From positions 1,075,449 to 1,139,448 of the forward strand of contig CP065011.1 of NCBI GenBank assembly GCA_016699795.1: DNA of 64,000 nt, read 5' to 3'. The DNA is from Candidatus Moraniibacteriota bacterium. GTDB taxonomy: Bacteria > Patescibacteriota > Minisyncoccia > Moranbacterales > GCA-2747515. The notes under the pieces were generated by a model. It did not search any database. It was not told the origin of the DNA and was given only the letters and a program-made list of their open reading frames with translations. Position numbers and translations under genes: made by a program. Within the stretch, counting starts at the first letter, position 1. Every line of letters starts with the position of its first letter. Positions 1 through 64,000 of the stretch are shown piece after piece.

Positions 1-632
1 CTACTTTTCACATCTCCATTTCCAATAATAGGAACTTGATATTCTGAAGCCACAGTAACGGCTTTTTCAATTTCATCCCAATGAGCTTCTACTTTGGACA
101 TTTCCTTTCTTGTTCTTGCATGTACTGTTATAAAATCAGGTTTTGTTTGACAAAGATTTTTAATCCAATTTTCCGTATCTAAAACATTATATCCAATTCG
201 TGTTTTTATAGAAACAGACATTTTTCCAGCACCTTTTCGAGTTGCTTGTACAATTTCTCTCGCTCGCTTTGGATCATTGATAAGAGCAGCCCCCGCACCT
301 TGTTTTTCTACCTTTTTGTCAGGACATCCCATATTAATATCTATTCCATCAAATCCCAAACTTTCAAGAAGTTTAGCCACAGGGGTAAAATCTTTTGGGT
401 CTCCCCCAAAAACTTGAGCAATTATAGGTCTTTGCTTCTGGGTATAAAACAAATCACGAATAAGATGCTCTTTTCCTTTAGAAGAAAGTAAGCCCTTACA
501 AGAAACAAATTCTGTAAAGAAAATATCTGGAGCTGTATAGGTCGATATAAATTCTCTAAATACAACATCTGTAACTTCCGCCATAGGCGCAAGTATAAAA
601 AGGGGTTTTTCTCTTTTTTGTATATCCAACAT
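1..632 (-). CDS. tRNA-dihydrouridine synthase (Dus family), 3'-truncated by window edge
   Basis: My own minus-strand translation from the ATG at 630-632 gives MLDIQKREKPLFILAPMAEVTDVVFREF...GFDGIDINMGCPDKKVEKQGAGAALINDPKRAREIV... This is a TIM-barrel Dus-like protein (LAPMAGVTD and CP-motif equivalents). The ORF runs to position 1. Confidence 0.75.
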   Translation of the reverse strand, partial: MLDIQKREKPLFILAPMAEVTDVVFREFISTYTAPDIFFTEFVSCKGLLSSKGKEHLIRDLFYTQKQRPIIAQVFGGDPKDFTPVAKLLESLGFDGIDINMGCPDKKVEKQGAGAALINDPKRAREIVQATRKGAGKMSVSIKTRIGYNVLDTENWIKNLCQTKPDFITVHARTRKEMSKVEAHWDEIEKAVTVASEYQVPIIGNGDVKS

Positions 633-637
633 ACTTC

Positions 638-1096
638 TTATTTTTTCATTTCAGAAGAATTAATTGAATCACAAAGAAGAGATTCTCTCCCATTTTTATT
701 GGAAAAAATCATCAAAAGAAGAAAAAACAGGGAAATAAAAGTTGCTATCCAAACAAAAAACCAAACACCCAAAGATAGCTTATCAGGCATACCTATAATC
801 ATCGAGGTCAGAAAGAAAACTAAAACACCTATTCTTTTCTTCCCTAATTCCCACACAAAAGAAGCATTTTCTTTTTCAAATTTTTTCCCCAAAACAAAGG
901 AAATAAAAAATAAAAAAAGAAGAGCTAGTGTTATCTCAAAAAATGATACATGGGAGGAAAGTAAATTTGGAAGTAAAAATTCTGAAAAAATAAAAATAAA
1001 ACAAAAGAAGAGCATTATCATTAAAGCCTCAATGCTTAATTTATAGCTTATAGCGATCATCGATTTTTTCAAAAAATCATTATTCCCTTTTTTCAT
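638..1096 (-). CDS. hypothetical polytopic membrane protein
   Basis: 152-aa ORF, very hydrophobic with several predicted TM helices. No recognisable motif. Confidence 0.35.
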   Translation of the reverse strand: MKKGNNDFLKKSMIAISYKLSIEALMIMLFFCFIFIFSEFLLPNLLSSHVSFFEITLALLFLFFISFVLGKKFEKENASFVWELGKKRIGVLVFFLTSMIIGMPDKLSLGVWFFVWIATFISLFFLLLMIFSNKNGRESLLCDSINSSEMKK

Positions 1097-2394
1097 AAAC
1101 CAAATCGTTTCAAAATTCGTATTCGTAACTCAGCTAAAAACTTTCGAAAATTTTCCCCATTCACTTCTTTATCGAACGTAATGTTCATCTCAGAAAGATC
1201 CATGTTTTCATAAGCCATAAGACGAAGTTGATATTCCACTCCTCTACCATCTACATTTAAAAGAGAGGAAGAGCATCCATAACCAGAAAATATGGAATCT
1301 TCTTTCAGAATACACGATATCGATTCTGGATGTGCTTCGATAATAACAGGTGGAATATTTTCATATTGTTTGAGTATATTCTCTCCCCGTATTAAGCGTT
1401 TTTTTTCAGATTCTATAAAAAATGTTTCTCCGGAAACCGTATCAATAAAAACTGTTCCATCTATATGAGTTCGACGAGCATTATAGATTTCTCCTTGCTC
1501 ATAAGCGAGAAATTCTTCTTCTGTTATTTTTATAACATCTTCCCAAGAATATCCTTTTGAAAGAAAAGATTGTGGACTATCTATAGGGCGAGCCTTTCCT
1601 TCGCTAGAAACATAAACACCTCCCTGATAATCCATAAGCGTTCCATTAGCAAATCCCAAAACCTTTGAAACTCCTTCGTCAGGAAAATCACGATTCATAT
1701 TCCTAGCATATTCTTTTTTATACTTTGAAAGATACGCTCTTTCACTTACAAAGAAATCTATTCGATTTTCTTTTATTTGATAATACATTCCATCACGATG
1801 AAACAAACTTCCTTGAATCCAATATTCATCTTTTCTGATATCATCCCCTCTTGTCTGAAAAGAAAACTCATTTTCCCCGATAGGGAGAAATTGTTCTTTT
1901 GAAAAACCTAAAATATCAAAAATATCTTTAGGAATATATCGAGTTTTTCCCTCTGATACGATGAAAAATTTATCTTCAAGGGAAAGGAGTGTTCCATCAA
2001 AAAAAATAGCTGGAAGCCCATCTGGGTACGTCATGGCACGATATTTTCTCACAAAAGAAATCTCTCCCTTTAATTCTTGATCCTTTGAAGAAGTAAACCC
2101 CGCATGAATACTTTTAAAATCACCTTCAGCAATTGCACCAAAATTTATAAATTCACCTTTTTGAATACCTCCGTCACTCTTCAATTCCCCGATCTCACGA
2201 GGCTCAAGTAATGAATTTTTAGGATCATCATAACGAGAAAACTCGAATGTACCATAAATATCAGGAAAAACCACTTTCAGAAAAAGAACTGTTGTCAAAA
2301 ATAAAAAAAATCCATACAAAACAAAACGACCAATTCCATATACAAATTGGTATTTTTGAGGGATAATAATTTGGTGCATTCTATCGTAAATCAT
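1093..2394 (-). CDS. hypothetical N-terminally membrane-anchored extracytoplasmic protein
   Basis: 433-aa ORF. A single N-terminal TM helix (FVLYGFFLFLTTVLFLKVVF) is followed by a large soluble domain. No known motif recognised. Confidence 0.45.
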   Translation of the reverse strand: MIYDRMHQIIIPQKYQFVYGIGRFVLYGFFLFLTTVLFLKVVFPDIYGTFEFSRYDDPKNSLLEPREIGELKSDGGIQKGEFINFGAIAEGDFKSIHAGFTSSKDQELKGEISFVRKYRAMTYPDGLPAIFFDGTLLSLEDKFFIVSEGKTRYIPKDIFDILGFSKEQFLPIGENEFSFQTRGDDIRKDEYWIQGSLFHRDGMYYQIKENRIDFFVSERAYLSKYKKEYARNMNRDFPDEGVSKVLGFANGTLMDYQGGVYVSSEGKARPIDSPQSFLSKGYSWEDVIKITEEEFLAYEQGEIYNARRTHIDGTVFIDTVSGETFFIESEKKRLIRGENILKQYENIPPVIIEAHPESISCILKEDSIFSGYGCSSSLLNVDGRGVEYQLRLMAYENMDLSEMNITFDKEVNGENFRKFLAELRIRILKRFGL

Positions 2395-2464
2395 TCCTTA
2401 GTATAGGCACATTTTTCATTCTCTGAAAAGAGGTAAGAAAAACGCTCCATTATCATTTTATTTT

Positions 2465-3487
2465 ATGAAAAATATTCTTGTTACAGGAGGAGCTGGTTTT
2501 ATCGGATCACACACCGTTATAGAACTTGCCCAGGCTGGTTATAATCCTGTTATTCTAGATAACTTTTCCAATTCAGATCCTCGTATTCTTTTAGGTATAG
2601 AAAAAATACTTGGACGAAAACCTCTCTTTTATAAAGGTGATTGTTTAGATGATATTTTTCTTTCTAAGATTTTTTCTCTTTATCATTTCTCAGGGATCAT
2701 TCATTTCGCAGCATTTAAATCAGTTTCTGAGTCAATAAAAAATCCTCTTCTTTATTGGAAAAATAATATCGATTCCCTTCTTCATATTTTAGAAATAGCT
2801 CTCAAAAAAAATGTCTCAGCTTTTGTTTTTTCATCATCGGCTACTATTTATGGAGAGCCTAACGAGGTTCCCATTTCAGAAGTTTCTCCAAGAAAGCTAG
2901 CTACATGCGCTTATGGAGCAACAAAACAAGCAGGTGAAGATATTCTTCAAAATATCTGCACGACACCTGCAAACAAAAAAATATTGAAAGGAATTTCTTT
3001 GCGCTATTTCAATCCTGTTGGTGCACATCCTAGTGGACTCATCGGAGAACTTCCTCTTGGAATTCCTCAAAATCTTATTCCTTTTGTTACTCAAACCGCA
3101 GCAAAAATACGAAAAGAACTTATTATATTTGGAAATGATTATCCAACACCAGATGGAACCTGCTTACGTGACTATATTCATGTAGTCGATCTTGCAAAAG
3201 CACACATCTCAGCTCTCACCTTTCTTTTAAAAGATAACGCTCCTCAATATGATGTTTTTAACATAGGAAATGGCAAGGCTTCTAGTGTACTTGAAGTTAT
3301 CCATACGTTTCAAAAAATCACCAACGTTTCACTTCCCTATCGTATAGGTCCTCGCCGAGAAGGAGATGTTGTAAGTTGTTATGCAGAAGTCTCTAAAGCG
3401 GAAAAAATTTTGAATTGGAAAGCAGAATATACACTTGAAAACGCTCTTCGCGATGCATGGAACTGGCAAAAAAATATTCCTTTTTAA
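2465..3487 (+). CDS. galE: UDP-glucose 4-epimerase
   Basis: N-terminal Rossmann motif VTGGAGFIGSH and catalytic YGATK (YxxxK). 340 aa, typical GalE length and architecture. Confidence 0.85.
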   Translation: MKNILVTGGAGFIGSHTVIELAQAGYNPVILDNFSNSDPRILLGIEKILGRKPLFYKGDCLDDIFLSKIFSLYHFSGIIHFAAFKSVSESIKNPLLYWKNNIDSLLHILEIALKKNVSAFVFSSSATIYGEPNEVPISEVSPRKLATCAYGATKQAGEDILQNICTTPANKKILKGISLRYFNPVGAHPSGLIGELPLGIPQNLIPFVTQTAAKIRKELIIFGNDYPTPDGTCLRDYIHVVDLAKAHISALTFLLKDNAPQYDVFNIGNGKASSVLEVIHTFQKITNVSLPYRIGPRREGDVVSCYAEVSKAEKILNWKAEYTLENALRDAWNWQKNIPF

Positions 3488-3498
3488 TACGTTTTATT

Positions 3499-3855
3499 TT
3501 ACACTTTCATTTTTTCATCTTCTCGAAGCTCTGAGACAGCTCGAATAACAGCCATAACAAGAAAATAATAAGCATACACCGCATAAGCTTCCGCTTGATC
3601 TTCTCTCTCAAAAACCAAAAGAAGTGGTGTTGCACAAAGAAATATTAATGCGGGTATGGCTAACATACGACTCGGAACTTTCTCCATAATAGACCAAAGA
3701 AAAATAAAAAATATAAAAATTTCAACAAGATCCCACTGAAAGAATGCTCCCATAATGACACCAAGAATCATAAAAATTGCATGAAGCTTTTTTTCCTTCC
3801 ATAATGATACGAACCAAGATTCTATAGGAGATATTTCAATTTTTTTCATAATCAT
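3499..3855 (-). CDS. small hypothetical membrane protein
   Basis: 118-aa ORF with 3-4 hydrophobic helices. Confidence 0.3.
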   Translation of the reverse strand: MIMKKIEISPIESWFVSLWKEKKLHAIFMILGVIMGAFFQWDLVEIFIFFIFLWSIMEKVPSRMLAIPALIFLCATPLLLVFEREDQAEAYAVYAYYFLVMAVIRAVSELREDEKMKV

Positions 3856-3889
3856 TTTTTAATATAAAAAATCCCAAACAACTCACTTT

Positions 3890-6088
3890 TCATACTGAAA
3901 TAAGTTTTTTTCTTCGCTTTCGTAGATGCGCTAAAATTATTATTCCAAGGATAATAAAAAGAGAGACAAGAGAAATAATCATTCCAAGAGATGCGAATTT
4001 TTTTGGAGCGAATACAATTTCTATTTGATCACCTTCCTGTATATTTGAAAGATTCCATCCATTAAAAAATCCCAAAGATCTTTTCAAAGAAAGTGTTTCT
4101 TTTTCACCACTTGTATGTACGAGTGTCGCTGACCACAACGCATTAAATGGCTCAGAAAATGTAAGTATCTTTTGTGAAATCTTTTTATCAAAATGTATTA
4201 CATACCCTGATTCATTTTTTATATAAGAAATTGGAAGAATTTCTGTTTTATTCACATCTTCGTAAGAAGCTAAAATACTACTAGGATCATCGAGAAATGA
4301 AAAGGTAAAATTATGTACATAAAAAAGTGGGAATATCCGCTCATCTCGAAGACGATACATATCAAAAACATCTGTCTGAACAACTTTTTTCCATTCTCCT
4401 ATTTTTTCTAAATAAAGAACTTTTTCTTGAATATTTTGAAAAGATCCTGGCACTCCATCTTTATGAACAATAACATAGCGGACGTTTCCTAAACCAAGAA
4501 GAACTGTCAACCATTTTGGATCCTGATTTGATTGGGAAAAAGTTTTTGCATAATTCCATCTTTCAAAATAAGAAGATTGGGGTGATATCGTTTTTCTATC
4601 AAAAATTGAAGAAAAAATATCTTCTCCAAAATATGAATAGGAAGGAAAATAATCCCATTCACTTTCTTCGTATTTCGGTCCATAAGGAAGTCGTGCGATA
4701 AAACCATCCGCGGTACTCTCACGAAAACGCTTTCCTATTTTATAATATTCCTCAGGTAGTGTTACAAATACACCAAGGTCGAAATCATCCTCTTGTTCAA
4801 TCTCATTTTTTTCATTAATAGGAATTTGATTATTTTTATACACACCTCCCACAAAAAAAGGAAATGCAACAAAAGAAGTAAGAATAGCTGAGAGAGCTAG
4901 TGTGAAAGTAAATTTTTTAGAAAACATAGCCGCACATATCCCAATAAAAATTCCAAGGGAAGGAAGAAAAAGAAGAAAATCACTCCCATTTCCAAGAGCG
5001 GCCATTCCAGGAAGTGTCCACATTCGATTTCCAAAAAATCCTGTAAAACCAGGAAAGCCAGAAATAAAAAAAGTAAAAAATAAAAGAATAGTTGTCATTG
5101 ACCAGAAAAAACGACGACTTATTGCTAGAGAACTTTTTTTCTGTAAGAACCAGCCAGAAATAAGCCAAATAAGAGGAAGTAATGTAAGGAGTATGCCCAC
5201 TGTATGCATTCCTTTGTAGGGTGAAGCGTAAGGAAACATCTGAGCATAATTCAAAGAAAGCCATCGAGATACTTGCAATAAAGAGGAGGGCTTCTCAAGA
5301 AGATGCAAAGATTGCTCTATTCCTGTTTGTGGGAAAAAAGTATCTTTTCCATATTCAAGACGAATAAGCGCCGAAGGAATAGCATAAGCACTTACAAGAA
5401 GAAAAGAAAGGATGAGAATTCCAAAAGAAATCATCTTCTTCCAAGAAAAAAACGATTCTGTGAAAATAGCTATGGAAATTGTCATAATAAGAAAGAATAC
5501 TACGGTAACGATCAATGCTGACGGGTATAAAAATAAAGTAGAAAAAAGAAAAAAGAAAAAAGAACAAATAGCACCCATTCCAATAGAAGGGTTTCGTAAA
5601 AACATCCGATAAGAAGCAATAAATGCCGGTAAAAAGGCATAAGCAAAACCTAAAGGAGTAAAAATTTTTCCCGAAGCCACAAGATGTAAAGTAAAAATAT
5701 TTATGGCATATACAAGGGAAAAAGAAAAAACCGTAAAATGAGAAGCGTGAGGAAATACTTTATAAATAGCCCAGCGCATTGATAAAAATGAAAAAAATAA
5801 AAAGAAATCCAAATAAATAGTCAATTGTGATCCATTGCTAAAGTTAAGAGTATCTAAAAGCCAAAATACTCCATACCAAAGAAAACCTCTCCATTCACTC
5901 TCTTCTACATAAGAAAAAAAATCTTGTGAGGCATTTGTAGGCATGGAGACGCTTCCTGAAACAAGAATGGCATCATTGGCAAATGTTGCTACACCAACAA
6001 TCCATACAATAATAATAACGCCAAGAAACCGCCAACGCACATCGGAGGGGATTTTTTCTGTAAGATAAAAGAAAAGTCTTTGAAACAT
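3890..6088 (-). CDS. YfhO-like polytopic membrane protein (putative membrane glycosyltransferase)
   Basis: 732 aa. About 12 N-terminal TM helices, then a large extracytoplasmic domain and a single C-terminal TM helix (MIISLVSLFIILGIIILAHL). This architecture is typical of the YfhO family. Confidence 0.45.
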   Translation of the reverse strand: MFQRLFFYLTEKIPSDVRWRFLGVIIIVWIVGVATFANDAILVSGSVSMPTNASQDFFSYVEESEWRGFLWYGVFWLLDTLNFSNGSQLTIYLDFFLFFSFLSMRWAIYKVFPHASHFTVFSFSLVYAINIFTLHLVASGKIFTPLGFAYAFLPAFIASYRMFLRNPSIGMGAICSFFFFLFSTLFLYPSALIVTVVFFLIMTISIAIFTESFFSWKKMISFGILILSFLLVSAYAIPSALIRLEYGKDTFFPQTGIEQSLHLLEKPSSLLQVSRWLSLNYAQMFPYASPYKGMHTVGILLTLLPLIWLISGWFLQKKSSLAISRRFFWSMTTILLFFTFFISGFPGFTGFFGNRMWTLPGMAALGNGSDFLLFLPSLGIFIGICAAMFSKKFTFTLALSAILTSFVAFPFFVGGVYKNNQIPINEKNEIEQEDDFDLGVFVTLPEEYYKIGKRFRESTADGFIARLPYGPKYEESEWDYFPSYSYFGEDIFSSIFDRKTISPQSSYFERWNYAKTFSQSNQDPKWLTVLLGLGNVRYVIVHKDGVPGSFQNIQEKVLYLEKIGEWKKVVQTDVFDMYRLRDERIFPLFYVHNFTFSFLDDPSSILASYEDVNKTEILPISYIKNESGYVIHFDKKISQKILTFSEPFNALWSATLVHTSGEKETLSLKRSLGFFNGWNLSNIQEGDQIEIVFAPKKFASLGMIISLVSLFIILGIIILAHLRKRRKKLISV

Positions 6089-6104
6089 AGATAATAAGTG
6101 AAGT

Positions 6105-7613
6105 CTATTTTTTAGGAATTTTTGCTGTTATTCGAAATCTCTCTAGGCCAAACTTTCTTTTCACTTCATCTTTTGAATCAGTATAGCGAACCCGTACATA
6201 AATAAGGGCAGTATCTCCTTTCTCAGCTGTAAAAGTAAAAGAGTATTCTTGAGATTTTCCATCTAACTGAATATAAGGAATTTCTTTCCAATTTTTGGCA
6301 TCATAAGAATATTCTAATGCGATCTGATCTTCATAATTACCGTATTGACTTGCTTGGATAGTCATTTCTGAAAAAGGAGATATTGTTGAAATAGGATACA
6401 TAAAGTATTCTCCCACTTTGGAATCCCCTAAAACTCGGGATTCTTTTGGTTTAAAAGAAATGCTTGGAGTTGCTTCAGAAATATTAGCAAAATCAGAAAT
6501 TGAATTATTACTTCTATACTCATAGCGAAGATAAGGACCAACATCTTCAATTTTTGCACCAGGAAGGAGAAGATTTTTCTCATTTTCTTCAAATGCATGT
6601 CGAATCTGAGCTACAACAAAACCCTCTTTTCCATCATCAGAAGTAACACGAGAAAATTCAAGAGTTCCTTTTTTGTCTTTTTCACGATAGCGAATTCCTA
6701 AAGCATAGCTTTTTCCTGGTTTTAATGAAAAAGGAAATGGAATATCAGACATTCCAGTTTTTTTCTTATATTTATCAATATCTGCTTCTGGAAATGATAC
6801 CGAATGAATAATTTTTTTATCGACAACTTTACTTTCAGGATCATAGCCAAAAATATCGAGAACATAACGTTCGTCAGAAAGAATATCTCCTCGTCTAGCA
6901 GGGATAGAAACTGAATACATAACATCCCCAGGAGAAACAAAAGTTCCCCAAGAAATATAATTAGAACGATCAGGAAAAAAGATCTCTTTTTCAACTTTAT
7001 TATCCACGAAAACACTTGCTATTTGAGATTTTCTTAATAGCGTAGGTTGAAGATTTTTTATAGCAGTTTCATCCGTAATTTTTAATCTTGTGGTAAATAT
7101 ATCTGAAATTATAACTTTTCCTCCTCTCCATCGATCTTCTTGTGTTTCCCCACTTTTTCTAATAATAATGTCGTGATAGAAATCATTCAATTGGAAAACG
7201 AATTCTTTAAAAACTTCTTCTCCGGAACGATCTAACTGTACTATTCCTATTTCTTTCTCTTCCCCCCAATCTGAAATAGCAAGAATATGGAGCTCTTCAT
7301 CAGAGTCTAATGCACGAGCACCGACACCAATACGATACCAATCACCCTCTATAGAATCCAAGATATCAGGATATATTTTCTCTGGAATACTTCCAGAAAG
7401 ATCTGCAGAGATTTCAGATAATTTTTCTTCAGAAACTTTAAGGGCATCATTTTTTCCAAGTTCATCTGTTGGAACAACTACTACATTATACCAAATAGAA
7501 ATTATAAAAATAAAAAGAATAGCTCCATATTTTCCCCTTAAAAATAAGAAGAAATTCTTAAATAAGGAAAAATATTTATGTATCCATTCATAAGAAATCT
7601 TTTTTTCTTTCAT
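6105..7613 (-). CDS. hypothetical membrane-anchored extracytoplasmic protein
   Basis: 502-aa ORF with an N-terminal TM anchor (ILFIFIISIWYNVVVV) and a soluble remainder. Unknown family. Confidence 0.45.
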   Translation of the reverse strand: MKEKKISYEWIHKYFSLFKNFFLFLRGKYGAILFIFIISIWYNVVVVPTDELGKNDALKVSEEKLSEISADLSGSIPEKIYPDILDSIEGDWYRIGVGARALDSDEELHILAISDWGEEKEIGIVQLDRSGEEVFKEFVFQLNDFYHDIIIRKSGETQEDRWRGGKVIISDIFTTRLKITDETAIKNLQPTLLRKSQIASVFVDNKVEKEIFFPDRSNYISWGTFVSPGDVMYSVSIPARRGDILSDERYVLDIFGYDPESKVVDKKIIHSVSFPEADIDKYKKKTGMSDIPFPFSLKPGKSYALGIRYREKDKKGTLEFSRVTSDDGKEGFVVAQIRHAFEENEKNLLLPGAKIEDVGPYLRYEYRSNNSISDFANISEATPSISFKPKESRVLGDSKVGEYFMYPISTISPFSEMTIQASQYGNYEDQIALEYSYDAKNWKEIPYIQLDGKSQEYSFTFTAEKGDTALIYVRVRYTDSKDEVKRKFGLERFRITAKIPKK

Positions 7614-7751
7614 ATAACCATATTCTTTTTATTATAACCGATCTATAAATACTCTCTAAAAACCCATTCTATACTCTCTTATTATTTTTTACTAGAGGAT
7701 CTCTACTATTTAACCCTATAAAATAAAAATATTTTTTAAGTCTATACTATT

Positions 7752-7777
7752 TTCCCTAAATTTTAAAATTTAGGGAA
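7752..7777. promoter_or_regulatory. 26-bp perfect palindrome (TTCCCTAAATTTT|AAAATTTAGGGAA), candidate operator
   Basis: Perfect inverted repeat read directly in the sequence. It lies about 140 bp upstream of the start of the minus-strand gene 6105..7613. Confidence 0.4.
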
Positions 7778-7782
7778 ATATT

Positions 7783-7819
7783 TAAAAAGGCGCCTTGTTT
7801 TTTACAAGACGCCAAAAAA
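7783..7819 (-). terminator. Rho-independent terminator (bidirectional architecture)
   Basis: GC-rich hairpin GGCGCCTTGT-(T6)-ACAAGACGCC flanked by A5 and A6 runs. On the minus strand it is followed by a T-run, immediately after the stop of 7846..8472. Confidence 0.6.
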
Positions 7820-7845
7820 GAAATGAGACCCGATAAGATCAAAAG

Positions 7846-8472
7846 CTATCCAGGAGCGGATATCATTCGAACTTCTACGGATTTAAGTCCTCTCTCAACA
7901 TTTCCGCCAATTTCCAAAAAAGTTGCCACCGTAGCATCTACTCGGTTTTTTCTCGTGCACGATCTTTTGGGACAACGATCCGAAGCAAAAGCTCTCACAG
8001 ATTTCCCTGTTTTCGGATCTCGTATTTCCAACATAGATCCTAAGGGAAAGCGAGAATCTACTGCTACTGTTAATGAATTGGGATCCATGACAGCACCGCT
8101 TGCGGTACAACTGCCAGTTGGATGATAAAAAGAAAGATCTATCTTCATCCACGACTTTTTTATCGTTCGGGAATCAGAAGAGTATTCTTTTTTTACGGAA
8201 GATAATGATTTACAGCCTCCACTCCGTTTACGTACATTCTTACGCAAACTGTTCGTTGGTTCCTCAGAAATTTTTTTCTTCTTTTCTAAGGAAAGAGACT
8301 GACTTTTTTCAGCTTTTCTTACTTGGATTCTTTCCGAAGCGGATAAATCCATTGTTTGCAAAAAAAGCGAAGAAAGAATGATTAAAAACTTTGTTTTCAA
8401 TGAACCATACCTCAGTTGAAAAAGTGTCACAAAACACTTACCCAAAATACACAAGTTTTTCTCTCCCGTCAA
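7846..8472 (-). CDS. 3D-domain (MltA-like/YocH-like) secreted protein
   Basis: C-terminal region HPTGSCTASGAVMDPNSLTVAVDSRFPLGSMLEIRD...AFASDRC...RVDATVAT matches the three-conserved-Asp 3D-domain pattern. A more likely start is the TTG at 8400, preceded by GAGG and giving a (M)KTKFLIILSSLFLQ signal peptide. GC content is above the local background. Confidence 0.55.
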   Translation of the reverse strand: MTGEKNLCILGKCFVTLFQLRYGSLKTKFLIILSSLFLQTMDLSASERIQVRKAEKSQSLSLEKKKKISEEPTNSLRKNVRKRSGGCKSLSSVKKEYSSDSRTIKKSWMKIDLSFYHPTGSCTASGAVMDPNSLTVAVDSRFPLGSMLEIRDPKTGKSVRAFASDRCPKRSCTRKNRVDATVATFLEIGGNVERGLKSVEVRMISAPG

Positions 8473-8580
8473 ATTTTGTACGGTTATCTAATCAAAATTA
8501 CATTTTGAAGATTTTTGATAATTACTCTTACCAAGAAGAAAATACAAGTAAACGACTACTTTTTAAAAACATTTTGCAAA

Positions 8581-8618
8581 AAAAATAAAAAACCCGTTGA
8601 ATGTTTCCAAACAACGGG
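8581..8618 (-). terminator. Rho-independent terminator
   Basis: On the minus strand, CCCGTTG-loop-CAACGGG is followed by TTTTTTATTTTTT, just after the stop of 8638..9513. Confidence 0.65.
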
Positions 8619-8637
8619 CAAAGTGGGAGACTAACTC

Positions 8638-9513
8638 TTAGGGCTTAAAAAACGTATAAGAATCCCCCAAAAAAGTTGTTCCGAGCGGAAAATCCCACAT
8701 ATCTACCGCAACATACAGATCTCTCTCACCTGCTTTACAGACCAGGAATCCATATGTGCCAAATGGAAAGTTGGGAATGTCTGCGACTACCGTATAATCA
8801 TCCAGTTTCTTTACAGATCCCTGGATATAGGTAAAGTCAGGATTCCAAAATTGAAATCCGCAACTTGAAAGTTGCTCAGAATCCATGGGCTCCATAAGGC
8901 CATCCTTGTCCGAAAGGGCATAGATTTTATTGGTTCCGAAGTCCATTCGAACGGTATTGGTATTCTTGTCGATAATGGAAACATTTGGTTCTCTATAGTT
9001 TCCCATAGTGAAGAGATATTGTGCATCCACAGAGAATGGCTGTCCGGTCACATTAGTGACCGCCCAGTATGCCATATTAAACGGCATGTAATGGAATGTC
9101 CCTTCTTGACATGAAACTCTCATCCCGAAATATCCTTTAGCGGGATAGTTTGTCGGAACAATCATGAGGGGTCGAAAGAATTTGGCCCACGAAGCATTCT
9201 TCTCTTCCCATCCATTAAAATCGCTATGGAAAGCAACTTCGTAGGTTTCCTTTATGGGAGTACATCCAAATTCTTCAGGTGGAGTGTCAACAAGCCCGGT
9301 AAACGTAACCCGCAAGGGAAGGATGGCAAGTATCACACCCTCTGGCGTGATACGAATCTGCCCCACGCAGTTTCCCCATCCATTGTTTTGAGCTTCGCAA
9401 TTGCGCGAGCTCACCTCGACGATTCCCGCAGCCGTAAATTGCTGCAGGGAGAATGCATTCTCTGTCATGCTGACAAAGAGAACAAAAAAAATAACAACAA
9501 GTAGCCTTTTCAT
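8638..9513 (-). CDS. hypothetical secreted protein (signal peptide)
   Basis: 291 aa with an N-terminal signal peptide MKRLLVVIFFVLFVSMTENAFS. GC content is clearly elevated versus flanking genes. No family recognised. Confidence 0.5.
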   Translation of the reverse strand: MKRLLVVIFFVLFVSMTENAFSLQQFTAAGIVEVSSRNCEAQNNGWGNCVGQIRITPEGVILAILPLRVTFTGLVDTPPEEFGCTPIKETYEVAFHSDFNGWEEKNASWAKFFRPLMIVPTNYPAKGYFGMRVSCQEGTFHYMPFNMAYWAVTNVTGQPFSVDAQYLFTMGNYREPNVSIIDKNTNTVRMDFGTNKIYALSDKDGLMEPMDSEQLSSCGFQFWNPDFTYIQGSVKKLDDYTVVADIPNFPFGTYGFLVCKAGERDLYVAVDMWDFPLGTTFLGDSYTFFKP

Positions 9514-9727
9514 TGGGAACCTCTTTTTCTTAAGGTGCTTTGGAAAAAACTTTTGAATACCTATTCAAAAGTAACCATTCGCATCTATTCACATTTTCTT
9601 TATTTTGTCAAGACTTTGCACAAGATAATCGCCTAGGTAACTAACTCAAAAAATCTTTAAAATAAGCCTTTAGAGAAGATGGTCGCACATCTTCAAATTC
9701 AAGCCTTTTCAAAATATATTCATACTG

Positions 9728-12601
9728 TTATTTTCTTTCTATTTTTGCAATCGTTTTTTTTCTCCATTCTTCATAAAGAAAAACAAATCCTGTTGTAAAA
9801 AATACCACCAACCAATCATATCCATCTACAGGACGTGTTCCGAGATATTTCTGAAAGAAAGGCACGTAGAGAAAAAGTCCTAAAATAAAGAATGACATCA
9901 AAAGAGCCCCCCATGCATATTTATTACGAAACCATCCGATTTGATGCATACGCAATCGTTCACTTCTAGCTTCAAAAAGGTTTGCCATTTGTGAAACAGC
10001 AAGAACGACATATGCTGCCGTAGCAGCCTCAAGATACAATTCACTCTGCGTATCAATCGTAGCACCCCAAAACCAACCACCTCGTTGAAGAGACCAAACA
10101 AAAGCAAAAACAGCACCAATTGCCATAATTCCTCCTAAAATAATAAGACGACGAATACCTTGCACATCAATTATTTTTTGTTTTGGAAAAAGCTTCTTCA
10201 TTTTTTGATGAAAAATATTTTTTGATGAAGATGTATCTTCTCCTTTTGCTGAAGGCGTGTCTAACTTCTTTTCTGGTTCGGCCGGTTCCAATCCGAGAGC
10301 AAATGATGGGAAAACATCAGTTCCTAAATCAATAGCAAGAATTTGAACAGCGGAAATGGGTGTAGGCAATTGAAAAATAAAACCCAAAATAACCGTAAAA
10401 AGTTCACTTACGTTCGATGTAAATACATAATGAACAAACTTTCGAATATTAGAAAAAATAACACGACCCTCATGAACACCCTCTACAATGGAAGAAAAAT
10501 TATCATCCAAAAGAATCATATCCGATGCCTCTCTAGAAACATCCGTTCCTATTATACCCATAGCAATACCGATATTTGCTTTTTTTAGAGCAGGAGCATC
10601 ATTCACACCATCTCCCGTCATAGCGATAATCTCCCCCTCTGATTGAAGGATTGTTGCAATTCGAAGTTTTTGATTTGGAGCAATTCGAGCAAACACAACA
10701 TCTCTTGTGTGAATATTCTTTGCAATCTCTTTATCTGTAAGCTTTTCCAAATCTTTACCACCAATGACGTCAAAAGATTTACCTTTTTCTCCTGAAATAA
10801 TCCCAGCCTCTCGTGCGATAGCCTCCGCCGTTGTTGCATAATCACCCGTAATCATAAGAATACGAATCCCCATTTCTTTGCACTTCTTTACAGCATTCGC
10901 AACTCCAATTCGAGGAGGATCTATCATTGCCAACATTCCAACCCAAACAAGATCACGTTCCATTTCACTTTCGTAGGAACCCTCTTTTACTTGAGAAATA
11001 TCTCTAAAAGAAAAAGCTAATAATCTCAGGGCTTGACTGGATAAATTTTCATATTGATTTCGAACGGATTGTTTTTCTTCTTCAGAAAAATGAATTATAT
11101 TTCCAGATTCATCTAACCTTTTAGAGGCCAAAGAAAGAAGCACATCCGGAGATCCTTTTACATAGGAATATTTTACATTCTCTTCATTCCCTAAATAATT
11201 CTTTTTTGCTTCATAAGCAACGCTCATACACATCCTTTCTGAACTAAAAGGTATTTCCATTAACTTACCTTGTCCTGAAAGAAAAAAATTCGGTTCAGCA
11301 TTATATTTTTTTGCCGCAACAACAAGAGCACCTTCTGTAGGATCTCCCAAAATAGAATATTTTCCATTTTCTTCAACTAAATCAGCATCATTACAAAGAG
11401 ATGCTATTCGAAAAAGAAGATCTCCATGAGGAATTTCTTCGGACTTAACAGTTTTTCCATCAAGAGAAAAAACTCCTTTTGGTTCATATCCCGATCCACT
11501 TACCGAAAAAATAGAACCTCCCACAATCATTTTTGTTACCGTGAGCTCATTCTTTGTAAGCGTCCCTGTTTTGTCGGTACAAATAATAGTAACGGATCCT
11601 AATGTTTCTACAGCCGAAAGTCTTTTAGCAAGAACATTCTTTTTAAGTAATCGTTTCATCCCAAGTGCCAAAGAAACTGATATTGCTGCTGGCAATCCCT
11701 CTGGAACAACTGAAACAGCAAGAGCCAAAGCCAAAAGAAAATTTTCATACCAAGAAAAATGCAAATATTGACCCACGAGCATAACCACACCCCCAATAAA
11801 TATTGATAAAACAGCAATGCTTTTTCCCAACATCTGCATACGCTTTTGAAGTGGTGTAGGTTCTTCAACAACAGCTGTTGTTATTTTTGCTAATTTTCCC
11901 AATTCAGTTTCTTCCCCAGTTGAAACAATAACTAAACGAGCTTCTCCGGAAACGATTGACTCCCCCATAAAGATCATATTCTCAATATCAGAGAGGCCTG
12001 TTTCTTCTTTCATCACACCCACTTGTCTTTTTTCTGGACGAGATTCTCCACTAAAAATGAATCCGTCTACTCGACAAGAATAACTTTCTACAATATATCC
12101 GTCAGCAGGCATTTCAGTACCAGCATCGACAAAAACAACATCTCCAGCAACAAGGAATTGGGCTTCAATTTCTTGACGTTCTCCATCACGAAACACCAAA
12201 GCTTTGTCAGAAGTAAGTGTCCGCATTTTTTCCATAACTTTTTCAGCTTTATATTCCTGAAAAAAGCCAATACATGCATTTAAAAAAACTATGATAAGAA
12301 TAATTACACCATCTCGGGTTGCTCCAGTAGCAAAGGCGAGAGCTGAAGCCACAAGAAGAATAATAACAAGCGTATCAGAAAATTGTTCAAGAAAGAGAAT
12401 TATTGTTCGATGACTCTTTTTCTTTGGAAGCTCGTTTTTTCCATCTTGCACAAGTCGACGAGCTGCTTCATTAGAAGTTAGTCCAGAAAGAGACGTTTTT
12501 AATCCATCAAAAACTTCTTTCGCAGACATAGAATGCCATCGTTTTGATCGAGAATTAGTTTTCTGTTGAAATGCTTCTTTATTCCCTTGAAAAAAATTCA
12601 T
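9728..12601 (-). CDS. cation-transporting P-type ATPase (P2-type, Ca2+/Mg2+-like)
   Basis: Phosphorylation motif ICTDKTGTLT, hinge MTGDGVNDAPALKKANIGIAMG, MITGD, and ~10 TM helices. 957 aa. Confidence 0.9.
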   Translation of the reverse strand: MNFFQGNKEAFQQKTNSRSKRWHSMSAKEVFDGLKTSLSGLTSNEAARRLVQDGKNELPKKKSHRTIILFLEQFSDTLVIILLVASALAFATGATRDGVIILIIVFLNACIGFFQEYKAEKVMEKMRTLTSDKALVFRDGERQEIEAQFLVAGDVVFVDAGTEMPADGYIVESYSCRVDGFIFSGESRPEKRQVGVMKEETGLSDIENMIFMGESIVSGEARLVIVSTGEETELGKLAKITTAVVEEPTPLQKRMQMLGKSIAVLSIFIGGVVMLVGQYLHFSWYENFLLALALAVSVVPEGLPAAISVSLALGMKRLLKKNVLAKRLSAVETLGSVTIICTDKTGTLTKNELTVTKMIVGGSIFSVSGSGYEPKGVFSLDGKTVKSEEIPHGDLLFRIASLCNDADLVEENGKYSILGDPTEGALVVAAKKYNAEPNFFLSGQGKLMEIPFSSERMCMSVAYEAKKNYLGNEENVKYSYVKGSPDVLLSLASKRLDESGNIIHFSEEEKQSVRNQYENLSSQALRLLAFSFRDISQVKEGSYESEMERDLVWVGMLAMIDPPRIGVANAVKKCKEMGIRILMITGDYATTAEAIAREAGIISGEKGKSFDVIGGKDLEKLTDKEIAKNIHTRDVVFARIAPNQKLRIATILQSEGEIIAMTGDGVNDAPALKKANIGIAMGIIGTDVSREASDMILLDDNFSSIVEGVHEGRVIFSNIRKFVHYVFTSNVSELFTVILGFIFQLPTPISAVQILAIDLGTDVFPSFALGLEPAEPEKKLDTPSAKGEDTSSSKNIFHQKMKKLFPKQKIIDVQGIRRLIILGGIMAIGAVFAFVWSLQRGGWFWGATIDTQSELYLEAATAAYVVLAVSQMANLFEARSERLRMHQIGWFRNKYAWGALLMSFFILGLFLYVPFFQKYLGTRPVDGYDWLVVFFTTGFVFLYEEWRKKTIAKIERK

Positions 12602-12751
12602 ATTATTTTTTTATTTACTCTAAAATTTTTACATATTTCTTTCAGAATACATCAAAAAAATATTCTTCGAAAATACATAAAATATTTCTCTATTTTATTC
12701 ATCAGCATACTTATAAAAAGTTTACTCCAAAACTTCCCAGATACCTTCCAT

Positions 12752-13450
12752 TTAATATATTTGTGTACCTTCGTATGCCTCCCCTTCCAAATAAGCTCTC
12801 AATCTTTCCAGTTTTTTCCCATTCATAATTATAACCCTAAGATCATTTTCTTGAGAAAGTTTTGCCGCAATAGGATCAAATGGAGCGTTAAGCCCTGGGT
12901 TCCAAACATCGCCAACGATTTTTCGAAAGTCAGCCCATGTCGTTTCTTTAATTTTTTTTGCTTCAGGAAATATTTTTGGATCCTTATCGTAAACATAATC
13001 AATATTGGAAAGATTAATAAGGGATGATATGCCTAAATATTTTGCCAAAAGAACGGCATCATAATCAGTAGAACAACCAGGACGAAAGCCTGCTGCAATA
13101 ATAATAGGCTCTTTCGCAAAAGAAAAATCCTCAAGATCATGAGGATTTGTATTGATTCTTGGATAGGCATATTTACGAAAAATTGTTCGCATCAAATGAG
13201 CATTCAATCGTGTGGAGTGTATACCAAGCCAATCCTTATCTTCGTCAGTCAAATCTGGATCAACACGATATGCGGACTCCTGATATTTTCTCGCTGTTTT
13301 TCCTCCTCCAGTAATAAGAATAAAATTCCAACCTTTTTCAACATATTCAATAATAAGATTGTGAAAATCACTGAGATATTTCCAATCTATCTCATCAGGA
13401 ACAATAAGTGATCCACCTAAAGAAATGACACATCTTTTTTCTTTGTTCAT
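12752..13450 (-). CDS. pyrH: UMP kinase, archaeal-type amino-acid-kinase fold
   Basis: N-terminal VISLGGSLIVP followed by ILITGGG. 232 aa, the length and layout of archaeal-type PyrH. Confidence 0.7.
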   Translation of the reverse strand: MNKEKRCVISLGGSLIVPDEIDWKYLSDFHNLIIEYVEKGWNFILITGGGKTARKYQESAYRVDPDLTDEDKDWLGIHSTRLNAHLMRTIFRKYAYPRINTNPHDLEDFSFAKEPIIIAAGFRPGCSTDYDAVLLAKYLGISSLINLSNIDYVYDKDPKIFPEAKKIKETTWADFRKIVGDVWNPGLNAPFDPIAAKLSQENDLRVIIMNGKKLERLRAYLEGEAYEGTQIY

Positions 13451-13532
13451 AATTTCTTCTTTTTATCCAAAAATTATTTCTTACCTTTAATGTTGTAATG
13501 TTCTAGGATTTTTCAAATAAATTTTTTTATTC

Positions 13533-13994
13533 TTATTGTATGCATCCTTCTTGATAGCCAGCCTGTTTTGCTTCTTCGGCGTTTTTAAAGCATCGGATAT
13601 TTTCGGGTTTTATCCTCTTTGCCCAAGAACACGTAGGTGAATGATATTTATCGCTATTTTTACTTCCTACAAAAAGACAATCCGCTTTATTTCCAGATAA
13701 TCCCTCTCCTGTATTTTCTTTCGAAACAGTCTGCCCTAAAACTGTAGATGATTCTTCTTTATTAGATAATGCACATTTCGGGCAATCTTCCCTTACTTGT
13801 TCAAGAATTAGAGGCTTTTGATTCTTCTCTTGAGCGTACAAAAACCCTATTTCAAAAGATACCACGGAAGAAAAAAATATAATAGCAACTATCAAAAAAT
13901 GGAACTTATTTTCTCTAAGCCATGCTCTAAGTTTTCTTAATCGTGAAGGGAAAAATTTTCCCTTTTTATCTGTTTCTAGAAATTGTCTTGACAT
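13533..13994 (-). CDS. membrane-anchored protein with Ada-type zinc-binding domain
   Basis: N-terminal TM helix, then a C-terminal KYHSPTCSWAKRIKPENIRCFKNAEEAKQAGYQEGC. This matches the Ada N-terminal metal-binding pattern (FCRPSC...EN..F..A.EA..AGFRPC). A degenerate second copy (CPKCA) lies upstream. Confidence 0.45.
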   Translation of the reverse strand: MSRQFLETDKKGKFFPSRLRKLRAWLRENKFHFLIVAIIFFSSVVSFEIGFLYAQEKNQKPLILEQVREDCPKCALSNKEESSTVLGQTVSKENTGEGLSGNKADCLFVGSKNSDKYHSPTCSWAKRIKPENIRCFKNAEEAKQAGYQEGCIQ

Positions 13995-14071
13995 AAAGTC
14001 TTATTTTTCGTACACTCTCTTCTGATAGGAGATATATTCTCCACTGTAACGCAATCATTTTTTTTGGCAAT

Positions 14072-14365
14072 ATGGCACATAGAAAAGCAGGTGGATCGAC
14101 GCGTCTAGGACGAGATTCTATATCGAAAAGATTAGGAATCAAAATTTTTGGAGGACAGCCCGCAAAAAGCGGAAATATTATTGTTCGTCAGAGAGGAACA
14201 AAATTTCGTCCTGGGAAAAATGTAAGAAAAGGTGCAGACGATACTCTCTACGCATCAAATGATGGTATTGTAAGCTTTCTCAAAAAGAAAGTTATTAGCT
14301 ATACTGGAAAAATAGTTAAACGACAATACGTACACGTCAAAGATCCTATAGAATTAAAAAAGTAA
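14072..14365 (+). CDS. rpmA: 50S ribosomal protein L27
   Basis: [26 protein letters not shown]...[16 protein letters not shown] matches the bL27 signature. Confidence 0.9.
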
Positions 14366-14388
14366 AGAAATTTTTATTTTCCTTTTCT

Positions 14389-14418
14389 GAAAAAATCCCT
14401 CATATGAGGGATTTTTTA
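14389..14418. terminator. bidirectional Rho-independent terminator
   Basis: AAAAAA-TCCCTCATATGAGGGA-TTTTTT lies between the convergent genes rpmA (+) and pyrG (-). Confidence 0.7.
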
Positions 14419-14464
14419 AATGAAATTCTACGTTTTATCAGAAAAGAAAGTTAAAAATATATCT

Positions 14465-16135
14465 CTAGGAATTGAAATTTTTCTTTCTTTCTCCTGATTT
14501 CTTTAGAAATTCATTAAAGAGTGGATGCCCTGTTAGAGGTCTGGATTGAAGTTCTGGATGAAATTGAGTTCCCACAAAAAAGGGATGCACCTTTCGAGGG
14601 AGTTCAACAATCTCCATAAGTCTTTTGTTGGGAGATTTTCCTGAAAAAATCATTCCAGCAGTTTCAAGTTTTTCAATATACTGAGGATTCATTTCATAAC
14701 GATGACGGTGACGCTCGGAAATGCGTTCTTTTTTGTAAGCGGCATTTGCTATTGTTTGAGGAGAAATCTCAGCAATATAAGAACCTAAACGCATTGATCC
14801 TCCATAATTTTTTTTCTCAAGAAGCTCTTTTTGTTCAGGCAAAATATCAATTACAGGAAAAGAAGTTTTTGGATTAATCTCTGTTGTATGCGCATCCTTC
14901 ATACCAACAATATTTCTTGCGTATTCAACGATCGACATTTGCATTCCATAACAAATACCCAAAAATGGAATTTTTTGTTCACGAACATATTGAATTGCAA
15001 GAATTTTCCCTTCTATCCCACGCGAGCCAAATCCTCCAGGAACAATAAGTCCGTGCAAATCCTTCAATTCATCAAGTGCTTTTGGATCATTTTCATACTT
15101 TTCAGCATCAATCCAAAGTATTTCAGGTTTAAAACCATATAATGCCCCTGCATGCTTTATGGATTCTATTACGCTAATATAGGAATCAGAAAGAACAAAA
15201 TCACCAGTTGTAAAATATTTTCCAGCTATTCCAATTCGAACCTTTTTCTTTGAAGATTTCAATCGATCTACAAAAAATTTCCATTCTTTTAAGTCTGTCT
15301 TTTTGGAATCAAGATGAAGTTTCTTTAAAATAAGTTCGCTAAGATTATCTTTCTCAAAGTTAAGAGGAACTTCATAAATACTATCAATGTCAGGTGCGCT
15401 GATTACATCCTCTTCGGAAACATTACAAAACATAGCTATTTTCTCTTTTCTCTTTTTATCTATAGATTTCTCCGATCTTCCTATAATAAAATCCGGCTGT
15501 ATACCAGCTCCTTGTAAGGTTCTTGCTGCATATTGAGTTGGTTTAGTTTTCATTTCCCCTATTTTATTGGGGATGGGTAAATAACTCACCAAGACAAAAA
15601 GAACATCTTGCGGATACTTACTTTTCATCATTCGAGCCGCTTCAAGAAATAAAACATTTTGATATTCTCCAATAGTTCCTCCAATTTCAACCAAAGTAAT
15701 ATCAGCTTTTGATTTTTTTTGGGCGTTTTCTATCCTTCTGATAACTTCTAAAGGAATATGAGGAACAACTTCAACGCATTTTCCCTTGTATTCGAGATTT
15801 CTTTCTTTTTCAATAACACTCAAATACACACGACCCGTCGTCATATAATTATCATTGGGCAGATTCATATCCAAAAATCGCTCATAATTACCCATATCCT
15901 GATCGGTTTCATATCCATCTTTCAAAACAAAAACCTCTCCATGTTCCGTTGGATTCATCGTGCCCGCATCAACATTAATATAAGGATCGATTTTTAAAGC
16001 AGTTACAGAAAAACCCCTTGATTGCAATATCTTCCCAATAGAAGAAGTGGTAATTCCTTTTCCTACACCACTCATAACACCACCCACAACAAAGATATAT
16101 TTTCCCATACTTTTTAGTATTTCTTCATAAATCAA
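14465..16135 (-). CDS. pyrG: CTP synthase
   Basis: GKYIFVVGGVMSGVGKGITTSSIG at the N-terminus, and a glutamine amidotransferase C-terminal domain with GICYGMQ. The true start may be the Met at 16108. Confidence 0.9.
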   Translation of the reverse strand: MIYEEILKSMGKYIFVVGGVMSGVGKGITTSSIGKILQSRGFSVTALKIDPYINVDAGTMNPTEHGEVFVLKDGYETDQDMGNYERFLDMNLPNDNYMTTGRVYLSVIEKERNLEYKGKCVEVVPHIPLEVIRRIENAQKKSKADITLVEIGGTIGEYQNVLFLEAARMMKSKYPQDVLFVLVSYLPIPNKIGEMKTKPTQYAARTLQGAGIQPDFIIGRSEKSIDKKRKEKIAMFCNVSEEDVISAPDIDSIYEVPLNFEKDNLSELILKKLHLDSKKTDLKEWKFFVDRLKSSKKKVRIGIAGKYFTTGDFVLSDSYISVIESIKHAGALYGFKPEILWIDAEKYENDPKALDELKDLHGLIVPGGFGSRGIEGKILAIQYVREQKIPFLGICYGMQMSIVEYARNIVGMKDAHTTEINPKTSFPVIDILPEQKELLEKKNYGGSMRLGSYIAEISPQTIANAAYKKERISERHRHRYEMNPQYIEKLETAGMIFSGKSPNKRLMEIVELPRKVHPFFVGTQFHPELQSRPLTGHPLFNEFLKKSGERKKNFNS

Positions 16136-16588
16136 TTAGTTTTCTTTTGTAACAAGGATTCGAAGTTTTTCAGTAGCTTTAATCTTTGGAAAATAAATAT
16201 CTATCAAATGTTCTCCTACTGTTTTTATTCCATGATCTAAGATGATTTGCTTTTGATCCAAGTCAAATCCCTTTACTTTCAAGGCTTGAATAATTTCTTG
16301 AGCTGAAATAGAAGCGAAAAGCGAATCTCCTGAAACTTTTTTTGCAAAGGAAAGTGTTATGTTTTTCAATTGAATTCGAATTTCTTTTTCTTCTTTAGTC
16401 TTTTCTGTAATCTTCTTGATCTTAATTTGTTCTTTATTCTTTGCATCAGCTACAATTCCTGAAGTTGCTACTTTTGCAAGTTTTTTGGGAAAAAGAAAGT
16501 TACGAGCATATCCATCAGAAACTTCTTTAATTTCCCCCTTATTACCTAATTTTTTCACATTTTCCAAAAGAAATACTTTCATATTCAT
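16136..16588 (-). CDS. rplI: 50S ribosomal protein L9
   Basis: [36 protein letters not shown] is the canonical bL9 N-terminus. 150 aa. Confidence 0.85.
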
Positions 16589-16613
16589 TTTTCATTAATC
16601 TTTATATAATCTC

Positions 16614-17306
16614 TTATTTTTTCTTATCACTGCAACCCTCCGTAAGATAGAGCGAGGTAGCTTTCAAAAGAAGCGTCTTTATAATATCAGCATCTTGCGG
16701 ATTAATATGATGTCGTCTCAAAATACAGTAAGCCGAAACGCCTTCAATTTCTTCCTTCATACGAATAATAATATAAGCACCATTTTTAGTCGAACTATTC
16801 GAAGTTCGATAAAAACAAAGCTCACGATTTATCTTGGGATGAAATCCTTCTCGGGTTCCCGTTTCAAACAAAACCTTTGATTCTTTAGTATCATAAAATC
16901 CCAAAATAGCATCTTTACATCCACCAAAAATAGAAATGGCATTCAGAATAGATTGACACAAAGAATTATGAGCATTCGACGAGTCTTCATCTATTTTTTT
17001 TGAAGAAATTTTTATAACTTCTTTAAGAATTTCTATTTTTCTATTCAAAATTCCAATATAAGAATAAGAAGATGCAAGATCCTTATGAGCATCTGACATT
17101 TTCCATGTACAACTTTCTTGTCGATCTCGATATCGTTTCAGACGAAGGTCTACAATATGATATAAAGTAAGACCAACAGCTCCTAAAATAAATAAAAGAG
17201 CTATTTGCAATTCCTCTCTATTTGCATAAGGAAAAATATCCTTTTCAAATACAATATAAGGAATAAGCGTTATAAACAAAAAAAGTAGTGTAGTAAACCA
17301 GTACAA
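16614..17306 (-). CDS. hypothetical membrane protein
   Basis: 230 aa with two N-terminal TM helices and an uncharacterised soluble domain. Confidence 0.4.
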   Translation of the reverse strand: MYWFTTLLFLFITLIPYIVFEKDIFPYANREELQIALLFILGAVGLTLYHIVDLRLKRYRDRQESCTWKMSDAHKDLASSYSYIGILNRKIEILKEVIKISSKKIDEDSSNAHNSLCQSILNAISIFGGCKDAILGFYDTKESKVLFETGTREGFHPKINRELCFYRTSNSSTKNGAYIIIRMKEEIEGVSAYCILRRHHINPQDADIIKTLLLKATSLYLTEGCSDKKK

Positions 17307-17324
17307 AGCCGTGAAAATATGGAA

Positions 17325-18218
17325 TTATCTCCCCTTCTCTCGGTTGTGTATTTGTTTTTGTATGAATTTTTCTATTGGAATTCGTAAATCATCTCGGTCC
17401 ATTGCATATTCCAGATTCGCCATCACATAACTAAGTGGATCCCCAGTTGTTAACCATTTTCCATCCATTATTTCTTTTACTCGAACTATTTTCCCCGAAA
17501 GAAGATATCTTTCGATCGCATCAGTGAGCCAGAGTTCATTTCCCTTCCCCAAACTCGTTTCTCGGAGAGAATTTATAATATCCTGATCGAGAATAAAGCG
17601 CCCAAACTGAGCCAATTGAGAAGGAGCATTTTGAGGTTCAGGCTTTTCAACAATACTCTTCATTTCATTCGTACCTTCTTTGAGCTCTACGATACCATAC
17701 TTATGTACTTCATCCGGAGAAACTCTTTGTACTCCTACAATGGGAGTTTGATATTTTTCATACTCTTCTACCATTTGTTTTGTAAATGAAGTTTTTGATT
17801 TAACGAGATCATCTCCAAATGCATAAACAAAAGGTTCATCATCAACAAGAGAGGCTGCACTCAAAAGAGGTGTTCCATTACCATAAGGACCTTTTTGTCT
17901 GACATAAATAAAATTCGCCAAGTCAGCAATCCTTCTCACCTCTTGAAGCTTCTCTTCTTTTCCCGCTTTTTCCAAATCACTTTCCAATGCCCACGAACGA
18001 TCAAAATGATCTTCTAAAGGTTTTTTATCCCATTTAGTTACCAAGATAATATCTTCTATTCCAGCAGCGACCAATTCCTCCACAATAAGCTGAATAGCTG
18101 GCTTGTCCACAATAGGAAGCATTTCTTTTGGCATTGATTTGGTAGCAGGAAGTAATCTTGTTCCCGACCCAGCTACGGCAACTATGGCTTTTCTAATAGG
18201 CTTTTTTGACATAACCAA
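17325..18218 (-). CDS. galU: UTP--glucose-1-phosphate uridylyltransferase
   Basis: KAIVAVAGSGTRLLPATKSMPKEMLPIVDKP is the nucleotidyltransferase G-loop, and the overall length fits GalU. Overlaps the 3' end of the upstream gene by ~20 nt. Confidence 0.85.
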   Translation of the reverse strand: MVMSKKPIRKAIVAVAGSGTRLLPATKSMPKEMLPIVDKPAIQLIVEELVAAGIEDIILVTKWDKKPLEDHFDRSWALESDLEKAGKEEKLQEVRRIADLANFIYVRQKGPYGNGTPLLSAASLVDDEPFVYAFGDDLVKSKTSFTKQMVEEYEKYQTPIVGVQRVSPDEVHKYGIVELKEGTNEMKSIVEKPEPQNAPSQLAQFGRFILDQDIINSLRETSLGKGNELWLTDAIERYLLSGKIVRVKEIMDGKWLTTGDPLSYVMANLEYAMDRDDLRIPIEKFIQKQIHNREKGR

Positions 18219-19020
18219 AGGTAATTGATTTACTCATACGTTTTACATGATCATTATACTCAGAAATGGCTTCGTTGACAATTGGATCAAATTTTTCTCC
18301 CATAGCAGAATTCTTTGCAAACAAAGAAGCTTCCATAAGCGTTTCGAATGTTCCCGTATCAAACCATTTCCCTTCAAGGATATGAATATCCAGCATACCT
18401 TCCTTCAAATACACATTATGTATCTCTGTTATTTCAATCTCACCGCGAGCAGACGGTTTTACTTCCGAAGCAATCTTCGAAACTCTTTTGTCAAAGATAT
18501 AAATTCCTGGAATAGCATATTGACTTTTGGGCTTCTCAGGCTTTTCTTCGATAGAAATCACCTTTCCCTCTTTATTAAATTCCACAACACCAAAACGTTC
18601 AGGATCATTTACTTTTGTTGCAAATATTCTTCCCCCTGAGGTAAATGATGTAATCGCTTCGGTAAAGTCATCTTCGAAAACATTATCTCCCAGAATCATA
18701 ACAACATTATCTTCATCCAAGAAATCTTCTCCCAAAATAAAAGCATCTGCGAGCCCTCGAGGAACTTTCTGCACCATAAAAGAAATTTTGACTCCATGTT
18801 GAAGAAAAAGAGATCCCAAAAGATTAAGAAATTGACCACTATGATCAGGTGAAACAATAATCAAAATATCTTTTATCCCTGCTTTTATAAGCGTATTTAG
18901 GGGATAAAAAATCATCTGCCTATCATATATAGGAAGAAGTTGTTTTGATGTAGTTGCTGTAAGAGGAAGCAATCTTGTCCCCGATCCTCCCGCGAGAATT
19001 ATGCCTTTCATATTTTTCAT
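18193..19020 (-). CDS. glucose-1-phosphate thymidylyltransferase-like (RmlA/RfbA family)
   Basis: MKGIILAGGSGTRLLPLTATTSKQLLPIYD. The start is placed at the Met (19020) just downstream of the glyA stop. The ORF track extends it to 19056. Confidence 0.8.
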   Translation of the reverse strand: MKNMKGIILAGGSGTRLLPLTATTSKQLLPIYDRQMIFYPLNTLIKAGIKDILIIVSPDHSGQFLNLLGSLFLQHGVKISFMVQKVPRGLADAFILGEDFLDEDNVVMILGDNVFEDDFTEAITSFTSGGRIFATKVNDPERFGVVEFNKEGKVISIEEKPEKPKSQYAIPGIYIFDKRVSKIASEVKPSARGEIEITEIHNVYLKEGMLDIHILEGKWFDTGTFETLMEASLFAKNSAMGEKFDPIVNEAISEYNDHVKRMSKSITFGYVKKAY

Positions 19021-19022
19021 TC

Positions 19023-20249
19023 TTAATTTGGAGAGTAAACAGGAAATTTTTTGCAAAAAGTTTTTACTTCTTTTTGTATATATTTAAGTTTCTTTTCATC
19101 ATTATGTGATTGAATAGCTTGATCAATAAATTCAGCAATTATTTCCATTTCTTTTTTTCGCATACCCCTTGTGGTGACAGCGGGCGTTCCTAAACGAATT
19201 CCACTTGGATCCAATGGTCCACGGGAATCATCAGGAATAACATTTTTGTTTACCGTAATACCCACACTATCCAATGCTGTTTCTACTTGTTTTCCTGTGA
19301 GAGAAAAACTTTGCACTGTATCCACTACAAGCATATGTGAATCCGTTCCTCCAAAAGCAAGAACATACTTTCTTTTCTTAAATTCTTTTTCCAAAACTTT
19401 AGCATTTTCCAAAATAGATGTGGCATATTCATGAAATTCTGTTTTCAAGGCTTCACCAAATGCGACTGCCTTAGCTGCAATATTATTTTCATGAGGCCCT
19501 CCTTGAAGACCAGGGAAAACCGCTTTGTCTATAGCTTGAGCAAATTCTTTTTTACAAAGAATCATTCCTCCTCTCGGCCCTCTTAATGATTTATGCGTTG
19601 TTGTGGTAACGATATCAAAATAAGAAACAGGATTCGGATAAACCTTTCCCGCCACAAGCCCAGCGACATGCGCCATATCAAAAAAAGAAATAGCTCCGAC
19701 TTCTTTGGCGATACGACAAAAAGCTGAAAAGTCTACTCGTCTTGTATAAGAAGAAAAACCCGCAAGAAGAATTTTTGGCTTTACTTCTTTGGCCTGTTTG
19801 AGAAGTTTTTGATAATCAATCTTTCCATCACTTTCTGTCTTGTATCGTTCAAATCGATATATCTTCGCTGGAACAGTAACAGGATGTCCATGAGTCAAAT
19901 GACCTCCGTGAGAAAGATCCATTCCCAAAACAGTTTCTCCTGGTAAAAGAAGTGCGCTATATACAGCTAGATTTGCTGGAGCACCCGAAAGAGGTTGTAC
20001 ATTTATATGTTCAGCTCCAAAAAGCTCTTTAGCTCGATCAATAGCAAGCTGTTCCATTTGATCTACAAAAATTTGCCCTCCGTAATAACGCTTTCCTGGA
20101 TACCCTTCGCTATATTTATTGGTAAAAACCGATCCCAAAGCCTCCAAAACAGATAATGAGGCATAATTCTCACTCGGAATAAGCTCCATTCCTTCTTCTT
20201 GACGCTTCTTTTCTTTCTTTATAAGTTCGTACAAAATTCTGTCAGTCAT
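19023..20249 (-). CDS. glyA: serine hydroxymethyltransferase
   Basis: MTDRILYELIKKEKKRQEEGMELIPSENYASLSVLEALGS...YSEGYPGKRYYGG is the canonical SHMT N-terminus. Start chosen at the ATG at 20249 (MTDRI) rather than the upstream in-frame Met. Confidence 0.9.
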   Translation of the reverse strand: MTDRILYELIKKEKKRQEEGMELIPSENYASLSVLEALGSVFTNKYSEGYPGKRYYGGQIFVDQMEQLAIDRAKELFGAEHINVQPLSGAPANLAVYSALLLPGETVLGMDLSHGGHLTHGHPVTVPAKIYRFERYKTESDGKIDYQKLLKQAKEVKPKILLAGFSSYTRRVDFSAFCRIAKEVGAISFFDMAHVAGLVAGKVYPNPVSYFDIVTTTTHKSLRGPRGGMILCKKEFAQAIDKAVFPGLQGGPHENNIAAKAVAFGEALKTEFHEYATSILENAKVLEKEFKKRKYVLAFGGTDSHMLVVDTVQSFSLTGKQVETALDSVGITVNKNVIPDDSRGPLDPSGIRLGTPAVTTRGMRKKEMEIIAEFIDQAIQSHNDEKKLKYIQKEVKTFCKKFPVYSPN

Positions 20250-20520
20250 TTTAAGAGATTTTCTTTTCATAAAGATATGTATATAAGATATAAAGAAGAC
20301 TAAACCCAAATGTGTTTTTTTTCAATACAAATATCTTTTTATTTTTCTCTAACATCCCTCTGAACATAGTATCCCATCAAAACACAAAACCAATTAATTA
20401 CCCAGAAGTATTCTACAAAAACAATAAAATCATATTTTTTAGTACTGAATAAATTCCCATAACGAAACAGAAAGTAACCATAGAACAAAAAAAGGGGGCT
20501 CTAAAAAATTTAAGTATTTT

Positions 20521-20712
20521 TTATTTCTTCCTAAAAAATATTTTTATATTCTTTAAAAAAGAAGAAAAATTCTTTTTCTCATCAAAAAAGACTTCCTCTT
20601 TTCTATTTTTATTTAATTCTGAAAGATTAGGTATTTTTGAAACATCTTCACTTACAGGAAATTTATTTTCTAAACCAGGATATTCATCTTTTTCACCAAA
20701 ATCTATACTCAT
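20521..20712 (-). CDS. small hypothetical protein (63 aa), doubtful
   Basis: Short acidic ORF in the glyA-DUF2202 intergenic region, with no supporting motif. Confidence 0.15.
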   Translation of the reverse strand: MSIDFGEKDEYPGLENKFPVSEDVSKIPNLSELNKNRKEEVFFDEKKNFSSFLKNIKIFFRKK

Positions 20713-20854
20713 AATTTTTTTATTTTTCTTTTAATTCTATTTTCAAAAAAAGCTACGAAAACTTTCTTCATTATAAGAAGATTTTTACAAATAATCAAAT
20801 AAAAAAACAATCTCTCCCAAAAAGGAAAGACTGTTTTTTAAAAAATATTCTCTT

Positions 20855-21694
20855 TTATTTCGCGCAATTTTCAAACGCTACAAGATGTCGATTTTTGGAA
20901 GCATTCATAAGATTTACAAAAACATTGTATATATCAGGATATTCTTTTACTACATCGAGAAGTTCTTCTTCATACAATTTTACATTCTCCATTTCTGCGG
21001 TCACTCCTATCTGACAAGCGCCTTCTAATGTCGCAGGCACTGAGACAGAATCCTTGGAAATCGATTCAGGTATAGCCACTCCATATTTATCAAACAATCC
21101 TTTTAAAGAAGAAATATGTTGTTCTTCCGCTCGAATAATCATAGAAAATGGTCGTACCATACCCAACGTTTCTATTGTCTTTTCATAGGTTGCACGCGCC
21201 TTGTATTCATCATTTATAGCTTTTATAAGGGCTTCTTTGGCTCCTTGAGAAAGTTCAGCTACAGGATACTCAAGGTTATCAACAGCAAGACACTCTTCCG
21301 AAGAACATTCTTTTTCATTTGAGTTCATCATTCGTCCTCCCTGTCCCATTCCTTGTCCTGATCCCTGTCCTGATCCCTGTCCTGATCCCTGTCGATTGTT
21401 ATTCCCTTCTTTGGAACATTTTCCCGATTCCTTCATCGGACAGTTCTCATTTCCTTTTTCAAAACCCCATTCTCCATTTCCCTTTTCTTGCATATGATTT
21501 CTCATTTGAAAATCTCCATACCCTCTCTGAGAAAAAGCTCCCATTCCATCAAACCAAGACGCTGCATATCCACCACCAAAAGCAAAAACGAAGATGAGGG
21601 CTCCTATCCACAAAATCTTATTTTTTGAAACACTTTCCAAAACATTTTTCATACACATTATTTCGTTACTAATATATTTTTTATTATAGCACAA
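20855..21694 (-). CDS. ferritin-like DUF2202-family protein with N-terminal TM anchor and Gly/Ser/Gln repeat
   Basis: The C-terminal half (...RATYEKTIETLGMVRPFSMIIRAEEQHISSLKGLFDKYGV...) resembles the DUF2202 ferritin-like pattern (..IAQSEQ.H.DAV..LL.KYG). It has an N-terminal TM helix and a central GSGQGSGQGSGQGMGQG stretch. Confidence 0.55.
   Translation of the reverse strand: MCYNKKYISNEIMCMKNVLESVSKNKILWIGALIFVFAFGGGYAASWFDGMGAFSQRGYGDFQMRNHMQEKGNGEWGFEKGNENCPMKESGKCSKEGNNNRQGSGQGSGQGSGQGMGQGGRMMNSNEKECSSEECLAVDNLEYPVAELSQGAKEALIKAINDEYKARATYEKTIETLGMVRPFSMIIRAEEQHISSLKGLFDKYGVAIPESISKDSVSVPATLEGACQIGVTAEMENVKLYEEELLDVVKEYPDIYNVFVNLMNASKNRHLVAFENCAK
21340..21393. repeat. 12-bp tandem repeat (CCTGTCCTGATC x ~4) encoding (GSGQ)n
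   Basis: Direct reading gives ccttgtcctgatc / cctgtcctgatc / cctgtcctgatc / cctgtcgattg. It lies inside CDS 20855..21694 and its period is a multiple of 3. Confidence 0.8.
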
Positions 21695-21750
21695 ATACTA
21701 ATACGCATTCTTGAAGTATATTCTTTCATTTCATCCACTTCTCTTTTTTA

Positions 21751-21800
21751 AAAAAATAAAAAAGCCCCAAACAATACTAGTGTATTGTAGGGGGCTTTAT
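21751..21800 (-). terminator. Rho-independent terminator with long stem
   Basis: On the minus strand, GCCCCCTACAATAC-ACTA-GTATTGTTTGGGGC is followed by TTTTTT, right after the stop of 21804..22325. A-runs on the other side make it bidirectional. Confidence 0.65.
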
Positions 21801-21803
21801 TCT

Positions 21804-22325
21804 TTAGGTAATCGATGGAGAAGCAGACCAGGACTCGAGTGCGAAATCGATCGCGCCTTGAAAATTTACTCGGGGAAGTAAATCTTCTTTTTTCATACTC
21901 GAGAAAGAATCCTCATTCAGTATCAATTCGAGAATCTTCTTCTGAACAGCTCTTAGAGCAGTCGGAGATACTTTCCCGATAACATGAACTTTGTCGGAAA
22001 ACTCTTCTGGATCAGAAACTCTAATCCAAAGTATTCTCTCCGTCAAAACAAGATCCCCATCCCCTTCAAGGAAAAACATTTCCTCATTTCGCCAAAGCCA
22101 CTCTCCGTCTCTTACGAAATGACAGCCAGGAAGCCCTGCCTGTTTATCCGCCTCAGAGAATTCGCAAAGAGGCATAAGAGGTCGGACTAAATATGTCGGA
22201 CTAGTATCTCCTTCATAACCATCGCCATCAGGAAAAAATTCTATGACGACAAGACTTGGAAGACAAGCCTCTTCTACATAAAGGACGCTTCCAATTTCTA
22301 TGGGTTGTTTTTTCATTTCAACCAT
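21804..22325 (-). CDS. hypothetical protein (173 aa), elevated GC
   Basis: Intact ORF with about 43% GC against a ~33% background. Acidic, with no recognisable motif, and has its own strong terminator. Confidence 0.45.
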   Translation of the reverse strand: MVEMKKQPIEIGSVLYVEEACLPSLVVIEFFPDGDGYEGDTSPTYLVRPLMPLCEFSEADKQAGLPGCHFVRDGEWLWRNEEMFFLEGDGDLVLTERILWIRVSDPEEFSDKVHVIGKVSPTALRAVQKKILELILNEDSFSSMKKEDLLPRVNFQGAIDFALESWSASPSIT

Positions 22326-22383
22326 CTCCTTTTTTAAAGAAAAATTTTCTCAAATGATATTTTTATCAAATGAGGTTTACCGA

Positions 22384-22430
22384 GAATCGGTCTGCAGAAT
22401 TCAATATATTTAAATTGTACAGACCGATTC
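22384..22430. promoter_or_regulatory. 11-bp inverted repeat GAATCGGTCTG-N25-CAGACCGATTC in divergent promoter region
   Basis: Perfect arms read in the sequence. Located between the divergent genes 21804..22325 (-) and the ABC-F gene (+). Candidate operator. Confidence 0.35.
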
Positions 22431-22789
22431 CCCAATCAAATTTAAAAAGAACTTTTTTCTTTAATTTAAGAGAATTTTCTTAAACTTCAAGAAGAAAAAT
22501 ATTTACATATATATCTCATTCTGTCAAGAAATCACCCACAACTTACACTCATTTTTTATACAAAACAATGTAAATATTGAGAACATATTCTCTTGCTATT
22601 TTTTATATTTTATGTCATAAATAGTACAATGTGTTTTTCATAGGTGTGTCATTTCTTTGTGGAAGAGGTTATTCCCAAGAATATTTTCTCCTTAGAAAAC
22701 ACTTTTTTCCATCTTATTCATTATTTCGATTCGAATAAAAAACATTCCACAAAGAAGGGGGAATGTTTTAATAACTACTCTCTATATTT

Positions 22790-24244
22790 ATGGCAAAAGA
22801 CTCTGTCGTTCTTCGTCTTGATGAAGTATCTCTCGAATATTCTCACAACAAATCCGTACTTGATTCGGTAAGTTTTTCTTTGCGTCGAGGAGCAAAGTTT
22901 ACCCTTATGGGTCAAAACGGCGCTGGGAAAAGTTCTCTTTTCAAAATCATCACAGGCGAAGTAAAACCAAACGACGGAAAAGTTTCCAAAGATAAAAATA
23001 CGACCATCGCCATTGGAAAACAAACTATTCCTCGAGAAGAACTTGAGCTTTCCTTGTCTGATTATTTTTCAAAATATTTCCATGGAGAAAGTTGGGATCT
23101 TCCGAGAACTATCGCGAGTGTTTTGGATGCTGTTAATCTTCCCCTCCCTCCTCTTGAGAAGAAAATACGAGAATTTTCTGGAGGACAACAAGCACGTATA
23201 CTTTTAGCTTCCGCACTCATTCAAGATCCGGATATTCTCCTTCTTGATGAACCCACCAATAATCTCGATGCCCAAGGAATAGCTCATCTTACTCAATTTC
23301 TTATAGAATACGATAAAACCGTACTTGTCATCTCCCATGATGCTGATTTTCTTAACTCCTTTACCGAGGGAGTTCTCTATCTTGATATACATACACACAA
23401 ACTCGAACAATATTCTGGAAATTATTACGATGTAGTAGAAGAAATTTCTAGACGCATCGAGAAAGAACAAAGTGAAAATGTACGCCTCGAACGCACTATC
23501 AAACAAAAGAAGGACCAAGCGAATGTTTTTGCCAACAAAGGAGGAAAACTACGTGCTGTTGCCAAACGAATGCGTGACCTTGCAAGTGATTTAGAAGAAA
23601 ACAAAGTAACTGTTCGAAAGGAAGATAAAACACTTCCTCCTTTTCATATACCCGCTCCTGATTTAATCGGTCCTATCATAACCATACGATCTATTTCTGT
23701 TATGAAACCCTCTGGACAAACTCTCTATCCCGTTAATCTGGAAATAAAAAGAAATACTCATGTTCTTATTTCTGGTCCTAACGGTATAGGAAAGAGTACT
23801 TTTTTGGAATCGCTTGCAAAAAAGGACAGTCGCTTTGTAGACATCTCTCCAGAAGCTCGCATAGGTTATTATCGACAAGATTTTTCTACTTTAGATTTTC
23901 ATAGAACTGCCTTCGCCGCACTTCAGGAAGTTATGGAAGAAGGAACTGAAGAGACAGTATATGCCACAGCAGCAAAATTTCTCCTTCCTGGAAGTCTTCT
24001 TCATAATAAAGTAGAAAGTCTTTCTGAAGGTCAGAAAGGACTCCTTCTCTTTGCTCGACTTGTTATGCAACAGCCAAACCTTCTTATTCTTGATGAACCC
24101 ACGAATCATATAAACTTTCGTCATATTCCTGTTATCGCCAAAGCTCTTCATGAGTATAAAGGTGCTATGATTCTCGTTTCTCACGCATGGGAGTTTGTTT
24201 CACAGATTCGAATTGACGAAGAAATTGATCTTTCTCAATTCTAA
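22790..24244 (+). CDS. ABC-F family ATPase (tandem ABC domains, no TMD)
   Basis: Two Walker A motifs (GQNGAGKSS; GPNGIGKST), two signature motifs (LSGGQQAR; LSEGQKGL), and two Walker B motifs (LLLDEPTN; LILDEPTN). Confidence 0.85.
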   Translation: MAKDSVVLRLDEVSLEYSHNKSVLDSVSFSLRRGAKFTLMGQNGAGKSSLFKIITGEVKPNDGKVSKDKNTTIAIGKQTIPREELELSLSDYFSKYFHGESWDLPRTIASVLDAVNLPLPPLEKKIREFSGGQQARILLASALIQDPDILLLDEPTNNLDAQGIAHLTQFLIEYDKTVLVISHDADFLNSFTEGVLYLDIHTHKLEQYSGNYYDVVEEISRRIEKEQSENVRLERTIKQKKDQANVFANKGGKLRAVAKRMRDLASDLEENKVTVRKEDKTLPPFHIPAPDLIGPIITIRSISVMKPSGQTLYPVNLEIKRNTHVLISGPNGIGKSTFLESLAKKDSRFVDISPEARIGYYRQDFSTLDFHRTAFAALQEVMEEGTEETVYATAAKFLLPGSLLHNKVESLSEGQKGLLLFARLVMQQPNLLILDEPTNHINFRHIPVIAKALHEYKGAMILVSHAWEFVSQIRIDEEIDLSQF

Positions 24245-24442
24245 GAAACGTATTTTTTCAAGGATATCCTTCTTGAGAATCTACTATTTTTGTTCTATAC
24301 TTAGACTGTTATTTACTTCATTTCATAATAAAATTTTCAAATCTTTTTCAGTTTGTAAAAGGAATTTGAAAATTGTAAAAGAAAACAAGCCAACTCTAGC
24401 CCCCTACATAAGCCTTGTAAAAAATTATTTAAAAAAGTATCT

Positions 24443-25126
24443 ATGTTTACCTTTTTACGTTTGTGGAGAGATGCTCCACGGTTTCAAAAATTCATTCAAT
24501 CAAAACCTGTTCTTTTTTCACTTTCCCTCCTCAACTGGCCCAGAAAGAAAATTCGATCTCTCTATACTTGGGTTGTGGGTTGGGCTGAAACCAAGAGAGC
24601 TGAACAAGCACTTGCTACTCTATCCTTTGCGGAAAGTTCTTTCTTTCCCATACCTCCCGATCCCCTTCTTATCGCTATGGTCATGGCAAATCCTTCTCAC
24701 TTTCTTCGTCATGCCGCTATCTGTACTGTCTCAAGTGCTCTGGGTGGAATATTGGGCTATGCCATTGGTGTACTTCTTTTCTCTAGCGTAGGTCTGTGGA
24801 TAGTAAACACCTATGGACTTCAAGAAGAATTTATTCTCATAGGAAACAAATACGAAGCTAATGCTTTTCTTACCGTCTTCACAGCTGCATTTACTCCCAT
24901 TCCCTACAAACTTATCACTATCGCTGCGGGAGTATTTAAAATAAATTTTCTTTCTTTTGTTATTGCATCTCTTATCGGTAGAGGAATGCGTTTTTTCTTA
25001 GTAGCTTTCCTTATGCATCATTTAGGAAGACGTTACAAAGATTCCATAGAAAAATATATCGATATTCTTTCCCTTGTTTTTGTCGCTCTTATTATTCTTG
25101 GTTTTATGACCTTAAAATACTTATAA
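24443..25126 (+). CDS. YqaA/DedA-family (SNARE-associated domain) membrane protein
   Basis: FAESSFFPIPPDPLLIAMVMANP with multiple TM helices is typical of YqaA-like proteins. The overlapping ORF 24195..24791 is judged spurious. Confidence 0.55.
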   Translation: MFTFLRLWRDAPRFQKFIQSKPVLFSLSLLNWPRKKIRSLYTWVVGWAETKRAEQALATLSFAESSFFPIPPDPLLIAMVMANPSHFLRHAAICTVSSALGGILGYAIGVLLFSSVGLWIVNTYGLQEEFILIGNKYEANAFLTVFTAAFTPIPYKLITIAAGVFKINFLSFVIASLIGRGMRFFLVAFLMHHLGRRYKDSIEKYIDILSLVFVALIILGFMTLKYL

Positions 25127-25127
25127 A

Positions 25128-25199
25128 CGACTCGATGTTTTTTCTCAAAGATGTTTTTGGAAAGGATGATTTTCTTTTCCAAAAAAATTCTTTTTACCC
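25128..25199. repeat. ~70-bp direct repeat, copy A (partner at 25631..25704)
   Basis: tttctcaaagatgtttttggaaaggatgattttcttttccaaaaaaattcttttta is near-identical to tccctcaaagaaatttttggaaaggatgcttttcttttcaaaaaaattcttgta. The two copies bracket msrB. Confidence 0.8.
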
Positions 25200-25209
25200 T
25201 ATTTTTTGA

Positions 25210-25575
25210 TCATATAGTTGTAGTATCGGGGATGAATTTTAAAGAAAGGGAATTTACACAATGACGTTTATTTTTGTCTGTCAGATTTTCCCCTACAAAT
25301 ATATGCCCCAGATGACCCCCGCACGAAGCACAGAGTATCTCCGTGCGTATACCATCAGCATCTCTTTGTTTTTTTATAGCGCCTTTTATTTCATCATCAA
25401 AACTTGGCCAACCGCATTGAGATTCGAATTTATCTTTTGAGGTATAGAGTGGGGCGTTGCACTGACGACATACATATATTCCCTTTTCCATAGTATATAC
25501 ATACTCTCCCAAAAAAGGCGCCTCTGTTCCCTTATCAATAATTATTCTTTTTTCTTTTTCAGATAATATATTCAT
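25210..25575 (-). CDS. msrB: peptide-methionine (R)-S-oxide reductase
   Basis: CGWPSF...[17 protein letters not shown] and CxxC...CxxC zinc ligands. 121 aa. Confidence 0.85.
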
Positions 25576-25630
25576 TGGATTTATTTCTTATACATTTTTT
25601 ACACGGCGTAGCAAGACTGTTTTCATTGGA

Positions 25631-25704
25631 GATGTTATGTGTTTTTTATTCTTTTTCCCTCAAAGAAATTTTTGGAAAGGATGCTTTTCTTTTCAAAAAA
25701 ATTC
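25631..25704. repeat. ~70-bp direct repeat, copy B (partner at 25128..25199)
   Basis: See copy A. Copy B overlaps the last codons (...EGLQEFF*) of the minus-strand gene ending at 25693. Confidence 0.8.
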
Positions 25705-26421
25705 TTGTAGCCCCTCAATATATTCTCGAAATGATGTCTTGTTTCGATATTTCTTTTCTAATCGTTCTTTGAGATCAGAGAGTTGCGAATAGTCTGAAAG
25801 AAACCTATCGAATCCTTGCTGATTTTTTGACCACAGCATATTCATATCTTGTTCTAATCCAAGTATTGCTACTGTGGTAATTTCGTTCGCACCCCAGAAA
25901 AAATCTTCATTTTCAGTAACCGTTTGCTCCCCAAAAACATGTTCAAAAACTTTCCACATATGAATCATAAGTATTTCATGTGCGGTAATTCTCGAATGAT
26001 CTTTTGGATCATCAAATATTCATCGAAACACTACATTGTCATTTCTATTACTGATCCCGCGATGAAATGCGCTTAATATCACGCGATACTTCGAAAACTC
26101 CCAGGGAATCTCGGTAAGGGTTTCAATTTTCGAATAAAATACTCGTGAAATCTTTTCCCATTCTTCATGATAGCTACGTTTTACAATCGGAAAAAGCAAT
26201 TGGTGTCGTTCATATATTTCCCCCACAAAAGCTTCGATAGATTGAGCACATACGTCATACTCTTTACACTGCGCGATACGCTTGGCTTCTAAAATATCCA
26301 TACCCGTATCATGCGAAAAACGTAAAGGCTCATCCTTTCCAAAAAAACGCAATCTGACCCAAATCTGAAATGCATCTTTATCTTTATCGATAGAAAAAAG
26401 TGTTTTTTGTATCATACGCAT
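25693..26421 (-). pseudogene. hypothetical protein interrupted by one in-frame TGA (the ORF track splits it as 26020..26421 + 25693..25968)
   Basis: My own minus-strand translation reads ...NDNVVFR-TGA-IFDDPKDHSRITAHEILMIHMWKVFEHV... in a single frame, so the two listed ORFs are one ~241-codon reading frame with one internal stop. Neighbouring long genes have no in-frame TGA, so code-4/25 recoding is excluded. Confidence 0.5.
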
Positions 26422-26493
26422 AACAGTAGTTTACACTACTAAAAATTTAATAAAAAGAGCGTCTCAATCCTTTGAGAACGCCCTATCTTCACA

Positions 26494-26742
26494 CTATTTC
26501 ACCATTTTTTCGTACAGGTCCCAAATAAGCCATTCCAATGTTCTTTTTGAGTGGACGCAAAATCGATCATCCAACTCCCAAATGGAACCTTTTTCTATAT
26601 CAGCCTGCAAGGGACACCCTCCTCCGCAAATTCCCAATGCAACGCACTCTTGACATTGCCCCATAAACAGAGAGGATCGACGACTCCAAAATTGGTGCAT
26701 TATTCTACTATAAAAATAACACTGGGGAAATAAAAAGTGCAT
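26494..26742 (-). pseudogene. orphan SPASM-motif fragment (remnant of a radical-SAM/SPASM maturase C-terminus)
   Basis: The 82-aa ORF contains GQCQECVALGICGGGCP, which is the CX2CX5CX3C SPASM motif, but no CX3CX2C radical-SAM core exists upstream. Only 22 bp separate it from the next + gene. Confidence 0.4.
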
Positions 26743-26764
26743 TATTATTTTTGTTTGTGTTATA

Positions 26765-27406
26765 TTGAAAAAAATAAATAAATTTTTTTACTTCATCTTT
26801 ATGGAAATTTTTGTAGAAAAGAAATATCAATTTTTTATATTTCTTCTCCTCATCAAAGCAATTCAATTCTTCTTATATTATATACGAAATAGTTTTCTCA
26901 TAACTGCTTCACTTTTTCTCTTCTTTATTATCGCGCTTACGATAATTTTTTCTCAAGAGAATCTGGATGAAAACTCTCTTTCCGCTTTTGTTGAAAAACT
27001 CCCCATAGAAATACCGTTTTCAGAACAAGAGGAAATGTCCTTTGACGAAAAGGATCTCTCTCTTCTTTTTATACAAGCTTCATTGTACCTTACCATTATC
27101 ACTGAAATTTTCAGAAATATTGCTCGATATTTTTTCAAGAAAGAATTTCATTCCACAAAAGAAGGACTCAAAAAGAGAATATGGTTCGTTATCATAAGTA
27201 CGATCATACTCTACAGTTTTGCCTTCGCATATCTCTTTACAGAAACACCCAATGATCTCCTTATTATGTTCTTTGTTTTGTTATTTTTTTGGATGATATG
27301 CTGTGGTAGTGCCATTATTTTTTTACTACTTGATCACTCTATTTCCAAATTTAATGAGCAATCAATTACCATTCGCACAAAAGACCACGAAAGAATACAA
27401 AATTAA
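26765..27406 (+). CDS. hypothetical polytopic membrane protein
   Basis: 213 aa with about 4 TM helices. No motif recognised. Confidence 0.4.
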   Translation: MKKINKFFYFIFMEIFVEKKYQFFIFLLLIKAIQFFLYYIRNSFLITASLFLFFIIALTIIFSQENLDENSLSAFVEKLPIEIPFSEQEEMSFDEKDLSLLFIQASLYLTIITEIFRNIARYFFKKEFHSTKEGLKKRIWFVIISTIILYSFAFAYLFTETPNDLLIMFFVLLFFWMICCGSAIIFLLLDHSISKFNEQSITIRTKDHERIQN

Positions 27407-27437
27407 AAAAATCAAGGAGTCCTCAGAAAAATCATTT

Positions 27438-27755
27438 TTATCCCCTTTCTTCAAATCCTATTTTTCCGGAAGCGTCGGCTGGGGATTCGGAGGGGGCGAT
27501 TTTTCCAAATTGTTCTTCATATCTTTTTAAATTTTCTTGCATAGCACCGATTATTCTTTTGAAATGTCCCGGGGAGAGAATAATTCTTCCATTGAGTATA
27601 CCTGTCGGAGGGAAAACGTTGAGAAAATCCAAAACAAACTCTTCTTTGGTATGAAGAATTTGCATAACATTAGAATACTCTCCTTTAAGTTTTTCATCTG
27701 AAGCTTTTATCTGAACTTGATTTTGCTGTTGTTGATTGTTCTGTTGTTGATTCAT
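27438..27755 (-). CDS. DUF3467-family protein
   Basis: LKGEYSNVMQILHTKEEFVLDFLNVFP...GRIILSPGHFKRIIGAMQENLKRYEEQFG matches the DUF3467 consensus (EYSNL..I.HS..EFVLDF......K...RIIM.P.HAKRLL.AL..N..KYE). Gln-rich N-terminus. Confidence 0.6.
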   Translation of the reverse strand: MNQQQNNQQQQNQVQIKASDEKLKGEYSNVMQILHTKEEFVLDFLNVFPPTGILNGRIILSPGHFKRIIGAMQENLKRYEEQFGKIAPSESPADASGKIGFEERG

Positions 27756-27979
27756 ATATTTTTTATTATTTCATAAACCCTCTTGTAATTTTCAAGCTCC
27801 GAATAAAGAACAAGAACATTTTTTGAATTGAAAACATTACTTTTTCTCTTCTCGCTGTTGCACTTCATCCAATATTTTCCGATCTCTGTTATAACCAACG
27901 GAAAAATTTTTTATATATCCTTATAGTATTTGTCTCTTTCTCGAATACATCTACAAGTATATACTATTATCTAAAAAGA

Positions 27980-28678
27980 TTAGAGGAAACAAATCAAATC
28001 ACAAGGATCTATCCAATTATCCAAGAGCGCCTCGGATCTTACATAGCCCAAAAAATTTTCTTTATCGCCCTTAATAACTCCCAAATGAAGATGTTTTCTT
28101 TCTCCATCAGTTTCTTTTGAATTTCCTTTTCCAAGAAACCCAAGTTTCATCCCTACTTCTACCCGATCACCCAATGAAAAAAGTGCGCGATCTTTATCTA
28201 TATGTCCATACAACACAATTATTGGTTGTTCTTCATAGAAACATCTCTGGAGCATCACCCCTCCATACCCATTCACTCCTTCTAAGAAAAAAATCTCTCC
28301 AGAACATAAAGCTCTTACCTCAACATCTTCATTTTCTTCTCCCGGAAATATCTCAAAATCAACTCCCGTATGATATCCCAAAAATCTTTCTGGAAAAATG
28401 GGAGAATTTTGAGAATCTACCCATATTCCAAAGGGCTTTTTATTTATACGTTCTTGAGGATTGTTTAAAGGAGAAACAAATTCTCTCTCTTGCTTCTCTT
28501 CTGAAAGAATAGAATCTTTCATTTCTTCCACTCTATATTGCTCATTCTCTTTTTCTTCGCTTGGCGGTAGTTGTTCTGATATTTTTTCATTTTTTGGTTT
28601 TTGATACAACAAAAAAAGAAAACTTATAAGAAAAAATATTACACAGAAAATACCGAAAAAAATACGATGCTTTCTCAT
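27980..28678 (-). CDS. M23-family metalloendopeptidase (LytM-like), membrane-anchored
   Basis: YHTGVDF...ALCSGEI....GYGGVM...HIDK and a C-terminal HLHLGV (the HxH motif). N-terminal TM helix. Confidence 0.8.
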   Translation of the reverse strand: MRKHRIFFGIFCVIFFLISFLFLLYQKPKNEKISEQLPPSEEKENEQYRVEEMKDSILSEEKQEREFVSPLNNPQERINKKPFGIWVDSQNSPIFPERFLGYHTGVDFEIFPGEENEDVEVRALCSGEIFFLEGVNGYGGVMLQRCFYEEQPIIVLYGHIDKDRALFSLGDRVEVGMKLGFLGKGNSKETDGERKHLHLGVIKGDKENFLGYVRSEALLDNWIDPCDLICFL

Positions 28679-28689
28679 AAGAGAATTCT

Positions 28690-29211
28690 TTATATCTCCA
28701 TTTCTATCTCTAAAATACCTATGTCTCCTTGCGAAAAACGCTCGTCTACAAAACTCTTTCCATTCTCACAAAATCCAAGTTTTTTATAAAACGTAATCGC
28801 TTTATTATTGTAATCTGCCACAGATACAAATGTTTTTTTATTTGGATCAAAAATCTTTTTTCCTTCTTCCCATAGGCGAGTTCCGATACCATGACCTTGA
28901 TACTCTGGAAGTACATAGAGCATTTTGAGAATATTTTGATCATCGTTTTGGAGAAATCGACCCACTCCCACGATATTTGTCCCCTCTTGAGCTACCAAAA
29001 TCTTGAGCGTATCACTTTGATTTTTTATATCCTCCAAACGACGCTGAAGATTTTCTGGGGTATTTTTCTTTTCAAAGAGTTTTTCTATCCATTCTTTGGT
29101 AATACCTAGCGATGTATTGGGGTACGTTACTAGCCATGTCTCATATACAATTTCTCCGATACGAGCGAGATCTTCTTCTTTCGCCTGCCGTACGCGTATT
29201 TCTTTTGTCAT
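28690..29211 (-). CDS. GNAT-family N-acetyltransferase
   Basis: YVLPEYQGHGIGTRLW (acetyl-CoA-binding Q/RxxGxG/A) and AITFYKKLGF. 173 aa. Confidence 0.75.
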   Translation of the reverse strand: MTKEIRVRQAKEEDLARIGEIVYETWLVTYPNTSLGITKEWIEKLFEKKNTPENLQRRLEDIKNQSDTLKILVAQEGTNIVGVGRFLQNDDQNILKMLYVLPEYQGHGIGTRLWEEGKKIFDPNKKTFVSVADYNNKAITFYKKLGFCENGKSFVDERFSQGDIGILEIEMEI

Positions 29212-29316
29212 ATTTTTCTTATGAGTGTTTTTTAAAAAAGATTTCTAAACTTTTTCTATCTCTTGTAATTTCTCCAAACATTCTTTTTTTTCTTTGTTCA
29301 TAGAGGTATATTATTT

Positions 29317-30504
29317 TTATTCTTCTTGAAACGCTTGGGAGAGGACGGATTGTTCGAGGGAGGTGAGACTATGCGTGTTTTGAATATGAAGTTCTCGAAG
29401 TTTTTTGGCTTTCTCCGATATCGCATCTAGTCGATCAACGATTTCTTTTTGTTCAGAAAGAGATGGGAGAGGGATTTTTATTTTTTTAAGTATTGTTTGA
29501 CTTAAATTTGGCTGAGCACCACCCCACGCCTTCAACAAAATATCATTTCTTTTTTTTAAAAGAAAATAATACAAATATTTATTATTTAATTTTTCTTTAT
29601 TCACAGTCATTCCTGCTATTGCTTGGTTTGTGCTCGCATCAATTCCAAGTATACCCGTCTTACCAGCCGTAGCACCATACATAGCAAATAAAACCGCTCC
29701 CTTGGAAAAGATTTTCGCACTACTTTTTTGCACAGCTTCTTTTGAAATTTTTTCTTTTGAATCCAAAATATTTACAGAATCTTTCAATTCTCCTGATTTT
29801 AACCATACAATATCTCCTTTATAATAACTTTCCATTGATCGCTTTGGAGTACCTCCGCTTGTCATTTTTAAAATCGAAGAATTTCCCAACTCTTTTTCCT
29901 CCCACCCTTTCTCTTTTCCTCCCGCAAATATTTTTGAAAGTTCGGCGGGAAGGAGCTGATTGATATCCGACAATGCTTCTTCATTGATTCGTTTGGCGTT
30001 TTGTATCTCCCCCAAAACCCTCTCTAACCTCTTCACAATCCTCTTTTGCTCTTCCAAAGAAGGAAGCGGGATTTCTATTTCCGAACATTTACTTTTATTT
30101 ATAATTGGCACAGTTGTTTTAGAAGATTTACTTTCAAAATCTTTTATCTTAGTCTGAAGAATGTAATATAAATATTCTGAATCTACCAAATTTTTAATAG
30201 GAACAAATGAATTAATTTGTTGATTTGTAGCCATTTCTTTCTTGGCTATGCTCAATTTTCCGATATTACCAATGCAACTCATTAAAACTGATCCTGACGA
30301 TATCCTTCTAATTCCAGACTCATAAAAACCCTTGTTTGATAATTTTTTCTTTGTTTCCAAAATATACTTCCCTTGATCTAAGTCTGATGGTCCTGCCCAC
30401 AAATAAGAATTTCCATAATAATCAATAATAGAAGTCTTTGGAGTATTCCCCGTTATAATCTCACACACTTCCCCAAGTTTTTTTCTTTGCCAATTATTTT
30501 TCAT
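29317..30504 (-). CDS. hsdS: Type I restriction-modification specificity subunit
   Basis: Two target-recognition domains, each followed by a conserved coiled-coil repeat (LPSLEEQKRIVKRLE; LPSLSEQKEIVDRLD). N-terminal KLGEVCEIITGNTP. Confidence 0.9.
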   Translation of the reverse strand: MKNNWQRKKLGEVCEIITGNTPKTSIIDYYGNSYLWAGPSDLDQGKYILETKKKLSNKGFYESGIRRISSGSVLMSCIGNIGKLSIAKKEMATNQQINSFVPIKNLVDSEYLYYILQTKIKDFESKSSKTTVPIINKSKCSEIEIPLPSLEEQKRIVKRLERVLGEIQNAKRINEEALSDINQLLPAELSKIFAGGKEKGWEEKELGNSSILKMTSGGTPKRSMESYYKGDIVWLKSGELKDSVNILDSKEKISKEAVQKSSAKIFSKGAVLFAMYGATAGKTGILGIDASTNQAIAGMTVNKEKLNNKYLYYFLLKKRNDILLKAWGGAQPNLSQTILKKIKIPLPSLSEQKEIVDRLDAISEKAKKLRELHIQNTHSLTSLEQSVLSQAFQEE

Positions 30505-31129
30505 AATGCTTTTTCATGTGTGGAATAAGATTGTCAAAAACATCAATTATTGAGGTTACTGACATTTCCATAAGTGAATTATTTTCAATTTTTTCTCCAC
30601 CTAAACTTTTTGGATGCACAGTATTTCGCAAGGCAACGAGGTCTTGTAAATATTTAATTGCAATATCGGTTTTAAAAAATTTAACTTGTTTGTAAAGCTC
30701 TACTAAATATCCTAAACCTAAATTCTTTGACTTTATTTTTTCTTCTGAAACTTTTTTTAAAAAACAATTTGTAGAACCTTTGTTACATTGATATTGCATA
30801 TAATCCAAAAGCAATCCTTCTACAATTGCTCCGACAATCTGGCAAATTACAAATTTATGATTTCTTTTAAAAATCGAATTGGGTTTTAAAAAAGTATATA
30901 TACTCACATGATAATCTAAAGCCATTCTTAATTCTGCAAGATTCTCTTTTAAAGTTTCGTCACAAATAAAGTCAAATACATTTCTATATCCCGTAAGACT
31001 CTTTGGGGAAATTTTTCCGCTTGGTGAATAATCTCTCCATGTACAATATTTGTCTGGTAAAAATTCCAAATTACCATGAACTTTTTCAAAACTTTCTTCC
31101 AATTCTTTCTTTTTCTTTTTCCAATCCAT
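30494..31129 (-). CDS. hypothetical alpha-helical protein embedded in R-M operon (possible HEPN-like; R-x3-H near C-terminus)
   Basis: Start placed at the ATG at 31129, 2 nt after the stop of the upstream gene. The ORF track extends it to 31219. It contains ALRNTVHP, a HEPN-like Arg/His motif with non-canonical spacing, and overlaps the hsdS start by 11 nt, implying translational coupling. Confidence 0.45.
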   Translation of the reverse strand: MDWKKKKKELEESFEKVHGNLEFLPDKYCTWRDYSPSGKISPKSLTGYRNVFDFICDETLKENLAELRMALDYHVSIYTFLKPNSIFKRNHKFVICQIVGAIVEGLLLDYMQYQCNKGSTNCFLKKVSEEKIKSKNLGLGYLVELYKQVKFFKTDIAIKYLQDLVALRNTVHPKSLGGEKIENNSLMEMSVTSIIDVFDNLIPHMKKHYEK

Positions 31130-31131
31130 AT

Positions 31132-31542
31132 TTATTTTTGAGAAAAATACATCAATCCTGTAAATAATGCTGTAAATATAGTTGCCAAACTCACTAAAAA
31201 CCCCATAATAATCTGCCAATTTCTCACAAACCAGTTTTTTGTTTTCTCTCTTCCTTTTGGAGTAAGGAAGAAAGATTGATTCTTAATTTCTCGACCTTCC
31301 AATAAAACCTCCCTCGCTTCCCCCGTCATTCCATCAATATATCCTTCTCGATAGAGATGCGCCAATGCGTTTGTAATATTCCCCGTTCCACAACCTTCTA
31401 ATTTCCATTTTTTAGGAATGGCATTTTGTAATTCAGTTGCATCCGTGTATGCCTTTTCTTTTGTAAGTTCTTCTATAATTCTAAGAACTTGTATGGTGTC
31501 TAGTTCGAAATAACTCATACTGTTTTTCTTATTTAAAGCCAT
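31132..31542 (-). CDS. PadR-like winged-helix protein with C-terminal transmembrane helix
   Basis: The N-terminal YFELDTIQVLRIIEELTKE...ALAHLYREGYIDG...FFLTPKGRE follows the PadR/wHTH pattern (L..L..EG.I...YY.LT..GR). The C-terminus has WQIIMGFLVSLATIFTALFTGLMYF. The ORF track starts at a TTG (31563); the first ATG is at 31542. Confidence 0.45.
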   Translation of the reverse strand: MALNKKNSMSYFELDTIQVLRIIEELTKEKAYTDATELQNAIPKKWKLEGCGTGNITNALAHLYREGYIDGMTGEAREVLLEGREIKNQSFFLTPKGREKTKNWFVRNWQIIMGFLVSLATIFTALFTGLMYFSQK

Positions 31543-31571
31543 TATTTCACAAAATGGTGACAAAATCCAAT

Positions 31572-31701
31572 TTTGGGTGTACTATGTGTGTAGGCGTAAG
31601 TCCTATCAGGGTTGTTCTCGATGTTCCCATCCATCGGTTGGCAAAAGTCGGGACATAACGGGCCTTGTAGGCAGTCGCCCCCTTCTGGGGGTTTTTGTTT
31701 T
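31572..31701 (+). ncRNA. GC-rich ~130-nt structured element ending in an intrinsic terminator (candidate small RNA); identity unknown
   Basis: Sharp local GC rise in an AT-rich genome. It has an internal TGTAGGC direct repeat and several short stems (CGATG/CATCG; GGGC/GCCC). The 3' end is CCCCC-TTCT-GGGGG-TTTTTGTTTT (31678-31701) on the + strand. No protein-coding potential consistent with the neighbours. Confidence 0.3.
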
Positions 31702-32350
31702 ACAAAAACAACTCATCAAACAAAACTTTTTCTCGAAACACACCGAGCCATTCCCTGTCATTTCTTTCATAGTTTCGGAATATTCCCCACGAAAGCATAT
31801 CTACAACTTGTAATCCTCTATTTTCATGAGATTTACAATGGTCAATATCCAATAAAATACTAGGAGCAAGTCTTCCTTCTAATTGCTTTCTAATATACGC
31901 ATTAAATTCTTCTATCTCTGGCTTTCCCATACATCTATCAAGGATGAATTCTACTCTATCGCCAGAATTTCTTTCAAAAGGTATTTGATCTAAGACTTTT
32001 CGTGCAACATAATTATATACACGAGATTTATTTCTTGTCAGTCTTTCGAAGACTTTCTTTTTATTAAGCGTTATCGAATACACACCAAAACGAACATCTT
32101 TTATCTGTTTATAGAAATATTTTTTTATTTCCAAAGTTGTAGAGGAGCCTTTTAATTCTTCTATTTTTCGTTTTTTGCTCTTTGATTTGTTCAATTTTCT
32201 TCTCAATGTCAGACTTACTGCTTTATGAAGTTTCCTATTTGCATCAAGTGAGCTGACTGCGACTATAGTAATAGTAAAAAACTTTGATGGTCGTTTGTTT
32301 ACGAAATCAAAACCAAGATCTCCACTTTCATCTAAATATAAATGCCACAT
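31700..32350 (-). CDS. DUF3800-family protein
   Basis: The N-terminal MWHLYLDESGDLGFDF matches the hallmark (Y/I)(I/L)DESG motif of DUF3800, and the C-terminal LQVVDMLSWGIFRNYE matches its conserved tail. 216 aa. Confidence 0.6.
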   Translation of the reverse strand: MWHLYLDESGDLGFDFVNKRPSKFFTITIVAVSSLDANRKLHKAVSLTLRRKLNKSKSKKRKIEELKGSSTTLEIKKYFYKQIKDVRFGVYSITLNKKKVFERLTRNKSRVYNYVARKVLDQIPFERNSGDRVEFILDRCMGKPEIEEFNAYIRKQLEGRLAPSILLDIDHCKSHENRGLQVVDMLSWGIFRNYERNDREWLGVFREKVLFDELFL

Positions 32351-32502
32351 ATAAATACTATTTTCTTTGTTTCTTTATTTTGCTATATTATATTTGGTCG
32401 CGAAGGTATATTCGCGCCCATGAAAATTGAGTCTTCTCATAGTGAAAGTCGGCAACATGGCCGTGCGTTGGAAAACCAACCTAGCTAGAGAGGGCTCTTT
32501 TT

Positions 32503-33924
32503 TCATATCTCTTTTTTCAATTCCTCCACCAGTTTCATTATTTCTTTTTCTCTCTCCTCTATCCCTTCAAGAATTTCTTTGGGTTCTCGGTGTATTTCTG
32601 TTTGAGCTGATGCGGGATGTTTACTATCGAGGTTGAAATCTTTTTTTTCTATTTCTTCTCGGGAAACTTTCCAAGCGTATTCGTTTTCCTTTCTATCGTT
32701 CCACCACTTTTTGAGAGGTGTAAATTCCTCATCCGTTATCCCTCGGTTTTTGGTGTATTGAGTCTTGAGATCTTTGGGAAGTGGGAGTTTGTAGTACCAA
32801 ATTTCTTTGGTGGGTTCACCTTTGGTGAAAAAAAGAAGATTCGTGTTTACTCCTGCATACGGACTAAATACCCCTTGCGGAAGTCGAACAATCGTATGAA
32901 GATTGCACGTTTCAAGAAGATGCTTCTTGATTCTCGTGGCAACGCCTTCGGCAAAGAGTACACCATCAGGAAGGACGATTCCCGCTCGTCCCCCATCTCT
33001 CAAAAGATGCACGAAAAGAAAAAGGAATAAAAGCTCTGTCGCTTTGGTTCGAAAGTCCGCAGGAAAGTTTTGCTCTACGCCATCTTTTACCGCTCCACCA
33101 AAAGGAGGATTTGCCACGATAATATCTACACGATCTTTGGCTGTGTATTCTTGATACGATTTGGCAAGCATATCATCATGCTTGATATTGTCGGGAATTT
33201 CTACGCCATGAAGGATGAGATTGGTACTTGCGAGAAGATACGGAAGATGTTTTATTTCGCATCCTCGAATACTCTCGTGAATTTTCTTTCGATCTTCGGT
33301 TGTTTTTTCTTTGGTTTCTTTGAGATATTCTAGAGCGTTTATGAGAAATCCTCCTGTACCACATGCGGGATCAAAAAGAGTTTCTCCTATTTTAGGATCA
33401 AGTGTTTCTATGATGAATTTCGTAAGCGGTCGTGGGGTATAAAATTCTCCATAGCTCCCAGCATTTTGTAGTCCCTTGAGAATCGTTTCATAAATATCAT
33501 TGAGATGGTGGCGATCTTTGTTTTTGGTAAAGTCGATTTCATTTATTTCATTGATCACTTGCCTGAGAAGTGTTCCTGACTTCATATAGTTGTATGCTTC
33601 AGAAAACATTTCCCGAACAAACAAAGCATCTTCCCTTTCTGTTTCGAGTTTTTTGAGTGTAGGGAAAAGCGTTGTATTGACGAAACTCAGAAGCTCTTCT
33701 CCTGTGATTCCCTCTTTGTCACTTGCCCAATTTCGCCATCTGATATTTTCGGGAAAGGGTGAGGAATATGAAAGATTTTCAAGTTCTCGAATTTTTTCTT
33801 GATCATCGAAAATTTTAAGAAACAAGAGCCATACGATTTGTTCGATTCTCTGAGCATCGCCTCCAATTCCTTCATCTTGTCGCATTACATTGCGGATTCG
33901 CTTGATCATTCCTTCTATGGGCAT
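32503..33924 (-). CDS. hsdM: Type I restriction-modification DNA methyltransferase subunit (N6-adenine)
   Basis: SAM-binding FDPACGTGGFL and catalytic NPPFGG. The N-terminal HsdM helical domain is present. 473 aa. Confidence 0.9.
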   Translation of the reverse strand: MPIEGMIKRIRNVMRQDEGIGGDAQRIEQIVWLLFLKIFDDQEKIRELENLSYSSPFPENIRWRNWASDKEGITGEELLSFVNTTLFPTLKKLETEREDALFVREMFSEAYNYMKSGTLLRQVINEINEIDFTKNKDRHHLNDIYETILKGLQNAGSYGEFYTPRPLTKFIIETLDPKIGETLFDPACGTGGFLINALEYLKETKEKTTEDRKKIHESIRGCEIKHLPYLLASTNLILHGVEIPDNIKHDDMLAKSYQEYTAKDRVDIIVANPPFGGAVKDGVEQNFPADFRTKATELLFLFLFVHLLRDGGRAGIVLPDGVLFAEGVATRIKKHLLETCNLHTIVRLPQGVFSPYAGVNTNLLFFTKGEPTKEIWYYKLPLPKDLKTQYTKNRGITDEEFTPLKKWWNDRKENEYAWKVSREEIEKKDFNLDSKHPASAQTEIHREPKEILEGIEEREKEIMKLVEELKKEI

Positions 33925-33927
33925 ACG

Positions 33928-36285
33928 CTATTTTTGTTGTTGGTAAATATGATTTTGTATTTCTTGTACCGCTTCGAGATAGCGATCACGACCACCAAAA
34001 GCTTCGACGATTTCAAATTGTGATCCGAATGTTATAAACGGAGCGACTTTGAGATCTTCTATTCCATCGATTGCTTCTACTCCCTGATCAGCATATTTTT
34101 CCAAAAGAGCTTCGATAACTTTTTGTGCCATTCCTTCATATTTTGTGAAAATGTCTCGTTTTTTTACTTCATCAACTCGTTCTTTTCTTGTAAGCGGTTT
34201 CTTGCCATAGGCAAGGTGCATAATAATATCAAATTCATCTATGTCTTCCATTCCGATTTCTTTTTTGAGTTCGTCAAAAAGTATTCCTTGTTCGATAAGC
34301 TCTTGTATAAGAGTTGTTTTGCGAATGTCTTTATTCCAGTCATTGAGAAAATCTTCTAAATTTTGATATCGATTTTTGAGTTGTTCACTCGCATAGGTTA
34401 TGAGAGATTCTGTAGTGAGCTTTCCTGTTTTTGGATCAATAATAGAAACGACACGATGTATCACATTGAAATCTACTTGTCCTTCTTGTATAACAATTCT
34501 CGTTTTCTTTTTTTCTTCCTCTTCATCTCTTGGAAGAAGTATTTCTTCTTCAGGATATTCTTCTCGTATTTCTTCGGGAGTTTGAGAAGTTTCGTTTATT
34601 TCTTTGGGATCAAGTTCCTCGCTTTCATTGTCTTTTATAATAGCTCGAACGGGCTCACCATCAAAATCTTTATCAGCAAAAAGTCGAGTTGCACCCGAAA
34701 AATCAAGAATAGTAAAATAGTATTTATCAAAATCACTATTGATTCTCGTTCCTCGTCCAATAATTTGCTTAAATTTGGTCATAGAGTTTATGGCACTGTC
34801 AAGAATGATCAATCGACATGTTTGTGCATCTACTCCCGTAGTAAGAAGTTCTGATGTCGTTACAATCGTTGGATAGGGAGATTCGGGGTTGATGAAATTT
34901 TCTATTTCTCTTTTACCCTCTTCTTCATCTCCCGTCATACGCATAATATAGCGACGATTCTTTTTCATCTCTTGGGGATTCCTCTGGACAAGTGCCTGTC
35001 GCATTCGTTCAGCATGTTCGATATTGGCACAAAAGATAATCGTTTTTTGCATGGGGTCAGTCTCTTGAAGATACTCGGTTATTTTATCAGCTACTTCATT
35101 GATACGATCTTCGACAATAATTTTCTTGTTATAATCCGAAACATTGTATACACCATCTTCTATACGATCGCCATCTTGATCTTTTATATATGCATCGGGA
35201 CGCCATTCAATATCTTTGTCCATTATGTAGCGAACAACTCGATAAGGAGCAAGAAAACCATCTTCTATTCCTTGCTTGAGGCTATAGGTATAGACGGGTT
35301 CTCCAAAATATTTATAATTGTCTGCACCTTCTATGGATTTCGGGGTAGCGGTAAGTCCTATATGCGTTGCGTGAGAAAAATAATCCAGGACCTCTCGCCA
35401 TGTTCCATCTTCATTGATCCCTCCTCGATGACACTCGTCGATAACGACAAGATCAAAAAAGTCCTGAGAAAACTCTCGAAAAAGTTGCTTTTCCTCTTCG
35501 TTTCCTGTTATACCTTGGTACAAAGAAATATAGACTTCATACGAATGATCTGCTTTTCTATTTTTGATAAGTGTCATTTTTTCTCCAAAGGGACGGAAAT
35601 CTTTTTGCATTGTCTGGTATGCAAGAGCCTTTCTATCTACAAGAAAAAGAATTCTCTTCTTTGTTCGAGATTTCCAAAGACGATATATAATCTGAAAAGC
35701 AGTATACGTTTTCCCTGTTCCTGTCGCCATCACAAGCATCATCCGTTTCTTTCCTTTGGCAACATGTTCAACAACCTCATTAACAGCTCTTGTTTGAAAA
35801 TATCGGGGAGTTCGTCCACTTGTGTCTATAAAATATTCTTCAGCAACAATGCCTTTTTCTTCTTCGGTTTGAATACCCTTTACTCTAAGATATCGCTCAT
35901 AGAGTTTTTCAGGAGTTGGAAAATTATCCATTTCGATCATAGTTTCTTTCCCTGTAGAAAAATCATATTCCACAAAAGCATCTCCGTTGGTCGCATAACA
36001 AAAAGGAAGTCCTATTTTTTCAGCGTATTTTTTCGCCTGCTCTAATCCATCGAAAACTCTATGTTCATTATCTTTTGCTTCAATTATTGCAAGAGGAATA
36101 TTTGATTTATATTGTAATATATAATCAGCTCGTAATGGTTTACCTCGAGAAACTACAGTTCCACGAACAATAATTCGCCCATCAGTAAAACTCACTTCTC
36201 TTCGTATTTGAGAAGGTTTCCATCCAGACTTTTCAAGGGATGGATCAATTTTTTGTGCTCGTATATCTTCTTCAGAATATTTCAT
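33928..36285 (-). CDS. hsdR: Type I restriction enzyme R subunit (endonuclease/helicase)
   Basis: N-terminal PD-(D/E)xK nuclease region (AIIEAKD), then an SF2 helicase with Walker A (MATGTGKTYTA) and DEAH-like (DECHRG). Its stop is 1-3 nt from the hsdM start. Confidence 0.9.
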   Translation of the reverse strand: MKYSEEDIRAQKIDPSLEKSGWKPSQIRREVSFTDGRIIVRGTVVSRGKPLRADYILQYKSNIPLAIIEAKDNEHRVFDGLEQAKKYAEKIGLPFCYATNGDAFVEYDFSTGKETMIEMDNFPTPEKLYERYLRVKGIQTEEEKGIVAEEYFIDTSGRTPRYFQTRAVNEVVEHVAKGKKRMMLVMATGTGKTYTAFQIIYRLWKSRTKKRILFLVDRKALAYQTMQKDFRPFGEKMTLIKNRKADHSYEVYISLYQGITGNEEEKQLFREFSQDFFDLVVIDECHRGGINEDGTWREVLDYFSHATHIGLTATPKSIEGADNYKYFGEPVYTYSLKQGIEDGFLAPYRVVRYIMDKDIEWRPDAYIKDQDGDRIEDGVYNVSDYNKKIIVEDRINEVADKITEYLQETDPMQKTIIFCANIEHAERMRQALVQRNPQEMKKNRRYIMRMTGDEEEGKREIENFINPESPYPTIVTTSELLTTGVDAQTCRLIILDSAINSMTKFKQIIGRGTRINSDFDKYYFTILDFSGATRLFADKDFDGEPVRAIIKDNESEELDPKEINETSQTPEEIREEYPEEEILLPRDEEEEKKKTRIVIQEGQVDFNVIHRVVSIIDPKTGKLTTESLITYASEQLKNRYQNLEDFLNDWNKDIRKTTLIQELIEQGILFDELKKEIGMEDIDEFDIIMHLAYGKKPLTRKERVDEVKKRDIFTKYEGMAQKVIEALLEKYADQGVEAIDGIEDLKVAPFITFGSQFEIVEAFGGRDRYLEAVQEIQNHIYQQQK

Positions 36286-36314
36286 TATTTTAGATATTTA
36301 ACAGATATACCCCC

Positions 36315-36425
36315 ATCCTACTCCTCCCCCAAGCCAAGATCAAGGAAAAAAAGCTATTTTTCTTTCCTCTTATATTTTTTATTTTAAAAATGAAAAAAAG
36401 CTTAGCTCCCCTTCTTATTTTTTCA
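36315..36425. repeat. ~111-bp direct repeat, copy 1 (partner at 38775..38885, ~92% identity)
   Basis: Direct base-by-base comparison: atcctactcct(c/g)cc(c/t)caagcca(a/g)(g/a)atcaaggaaaaaaagct...aaaagcttagctcc(c/a)cttcttattttttcag. The copy includes the last codons (LKK-stop) of the RhuM-Doc gene. Confidence 0.85.
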
Positions 36426-37374
36426 GCAATTGCAAAATTAACCCGATCATTTTGTCTTTATCTTTGGGATCGCTCTCGGCAACCAAGAGTGTAAGAGCTG
36501 TCAGTGCTTGGGGTGACATTTTGTCTTTGTGTAATATTCCCACTTTGTTCAAAAACCAAACAAAGGCAAACGCTCCACTTCTTTTGTTGCCATCGGTAAA
36601 TGGATGATTTTTGACGAAAAAATAAAGGAGATGTGCGGATTTTTCTTCCAGAGTTTCATATGCATCACGTCCAAAGAAAGATTGAAAAACATTACCCGAA
36701 ATACCAGAAACTGCATCTTTTTGTTTTTCTTGAGCGAATAGTTCTGTTGCTTCTTCTTTCCTTTGTAAATTATATTTCAATGTTGCGATAGCATTTTCTA
36801 ATTCTTTGGCTGTTATTTTTGCTTGTTTTTTGGTCATTCCCCTTTTCGGAAAAGTTGACGTGTCATAGGCATTGAGCGATAACCACGTATCAGCAAACAT
36901 TTTCACAAGCTCCAACGTATCTCCAGCTTTAACATTTCCATTTTTTGGCAAAAGTTTTTGAACCGATTCGATCGCGCGTAGAAATTCATCGTAATTTTTG
37001 GTAATACGTTTTTTGTTTATCGTGTATCCCGTGACAATATGTTGACGTAAAGTCTTGGTCGCCCATTGACGAAATTTTGTAGCATTTACCGAGTTTACAC
37101 GATACCCCACAGAAAGAATCACATCGAGGTCAAAATATTCCACTTGATATGTTTTTCCATCACTGGCAGTTGTTGCAAAAAATGCAACAACTGAATCTCT
37201 GTGTAATTCTTCCTCTTTGAATATATTTTTTATATGACGTGAAATAACTGATTTGTCACGACCAAAAAGATCAGCAATTTGTTGCAAACTTGCCCAAAGG
37301 GTTTCTTTTTTTAGATCACCTTTAAACTCTATTTCACCATTTTTCGACTGAAAAATAATAATCTCTTTTTTCAT
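36415..37374 (-). CDS. RhuM-family protein with C-terminal Fic/Doc domain (Doc-type toxin motif)
   Basis: The N-terminal half resembles RhuM (IADLFGRDKSVISRHIKNIF...ATTASDGKTYQVEYFDLDVILSVGYRVNS..ATKFRQWAT). The C-terminal half carries HPFTDGNKRSGAFAF, the Doc/Fic HxFx(D/N)GNKR motif. Confidence 0.7.
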   Translation of the reverse strand: MKKEIIIFQSKNGEIEFKGDLKKETLWASLQQIADLFGRDKSVISRHIKNIFKEEELHRDSVVAFFATTASDGKTYQVEYFDLDVILSVGYRVNSVNATKFRQWATKTLRQHIVTGYTINKKRITKNYDEFLRAIESVQKLLPKNGNVKAGDTLELVKMFADTWLSLNAYDTSTFPKRGMTKKQAKITAKELENAIATLKYNLQRKEEATELFAQEKQKDAVSGISGNVFQSFFGRDAYETLEEKSAHLLYFFVKNHPFTDGNKRSGAFAFVWFLNKVGILHKDKMSPQALTALTLLVAESDPKDKDKMIGLILQLLKK

Positions 37375-37475
37375 ATATCCAGGTTAAATCCTACATTTTG
37401 GAGTTATTTTTTTATTCCCTGATCCAGGTTTTTTTCTTTCATCTTCTTGTAATATTTTTATAGATTCCACGGAAG

Positions 37476-38519
37476 TTATTTTTCCTCACTATCCGGTACG
37501 AGTTCCAAAAACTTATCAAAATCACTCCTAAAAATTTTATCTTGGGTGATGCGATATATTTCAAACTGTGTCTCTGCGTGGAGCTTGGCTTCTTCGTGGG
37601 TAATTTTACCAACGCCGGTCAAAATCTCTGCTTCGTTGAATTCCAAGAAACCATCCAAACGATTCGCCCAATCCTCCATCGTCATCGGGATACGGCGTTC
37701 TGCCTGAAGCTCGGCATAATCAAGGTACATTGAAACAAGACGCTCCAAAAAATCCATTTCTTTTTGAGTCAGATAGTTTTTTGCGATAGACACATCAAAC
37801 CTTTGTATTTTTCCTTCTGGTGCAGCCTCCCACGAGGTGAGTCCCATATGCTTTTTTTGCGCATTTGCTCGCTTGACTATAAGTTCAGCCGCGGTGTGCC
37901 TATGTACTGCATAATGAAGCTTATTTTGAACCATTTTGAAGAAATCTTTTGTCGTTTTTGCCGATGAGTCATAATCCACACTTGTTGCATAAATATCGGT
38001 CACTTTCTGATAAAACATTCGCTCACTTAGACGTATTTCTCGTATCAATTGCAACTGGCGATCAAAATATTCATCGGTAAACATGTGACCTTTTTTGAGG
38101 CGCTCTACATCCATCGTCCATCCTTGTATGGTATAGTCCTTGACGATTTGACGTGCCCATTTTCGAAACTGCACAGCACGTTCATTTTCTATCTTGAAAC
38201 CCACTGAAATAATAGCTTGGAGATTGTAATGTGCTGTTTTGTAATTCTTACCATCAGTTGCAGTTATTAAGTATTGCTTAATAACTGAATCGTTTAGCTC
38301 ACCATCTTCAAAAAGTTTTTTCAAGTGCTGGTTTATTGCCGGCACGCTAACGCCGTACAATTCCGCCATCATCTTTTGTGTCATCCAAATATTTTCATCT
38401 TCATAGCGCATTTCGATGGATTGCTCCACGTCACCTTTTGTGGCTATAAACGTCAAATATTCAGCAGTAGCTGATGTATGCGATGATACGTGTAACTTTT
38501 TTCCCATTATCTTCTTCAT
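37476..38519 (-). CDS. RhuM-family protein (second paralogue, no Fic motif)
   Basis: ITATDGKNYKTAHYNLQAIISVGFKIENERAVQFRKWARQIVKDYTIQGWTMDVERLKKG is the conserved RhuM core. 347 aa. Confidence 0.7.
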   Translation of the reverse strand: MKKIMGKKLHVSSHTSATAEYLTFIATKGDVEQSIEMRYEDENIWMTQKMMAELYGVSVPAINQHLKKLFEDGELNDSVIKQYLITATDGKNYKTAHYNLQAIISVGFKIENERAVQFRKWARQIVKDYTIQGWTMDVERLKKGHMFTDEYFDRQLQLIREIRLSERMFYQKVTDIYATSVDYDSSAKTTKDFFKMVQNKLHYAVHRHTAAELIVKRANAQKKHMGLTSWEAAPEGKIQRFDVSIAKNYLTQKEMDFLERLVSMYLDYAELQAERRIPMTMEDWANRLDGFLEFNEAEILTGVGKITHEEAKLHAETQFEIYRITQDKIFRSDFDKFLELVPDSEEK

Positions 38520-38774
38520 ATGTTCGTAGTGTATTGGTATTCTCGAATAGTATTTTCAGATTTACTTTTTCGCGTTGAGTTATTTTTTGGATTTCATTCT
38601 TATCTTTTATACTCTTTCCCAAATTAGATTACGTAGAGTGAAATTTTGAAATTTCGAGCGAAAATCGTAAAAATCAAGAAGTGCTATCAAGATAACACAA
38701 TGAGATTTTTATCGATTTGCATCCGAAATAGTAAGGTTTCACACGTACTATGGTTTGGGAAAAAATATATTTCA

Positions 38775-38885
38775 ATCCTACTCCTGCCTCAAGCCAAAAT
38801 CAAGGAAAAAAAGCTGTTTTTTCCCTCTTATATTTTTTATTTTAAAAATGAAAGAAAAAGCTTAGCTCCACTTCTTATTTTTTCA
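38775..38885. repeat. ~111-bp direct repeat, copy 2 (partner at 36315..36425)
   Basis: See copy 1. This copy includes the last codons (LKK-stop) of the FHA-domain gene 38875..40914. Confidence 0.85.
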
Positions 38886-40914
38886 GTGACATCCTTCTCT
38901 TTATTTCGGGGAAAAACCCATAGTCTTTTCGAAAGTTAAAAGCGGGATTTTGAGGATCAACTTGATATTTTAAACATACTCTAGAAAATACCGAATCGAA
39001 ATTAAAATTTGGATCAGTCATTGCATGACGAAAGTTTCTCGCTTCCATAAAAACTTCAGCAAGAATTTTAGTACGTATAGTTCCAAACGATTCATTTCGA
39101 AACAATGGCTCCTCCGCAAATCCAACTCCCAACATTTTTTCGTTTCGTTGATTTTTTACTTCAACAGTAAAACGAGGAACGCCCGTTTCATCGAATCCCT
39201 CTATATTATTTTTGTGTAAATTTTCCAAAATCTGTAAGACTTTTTGTTCTTCTTCGGCATCAAAATAAATCACCATTTTATCAAAACGATTAAATGCCTT
39301 TGCATTTCCGTACAGAGGAATTTTCATTTGACTATGCAAACCGCTCTCATGAAATGCCTCAACTGTCTTAGAAAAAATTTGTTTAACATATTCTGGCTTT
39401 AAATTAAAATAAAGTCTTCCAAGAGAACTCTGATTACGAAAACCTCCATTTACATTACAATAAAGCCAATATCCATTATCTCCGATCATTACCCCCTTCC
39501 CCTTTTGAGATTCTTCCTTTAAATTCTCTCTCATTTTTTTAATTTGAGTAGAATATTCCCATGCCCACCGCTGAACAGTTGCATCATTTTCTTTATATCT
39601 GGGATTATCAATGTTTTTATTATAAAAATCATGATAAAAAAGCTCATCTAAATCACGCCCTTGTTGCAAATCTCTTTCAATTTCCAATTCATGTTTTTTG
39701 GTAAACTCAAAAAATTTTTCGATAGCGAGTTCTTTTTCAGAACTAGATTTTTGAATCTCAATTTGTTCTTTATTTAATCGCCTCGGCCTTTCTACTTGTA
39801 ACGTAGTCCCATTCATAGAGCCTACATCTTCTATAAGCAATTTCTCATCTCGCAACTCTATTCTAAGATGAGCGCGCGAAACAGTATCGGGAAATTGAAA
39901 CCGAAACGCATTATTTCTACCAATAGTAAAGGGTTCGTTTTTTCTAATTCCTTTGTAGCCCATTCTCGGATTTTCTTGATCAAACGTCGCAGGATCAATA
40001 AGAAGATAATCAGCATTCCAACGCAAATCGTTTCGCACATCAATAATTTGCAAGTATTTATTGGCAAGATATACATCAATAGGTATTCCCGAATATTCAA
40101 TTTCTTTCTCTGATCCTTTTAAATTAAACCGCTCTGACAAAATTTCTTTTCCGGAAGTTCCTATTTCCTCTTGTAGCTCTTCTAAAGCTAAGCCGGATTT
40201 TTCTTTAATTCTTTTGACAGCATTTTCAATATCCGAATCAGCACTCTCCGGAAATGCTTGTTTCCAAATTTCAAAAAATGTTTCTTTTATTTGAATTATT
40301 CTTCTTGCTTCATCAGGAGTAAATTCTTGATTCATTGCTGAGAGAATATTCTTCTTTACATAATCTCGCTGAGTTGCTGAAATAGTATGGGGATCTGCTT
40401 TTCTTATCGAAGTAGCAAGGTTTCCGAAAATTCTTATTTTATTTTCTTCAGAAGATGTAGCACCAAATTTCTCATATATTGGACCCAATGCATTTATAAT
40501 GCCAGAAACAGCTTCTCTTTTATACTGTACTTTTTTTTCTTGAACAATTTGATTATATTGTTCTTGTGTCCATCCTTTTTGAAAAAAAACTCCTATTTGT
40601 TCATCGACAACTTCACACAAATCAGTCTGCATATCTTCAATGATTGGATATTTTTTTCGTAATGATTCTACAAAATGATCCACATTGAGTGCATATAGAT
40701 CTTCTTGATTTGGAAAATAACCACGCTCCACCAAAGTCAAAAGCCTTAACGCTCTTTCATTTATTTTTATTGTCTCCACAGCTTTAGTAAAGAAGTCTTT
40801 TTCTGATACAGCTTGTGATTCTGATAAAGTAGAATTAGGCTTCTCGATAAATTCCGAAGAAGATGGGTTTTGAAATTGTTTTATTCTTTCTTCCATATTC
40901 TCTATATTACACAA
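38875..40914 (-). CDS. large FHA-domain protein of unknown function
   Basis: The central FTIGRNNAFRFQFPDTVSRAHLRIELRDEKLLIEDVGSMNGTTLQ is a canonical FHA pattern (G-R...S/T..H......D.GS.NGT). The rest is an ~330-aa helical N-terminus and a ~250-aa uncharacterised C-terminal domain. Confidence 0.55.
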   Translation of the reverse strand: MCNIENMEERIKQFQNPSSSEFIEKPNSTLSESQAVSEKDFFTKAVETIKINERALRLLTLVERGYFPNQEDLYALNVDHFVESLRKKYPIIEDMQTDLCEVVDEQIGVFFQKGWTQEQYNQIVQEKKVQYKREAVSGIINALGPIYEKFGATSSEENKIRIFGNLATSIRKADPHTISATQRDYVKKNILSAMNQEFTPDEARRIIQIKETFFEIWKQAFPESADSDIENAVKRIKEKSGLALEELQEEIGTSGKEILSERFNLKGSEKEIEYSGIPIDVYLANKYLQIIDVRNDLRWNADYLLIDPATFDQENPRMGYKGIRKNEPFTIGRNNAFRFQFPDTVSRAHLRIELRDEKLLIEDVGSMNGTTLQVERPRRLNKEQIEIQKSSSEKELAIEKFFEFTKKHELEIERDLQQGRDLDELFYHDFYNKNIDNPRYKENDATVQRWAWEYSTQIKKMRENLKEESQKGKGVMIGDNGYWLYCNVNGGFRNQSSLGRLYFNLKPEYVKQIFSKTVEAFHESGLHSQMKIPLYGNAKAFNRFDKMVIYFDAEEEQKVLQILENLHKNNIEGFDETGVPRFTVEVKNQRNEKMLGVGFAEEPLFRNESFGTIRTKILAEVFMEARNFRHAMTDPNFNFDSVFSRVCLKYQVDPQNPAFNFRKDYGFFPEIKRRMSLKK

Positions 40915-41031
40915 TTTTTTAATTTATCATACGTCCACATAAACATTTCAAATTACCTCTTTAGTTTTTTGCTCATAAATATCAATCAGTTTTTGGCAAT
41001 ATTTACATACTCTTTCTTCTCTCCCCTCATT

Positions 41032-41805
41032 CTATCGTTTTACGCTATCCCAATTAAATTTCCAAGGATCGGTTTTTCGTTCAGGAGCAATATCAGCATG
41101 ACCTACTATGTTTTTTATCTTATAACGACTTTTGATATCAGAAATAAGCGCATTGAGAGCACTATATTGTTGAGCATCAAAACCACTTTCTTTTGTTCCC
41201 ATAAGTTCAATACCAATCGAAAAATCATTTACATTTTTTCGCCCATCTGGAAGTTTTGATACTCCCGCATGATAGGCGATATTTTTCTCTTCTATAAGGC
41301 GATAAACCCCGCCTCGTCTGTCGATAAGATAATGAGCTCCAACTCCGTAATCTTTATATTGTTGTATAATCTTTTCCCGATCATATACATCACCTCCCGA
41401 AGCATTATACGAAGAGTGAATAACGATAGTATCGATATTTCGCAATTGTTCAGGCGTATGATAACCGAAAGAAAGTAATGTTTCTTTTATTTCAAGAGAT
41501 GTTTCTTTTTTCTCTTTTGAAATTGGTTTTTCTTGTTTTGGAAGAATTTTTTCTTTTTGCGTATCATTCAAAACCTCTGGAGAATTTTCTTTTTCCAAAG
41601 AATCTTTTTCTGAAGACAAAGGAAGTTCGGATACGTTTTCTTGAGGAATACTTTCTTGATATGTCTCCTCTTGATGAAAAGAAGGTGAATCGGAAGGTAA
41701 AGAATTTTGAAAAGATTCTTGTTTTTCTCCTCCCACAAAAAAGAAAAAGAGAGCAAAAAAAAGACATACCAAGAAAATACTTCCATACACGATGAAGTGA
41801 TACAT
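41032..41805 (-). CDS. N-acetylmuramoyl-L-alanine amidase (Amidase_2/PGRP fold), membrane-anchored
   Basis: IVIHSS...YHAGVS...NDFSIGIEL.G...F...Q...L..LI.....YKIKNIVGHADIAPERKTDPWKFNW carries the Amidase_2 Zn ligands and the GH.DIAP.RK.DPG pattern. N-terminal TM helix plus a low-complexity linker. Confidence 0.75.
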   Translation of the reverse strand: MYHFIVYGSIFLVCLFFALFFFFVGGEKQESFQNSLPSDSPSFHQEETYQESIPQENVSELPLSSEKDSLEKENSPEVLNDTQKEKILPKQEKPISKEKKETSLEIKETLLSFGYHTPEQLRNIDTIVIHSSYNASGGDVYDREKIIQQYKDYGVGAHYLIDRRGGVYRLIEEKNIAYHAGVSKLPDGRKNVNDFSIGIELMGTKESGFDAQQYSALNALISDIKSRYKIKNIVGHADIAPERKTDPWKFNWDSVKR

Positions 41806-41929
41806 ATTTTATTTTCTTATGAAAAAATTTCCATCATCCCTACCTCTTTCTAGTATAGAAGAAAAAGCCTCTCCTGTAGAGAGTCTCTTTTCTTTCTTCC
41901 ATTTTGTATATAAAAAAGTTTTTCACTTT

Positions 41930-42994
41930 TTACTTTAAACCTATTCGCTTAAAAAGATTTTCATATTCACACACCATACGATCTATTGAAAATCGTTTTT
42001 CTATTGTTTCTCGACATTTTTTTGTTGAAATTATTTCTATTTTTTTTACAGCTTCTACCATTTGATCGACGGTATCTACAATAAATCCATTGATCGTGTC
42101 CTGAATTATTTCTGATACAGAACCCCGCCTAAAAGCAACAACAGGAGTTCCGCATGCCAGAGCCTCAATCATAACCAATCCGAAAGGCTCTTCCCAAAGA
42201 ATTGGAAAAAGAAGGCATTTTGCTTTTTTCAAATATTCCGTTTTCTCGAAAAAATTTGCCTCTCCGACATACTGAACATATTTTCCATCAATCTCTTTTT
42301 TTACTTCTTTCTCAAAAAAGTCTTTGTCTACAGGATCCACTTTGGCCACAATAATCAAAGGAATTTTAGTTTTTTTGGCAACAAAAATAGCTTCCAAAAT
42401 TCCTTTGAAGGGGGTGATTCTTCCAAGAAACAAAAGATACTCTTCTTTTTTCGCCTCAAATGGAAATTTTTCAATAGGAATAGCATTATAAATAACCTGC
42501 GTGTGGGGAAAAAAAGCTAATGGTTGACGCTGATTCTCACTAATATACACCATCTCATGTCGATAGAGTGATAAAGTTTTTCGATAGTATTCTTCATGGG
42601 CTTGAATATGGGTAGTATTGTGAAAGGTTACTACCAAAGGAACTGTAAAAAAATCTAGAAAATTTATTGTATTTCCCTCAAGAAAAAAGCGAAATACAAT
42701 AGGTTCATAATGGAAATGAATACAATCAAATTCATGTTGTCGACGAAGGACGGTAGCTATTTGATCTAGCTCCCATCTTCTATTTTCTTCTCTATGTTCA
42801 TCGGTTGGATAAGGACTCGTTTCGACACGAGTAATGCCTTCTTGTTTTAGAGTTGAACCTCCACAGCAAAATAAAGTTACCTCATGTCCTTTTTGAGCTA
42901 AACCACGAGCTAGCTCATCAACAATACGTTCGATACCTCCATACTTTTTCGGAGGAACAGGGACCATAACAGGTGAAACAATAGCTATTTTCAT
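41930..42994 (-). CDS. GT4-family glycosyltransferase
   Basis: N-terminal KIAIVSP..VPPKKYGGIERIV and C-terminal EPFGLVMIEALACGTPVVA (the GT4 E-x7-E region). Confidence 0.8.
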   Translation of the reverse strand: MKIAIVSPVMVPVPPKKYGGIERIVDELARGLAQKGHEVTLFCCGGSTLKQEGITRVETSPYPTDEHREENRRWELDQIATVLRRQHEFDCIHFHYEPIVFRFFLEGNTINFLDFFTVPLVVTFHNTTHIQAHEEYYRKTLSLYRHEMVYISENQRQPLAFFPHTQVIYNAIPIEKFPFEAKKEEYLLFLGRITPFKGILEAIFVAKKTKIPLIIVAKVDPVDKDFFEKEVKKEIDGKYVQYVGEANFFEKTEYLKKAKCLLFPILWEEPFGLVMIEALACGTPVVAFRRGSVSEIIQDTINGFIVDTVDQMVEAVKKIEIISTKKCRETIEKRFSIDRMVCEYENLFKRIGLK

Positions 42995-42999
42995 TTATT

Positions 43000-44034
43000 T
43001 TATTCTTTTAATTTTTTATAAACATTTTCATAATTTTTTGCCATAACAGAAATATCAAAATTTTCTTCAGCATCAATCCGACAAGTCTCTCTTGATAACT
43101 CACCAACTTTTTGTAAAGCCTCTTGAAATAATATTTCATTTTCCACAACAAATCCTGTTTTACCATTTTTGAGAACTTCTTTTATCGCTCCATTATTTAA
43201 AGCAACAACAGGAGTTCCGCATGCCAAAGCCTCAATCATAACCAATCCAAAGGCTTCATTCCAACGAGATGGAAACAATAATGCAGAAGCATGCGCAAGT
43301 AAAAAGGATTTTTCTTTATGACCAATTTCTCCAATAAAAGTAATATTCTTTCCGTCGATATAGGGGAAGACCTCTTTTTTCAGAAAAGGAATATCTTCTT
43401 CTCTTATTTCCCCTGCGATTATTAATTGTTTTTTCAATTGATGAGCGGCTCGAACAGCAATATCAATTCCTTTTCTTTCTGAAAGAGTTCCAAGAAAAAG
43501 AAAAGTGTCATTCTTTATTTTTTCAAAATTTGGATGAAACGTTTTCACATCAATTCCATGATATACCGTAGCAACATAATGAAGATCTGGGGAAAGTTTT
43601 CGTTGAGCATTACTAATAGATACAAATGGATATGCTTTGAAAGCTTCTGCCAAACAAGGAAAATCTGGCGGTAAACTGCTGTGCAATGTTGTTACCATCG
43701 GAAGAGACAAGAAGGGTGCGAAAGATAAGGGATGAAATCCCATATGATTATGTATCACATCAAAATCTCCAATACGTTTTGCTATTTCAAAAAAGGAAAG
43801 AAATTCATACTGCTTAATTCCATTCCAATCAAAACCACCAATAAGCTCATACATCGATTTGGGAATAACCGAAACAAGTTTTCCTCGAACATGAGATCCC
43901 CCACAAGCAAAGGTGGTAACATCATGACCCAAATGAGTTAATCCTTTTGCAAGATTAGCTACTATCAATTCAGAACCACCATATTTTTCAGGGGGAACTC
44001 TTTTCCAAAGTGGCGCAAGTAAAGCTATTCTCAT
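43000..44034 (-). CDS. GT4-family glycosyltransferase (paralogue)
   Basis: RIALLAP...PPEKYGGSELIV and EAFGLVMIEALACGTPVVA. Adjacent to the previous GT4 with a 5-bp gap. Confidence 0.8.
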   Translation of the reverse strand: MRIALLAPLWKRVPPEKYGGSELIVANLAKGLTHLGHDVTTFACGGSHVRGKLVSVIPKSMYELIGGFDWNGIKQYEFLSFFEIAKRIGDFDVIHNHMGFHPLSFAPFLSLPMVTTLHSSLPPDFPCLAEAFKAYPFVSISNAQRKLSPDLHYVATVYHGIDVKTFHPNFEKIKNDTFLFLGTLSERKGIDIAVRAAHQLKKQLIIAGEIREEDIPFLKKEVFPYIDGKNITFIGEIGHKEKSFLLAHASALLFPSRWNEAFGLVMIEALACGTPVVALNNGAIKEVLKNGKTGFVVENEILFQEALQKVGELSRETCRIDAEENFDISVMAKNYENVYKKLKE

Positions 44035-44041
44035 ATTTTAT

Positions 44042-45619
44042 TCAGATCTTATTTTTTAGTGTTTCAATGTTTATAAGATAGGGTTCATATTTTTTCTCCA
44101 TAACACGGAGTAATTTTTTAGAATATTCTTTTGTTGAAGCAATTTTCCAATAAACATAAAAAATACAAAATAAAACCATAGCTGCAATAAAAAAAGTTAT
44201 TTGTGTAGTAATTCTTTCTCCTACATAGAAAACCTCTACAATTCCAATCAAAAACCACACACCCAAAACAAGCTCCTTGTAGGTATTTTTGAACAAGCTT
44301 GGCATTTTCAACAATATAAATTTATTTGTTCGTTCAAAAACTGATTTCGTTCGAAAAAGAAATGCCAACCAAGCTTCGGAATAAACTAAAGTCATTCCCA
44401 TGTGAATGAGGAAAGCTCGCCATGAACGTCGTAAAGATTTTTTTTGATTTTTAAGCGATGCCCAAAAAAGAATTCTCTTTGATACTAATGTTATAAGTAA
44501 AGAAAGAGAAGCGATATCAAAAAGGTAACGATGATGTTCAGTTAATGTAATAAAAGGTAAGAGCAAAATAACATACGAAGAAATTACCGCGAAAGGCAAA
44601 AAATTTAAATGGTCCCAAGCAGTAAGATGAAGTAAAAAGCCAAACCAAGATTTAAAAGGAATTTTTCCAAATAAAGAAAATAATTTTATCAAAGATTGTG
44701 CATTACCAAAGGCCCATCGCCATTTTTGATGTTTATACGCCTCAAGATCATAGGGCATTAAACCATAACCCACCAAACGATCCACATAAATACCCCGATA
44801 ACCCGCTTCATACATTCGCAATCCCACATCAGCATCTTCTGTCAACGCTTCTCCCCTAAAACCACATAAAAGTTTTAAAATTTTGGATCTATATACACTA
44901 ATCGTTCCCGTCGAAGGAACACAATCCAAATGATTTGCCATATTCATATAGATACCAAAAAAATGTCGGTATTCATCGGCAATGGGTTGATTCTTCTCGT
45001 TACGATTTCGATAATGCTGAGGAAATTGAACAAGGGCAATGCTTTCTTGTGAAAAATACGAGAGGGCTGTAAGAAGAAAATCTGATTTTACGATATAATC
45101 AGCATCAATAACCGCAATATATTCCGCTTTTTTACTTATTCGTTTTAAAAGATAATTCAACGATCCTGCTTTAAATCCAGAAAGAGGATCGACATGAAAA
45201 AAGTGGAATCTTTCTCCAAGCGTTTGAGAAAAAATCTTTACTGGTTTCCAAATAGCACTATCCTTCGTATTATTGTCTATAATAAGAACCTCAAAATTTT
45301 TGTACTCAAGATGTGCTAATGTATCCAGCGTTTGCATCAAAATAGTTGGCGGCTCATTGTACGCAGGAACAAGAATCGAAACAAACGGCTCTGTCTGCAA
45401 ATTTCTCCTTTCTGGCTTAAAATCAGGAAGAAGTGCAATAATTATCTGAAAAATAGAAAGAAAAAGTCCGAAAAAAAGATTCAATACTATAAAAACCAAA
45501 ACAAATTCAGGTATAAAAATAGAGATTATTATAATGAGAACAAAAAATAATATGATTCCCATATAATAAATGTCTAGTATGTCTAAAAAGCTGATGTGTG
45601 TCGATGAACAAAAAAACAC
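44042..45619 (-). CDS. GT2-family processive glycosyltransferase with integral membrane domains (CesA/NodC-like synthase)
   Basis: VSILVPAYNEPP, DADY (DxD), TEDADVGLR (TED), HQKWRWAFG (QxxRW), and multiple TM helices at both ends. Confidence 0.8.
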   Translation of the reverse strand: MFFCSSTHISFLDILDIYYMGIILFFVLIIIISIFIPEFVLVFIVLNLFFGLFLSIFQIIIALLPDFKPERRNLQTEPFVSILVPAYNEPPTILMQTLDTLAHLEYKNFEVLIIDNNTKDSAIWKPVKIFSQTLGERFHFFHVDPLSGFKAGSLNYLLKRISKKAEYIAVIDADYIVKSDFLLTALSYFSQESIALVQFPQHYRNRNEKNQPIADEYRHFFGIYMNMANHLDCVPSTGTISVYRSKILKLLCGFRGEALTEDADVGLRMYEAGYRGIYVDRLVGYGLMPYDLEAYKHQKWRWAFGNAQSLIKLFSLFGKIPFKSWFGFLLHLTAWDHLNFLPFAVISSYVILLLPFITLTEHHRYLFDIASLSLLITLVSKRILFWASLKNQKKSLRRSWRAFLIHMGMTLVYSEAWLAFLFRTKSVFERTNKFILLKMPSLFKNTYKELVLGVWFLIGIVEVFYVGERITTQITFFIAAMVLFCIFYVYWKIASTKEYSKKLLRVMEKKYEPYLINIETLKNKI

Positions 45620-45787
45620 CCCTCCAAAAAAACGGTGTTATGCAATCTTCTCACATTGATTGTTCATCCTCTTCTAAGAGTCTACCACAGAATACGAAAT
45701 TCTCCTAATATAAAAGAAAAAATATAAATAGCCTCCTCAAAAATTTTAAGCTTTTCAAATAAATTTTACCTACCCTAAGAAGTAAGT

Positions 45788-46711
45788 TTATGTAATTTTT
45801 CTGATCTTATGTATCGTATTTTGAGCCATTGGATCATTTGCATTTAAAATAACCGCTTTCGATAATTTTTCATTTATATACACAATAAGAAAAATTACAG
45901 AAACTACAAATAAATTTTCTGAAAAATATTTATATTCAAAATTCAATAAAAGTAAAGCCACTAAAAGTATAGAAGTTACTATAAATAAAAGTGTGTTGAT
46001 ATTAAGTTTTTGGAAGGATGCTCCTAGTAATAAGAAATGTTCCTTAACTTCTGCTCTCCGACGAGCGATAGCGTGCTCACTTTTATCACTTAGTGGAATA
46101 AACATTATCAAATATATGATAAGAACATAAATATATAATCCAATACTTCCTGCTAAAAAAGTTGTTGCGTAAGATGAATATGCATAATCTTTAGGAGCTA
46201 CCGAAATATAATAAATATTTATAAATGCGGTAAAAATTGAAAGTACTAAATACCAGATACATAAAAATCCTTTTTGAGAATTACTTAAATCTTTTTTAAA
46301 AAACAAAAACAATATACTGATTATTGTGGGGATATAAAAAAATATTGCAAAGAAATGAACATAACCCAAACGAGTAGTTATGTAATAAAGAAAAATTATA
46401 TTTAAAATCAAAAGCGACACTTGATTTACCTTAGGTAATAGCCTTCTTCTAAAACTCATTGCAAACGCTGTACAAAATACGAAAAAAAAGGTGTATATAA
46501 AAACAAATAAAATTTCTGATAAAGTTAATTCTCCCATAGCGCCATCTATTGCAACAAAAAATAATGCAATAGTAGCAAATAGTAAACCGCTACCAATATC
46601 TTTTATCAATTCTTTTATATCCTCTTTTTTAAATTCAGGATGAATGAAAAAATATGATTGAAATATTATACCCAAACCAAAATAAATATTGTAAACAATA
46701 TCAGTCTGCAT
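45788..46711 (-). CDS. hypothetical polytopic membrane protein
   Basis: 307 aa with about 8 TM helices, downstream of the glycosyltransferase cluster. Confidence 0.4.
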   Translation of the reverse strand: MQTDIVYNIYFGLGIIFQSYFFIHPEFKKEDIKELIKDIGSGLLFATIALFFVAIDGAMGELTLSEILFVFIYTFFFVFCTAFAMSFRRRLLPKVNQVSLLILNIIFLYYITTRLGYVHFFAIFFYIPTIISILFLFFKKDLSNSQKGFLCIWYLVLSIFTAFINIYYISVAPKDYAYSSYATTFLAGSIGLYIYVLIIYLIMFIPLSDKSEHAIARRRAEVKEHFLLLGASFQKLNINTLLFIVTSILLVALLLLNFEYKYFSENLFVVSVIFLIVYINEKLSKAVILNANDPMAQNTIHKIRKIT

Positions 46712-47151
46712 ATTTTTATTTTTTTATAAATTCATTCAAAGCAACGCCCAGAGCGATAGTTATTTTCTTAATCATTTCAATTATCAAGGTTAGCTTAATC
46801 CCGTCCTCAATTTTTACAATCATATAGAAAGTAATATTAATTTTTTTTGAAAATATACCCTGAGAAATATCAACTGACACTCCTTTATATTATAATCAAT
46901 TATATCATCCTCCTTTGGCAATATTCGTATAACTATACAAGATGTTAGTTAAAAAAGATAATAATATTATAATTTAATATATACAATTCTCTGGATGGAA
47001 TCAATTTTCTACAATACCTCTCACAAAGTAAAATACAAAATTCAGCGATGACGAAAAAGGAGGGGCAAAAAAATTCGTCCCTCTATATGCGCACACACTA
47101 CCCCATAATTTTTTTAAAATAGAGAAGGATTTAAAACAATAAAAACACTAT

Positions 47152-47228
47152 TGGTGGGCGATCCAAGACTCGAACTTGGGACCTCGTCATTATCAGTGAC
47201 GCGCTCTAACCATCTGAGCTAATCGCCC
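47152..47228 (-). tRNA. tRNA-Ile (anticodon GAU), CCA encoded
   Basis: The reverse complement GGGCGATTAGCTCAGATGGTTAGAGCGCGTCACTGATAATGACGAGGTCCCAAGTTCGAGTCTTGGATCGCCCACCA folds as a perfect cloverleaf (7-bp acceptor, GCTC/GAGC D-stem, CGTCA/TGACG anticodon stem with loop CTGATAA, CCAAG/CTTGG T-stem). Confidence 0.9.
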
Positions 47229-47303
47229 AAAAAAACAACACGTAAAAAGGATACCTCACGAAAAAAAATGCGTCAACCCTATGGAAAAAACTCCTATTTA
47301 AAC

Positions 47304-48176
47304 CTATTCCTTCCCTACTATATAATGTGAGGCAATTTCTTTCAAGTGCTCCGGGTTATAATACCGTTCAAAAAGAGGCTCTTTATCTTCCTCATACACG
47401 CCCAATCCCTCAGAAAACGTTTTTTCTTTTTTCGGATTTACATACAAAACACCAAGTGGATATTTCTCATCTTCCCAGGCTTTCTGAATAGCAGCTACCC
47501 TATCAGTCGGATCATAGTCTTCTGGCAAAATATAGGAATGTTCCTTATACCAGTTATATGTATTTAGCTTATTAAAAACAACACATGGTTGGAAAATATC
47601 CAAAAGAGCAAAACCTTTATGAGTAACTGCCCTCTTTATCATTTCTTTGGTATGCATAAGATTTCCGATATTGGCACGAGCTACAAAACTTGCTCCCAAA
47701 GCAATAGCGACTGCCATAGGATTGAAAGGTTCTTGCCACACACCCTCGACCTGAATCGGAGTTTTCATTCCTTTGAGCGTTGTAGGTGATGCTTGTCCTT
47801 TGGTAAGTCCATAAATCATATTATTATGAACAATAACAGCGATATCAGGATTTCTTCGAATAGCATGAATAAAATGATTTCCTCCTTCGCCATAAATATC
47901 CCCATCTCCTGATTCTGCGATTACAGTAAGATTAGGGTTTGAAGCTTTTATCCCTTCAGCAACAGGAAGTGCTCGCCCATGAAGTCCATTGAAATAATGT
48001 GATTTGATATATTGAGGTGTTTTTGCTGCCTGACCAATACCCGAAGAAAGTACTGTTTTCTTCGGATCAATTCCAAGCTCATCAAGAGCCATTTTTACCG
48101 CGCTAAGAATACCGAAGTTCCCACAAGCAGGACACCAGGCAATATCAACTTTATGATCAAGATCAAATGATTTCAT
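47304..48176 (-). CDS. 2-oxoacid:ferredoxin oxidoreductase beta subunit (TPP-binding)
   Basis: WCPACGNFGIL and SGDGD (TPP/Mg binding GDG-x-N). 290 aa. No alpha subunit is adjacent. Confidence 0.75.
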   Translation of the reverse strand: MKSFDLDHKVDIAWCPACGNFGILSAVKMALDELGIDPKKTVLSSGIGQAAKTPQYIKSHYFNGLHGRALPVAEGIKASNPNLTVIAESGDGDIYGEGGNHFIHAIRRNPDIAVIVHNNMIYGLTKGQASPTTLKGMKTPIQVEGVWQEPFNPMAVAIALGASFVARANIGNLMHTKEMIKRAVTHKGFALLDIFQPCVVFNKLNTYNWYKEHSYILPEDYDPTDRVAAIQKAWEDEKYPLGVLYVNPKKEKTFSEGLGVYEEDKEPLFERYYNPEHLKEIASHYIVGKE

Positions 48177-48390
48177 ATATGCAAATTTTTATGAGACCAT
48201 TGCTAATCTCCTTTCGTATATGAAATTTTCAAATTTTTATCGAATTTGCAACGAAAATTTGAAAATTGCAATAGAAAATGGAGGTTAGTAATAGTTCTTT
48301 TATATTTTTTCACTTCTCTCTCGTGTGTTTGCATCTTTTCTCTTCCTTTCTTGTTTCAAGATGCGTCTTCTCTAAACTATTGTAAGTTTA

Positions 48391-49980
48391 TCACATTTTT
48401 TCAGGAGCAGAAACCCCACAAAGATCCAAAGTTGAAGCAAGGAGAATTTTTGTCGCTTCGGAAAGTTCCAAACGAATTCGTGTTCGCTCTTTATCCTTTT
48501 CATTGATCACTCTACATACAGCATAAAAAGAATGAAAACTATCTGCGAGTTCTCTTGCATACTGAGGAAGACGATGTACTTCGTACGTATCCGCTACCGT
48601 ATCAAAAACATCATAGAATCGAAAAATAGCCAAAGCTAATTCTCTTTCTTTCGTATGAATAAAGATATTCTTTGAAAAGGATTCCTCTACACTTTTTTTA
48701 TGCTCATCTGCCTTCCTTAATATCCCAGAGATTCGAGCGTGTGCATACTGCACATAATAGACAGGATTTTTCTCACTTTGTTCTCGAGCAATATTAATAT
48801 CAAAAGATATATGCGATCCCGATGAATAAGAAAGGAAAATAAATCGAACAGCATCTCGTCCAACTTCTTCTATGAGATCATCCATGGCATAATACGTCCC
48901 TCTTCGTTTGGACATTTTCACTTCCACACCATCCTTCATTATTCGAACGAATTGCGTAATGACATACGTATAGGTATTTTTCTTTTGCAAAATATTCTCG
49001 ATATATGCCTTCATTTCTTTCGCCTCGCTCAAATGATCTGCACCAAGAACCGTAACAAGTTGAGAAAAATTCCTATCAAATTTGTCCTTATGATAAGCAA
49101 AATCAGCCAATCTATAGGTGACTGATGTATCAGTTCGAAGAATAACTCTATCTTTATCATCACCAAAAAGTGTGGATCGGTACCAAAGAGCACCATCTTT
49201 TTCATAAGTAAGATTCTGCTCTTGTAAGAGTTTCAAAATATCCTCAATTTTTCCCTTTGCATACAGAGATGATTCGAGAAAAAAAGTATCAAAAGAAATC
49301 CCCAATTTTTTGCAAGTTGGTTCTATAAGTGTTTCGAGAATATGATGACCAGCCCAAATACCTACTTCTCGAGGAGTATTAATATTTTCTGGTTTTATCT
49401 TTGCAAGATCATCTATATAATCTCCCCGATACTGAGTGTTTTCATCTTTGAGAACAGAATGCCCCAAGATTTCAATTTGTTTCCCGAAATCATTCACATA
49501 AAATTCACGCCAAACAGAATGTCCTAGTTTTTCAAGAACTCGCGCTATCGTATCTCCTACAGGACCACCACGAGCATTTCCCAAATGAATAGGTCCCGTA
49601 GGGTTCGATGAAACAAATTCAACAAGAATACGCTCAGGTTTTTTCTTCGCAATCAAACCAAAAGGATTTCCTTCTTGTACAATAGAGGTAATGCCTTCGA
49701 AGAAAACTTTTTCAGTCAAAAAAATATTGATGTATCCAGGCAAAATAACATCGACTTTCTCTACTCGAGAATCTTTTTGTATTTCTTCTGCCAAATCTTT
49801 CGCAATATCAAAAGGATTGCGTTTAAGTCTTGAGGCAAGTATCATAGAAACGTTAACAGAATAATCCCCCATTTCAATTTTTGGAGGATACAACACGTCA
49901 AAATCAATATTTTCTTTTGGAGAAAGAAAGTGTACTGCTTTGAGTGCATCTGCAACAATTTCGCGAATGAGAGATTTCAT
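48391..49980 (-). CDS. argS: arginine--tRNA ligase
   Basis: SSNPTGPIHLGNARGGPVGD is the class-I HIGH-equivalent region of ArgS, and the C-terminal anticodon-binding DALR region is present. Start chosen at the Met (49980; MKSLIREIV) rather than the upstream hydrophobic extension to 50034. Confidence 0.85.
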   Translation of the reverse strand: MKSLIREIVADALKAVHFLSPKENIDFDVLYPPKIEMGDYSVNVSMILASRLKRNPFDIAKDLAEEIQKDSRVEKVDVILPGYINIFLTEKVFFEGITSIVQEGNPFGLIAKKKPERILVEFVSSNPTGPIHLGNARGGPVGDTIARVLEKLGHSVWREFYVNDFGKQIEILGHSVLKDENTQYRGDYIDDLAKIKPENINTPREVGIWAGHHILETLIEPTCKKLGISFDTFFLESSLYAKGKIEDILKLLQEQNLTYEKDGALWYRSTLFGDDKDRVILRTDTSVTYRLADFAYHKDKFDRNFSQLVTVLGADHLSEAKEMKAYIENILQKKNTYTYVITQFVRIMKDGVEVKMSKRRGTYYAMDDLIEEVGRDAVRFIFLSYSSGSHISFDINIAREQSEKNPVYYVQYAHARISGILRKADEHKKSVEESFSKNIFIHTKERELALAIFRFYDVFDTVADTYEVHRLPQYARELADSFHSFYAVCRVINEKDKERTRIRLELSEATKILLASTLDLCGVSAPEKM

Positions 49981-50020
49981 AAAAAAACTGTATCGCATTT
50001 TGGAGTAAAAAGCAAAATAT

Positions 50021-50833
50021 ATGAAGAAAACCATTATTGTAAAACTCGGGGGAAGTGTAATTACAAGGAAAAGCTCTCTTAAGCCCTATGTACGAAAGAA
50101 ACTTCTTGGAAAAATAGCGACTAGTCTCAAAAAAGCACTTCACAATGAAGCAGTTCAAATTATTCTTATTCACGGAGCAGGATCTATTGGACATCAAATT
50201 GCTCATGCCTACAATCTTTCTGAAGGCGTGAATAATGACAAGAAAAAGCTTCAGGGCTCTCTAGAGATACGTCTTAAAAATCAAATTCTCAATGCTCGAA
50301 TATTCTCTACATTTCTCGAACATTCACTTTCAGTAATACCTATTCATACAGGATCAGCCATTATTTCAAATACAAAATCAATATCCTCGATCAATTATCC
50401 CCTCATCGACCTTTCTCTCAAAAATAATCTTATACCTATTCTTTATGGAGAAATGGTATTTGATACAACATTAGGAATGTCTGTTTGTTCTGGCGATGCT
50501 ATTGCTGCCCAGTTGGCAACCTACTATCAAGCCGAGCGTGTCGTTTTTGCTTCTGATGTGGATGGAATTTATTCCAAAGATCCTTATTATCATGCTGATG
50601 CTAAGATAATTCCTTCCGCCTCTATAAAAGAACTTCTCTCCCCTGAAAACACTTCACTTTCTGGATCACACAGTATCGATGTTACAGGAGGAATACGAAA
50701 TAAGATTCTTTCTTTTCAAAAGTTTTCCTCTCCTTTTATAAAAGATATTATTATTTTCAATGGTCTTCACAGTGAGAATTTTGAGAAAATCTTTCACAAA
50801 ACTCCTCCAGGAACAAAAATACTTTTCTCATAA
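50021..50833 (+). CDS. isopentenyl phosphate kinase-like (amino-acid-kinase family)
   Basis: IIVKLGGSVIT and ILIHGAGSIGHQ (the HGxGxxGH pattern characteristic of IPK/FomA-type kinases). 270 aa. Confidence 0.5.
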   Translation: MKKTIIVKLGGSVITRKSSLKPYVRKKLLGKIATSLKKALHNEAVQIILIHGAGSIGHQIAHAYNLSEGVNNDKKKLQGSLEIRLKNQILNARIFSTFLEHSLSVIPIHTGSAIISNTKSISSINYPLIDLSLKNNLIPILYGEMVFDTTLGMSVCSGDAIAAQLATYYQAERVVFASDVDGIYSKDPYYHADAKIIPSASIKELLSPENTSLSGSHSIDVTGGIRNKILSFQKFSSPFIKDIIIFNGLHSENFEKIFHKTPPGTKILFS

Positions 50834-50875
50834 AAAAACGCGCTCTTTTTGAGATACGCGTTTTGCACAGCTATT

Positions 50876-51313
50876 CTAAATATTTTTTTTCTTCTTCTTC
50901 AAAAACATGATGGTTTCTAGGATACCCAAACGAATATCTTGCGAAATAATTTCGTCCAGGAACATCCACCCGTGAAAAGTCACATCTGTGGAGTCTTTGG
51001 GTCTTGCGATAAACTCCTCATCGCAATACGCCAAATAAACAAACACTTCAGCGCGAAGATCGCTTCTATCGATCCAAGGAACTTTTCCTATGAATTCAGG
51101 ATTTTCCTTGGGTGGGTCGATTCCCACTTCTTCGCCAAAAACTCTTCCCAATGCAGATTCTTTGCTCTCTCCCAAGAATATAGTTTCTGCAGGAAAAGAA
51201 AGTTGTCCTTCTCTCTTAATTCCCTTCTTGGACTGAAGTTCTTGAATAACAAGGAAGCGCCCTGTTTCGCGACTTTTTAGAGCTAGCATAGCTCCATTTA
51301 AAAACTTTTTCAT
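50876..51313 (-). CDS. Nudix hydrolase
   Basis: Nudix-box-like GESKESALGRVFGEEVGI (REx2EExG core). 145 aa. Confidence 0.55.
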   Translation of the reverse strand: MKKFLNGAMLALKSRETGRFLVIQELQSKKGIKREGQLSFPAETIFLGESKESALGRVFGEEVGIDPPKENPEFIGKVPWIDRSDLRAEVFVYLAYCDEEFIARPKDSTDVTFHGWMFLDEIISQDIRLGILETIMFLKKKKKNI

Positions 51314-51406
51314 CGAAAAAGAACTCCCAAAAAAAATGGTATTTTTCTTATAACATTCATTCCCAAAAAAAGCAAAAAAATAAACACTCCTCCAAGACTT
51401 TTCCTC

Positions 51407-52381
51407 CTAAGCACAAAGAATCTGAAATGTTGTTTTTCCCACATTGGAAGATCTTTTCTTTATCAAATCAAAAGCCATTTCGTCATCCAAAAGACAATGA
51501 TCGCTCTTTTTTACAAGTTCCCAATAACAAGCTTTTCTATGAGGAAATGAAGCGTCAGCAACATTCTCATACAAACCTATTTGACCCACAGGTACGTCCG
51601 CAAGTGATCGGACATAAAGAGCATTTATGGGCTCAGTGTCATTTATTATTACACGGACTTCTTTTGATGCCGACGTCTTGAGTCGATTACGAAGAGCTTT
51701 TCCATCACGAACGCTCAATCGAACATTTCCAAAACGATCTGCGTAAGCAAATTCTATTTCCGAAGATTGTTCCGGTATAATCTGGGGATGTAATCCCGCT
51801 TGTTTGGCAGATAGAATATCTTCAATCGTTGCATATTCATATATGGTTTCCATAACTTCAGGACAAAACCGACTTGAAGCAATGATGGAAGATCGGAATT
51901 GCTCTTTTGTGCCATCTGTAAAAGGAATATGTTCATTAGGAATTCGATAAAGCGCCACTATTTCATTACGAGTTTCCAGTGCAGACAATGTTTCCAATGG
52001 AGTAGCGAAAAAACACACACCTCCAGCAGTAATCGCCAGATGAAAATCCATTCCGTTTGGAAACTTTTCTCTATCATGTCCTTCTCTTGGCAAAGAATTA
52101 AGAATAGAAAAAAGTGTTGATTCAGAAACCCTTTTCTCTTCTTTGATAAAAGAAAGTATCTGAAAACGCTCTCGAAAAAGATCATTGAGGAGAACAGCTC
52201 CGTATCCCGCCAAAGAAGCACGTGCTCCCACAAAATATGTTTTATCCGTAAGCGTTCCGATATTTCTCAAAATGACGGTAAGTTCCGCATCGAAATCCTG
52301 TTCATTCCCAGAAAAAACATCGCTAAAATGAATAATAGCTTCCGCTGGTCTTGAAAGAATATTTTTATAGTGTGATTTCAT
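51407..52381 (-). CDS. hypothetical protein, weak similarity to SAM hydroxide adenosyltransferase (DUF62) fold
   Basis: The C-terminal YADRFGNVRLSV resembles the DUF62 D.FGN..tN motif. Overall assignment is tentative. Confidence 0.3.
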   Translation of the reverse strand: MKSHYKNILSRPAEAIIHFSDVFSGNEQDFDAELTVILRNIGTLTDKTYFVGARASLAGYGAVLLNDLFRERFQILSFIKEEKRVSESTLFSILNSLPREGHDREKFPNGMDFHLAITAGGVCFFATPLETLSALETRNEIVALYRIPNEHIPFTDGTKEQFRSSIIASSRFCPEVMETIYEYATIEDILSAKQAGLHPQIIPEQSSEIEFAYADRFGNVRLSVRDGKALRNRLKTSASKEVRVIINDTEPINALYVRSLADVPVGQIGLYENVADASFPHRKACYWELVKKSDHCLLDDEMAFDLIKKRSSNVGKTTFQILCA

Positions 52382-52387
52382 ACTATT

Positions 52388-53512
52388 CTACGTGTTATTG
52401 TTTATATAATTTTTCTTTTTTTCCATAAATTCTTTGAAAGAATTTTCTATGTACGTACGTATTTTTTCTTGAAAAAGTTTTTTATCAAATTTCTTTGCAA
52501 CGGCTTGTATTTCTTTGGCATTAAATTGATGTTTTTCAAATTGTTTCACAACATCAATAACACCTTTAGCTGTTTGCTCTGTAAAAAATAAACCTTCTTT
52601 TCCATGCGTTATGTGTTCTACAATATCTCCCCCTTGAAAAGCTAAAATTGGTTTACCTGAAGCAAGCGCCTCAATAGCGACGATGCCAAAATCTTCTTCT
52701 TGAGGAAAAATAAATGCCCGAGAAGATGCATATTGAGAAGCAAGTTCTTTATCATCAACATGTCCCAGAAAAGTTATATTATTTCGAGCTTGTTTTTTTA
52801 ACCTCGCCTCTTCTGGACCTTGTCCAATAATACGAAGTGGCAGACCTAATGTATTGAAAGCATCTATAACAATATCATGTCTTTTGTAAGATATGAGTCT
52901 TCCTACCATAAGAAAATATCCTTTATCTTTTTTTGTATAAAAAGAATCAATTTCTACAGGTGGATGTATTACTTGGGAATTTCTCCGATAATATTTTTGT
53001 ATTCGACGAGCTACAAAATCAGAATTAGCAATAATTTTATCAGGCCGTTTTGAACTTACTCGATCCCACATACGAAGTCCATTTACAAAATAGGGTACCA
53101 AGGATTTTATAAATTTTAGTTGATGAAATTCACGAGTATATCGTTGACAATCATCCCAAGCATAACGCATCGGTGTATGCATATAACAAATATGCAGAGT
53201 ATCAGCATGTGTAATTATTCCCTTAGCAAAACTTGAAGAATCAGAAAGAACAACATCATAACGAGAAAAATCAAATTGTTCCATTGCTATAGGCATAAGA
53301 AGGGGGAAAAGCCGATGTTGTTTTTTAATAAAAGGAGCTTTTTGTAAAAAAGATGTTTTGATCACTCGATCTTGAAATCTTTTATGCGTTGCATCTTCAT
53401 CATAAACAAGTGTATAAATCGGGGCATTTGGAAAAAGTTCGCAAAAACTTTCCAAAACTCTTTCGGCTCCCCCATACTGCACGAGATAGTCGTGAACCAA
53501 AGCTATTTTCAT
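52388..53512 (-). CDS. GT4-family glycosyltransferase
   Basis: MKIALVHDYLVQYGGAERVLE... with a C-terminal E-x7-E region (GIVAIEALASGKPILA). Confidence 0.75.
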   Translation of the reverse strand: MKIALVHDYLVQYGGAERVLESFCELFPNAPIYTLVYDEDATHKRFQDRVIKTSFLQKAPFIKKQHRLFPLLMPIAMEQFDFSRYDVVLSDSSSFAKGIITHADTLHICYMHTPMRYAWDDCQRYTREFHQLKFIKSLVPYFVNGLRMWDRVSSKRPDKIIANSDFVARRIQKYYRRNSQVIHPPVEIDSFYTKKDKGYFLMVGRLISYKRHDIVIDAFNTLGLPLRIIGQGPEEARLKKQARNNITFLGHVDDKELASQYASSRAFIFPQEEDFGIVAIEALASGKPILAFQGGDIVEHITHGKEGLFFTEQTAKGVIDVVKQFEKHQFNAKEIQAVAKKFDKKLFQEKIRTYIENSFKEFMEKKKNYINNNT

Positions 53513-53526
53513 AGTAACGAATATTT

Positions 53527-54882
53527 TTATTCCTTTCTTTCTTTTCCCTCTTTTTCAAAACGAAATTTATTTTTTGTTCGTATCCAATCTTTTCCTTCAG
53601 AGACTCCGGGATGTGCGAGATTGGTCATTTCATTGAGGATTCTCATTCTTCGTTTCTTTTCCTCCAAAGGAATGCTATCTTCCATATTTTTCGTTGCTTG
53701 TGTTCCTGGTCGCTCTGAATAGCAAGCGATAAATGCCCGAACAAATCCTGCCTGACGAACCAAATCAACAGTTTCCTGAAAATCTTCTTCCGTTTCTCCT
53801 GGAAATCCCACAATAATATCAGTAATAAATTTCACTTCAGGAATTCTTTTTTGTATTCGTTGCAAAAGCTCCAAATATGCTTCCTTTGTATACCAACGAT
53901 TCATTGCATGAAGAATTTTCGTACTCCCTGATTGAACCGGGAGATGTAATAACCTATCTATATTCTCATTTCGTTGGATAACTTCGATAAGTTCATCCGA
54001 AAAATCCCATGGATTAGAACTTGTAAAAGTAATAGTTTCAATTCCTGGAATATGAGCAATGTCTTCCAATAAATACGGAAAAAGAGTAGGAATACGTTGA
54101 CGCCCCAGATGTTTTACCATCACAGGAGCTACTGTCTTTCCATTAAAAAGAGTATATCCTTCGCGAGTTTCTAAGTCTTGAGATTTTTTATCATGATCTT
54201 GTGTTTCCAAGTTTCTTTTTTCTGACTTCTCGTCTTGAGTTTCAGATTCAAAATCTTGAGCCTTTCCCTTAAGAATAAGATCGCTTCCATACGAATTTAC
54301 ATTTTGTCCCAGTAATGTAACGCTAGAATACCCATGAGCCACCATATCCTGAACTTCTTCTATTATCTCTTTGTAGGACCTTGAAACCTCTCGTCCACGA
54401 GAAAAAGGAACGATGCAAAATGCACAATAATTATTACATCCATTAGAAATTACTACCCACCCGTGTTTTTTCTTTTCCAATGCATTTCCTTTAGAAGAAG
54501 TATTTTCTTGCCGAATAGGAGGATATTCAAAACCAACTTCATCAATAGAAAGAAGCTCGACATCAGGTATTCGTTTCTCAAGTTTTTTCTTCATCTTTCC
54601 ACTCGGTTCTCGTGCCGCAGCTCCAACAATACAACCCGTCAAAACAATTCGTAATAAGGCAGAAGAACGACTTTTTCGAAGATTACGAATATAGCCATAT
54701 ACCCTTTCTTCAGCCTTATCTCGTATCATACAGCTATTGATAACCACCAGGTCGGATTCCTTTTCATCCTTGCCTAAAGTATATCCACGAGAAACATAAT
54801 ACGAAACAATTCTTTCAGAATCCGCTACATTTTGTTGGCAACCAAATGTTTTGATAAACAATTTCATTTTCTCTTTTTTCAT
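53527..54882 (-). CDS. radical-SAM methylthiotransferase (MiaB/RimO family)
   Basis: MTTase N-domain FIKTFGCQQNVADSE, radical-SAM CNNYCAFC (CxxxCxxC), and a TRAM-like C-terminus. The start may be the Met at 54867. Confidence 0.85.
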   Translation of the reverse strand: MKKEKMKLFIKTFGCQQNVADSERIVSYYVSRGYTLGKDEKESDLVVINSCMIRDKAEERVYGYIRNLRKSRSSALLRIVLTGCIVGAAAREPSGKMKKKLEKRIPDVELLSIDEVGFEYPPIRQENTSSKGNALEKKKHGWVVISNGCNNYCAFCIVPFSRGREVSRSYKEIIEEVQDMVAHGYSSVTLLGQNVNSYGSDLILKGKAQDFESETQDEKSEKRNLETQDHDKKSQDLETREGYTLFNGKTVAPVMVKHLGRQRIPTLFPYLLEDIAHIPGIETITFTSSNPWDFSDELIEVIQRNENIDRLLHLPVQSGSTKILHAMNRWYTKEAYLELLQRIQKRIPEVKFITDIIVGFPGETEEDFQETVDLVRQAGFVRAFIACYSERPGTQATKNMEDSIPLEEKKRRMRILNEMTNLAHPGVSEGKDWIRTKNKFRFEKEGKERKE

Positions 54883-55046
54883 TGTTCCCTTGATAAAAAA
54901 TAAAGAATCATTTTATAGTAACGAATTTTCTTCTTTTATACAATAAATCTTTTTATTGACAGTGTTTCAAATACGTTTTAGGATAATTCGTCGCACACTA
55001 TTTTCAATAAAAGATTGTTATTTGTCGACACAGGAAACCCAAAACC

Positions 55047-55226
55047 GTGACTGATCATTCCCAAAATTCCTTAGAGGAAATATCTCAAGAAGTGGAGAAA
55101 GCTCTTTGTTCTTTGAGAGATCCTCTAAGTCGCCTATCTAGTGAAACATCACTCATTCTCATAGAACAACAACTTGATCTCATACTACAGCTTCTCTTTC
55201 GAGCAATGCACTCGAACGATAGGTAA
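55047..55226 (+). CDS. possible small protein (59 aa, GTG start), speculative
   Basis: My own translation gives VTDHSQNSLEEISQEVEKALCSLRDPLSRLSSETSLILIEQQLDLILQLLFRAMHSNDR. It is below the ORF-track length cutoff and is followed by a strong intrinsic terminator. Confidence 0.2.
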   Translation: MTDHSQNSLEEISQEVEKALCSLRDPLSRLSSETSLILIEQQLDLILQLLFRAMHSNDR

Positions 55227-55245
55227 GATCAAACTGTTTTAAACA

Positions 55246-55281
55246 AGAGCCTGAACTATTGTATCAGGCTTTTTCTTTTTT
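55246..55281 (+). terminator. Rho-independent terminator
   Basis: AGCCTGA-ACTATTGTA-TCAGGCT followed by TTTTTCTTTTTT on the + strand. Confidence 0.65.
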
Positions 55282-55362
55282 ATAAAAGAAAGTTTTCTTA
55301 GAAATTTTCTCAAAAAATAAAACTCTATTTTTCTCGAACAGTATTTCCAAACGTCTTATTTT

Positions 55363-55788
55363 TTATTTCATTGTTATAAGAAATGCTCCCATAGCAACAA
55401 ATACCGATCCAAGTGCCGTCTTCCAACCAAACGATTCACCCAGAAAAAGAGTAGCAAAAATAACAATAAAAACAATACTCAATCGATCAATAGCACTTAC
55501 AGGACCAGCCTCTCCGTTCTTCAAAGCATAAAAACCAAAAAGCCAAGACAGAGCTCCTGCAATGCCAGCTAAAGTAATAAATACCCAATCTTTTGCCTTT
55601 ATTTCTGCAAGTAATTGTGGACTAAATTTATTAAGTCCCAAACTCACCAAAACCAAAAAACCCGCCATGATTATACCGCGAACCGTTGTAGCAAGAGTTG
55701 AATCAATATTCTTGATACCAATTTTTGCAAATATAGTAACAAGTGCTGCAAATATTGCCGAAAGAAAGGCGTACCCAATCCAAGACAT
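55363..55788 (-). CDS. EamA-like (DMT superfamily) small transporter
   Basis: 141 aa with 4 TM helices. The LSAIFAAL.....KIGIK and GE..GWKTALG patterns are typical of single EamA domains. Confidence 0.5.
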   Translation of the reverse strand: MSWIGYAFLSAIFAALVTIFAKIGIKNIDSTLATTVRGIIMAGFLVLVSLGLNKFSPQLLAEIKAKDWVFITLAGIAGALSWLFGFYALKNGEAGPVSAIDRLSIVFIVIFATLFLGESFGWKTALGSVFVAMGAFLITMK

Positions 55789-55820
55789 AGAAAAAAAATT
55801 AAAAACTCATGGATTTTTAT

Positions 55821-56228
55821 TTAAAATGGCAAACCTCGCAAAGGAGGTCGTTTAGAAGCATTTGCTTGGCCATATCCAACACTTCCAAAAACACCACCTT
55901 TTTTCCTCAAGTCAGAATCTGCTGCCAAATCTTTTCGAGATAAATCTTTTGCACCAAGAGCATTACCCAATTTAATCGTTTCTTTAAACGTAAGAGAATC
56001 CCCTGTTTTATATTTAAGATCTGCCAATGCTGCGCGAACTTCTTCTTGCGTTACATCCTTACTATTACTTGCGTAGGATTTTAATTTTTCTACAAACTGA
56101 CGCTGTTCTACATTTTTATCTAAAATTTTGGCAACATCTTCATTTTTTAATATCTCTTTCAACGCTCTTGACTTTAAGGGATTTCCCAAAAAATCCTTTT
56201 TTCTAAAGACAACATCATTATCGCTCAT
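55821..56228 (-). CDS. hypothetical protein
   Basis: 135-aa basic/acidic soluble ORF with no motif. Confidence 0.35.
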   Translation of the reverse strand: MSDNDVVFRKKDFLGNPLKSRALKEILKNEDVAKILDKNVEQRQFVEKLKSYASNSKDVTQEEVRAALADLKYKTGDSLTFKETIKLGNALGAKDLSRKDLAADSDLRKKGGVFGSVGYGQANASKRPPLRGLPF

Positions 56229-56252
56229 ATATTTTATTATTATTCACTTATT

Positions 56253-58118
56253 TTATTTTAATACCGCTTTCACACGACGAATACCTGCTCCGGAGGATTG
56301 CTCTTTGATAATAGCAAATTTTCCGGAAATAGCATTTGTACTTTCCACATGAGGACCACCGCAAAGTTCGCGAGAATATATTGTTCCATCATCACTTTCA
56401 ACACTATACACACTCACTCGGTTAGGATATTTTTCCCAAAAACTTCCCTCAACACCTTCAGCTTTTGCTTCATCCTTACTCATTTCTTTTATAAAGACAT
56501 GACATCCATTAACAATGGCTTCATTAACATATTTTTCAACTTTTTTTAGAATCTCACTTTCTACTTTTTCTCCATGAGTAAAATCAAAACGAATTCGTTC
56601 TTGTGTTATATTTGAGCCAGCTTGGTGTACATGATCTCCGAGATACTTTCGTAACCCTGCAAGCATAAGATGTGTTGTCGTGTGAAGCATGGTAGTCTTT
56701 TCACTGGAATCCGCTAGACCTCCTTTGAATGTTCCTGCGGAAGCTGTTCGTGAAAGGTTTCTATGTTCTTCGAATTCTTTTTCATACTGACTTCGATCAA
56801 CGGAGATACCCTTTTCCAAAGATAATTCTTGCGTCATCTCCATAGGAAATCCATACGTAGAAAAAAGCACAAAAGCATCTTTGCCACTAATAGAACCAGC
56901 TTGCGCTCGTTTTTCAAATTCTTTTATTCCTTTCGTAAGTGTGTTTCTAAATTTTTTCTCCTCTTCTTCTAAAAGATTTTTTATCTTAGAACTATTCTCT
57001 TGAAGTGAGCTGTACATTTCTGAATAATTTAAAATAACAGCATCTACAAGTGAGGTAAGTTTTCCCTGAGGAATATTCAGAGAGTCCGCAAATCGAATAG
57101 CTCTTCGAAGAAGCCTACGCAAAACATACCCTTGTCCTGTATTGGAAGGAAATACCCCATCATTCATAATAAAAACACTTGCTCGAATATGATCAGAAAG
57201 AATACGAAAGGCTCTTTTATCTTCTTCATATTTCTTTTTGGAATACTCTTCTATACAGGCAATGATGGATTGAAAAATGTCTATACAAAAAACATCGTTT
57301 TTATTTTCTGAAGCCGCAGTAATTCGCTCTAATCCTCCACCAAAATCAACATTTCTTTGTGGCAACACATCGAAACCTTTTTTGGATCGCAAAAATTCCA
57401 TAAATACAGAATTTCCAATTTCCATATACCGACCACAATCACAATTGGGATGACAATACTTTCCAAATTTTGAAGAATGTTCTACGGTTTCAAATTCAAA
57501 AAAAACTTCACTATCAGGCCCCCCTGGTTCTCCTATTGGCATATTTTGAGGAATACCCGAACGACTCCACCAATTTTTCTTTACTCCATAAGCAAAAATT
57601 CTTCCTCCCTGCATACCAAGCTGACCTCCATTTTCTTCAGTTTCTAGATGAACAACTTTTGCATCAATATCGTATTGAGAGAAGAAGTCTTTCCACAATG
57701 CAACAGATTCATCATCTTTACGAATGTCATTCGTATCATCACCGGAAAAAACCGTCACATACAAACGACGAGGATCAATACCTATTTCCTTTACAAGAAA
57801 AGTAAAAAAATATTGTAATTGCTCTTTTTTAAAATAATCTCCAAGAGACCAATTGCCCAACATTTCAAAAAAAGTAGTATGTCGATTATCTCCAATTTCC
57901 TCAATATCTTCTGCTCGAAAACATTTCTGGGAATTTACCAAACGATTTCCCATAGGATGGTCTTTTCCCAAGAGATAAGGAATAAGTGGTTGCATACCAG
58001 AACCTGTAAAAAGTGTTGTGGGATCATTTTCTGGAGTAAGTGGAGATGATGGAATTATGGCATGTCCTTCTTGAGAAAAAAAATCAAAATATTTCTTTCG
58101 AACTTCGTGAAGTTTCAT
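56253..58118 (-). CDS. alaS: alanine--tRNA ligase (short form lacking C-Ala domain)
   Basis: N-terminal FFSQEGHAIIPSSPLTPENDPTTLFTGSGMQP...SQKCFRAEDIEEIGDNRHTTFFEMLGNWSLGDYFK, and an editing-domain HxxxH...CGGPHV. It is 621 aa against ~870 aa for typical bacterial AlaS. Confidence 0.85.
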   Translation of the reverse strand: MKLHEVRKKYFDFFSQEGHAIIPSSPLTPENDPTTLFTGSGMQPLIPYLLGKDHPMGNRLVNSQKCFRAEDIEEIGDNRHTTFFEMLGNWSLGDYFKKEQLQYFFTFLVKEIGIDPRRLYVTVFSGDDTNDIRKDDESVALWKDFFSQYDIDAKVVHLETEENGGQLGMQGGRIFAYGVKKNWWSRSGIPQNMPIGEPGGPDSEVFFEFETVEHSSKFGKYCHPNCDCGRYMEIGNSVFMEFLRSKKGFDVLPQRNVDFGGGLERITAASENKNDVFCIDIFQSIIACIEEYSKKKYEEDKRAFRILSDHIRASVFIMNDGVFPSNTGQGYVLRRLLRRAIRFADSLNIPQGKLTSLVDAVILNYSEMYSSLQENSSKIKNLLEEEEKKFRNTLTKGIKEFEKRAQAGSISGKDAFVLFSTYGFPMEMTQELSLEKGISVDRSQYEKEFEEHRNLSRTASAGTFKGGLADSSEKTTMLHTTTHLMLAGLRKYLGDHVHQAGSNITQERIRFDFTHGEKVESEILKKVEKYVNEAIVNGCHVFIKEMSKDEAKAEGVEGSFWEKYPNRVSVYSVESDDGTIYSRELCGGPHVESTNAISGKFAIIKEQSSGAGIRRVKAVLK

Positions 58119-58129
58119 AAGCTTCTCTT

Positions 58130-58357
58130 TTATACTATTTTTCGAACACAGTCTTCTAATCCCTTATATTGAGACTTATTCAATCGATATAACGTGGATT
58201 GAGCACGAACTTTTTCCAAAGCATCGATGGGTGTTATTTGCCCAGAAGAAACCTTGAACGAAATTCGCTCTATGGGATTTCTTGTTGAAACATCAAGAGT
58301 GAATCCATCAATATCCTCAAGATACTTCAAAACAACTTCTGCAAATGATTTTCTCAT
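58130..58357 (-). CDS. small hypothetical protein (75 aa)
   Basis: ORF immediately upstream of alaS on the same strand. No motif. Confidence 0.25.
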   Translation of the reverse strand: MRKSFAEVVLKYLEDIDGFTLDVSTRNPIERISFKVSSGQITPIDALEKVRAQSTLYRLNKSQYKGLEDCVRKIV

Positions 58358-58624
58358 ACAATTATACTTTATTTCTCAAGCCTATCAGAAAAGACCATTC
58401 TTTTCAATATTTCCGAAAGGTTTCAAAAAAAATCAACCTAAAAAATAAATATATACTCAATAATAACACTTCTTAAAGATTTGGAATAAGTGTATTTTAT
58501 AAAGTTTTTCATCTATTCGCCTAAAAATAGCGTAAAGATGTTACATATGTTAAAATTTAAAAATCTATAAATTTATATAAAAATATCAATAACTTTATTA
58601 ACTAATTATTTATAATTAAAACGT

Positions 58625-59248
58625 ATGGAATTTCTAAAGAAAAACTTCGTTATATTCCTTGCTTTTACATTGCCTATCCTATTTATAATAGGCGTTGCTT
58701 TGAGTATCTATATTCCATCATTCTTTCTATCCACTAATTATAATTTTGTTTACATATATTGTGCTGAGATTGAGACATATCTTTATGCGAGTTGCCCCGC
58801 TTATCTTGAAAAGCGTTATTCAGTTGTAGGCAATAAACTGATCACTCATGACTTAGATTATTCCGCCTTAAATTTAGACAATAATGAAATGCTGAAACCT
58901 AGAGAAGTCTATGACATCAAAAATTATGACATCCATTTTTTCGTACATGATACGAAAAAAAATGAAGGTAAAGAAATTACATTTGAAGAAACTCAATCCT
59001 TAACACTAAATAATCTCTCAGCATCACCTGATGGTGTTACGATTTCAGACTATGACTATTACGATAGAAGAAGAGGAAGTATTTTTTTTAACTTTTTCGG
59101 AGGAGATTCTTCTTCTTCTTATGGTTATTATCTTACGAAAGGAAATGGTAAAACTAAAATAAACCTATTCAATACTATTAATAATAAATATGATTATCAA
59201 GAAAATGATTTTCATTTTATAGGATGGGTGTTACCCGGAAGAAATTAA
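58625..59248 (+). CDS. hypothetical membrane-anchored protein
   Basis: 207 aa with an N-terminal TM helix and an Asn/Tyr-rich extracytoplasmic region. Confidence 0.4.
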   Translation: MEFLKKNFVIFLAFTLPILFIIGVALSIYIPSFFLSTNYNFVYIYCAEIETYLYASCPAYLEKRYSVVGNKLITHDLDYSALNLDNNEMLKPREVYDIKNYDIHFFVHDTKKNEGKEITFEETQSLTLNNLSASPDGVTISDYDYYDRRRGSIFFNFFGGDSSSSYGYYLTKGNGKTKINLFNTINNKYDYQENDFHFIGWVLPGRN

Positions 59249-59273
59249 CTAATACTATTTTTTAATACTCTTT

Positions 59274-60251
59274 ATGGATAAAGAAGAATTATTACAAGAA
59301 CTTTCAGCGAAAATATATACGGGAGAAATAAGTCGTGAAGAAATAGTAAATCGTTTTGTTCTTGCTCAAACAGCACAAAATGAAGTTAAAATGGAAAATT
59401 TGAAAGACACCCCCTTCTTTTCCATAACAAAAATGCTTTATGTTTTAGGAATAGCTATTGTAATTATTGGAATTATTATTTTCATCTCTCAAATTTGGTA
59501 TGATTTGGGATCTTTTGGTCGTATAATCATTACCTTGGGACTTGGTTTTCTGTTCGCCGCTATTGGTTCTCTATTGCTCAAAAATAAACCTGATGAAAAT
59601 ATTGGTGCTATTTTTCATTTCATTGGGGGCGTATTAATTCCTGGGGGATCACTTGTTACACTTTCAGAATTAAGTACTGGATCTGATTCTTTATGGCCAC
59701 TCGCCTTTACCTTTGGTATTATTTTTATATTTTATCTCTTACTCAATTCTGTACACAAAAATGCTATTTTAACTTTTTTTGCGATAATTAATGGCACAGC
59801 CTTTGTTTATTTTCTTTTTGATGCAATTACAAACGCTTCACTTTATAGTGAAGATTTATACGCCTATCTCACTATGATAATGGGATTGAGTTACTTATTG
59901 TTAGCACATACGTTCCGTAATGGCTGGAATGAGAAACTTATTAGGATTCTTTATTTTTTCGGCGCGCTTGGTTTTTTTGGAGCTGCTTTTTCGCAAGTAT
60001 TTGATTCTGTTTTATGGCAAATATTTTATTTTATTCTTGTTATTGGAGGTCTTTTCTTATCTATATATATGAAAAGTCGTAGCATTTTAATCATAAGCAC
60101 TCTTTTTCTTATCGCACATGTCTCGTATATCACAAGTGAATATTTTGCAAATTCACTTGGTTGGCCAATTTCTCTTGTGATTCTCGGTCTCATCTTTATT
60201 GGACTTGGTTATATTTCAATCAATATTAACAGAAAATACATTGCCAATTAG
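59274..60251 (+). CDS. hypothetical polytopic membrane protein
   Basis: 325 aa. An ~50-aa cytoplasmic N-terminus is followed by 8-9 TM helices. Confidence 0.45.
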   Translation: MDKEELLQELSAKIYTGEISREEIVNRFVLAQTAQNEVKMENLKDTPFFSITKMLYVLGIAIVIIGIIIFISQIWYDLGSFGRIIITLGLGFLFAAIGSLLLKNKPDENIGAIFHFIGGVLIPGGSLVTLSELSTGSDSLWPLAFTFGIIFIFYLLLNSVHKNAILTFFAIINGTAFVYFLFDAITNASLYSEDLYAYLTMIMGLSYLLLAHTFRNGWNEKLIRILYFFGALGFFGAAFSQVFDSVLWQIFYFILVIGGLFLSIYMKSRSILIISTLFLIAHVSYITSEYFANSLGWPISLVILGLIFIGLGYISININRKYIAN

Positions 60252-60414
60252 ATTTTTTCTCCAATAAAAAATCTTTAGCAATTCCCTCTTTCTTCATCAT
60301 TTCAATCGAGTAAGCGTAGTGAGTGAGTCGAGACTTGGTCCACCTCTGGTGGAGATCCCTCCTTTTTATGAATATAAGTTCAAAGAGTTTTTTTCCTCCT
60401 CCCCTCCTCCCCTC

Positions 60415-63400
60415 CTACCCTCCCGTCCAAGCAAAGATTTCTTTGAAGTTCTTTATGATGAGTTCTACAACAGATTCTTTTGTTTGTGGTGTAAGGGTGA
60501 TGTAGTCTTTGGTTATGGTTTCATTCCCACTCAGATCTTTTACTATGACTTTGTAAGAGTAGAGAGTTCCTGGTTTCCAAGAGGTGAGTACAATGATGTG
60601 ATTCTTTGTTGGGGAAGAACTTACATTCACTGTTTTTTCTTCTCCTGCTCTTCCTTCTTTGTAGATGAGGGAGGAAGAAGCATCTTCATCTGTTTGCCAG
60701 TTAATAATCATTTGTACTTTTCCGTTTTGTGAAAGAGCGGAGTCGGTAGAGACTCTTTCTACTGTAGGAGAAGTTTCATCTTTTTGCATAGTGAATTCTA
60801 TCTCATCAGAGAGAGTTTCATTTCCCATATCATCTCTGACTCGTACAGTAAGAACGTAGTTTTCTCCAGGAGTGAGTTCTTTGAGGGTGAGGGAGTGAGT
60901 TTGGAGGAGGGAGGGATTTCCTTCACTCTTTTGATCTTCTTCTTTGTTTTTGTTTTTGTAGGTTACAAGAGAGTCGGTAAGAGTATCAGTAAGGAAGTTT
61001 ACTTTTGCTTCTCTGTCTGAAAGAACTTCTATCTTGATTTCTTTGATTTGTGGTGGAGACTTTGGTTCAAAGGTAGAGTCGGAAGAAGAGAAGAGATTTT
61101 TTGATTCATCTTCTCCTTTTACTCGGAAGTGGTAGGTAGAGTTTTCTAAAAGATTGTTTATGATAATTTCATGATCTTTTTTGAGTTCTTCACTTTTTCT
61201 TGTTTGTCCATAGTTTTCTGTGTTTCCATATTCAACAATAGAGGTAGTGGGAGTGGAAGTTTTCCATGTGATAGTTGTTTCCCCTATTTGTTTGGAAGAA
61301 GCTTTAATGGAAGAGATGGAAGAAGGAGATTGCGTTTGGAAGGTTTGTTGGGAGGAGGTGCCTATGTTTCCGGCGGTGTCGGAAGAACTTGCTCTAAAAA
61401 AATACTTTGTTGAAGGAATGAGTCCTCTCATAACAACAGAATGAGAAGTTGTGTATTTAGTAAGATCTGTATTTACAACGTCATTTCCCACAATAAGTCC
61501 ATATTCTTTTGTATTTCCGTATTGAACATTACTATTCCCCACTTCATCCGTCTCCCAACTCACCACAGCACTCTCTCCTGTAATGTCTTTGACTTTGACT
61601 CCTGAGATAGAGGGAGGAGTAGATTCTGCTTGTTCACTTCCACTGTCTACTTGTTTGAGTTTTGTTGTGAAGCTTTTTTCTTCACTCTCTATGAGGGTTC
61701 CAAGATTATCTTCACAAAGAAGTTTGTAGAAGTAGGTTGTGTTAAAGATGAGTCCTCCAAGATGCAGGGAATGGAGTGTGTCATAGATTCCTGTCGCTTC
61801 TGTTTGAGGAATTTCATTGTAGGATCTACTGGTTGTGCCATATTCCAAGACACAGTTAGCGATTTGGTCCGTTTCGAAAGTAATCACCGCTTTTGTATCA
61901 GTAAGAATATGAGGAGGATTCGATATATTGGTAATACTCGTTATTGGAGGATGATCGTATTCAGGATCTACCAAAGTAGTAAATGTTTTAAGATCACTCT
62001 GTGCTTCGTTTTGATTGATATCTCGTACGACGAATCGATATTCATACGTAGTTTCAGGAAGGAGATTTTTTATGATGATATAGTGTGATCTGTCATAGGT
62101 GGAAGTCGTTGTGGTTTCTTGGAAACTAGCACTTCCTTGTTTTCGGAAATATAGTTTGTTACTTGAAGGTTCATCGGTAGTAAATGTGATCACTGCATCA
62201 TTATTGGAAACCACAGGTGTTTCGATATTAGAAAACACAGGAGGATCAGTATCAAGTGTCGTACGGAATTGAAAATAGTTTCCTCCATTATTGTCATTGG
62301 CAATGTTTCCTTGTGAGTCGGTGGAGGTAACGCGAAAATAATGATCCGTTCCTTGACTCAGTCCGGAAAGCGTTATGGAATGATTCTTGGTAAGAACACT
62401 GGAACCAGAGATAGTAATGGGATCTTGAAGTTGTCCATTGTTTTTTTGTTCACTGTAATTTATGACGGTATTAGCAGGAACATTAGTATCCCAAACAATA
62501 GTAGCTTGATTGTTGTAAGACGATGCGACAGAAACATTACTGATAGAAGGTCCAGGATTCGTTGTGACTTCATATCCATTGCCATTATTGTCATTGACTC
62601 CGGTATTGCCTTGAGGATCAGTAGAGGCAACTTTGAAATAGTACGTGGTATTGGGTGTGAGGTTGGTAACGGTAACACTGTGAATACCCGCTCCTCCCCC
62701 TCCATCGGAAAAGGTAGGAACACCTACTTGTTTGGTATAGATTCCTTGAGAGGTTCCATATTCTATTGTTGAGTTGGAGAGTTCATCTGTTTCCCAGGTA
62801 GCCGTGAATGTTGTGGTGTCTATTTGAGTAATTGTTACATTAGCAAGAGTAGGAACATCTCCATCACTTCCTCCTCCCCCTTCTCCGAAGTCTTGGACTC
62901 CATTGGCTTTGGCGGTAACGGTTTGTGAGAAGAAAGAAACATTTCCTTGTTGATCGGTTGTCTTTACTTTGTAAGCATAGAGTATACTCTCTTGCGTTGT
63001 GGCATCGGTAAGGAAATTATTCGTTCGAGAGGTTACGCTATTTAAGAGGGTGAAGGCTCCTTCATTTTCACTTCGATAGAGTTTGTAATTAGCAAATCCT
63101 CCTATAGGTTCTGCTACCGTTTTAAATCCTACAAAGACTCGATACTCAGGAGGAGTCATGAGCATATTACTCGTATCTTGTGTCATGATTCTTGTAGGAG
63201 TCTCTATCGTTTGGGTGGAGATAATTGGCGTTTCATTTCCGTATTGATCTTTGAAGCGGACATAGATAATGTCAGGATCAGTTTCAAGTTTGATAGTTGT
63301 GTTTGCATTAAATACTTCCCAGTTTGCATCAGAGAGATCAGCAAGGAGGGAGATTTTCATAGAAACATTAGAGTCATCACTCATTCCAAGAGTGAGAGCT

Positions 63401-64000
63401 GATGTGGTGGAGGGAATGGTGAGGTCTTGAGTAGAAGCATCGACAAGGAGGGAGGGATTGGTGGGAGTTTTTGTATCCAGTGTAAAGGTATTGGATTCTT
63501 GTGTTGCTGTATTGTTTGCTCCTTCATTGTCCCCTATAGTGACACGAATCTTGGCTGATCCAGAAAGATAGAGATTTGAGTGAGAAAGTGAAGGAGTCCA
63601 GGTAGCTGTGTGTGTTGTGTACGAATCTTGATTCACTGCTTTGTTTTGTACATCTTCGGGAGCTAGAGTATTAGAAGCAATGCTTTCCCATGAATCTCCA
63701 TCCCAATAGGAAAAGCTCGGAGTAATAAATCCTGGAGTATTGGTTCCTGTAGTTGTATCAGGATCTTTGACTTCGTAGGTGATATCTACTGTTTTATCTG
63801 TATTGGGAGTAGCAGTTACATTTTGAATCATAGGAGAAGCGTTTACCAGATAGGTAAGCGTTACTTGAGAAAGTGTTGGAGTGGCTCCGGTGTTTTCATT
63901 AGAAAGCCAGGTAGCATACTGTAACCATTGATCATTGTTTCCTTCTAGATGTATGGGATTGGTAGATTCTCCTTGTGGTGTTGTTTCGTAAAAACTCGAA
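60415..64000 (-). CDS. giant surface protein with tandem fibronectin-type-III-like repeats (5'-truncated by window edge)
   Basis: At least 8 repeats of the pattern L.P.T.Y.FRV...D..GN (e.g. VTVTNLTPNTTYYFKVASTDPQGNTG; ITLSGLSQGTDHYFRVTSTDSQGNIA). Thr/Ser/Asn-rich. My translation upstream of the listed Met (63831) stays open to position 64000, so the gene continues beyond the window. Confidence 0.6.
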   Translation of the reverse strand, partial: SSFYETTPQGESTNPIHLEGNNDQWLQYATWLSNENTGATPTLSQVTLTYLVNASPMIQNVTATPNTDKTVDITYEVKDPDTTTGTNTPGFITPSFSYWDGDSWESIASNTLAPEDVQNKAVNQDSYTTHTATWTPSLSHSNLYLSGSAKIRVTIGDNEGANNTATQESNTFTLDTKTPTNPSLLVDASTQDLTIPSTTSALTLGMSDDSNVSMKISLLADLSDANWEVFNANTTIKLETDPDIIYVRFKDQYGNETPIISTQTIETPTRIMTQDTSNMLMTPPEYRVFVGFKTVAEPIGGFANYKLYRSENEGAFTLLNSVTSRTNNFLTDATTQESILYAYKVKTTDQQGNVSFFSQTVTAKANGVQDFGEGGGGSDGDVPTLANVTITQIDTTTFTATWETDELSNSTIEYGTSQGIYTKQVGVPTFSDGGGGAGIHSVTVTNLTPNTTYYFKVASTDPQGNTGVNDNNGNGYEVTTNPGPSISNVSVASSYNNQATIVWDTNVPANTVINYSEQKNNGQLQDPITISGSSVLTKNHSITLSGLSQGTDHYFRVTSTDSQGNIANDNNGGNYFQFRTTLDTDPPVFSNIETPVVSNNDAVITFTTDEPSSNKLYFRKQGSASFQETTTTSTYDRSHYIIIKNLLPETTYEYRFVVRDINQNEAQSDLKTFTTLVDPEYDHPPITSITNISNPPHILTDTKAVITFETDQIANCVLEYGTTSRSYNEIPQTEATGIYDTLHSLHLGGLIFNTTYFYKLLCEDNLGTLIESEEKSFTTKLKQVDSGSEQAESTPPSISGVKVKDITGESAVVSWETDEVGNSNVQYGNTKEYGLIVGNDVVNTDLTKYTTSHSVVMRGLIPSTKYFFRASSSDTAGNIGTSSQQTFQTQSPSSISSIKASSKQIGETTITWKTSTPTTSIVEYGNTENYGQTRKSEELKKDHEIIINNLLENSTYHFRVKGEDESKNLFSSSDSTFEPKSPPQIKEIKIEVLSDREAKVNFLTDTLTDSLVTYKNKNKEEDQKSEGNPSLLQTHSLTLKELTPGENYVLTVRVRDDMGNETLSDEIEFTMQKDETSPTVERVSTDSALSQNGKVQMIINWQTDEDASSSLIYKEGRAGEEKTVNVSSSPTKNHIIVLTSWKPGTLYSYKVIVKDLSGNETITKDYITLTPQTKESVVELIIKNFKEIFAWTGG

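Follow-up and report, generated by a model that had tools for sequence, protein, structure and literature searches.

A RhuM/Fic/DOC family fusion gene with a Doc-type active site in a type I restriction-modification operon of Candidatus Moraniibacteriota

According to a 2014 review, all members of the Doc family are toxins of Phd-Doc pairs (PMC4177925). The locus described here raises the question of what a Doc-type active site may do, and by what it may be held in check, when it is encoded as part of a fusion protein, without a Phd gene and inside a restriction-modification (R-M) island. Initial annotation of the window, a stretch of 64,000 nucleotides of contig CP065011.1 of a Candidatus Moraniibacteriota bacterium, had proposed an ORF that combines a RhuM N-terminal domain with a HPFTDGNKR motif of the Doc type. 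Our analysis confirmed this ORF as an intact gene, which is complete, starts with ATG and encodes 319 aa, with the motif at residues 257-265 (Table 1). The fusion protein is 100% identical to a protein deposited for a Candidatus Moraniibacteriota MAG (1.19-Mb contig), and the exact sequence was found on one contig only in the homologue search. Pfam Virulence_RhuM (PF13310) matched aa 61-129 (E 1e-20, 74.6 bits against a cutoff of 33.7), with only positions 1-78 of 252 in the model covered, and Pfam Fic (PF02661) matched aa 227-275 (E 1.8e-11, 45.2 bits against a cutoff of 24). Judged by these sequence scores, both matches are far above chance, and they bear out the proposed fusion. It is near certain that a single polypeptide is encoded, in which a Bro-N/RhuM winged-helix N-domain, a conserved linker helix and a Doc-type Fic domain follow one another.

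Table 1. The fusion gene, its parts and the features around it, with positions in the window
Feature	Positions	Strand	Basis
RhuM-N/Doc fusion gene, 319 aa	36415..37374	-	ORF list; Pfam RhuM + Fic; PADLOC PDC-S23
N-terminal RhuM/Bro-N-like winged-helix domain, aa 1-130	36985..37374	-	Pfam, AF2, Foldseek
Conserved inter-domain helix, aa 153-171 (TLELVKMFADTWLSLNAYD)	36862..36918	-	Family conservation
Doc-like six-helix Fic core (predicted), aa ~185-319	36418..36822	-	AF2, Foldseek, family profile vs PDB
Catalytic motif HPFTDGNKR, aa 257-265	36580..36606	-	Translation
Direct repeat, right copy: last 12 nt of fusion gene and intergenic region before hsdR	36300..36426		Repeat search, blastn
Direct repeat, left copy: last 12 nt of FHA/HopA1 gene and region upstream of RhuM	38760..38886		Repeat search, blastn
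Full-length RhuM, 347 aa (NCBI: 343 aa), Fic-less	37476..38519	-	PF13310 E 4.7e-104; PADLOC PDC-S05 E 1e-143
hsdR, EcoAI/type IB family, directly downstream of fusion gene	33928..36285	-	NF046051 1049.9 bits; Pfam ResIII, EcoEI_R_C, HSDR_N
hsdM	32503..33924	-	Pfam N6_Mtase E 1.4e-72, HsdM_N
hsdS	29317..30504	-	Pfam Methylase_S, two stretches, E 3.9e-58

In a profile alignment against the verified sequence of P1 Doc, residues H257, D261, N263, K264 and R265 of the fusion protein fall residue for residue on H66, D70, N72, K73 and R74 of Doc. Of 73 relatives, 72 retain the pattern Hx[FL]xDGNKR, and an alignment of 67 sequences (39-76% identity) shows no variation at H257, D261, G262, K264 and R265; the active site appears to be under selection. 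With a Lys in position 8 and without a second Arg, the nine residues read as the Doc version of the Fic signature. In Doc, Lys at position 8 of the motif forces inverted ATP binding, and by analogy the fusion protein would most likely be a protein kinase and not an AMP-transferase. Kinase chemistry is also what the Lys variant implies according to the review from which the Doc-defining motif HxFx(D/N)(A/G)NKR was taken (PMC4177925).

The AF2 model of the whole fusion protein is of medium confidence (pLDDT 67, pTM 0.51, linker below 50), and on it rests the predicted six-helix Doc-like core, compared with eight helices in canonical Fic proteins; the C-terminal part (pLDDT 65-85) contains helices at residues 189-205, 221-229, 242-255, 265-277, 288-300 and 303-317. 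Foldseek placed P1 Doc first (3k33_A/3dd7_A, TM(target) 0.67-0.69 and rmsd 3.5 A for 124-aa Doc chains), followed by FICD and other Fic proteins, and the family profile searched against the PDB matched the 'Death-on-curing family protein' 9vzc_A (E 1.7e-9) and P1 Doc (E 0.014). The claim of a Doc-type signature is thus upheld both by the residue alignment and by Doc as best structural match. The fusion protein shares with P1 Doc (Phd-Doc; PDB 3K33, 3DD7) the motif, the Lys at position 8 and the predicted six-helix core; it differs by the lack of a Phd gene and by a 185-aa N-terminal extension made up of the RhuM/Bro-N domain and the conserved helix, and in the structural alignment no more than about 21-23% of the residues are identical. 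The curated Doc model TIGR01550 (DOC_P1) scored the fusion protein below its cutoff (33.0 versus 38.65 bits).

The architecture itself has a name. NCBI lists it as 'virulence protein RhuM/Fic/DOC family protein', an annotation that the plasmid copies carry as well, and PADLOC models it as the single-gene defence candidate PDC-S23 (PDLC04965), to which the fusion protein aligns over its full length (E 1.1e-111, aa 1-318 on positions 1-324 of 327). PDC-S23 is the fusion protein's own family, without structural difference, and the defence role of this family has the standing of a candidate. More than 8000 homologues were found, of which the best 120 all carry PF13310 and PF02661 in 316-352 aa, and 686 clusters at 50% identity reached E<=1e-30. 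Since the family has its NCBI name, a PADLOC entry and a paper on its member BifA, the observation made from this gene is correct and not new, and nothing in the gene departs from the family pattern. That the architecture is named and catalogued had been overlooked by the initial annotation. Our literature searches found no paper on PDC-S23, and on RhuM in connection with defence they found passing mentions only.

BifA (SeseC_01334) of Streptococcus equi subsp. zooepidemicus, compared here by its published description, has a RhuM N-domain and a Fic C-domain like the fusion protein, and its H247 corresponds in role to the catalytic H257. The catalytic H247 of BifA is essential, and the action of BifA raises the phosphorylation of its target, moesin (PMC6529018). 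This common layout, together with the need for H247 in the moesin phosphorylation effects, is the ground on which the fusion protein could be regarded as a secreted virulence effector directed at a eukaryotic host. Contrary to BifA, for which secretion and action on human moesin have been reported, the fusion protein belongs to a CPR bacterium, known from a Candidatus Moraniibacteriota MAG, and its gene lies within an R-M operon; it has no signal peptide-like N-terminus in its sequence, and its relatives span many phyla of free-living bacteria (marine, groundwater and sediment). A virulence function is therefore extremely improbable for this gene.

The absence of a Phd-like antitoxin nearby, as proposed by the initial annotation, was confirmed in the window and across 72 related loci. 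No antitoxin-type domain was detected by Pfam in any gene within 5 kb of the fusion gene, and among the 72 loci no conserved family of small ORFs accompanies the fusion genes on either side, the largest cluster having 2 members; the genes directly next to family members are drawn from dozens of Pfam families with no relation to each other. A two-gene toxin-antitoxin module of the classical kind, whose antitoxin escaped notice because it is a tiny ORF, is an antisense RNA or lies on the opposite strand, would agree with the long-held view that Doc-family toxins are always paired with Phd (PMC4177925), and an XRE-type HTH gene does adjoin the fusion gene in a few loci (upstream in two loci, downstream on a Vibrio plasmid). 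We consider such a module very improbable, in view of the lack of any small ORF conserved across loci on either side, of intergenic gaps in the window, the 101-nt gap between the fusion gene and the RhuM gene, with a 28-aa ORF as its only one, among them, that hold no same-strand ORF above 28 aa, and of the treatment of the family by PADLOC as a single-gene system.

For a solitary gene, regulation within the same polypeptide, which the initial annotation had suggested as well, is the natural reading and a plausible one. Class II/III Fic proteins (SoFic, NmFic), which are partnerless single polypeptides, offer a precedent for obstruction of the active site in the same chain; these proteins carry HxFx(D/E)GNGRxxR together with the inhibitory motif (S/T)xxxE(G/N), whereas the fusion protein has the Lys variant, and a pattern search found the inhibitory motif neither in it nor in the RhuM neighbour. 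Two other parts of the chain deserve attention. The N-domain is predicted by AF2 to have the pattern beta-beta-beta-HTH-wing (pLDDT 70-90), and its Foldseek matches are Bro-N, antirepressor and repressor-domain phage proteins (E 1e-4 to 6e-6) as well as winged-helix proteins of the PDB. The linker helix at aa 153-171, modelled by AF2 with low pLDDT, is strongly conserved among family members (D171 in 73/73, L167 in 71/73, Y170 in 70/73) and is retained by relatives of 179 aa, annotated as 'Fic family protein', that stand alone and begin at about aa 156. From its conservation, this helix is a candidate cis-regulatory or structural element. A Phd-like identity of the helix was rejected: the resemblance of FADTWLSLN to FASLFDTLD of Phd exists by eye only, and a profile searched against verified Phd gave E 0.38 with the match in an unrelated region. 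Similarly, a HigA/VapI-like HTH remnant at aa 135-181, suggested by a weak match to 3trb (E 0.12) with a narrow profile, was dropped when the match disappeared with a broader 67-sequence profile.

The second, Fic-less RhuM paralogue reported in the initial annotation is present next to the fusion gene, and a deposited protein is 100% identical to it. Its description as following the fusion gene holds in plus-strand coordinates only; because both genes lie on the minus strand, the RhuM gene is transcriptionally upstream. Full-length RhuM proteins (PF13310; RhuM of Salmonella SPI-3; PDC-S05) have the Bro-N-like N-domain in common with the fusion protein and, like the fusion family, tend to occur in type I R-M loci; where they have a helical C-terminal region (about positions 79-252 of the model), the fusion protein has the linker helix followed by the Doc domain. 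For the C-domain of the RhuM neighbour no fold match was obtained, the Foldseek winged-helix matches being confined to its N-domain (AF2 pLDDT 59.6). The neighbour and the fusion protein align over the N-terminal ~130 aa only (E 3e-23, alignment ending at aa 132), and the mere 30% identity of these two N-domains indicates that they did not arise by a recent local duplication.

The initial annotation had further suggested that this RhuM paralogue regulates or, in the manner of an antitoxin, neutralises the Doc domain in trans. The arrangement in the window is inviting, with two same-strand genes adjoining at a distance of 101 nt and bracketed by one direct repeat, and a second case of adjacency was found in a 66%-identical homologue. 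The order of the genes in that homologue is, however, opposite to that of the window, and just 2 of the 72 loci and one of six close homologues have a full-length RhuM gene in the vicinity of the fusion gene, so that regulation in trans is not supported. RhuM (PDC-S05) is, moreover, very common in R-M loci by itself, and chance co-location is therefore expected; the low identity of the N-domains also speaks against a partnership. We give regulation by the neighbour very little likelihood.

The setting in an R-M island, as initially proposed, was fully borne out, since the fusion gene belongs to a type I R-M operon in which it stands directly upstream of hsdR; the same-strand genes downstream are hsdR, hsdM, a DUF3800 gene, two unknown ORFs and hsdS. 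Among the relatives, hsdR is located directly downstream in 12 of 72 loci and hsdS or hsdM directly upstream in 11 of 72, with at least two type I genes within the flank in 17 of 72; one homologue sits between hsdM and hsdS, and in some loci the gene overlaps neighbouring hsd genes by 4 nt. About three quarters of the 72 loci have no type I R-M genes nearby. Other neighbours in relatives include Cas7, RAMP, KwaB, HipA_C, DpnI/Mrr, AbiEii and PanA toxin-antitoxin modules. Fic/DOC and RhuM coding sequences have been reported to occur between type I core genes, and RhuM genes to be 14-fold enriched near invertible hsdS genes (PMC9881135).

This recurrent same-strand place before hsdR, with its occasional 4-nt overlaps, would also suit a protein that is not a growth-arresting toxin and acts as a DNA-bound regulator or modifier, tuning the adjacent restriction or other host proteins, e.g., by post-translational modification of HsdR or as a transcription factor with a Fic sensor. 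A protein of this kind would need no antitoxin, in agreement with its absence from all 72 loci, and the Bro-N/repressor-type winged helix of the N-domain would serve it well. The hsdR partners come, however, from different type I families (EcoEI_R_C n=2, T1RH-like_C n=5), most loci lack R-M genes altogether, and plasmids and a Tn3 carry the gene by itself. A regulatory or modifying role is thus unlikely.

The mobility of the gene is suggested by two ~115-nt direct repeats (91% over 114 nt, E 2e-41 in blastn), which occur in only these two copies in the window and which, by their spacing of 2460 nt, bracket a two-gene cassette of the fusion gene and RhuM. Flanking repeats were found in 10 of 64 relatives compared with 8 of 291 control genes, which suggests movement as a cassette. 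On plasmids, 16 records contain full-length copies, set in arrays of small, uncharacterised genes that share their strand, and one copy is cargo of a Tn3 on a Legionella plasmid, directly after the Tn3 transposase; relatives consisting of a stand-alone Doc unit occupy similar plasmid arrays. A split 'RhuM | Fic' pair on a Lachnospira eligens plasmid was considered as a natural two-gene version and rejected, as tblastn returned a single in-frame piece, which suggests an interrupted copy and not a real two-gene system. Among 50,697 phage records a full-length copy was found in one, and the gene seems to be cellular rather than phage-borne.

Both the plasmid arrays and the Tn3 cargo, along with the stand-alone Doc units and the hint of cassette movement given by the repeats, could mean that the gene serves the mobile element by which it is carried, and not the host, through plasmid or transposon establishment, addiction or anti-defence. 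Set against this are the window and many MAG chromosomes, where neither plasmid nor transposon genes accompany the gene in its R-M, CRISPR and toxin-antitoxin islands, and its near absence from phages; service to the carrier element is distinctly unlikely. The preponderance of loci without R-M genes and the plasmid copies among small genes of unknown function show that the gene need not be tied directly to restriction in its function, which also counts against the defence reading given below.

Taken as a whole, the fusion gene is most likely a mobile, self-contained effector of defence islands. The cassette, often inserted in type I R-M operons just before hsdR, would encode a sensor-effector in which the Doc domain, by analogy with P1 Doc, phosphorylates a translation factor such as EF-Tu, whereupon growth stops; this role as a translation-arresting kinase is inferred from that analogy. 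As there is no antitoxin, the enzyme would have to be kept inactive either in cis, through its N-domain or linker helix, or for want of its trigger; DNA or protein derived from a phage would be the cue that, once sensed by the N-domain, releases it. Cells would then respond much as in abortive infection, which would serve as a second barrier behind the neighbouring restriction system. The RhuM/Fic/DOC identity alone is near certain; combined with the self-contained sensor-effector mechanism, which lowers the joint confidence, it makes a tentative proposal that falls slightly short of an even balance.

The PrrC/RloC anticodon nucleases, translation-targeting effectors embedded in type I R-M operons as a second defence line, provide a working analogy (PMC12707154), with the difference that the fusion protein has no sequence or fold relation to them and that most members of its family are not next to R-M genes. 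In its boldest form, the proposal would describe an antitoxin-free Doc-type kinase, held by its own N-domain or by the invariant LxxYD helix, which acts as a PrrC-like guardian of type I systems, fires on a phage cue or on lost restriction, and moves from one R-M operon to another in a cassette flanked by repeats, entering directly ahead of hsdR through single-crossover recombination; so complete a scenario is speculative and rather doubtful. Counting against a defence effector in general, BifA as the one studied member has been reported to act on a eukaryotic host protein and not in phage defence. The same holds for the TIGR01550 score below its cutoff, the missing match to a known inhibitory motif and the mediocre AF2 model.

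For the window alone the value of these findings is modest, as the family and its association with defence islands are already catalogued. As the RhuM/Fic/DOC family shows, with the gene of this window as one copy, Doc-type active sites are also in very wide circulation in fusion proteins that stand alone. Knowing how the family is controlled and triggered would reveal a new antitoxin-free way to silence a Fic/Doc toxin, assign a function to the long-mysterious RhuM N-domain, and allow one to test whether back-up effectors are a routine component of type I R-M operons.

The RhuM-Doc fusion gene is a complete 319-aa reading frame, and its protein matches, at 100% identity, a deposited Candidatus Moraniibacteriota MAG protein from a 1.19-Mb contig. 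The Pfam RhuM model matched aa 61-129 (E 1e-20), with the match confined to model positions 1-78 of 252, and the Pfam Fic/DOC model matched aa 227-275 of the same frame (E 1.8e-11; 45.2 bits, cutoff 24), with the NCBIfam Doc toxin model TIGR01550 scoring 33.0 bits on aa 238-282, under its cutoff of 38.65. The motif HPFTDGNKR is present at residues 257-265; DGNKR is retained in 72 of 73 relatives, and H257, D261, G262, K264 and R265 are invariant columns of the 67-sequence family alignment; the motif is under strong constraint. The initial annotation, which had described a Doc-type motif fused to a RhuM N-terminal domain, is confirmed in this observation.

Coordinates (window positions) of the features in and around the RhuM-Doc cassette
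Feature	Position	Strand	Remarks
FHA+HopA1 protein gene	38875-40914	-	679 aa; first in minus-strand order, before RhuM
Direct repeat	36300-36426 and 38760-38886		~115-127 nt; copies 91% identical across 114 nt and 2460 nt apart
RhuM	37476..38519	-	full-length, E 4.7e-104; without Fic domain
RhuM-Doc fusion	36415..37374	-	after RhuM, before hsdR
Linker helix (aa 153-171)	36862-36918	-	between RhuM-N and Doc domains; low-confidence prediction
Motif HPFTDGNKR	36580-36606	-	intact, conserved Doc-type active site
hsdR, EcoAI family	36285..33928	-	NF046051, 1050 bits; follows fusion gene
hsdM	33924..32503	-	follows hsdR
DUF3800 gene	31700-32350	-	between hsdM and hsdS
ORF, 143 aa	31132-31563	-	no Pfam, NCBIfam or PADLOC match
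ORF, 241 aa	30494-31219	-	no Pfam, NCBIfam or PADLOC match
hsdS	30504..29317	-	last of block

When the family profile, made from 67 sequences that share 39-76% identity with the query, was run against every PDB sequence, it matched the 'Death-on-curing family protein' 9vzc_A (E 1.7e-9) and P1 Doc (3k33_A, E 0.014), the latter by pairing HPFsDGNKR with HIFNDANKR. A profile comparison with Doc, whose query sequence carried 1 residue different from the PDB version, gave E 8.5e-5 and paired H257/H66, D261/D70, N263/N72, K264/K73 and R265/R74, placing the catalytic His, Asp and Asn-Lys-Arg in register with P1 Doc. The AlphaFold2 model of the fusion protein, built with 60 homologues as input (mean pLDDT 67), contained six helices at aa 189-317, and the best fold match was Doc as well: the top PDB matches were P1 Doc chains (probability 1.00, Doc-normalised TM 0.67-0.69, rmsd 3.5 Å, ~137 columns). 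The C-terminal domain is Doc-type. Doc is distinguished from AMPylating Fic proteins by Lys at motif position 8, a six-helix core and kinase chemistry via inverted ATP binding (PMC4177925); the fusion protein has this Lys and, in the model, the six-helix core, and would share the kinase chemistry.

The absence of a Phd-like antitoxin, likewise claimed initially, holds for the window and for the family. The 101-nt gap before the fusion gene contained nothing beyond one 28-aa ORF, and the 129-nt gap after it no same-strand ORF. Among 80 related loci taken from one-genome-per-species contigs of many phyla the gene was complete in 72, and small same-strand ORFs adjoining it in these 72 formed no family, the biggest cluster being of two members from two near-identical genomes. 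Immediate neighbours across the related loci belonged to dozens of unrelated Pfam families, and PADLOC reported the protein as the single-gene candidate PDC-S23 (end-to-end match, E 1.1e-111). The gene is solitary, and it is against these findings that a main rival explanation, a missed antitoxin, has to be weighed.

Another main rival is the trans-regulation by the RhuM paralogue that had been proposed for the pair. A Fic-less RhuM does adjoin the fusion gene; since both genes lie on the minus strand, it is transcriptionally upstream rather than, as initially stated, following it. The two proteins have only the first ~130 residues in common (30% identity, E 3e-23). Genes carrying the C-terminal region of RhuM occurred within the flanks of only 2 of the 72 loci, and by independent gene calls a full RhuM stood beside the fusion gene in one of six close homologues (P0070, 66% identity), in the opposite order. 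RhuM (PADLOC PDC-S05) is extremely common, around invertible hsdS genes it is enriched 14-fold (PMC9881135), and occasional co-location is therefore expected. The paralogue is not a conserved partner, and the initial interpretation is thus supported in part, for the Doc-type domain and the lack of an antitoxin, and not for regulation in trans.

In the N-terminal domain, the model has three short strands followed by a helix-turn-helix and a wing made of a beta-hairpin (aa 5-81, pLDDT 70-90). Foldseek matched it to winged-helix proteins in PDB, e.g., TFE-alpha, MarR and PadR types, and among viral models to Bro-N, antirepressor and 'repressor domain' proteins (E 6e-6 to 1e-3); the RhuM neighbour showed a weak Pfam match to the P22 antirepressor N-domain. 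On the basis of these matches the shared RhuM N-domain is a Bro-N-like module, predicted to bind nucleic acid or protein. For control within the chain, also suggested initially, the foremost candidate cis element is the linker helix preceding the Doc core, whose LxxYD end hardly varies (D171 in 73, L167 in 71 and Y170 in 70 of 73 relatives) and which is kept in stand-alone 179-aa relatives. One of these, a 'Fic family protein' with 40% identity to query aa 156-318 (L085, 3971-4510), is encoded on a Pseudomonas sp. FeN3W plasmid within a same-strand array of small unknown genes near a RepB gene; hence the Doc unit and the helix in front of it also occur without the RhuM N-domain.

The placement of the fusion gene in an R-M island was borne out, with hsdR, hsdM and hsdS after it on the same strand and ordinary genes (GNAT, M23 peptidase, MsrB, ABC-F ATPase, amidase, glycosyltransferases) outside the ~9-kb block. 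The operon is broken between hsdM and hsdS (30494-32350) by the DUF3800 gene and two family-less ORFs, which may be further inserted cargo. The FHA+HopA1 protein, combining FHA (phosphothreonine-binding) and HopA1 effector-family domains, adjoins the predicted kinase cassette; this adjacency is probably incidental, because no homologue was found in the 80 related loci. In the 72 loci, hsdR lay directly downstream on the same strand in 12 and hsdS or hsdM directly upstream in 11; the flanks carried one or more type I R-M genes in 21 and at least two in 17. These hsdR genes represent different type I families, and other neighbours include Cas7, RAMP, KwaB, HipA and integrases. A homologue with 74-75% identity (L092, 5454-13892) lies inside a type I operon with a 4-nt overlap with hsdM; the genes there run hsdM, RhuM-Doc, a separate gene for a 282-aa Bro-N protein, hsdS, a 23S_rRNA_IVP-family gene and hsdR. 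Among close homologues one adjoins DpnI, Mrr and a C5-methylase, and PanA-type and AbiEii modules, of the toxin-antitoxin or abortive-infection kind, were each found beside one. At two close-homologue loci (L090, 5665-6753; L094, 5660-6805) a class-II-like Fic gene (Fic_N+Fic, 362-381 aa) directly precedes RhuM-Doc, so that two different Fic enzymes are encoded side by side. This defence-island and type I R-M context bears on a third main rival, a non-toxic regulator or modifier tied to the restriction enzyme.

Signs of mobility were also evident. The direct repeat, present in just two copies in the window, encloses the 2460-bp RhuM and RhuM-Doc pair, each copy covering a terminator-like hairpin together with the last three codons and stop of the fusion gene or of the FHA/HopA1 gene, which suggests that the pair came as one inserted unit. 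Direct repeats 30 nt or longer flanked 10 of 64 family genes and 8 of 291 controls (odds ratio 6.6, p 2.5e-4), the control set being crude because greedy ORF calls were used; with the minimum length set at 75 nt (4/64 and 7/291) the difference was not significant. Relatives with such repeats include L014, L043, L046, L052, L063 and L077; at L043 and L063 the coordinates suggest that the copy upstream of the gene is a duplicate of the 5' part of the hsdR that lies downstream. The pattern looks like cassette insertion through single-crossover recombination. Sixteen full-length copies, labelled 'virulence protein RhuM/Fic/DOC family protein', were found on plasmids, one directly following a Tn3 transposase, and only 1 of 50,697 phage records held one. 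Function on behalf of a mobile element is a fourth main rival.

A fifth main rival, a virulence role like that of BifA, in which the RhuM domain is dispensable and H247 essential (PMC6529018), is unlikely in this CPR-group bacterium and in the many free-living hosts of relatives. The family is large, with more than 8000 matches scored in a word-indexed search and 686 clusters (50% identity) at E<=1e-30. With the NCBI product name, PDC-S23, the BifA study and the report of RhuM and Fic/DOC genes between type I core genes (PMC9881135), the architecture and genomic habit are already on record; novelty is low, since the fusion gene adds one more member to a family that is catalogued, and it fits the pattern of that family in each respect tested. 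Its Doc-type domain would act as a kinase, putatively on a translation factor, and might be silenced inside the same chain until released by a phage cue, with abortive infection as the outcome.
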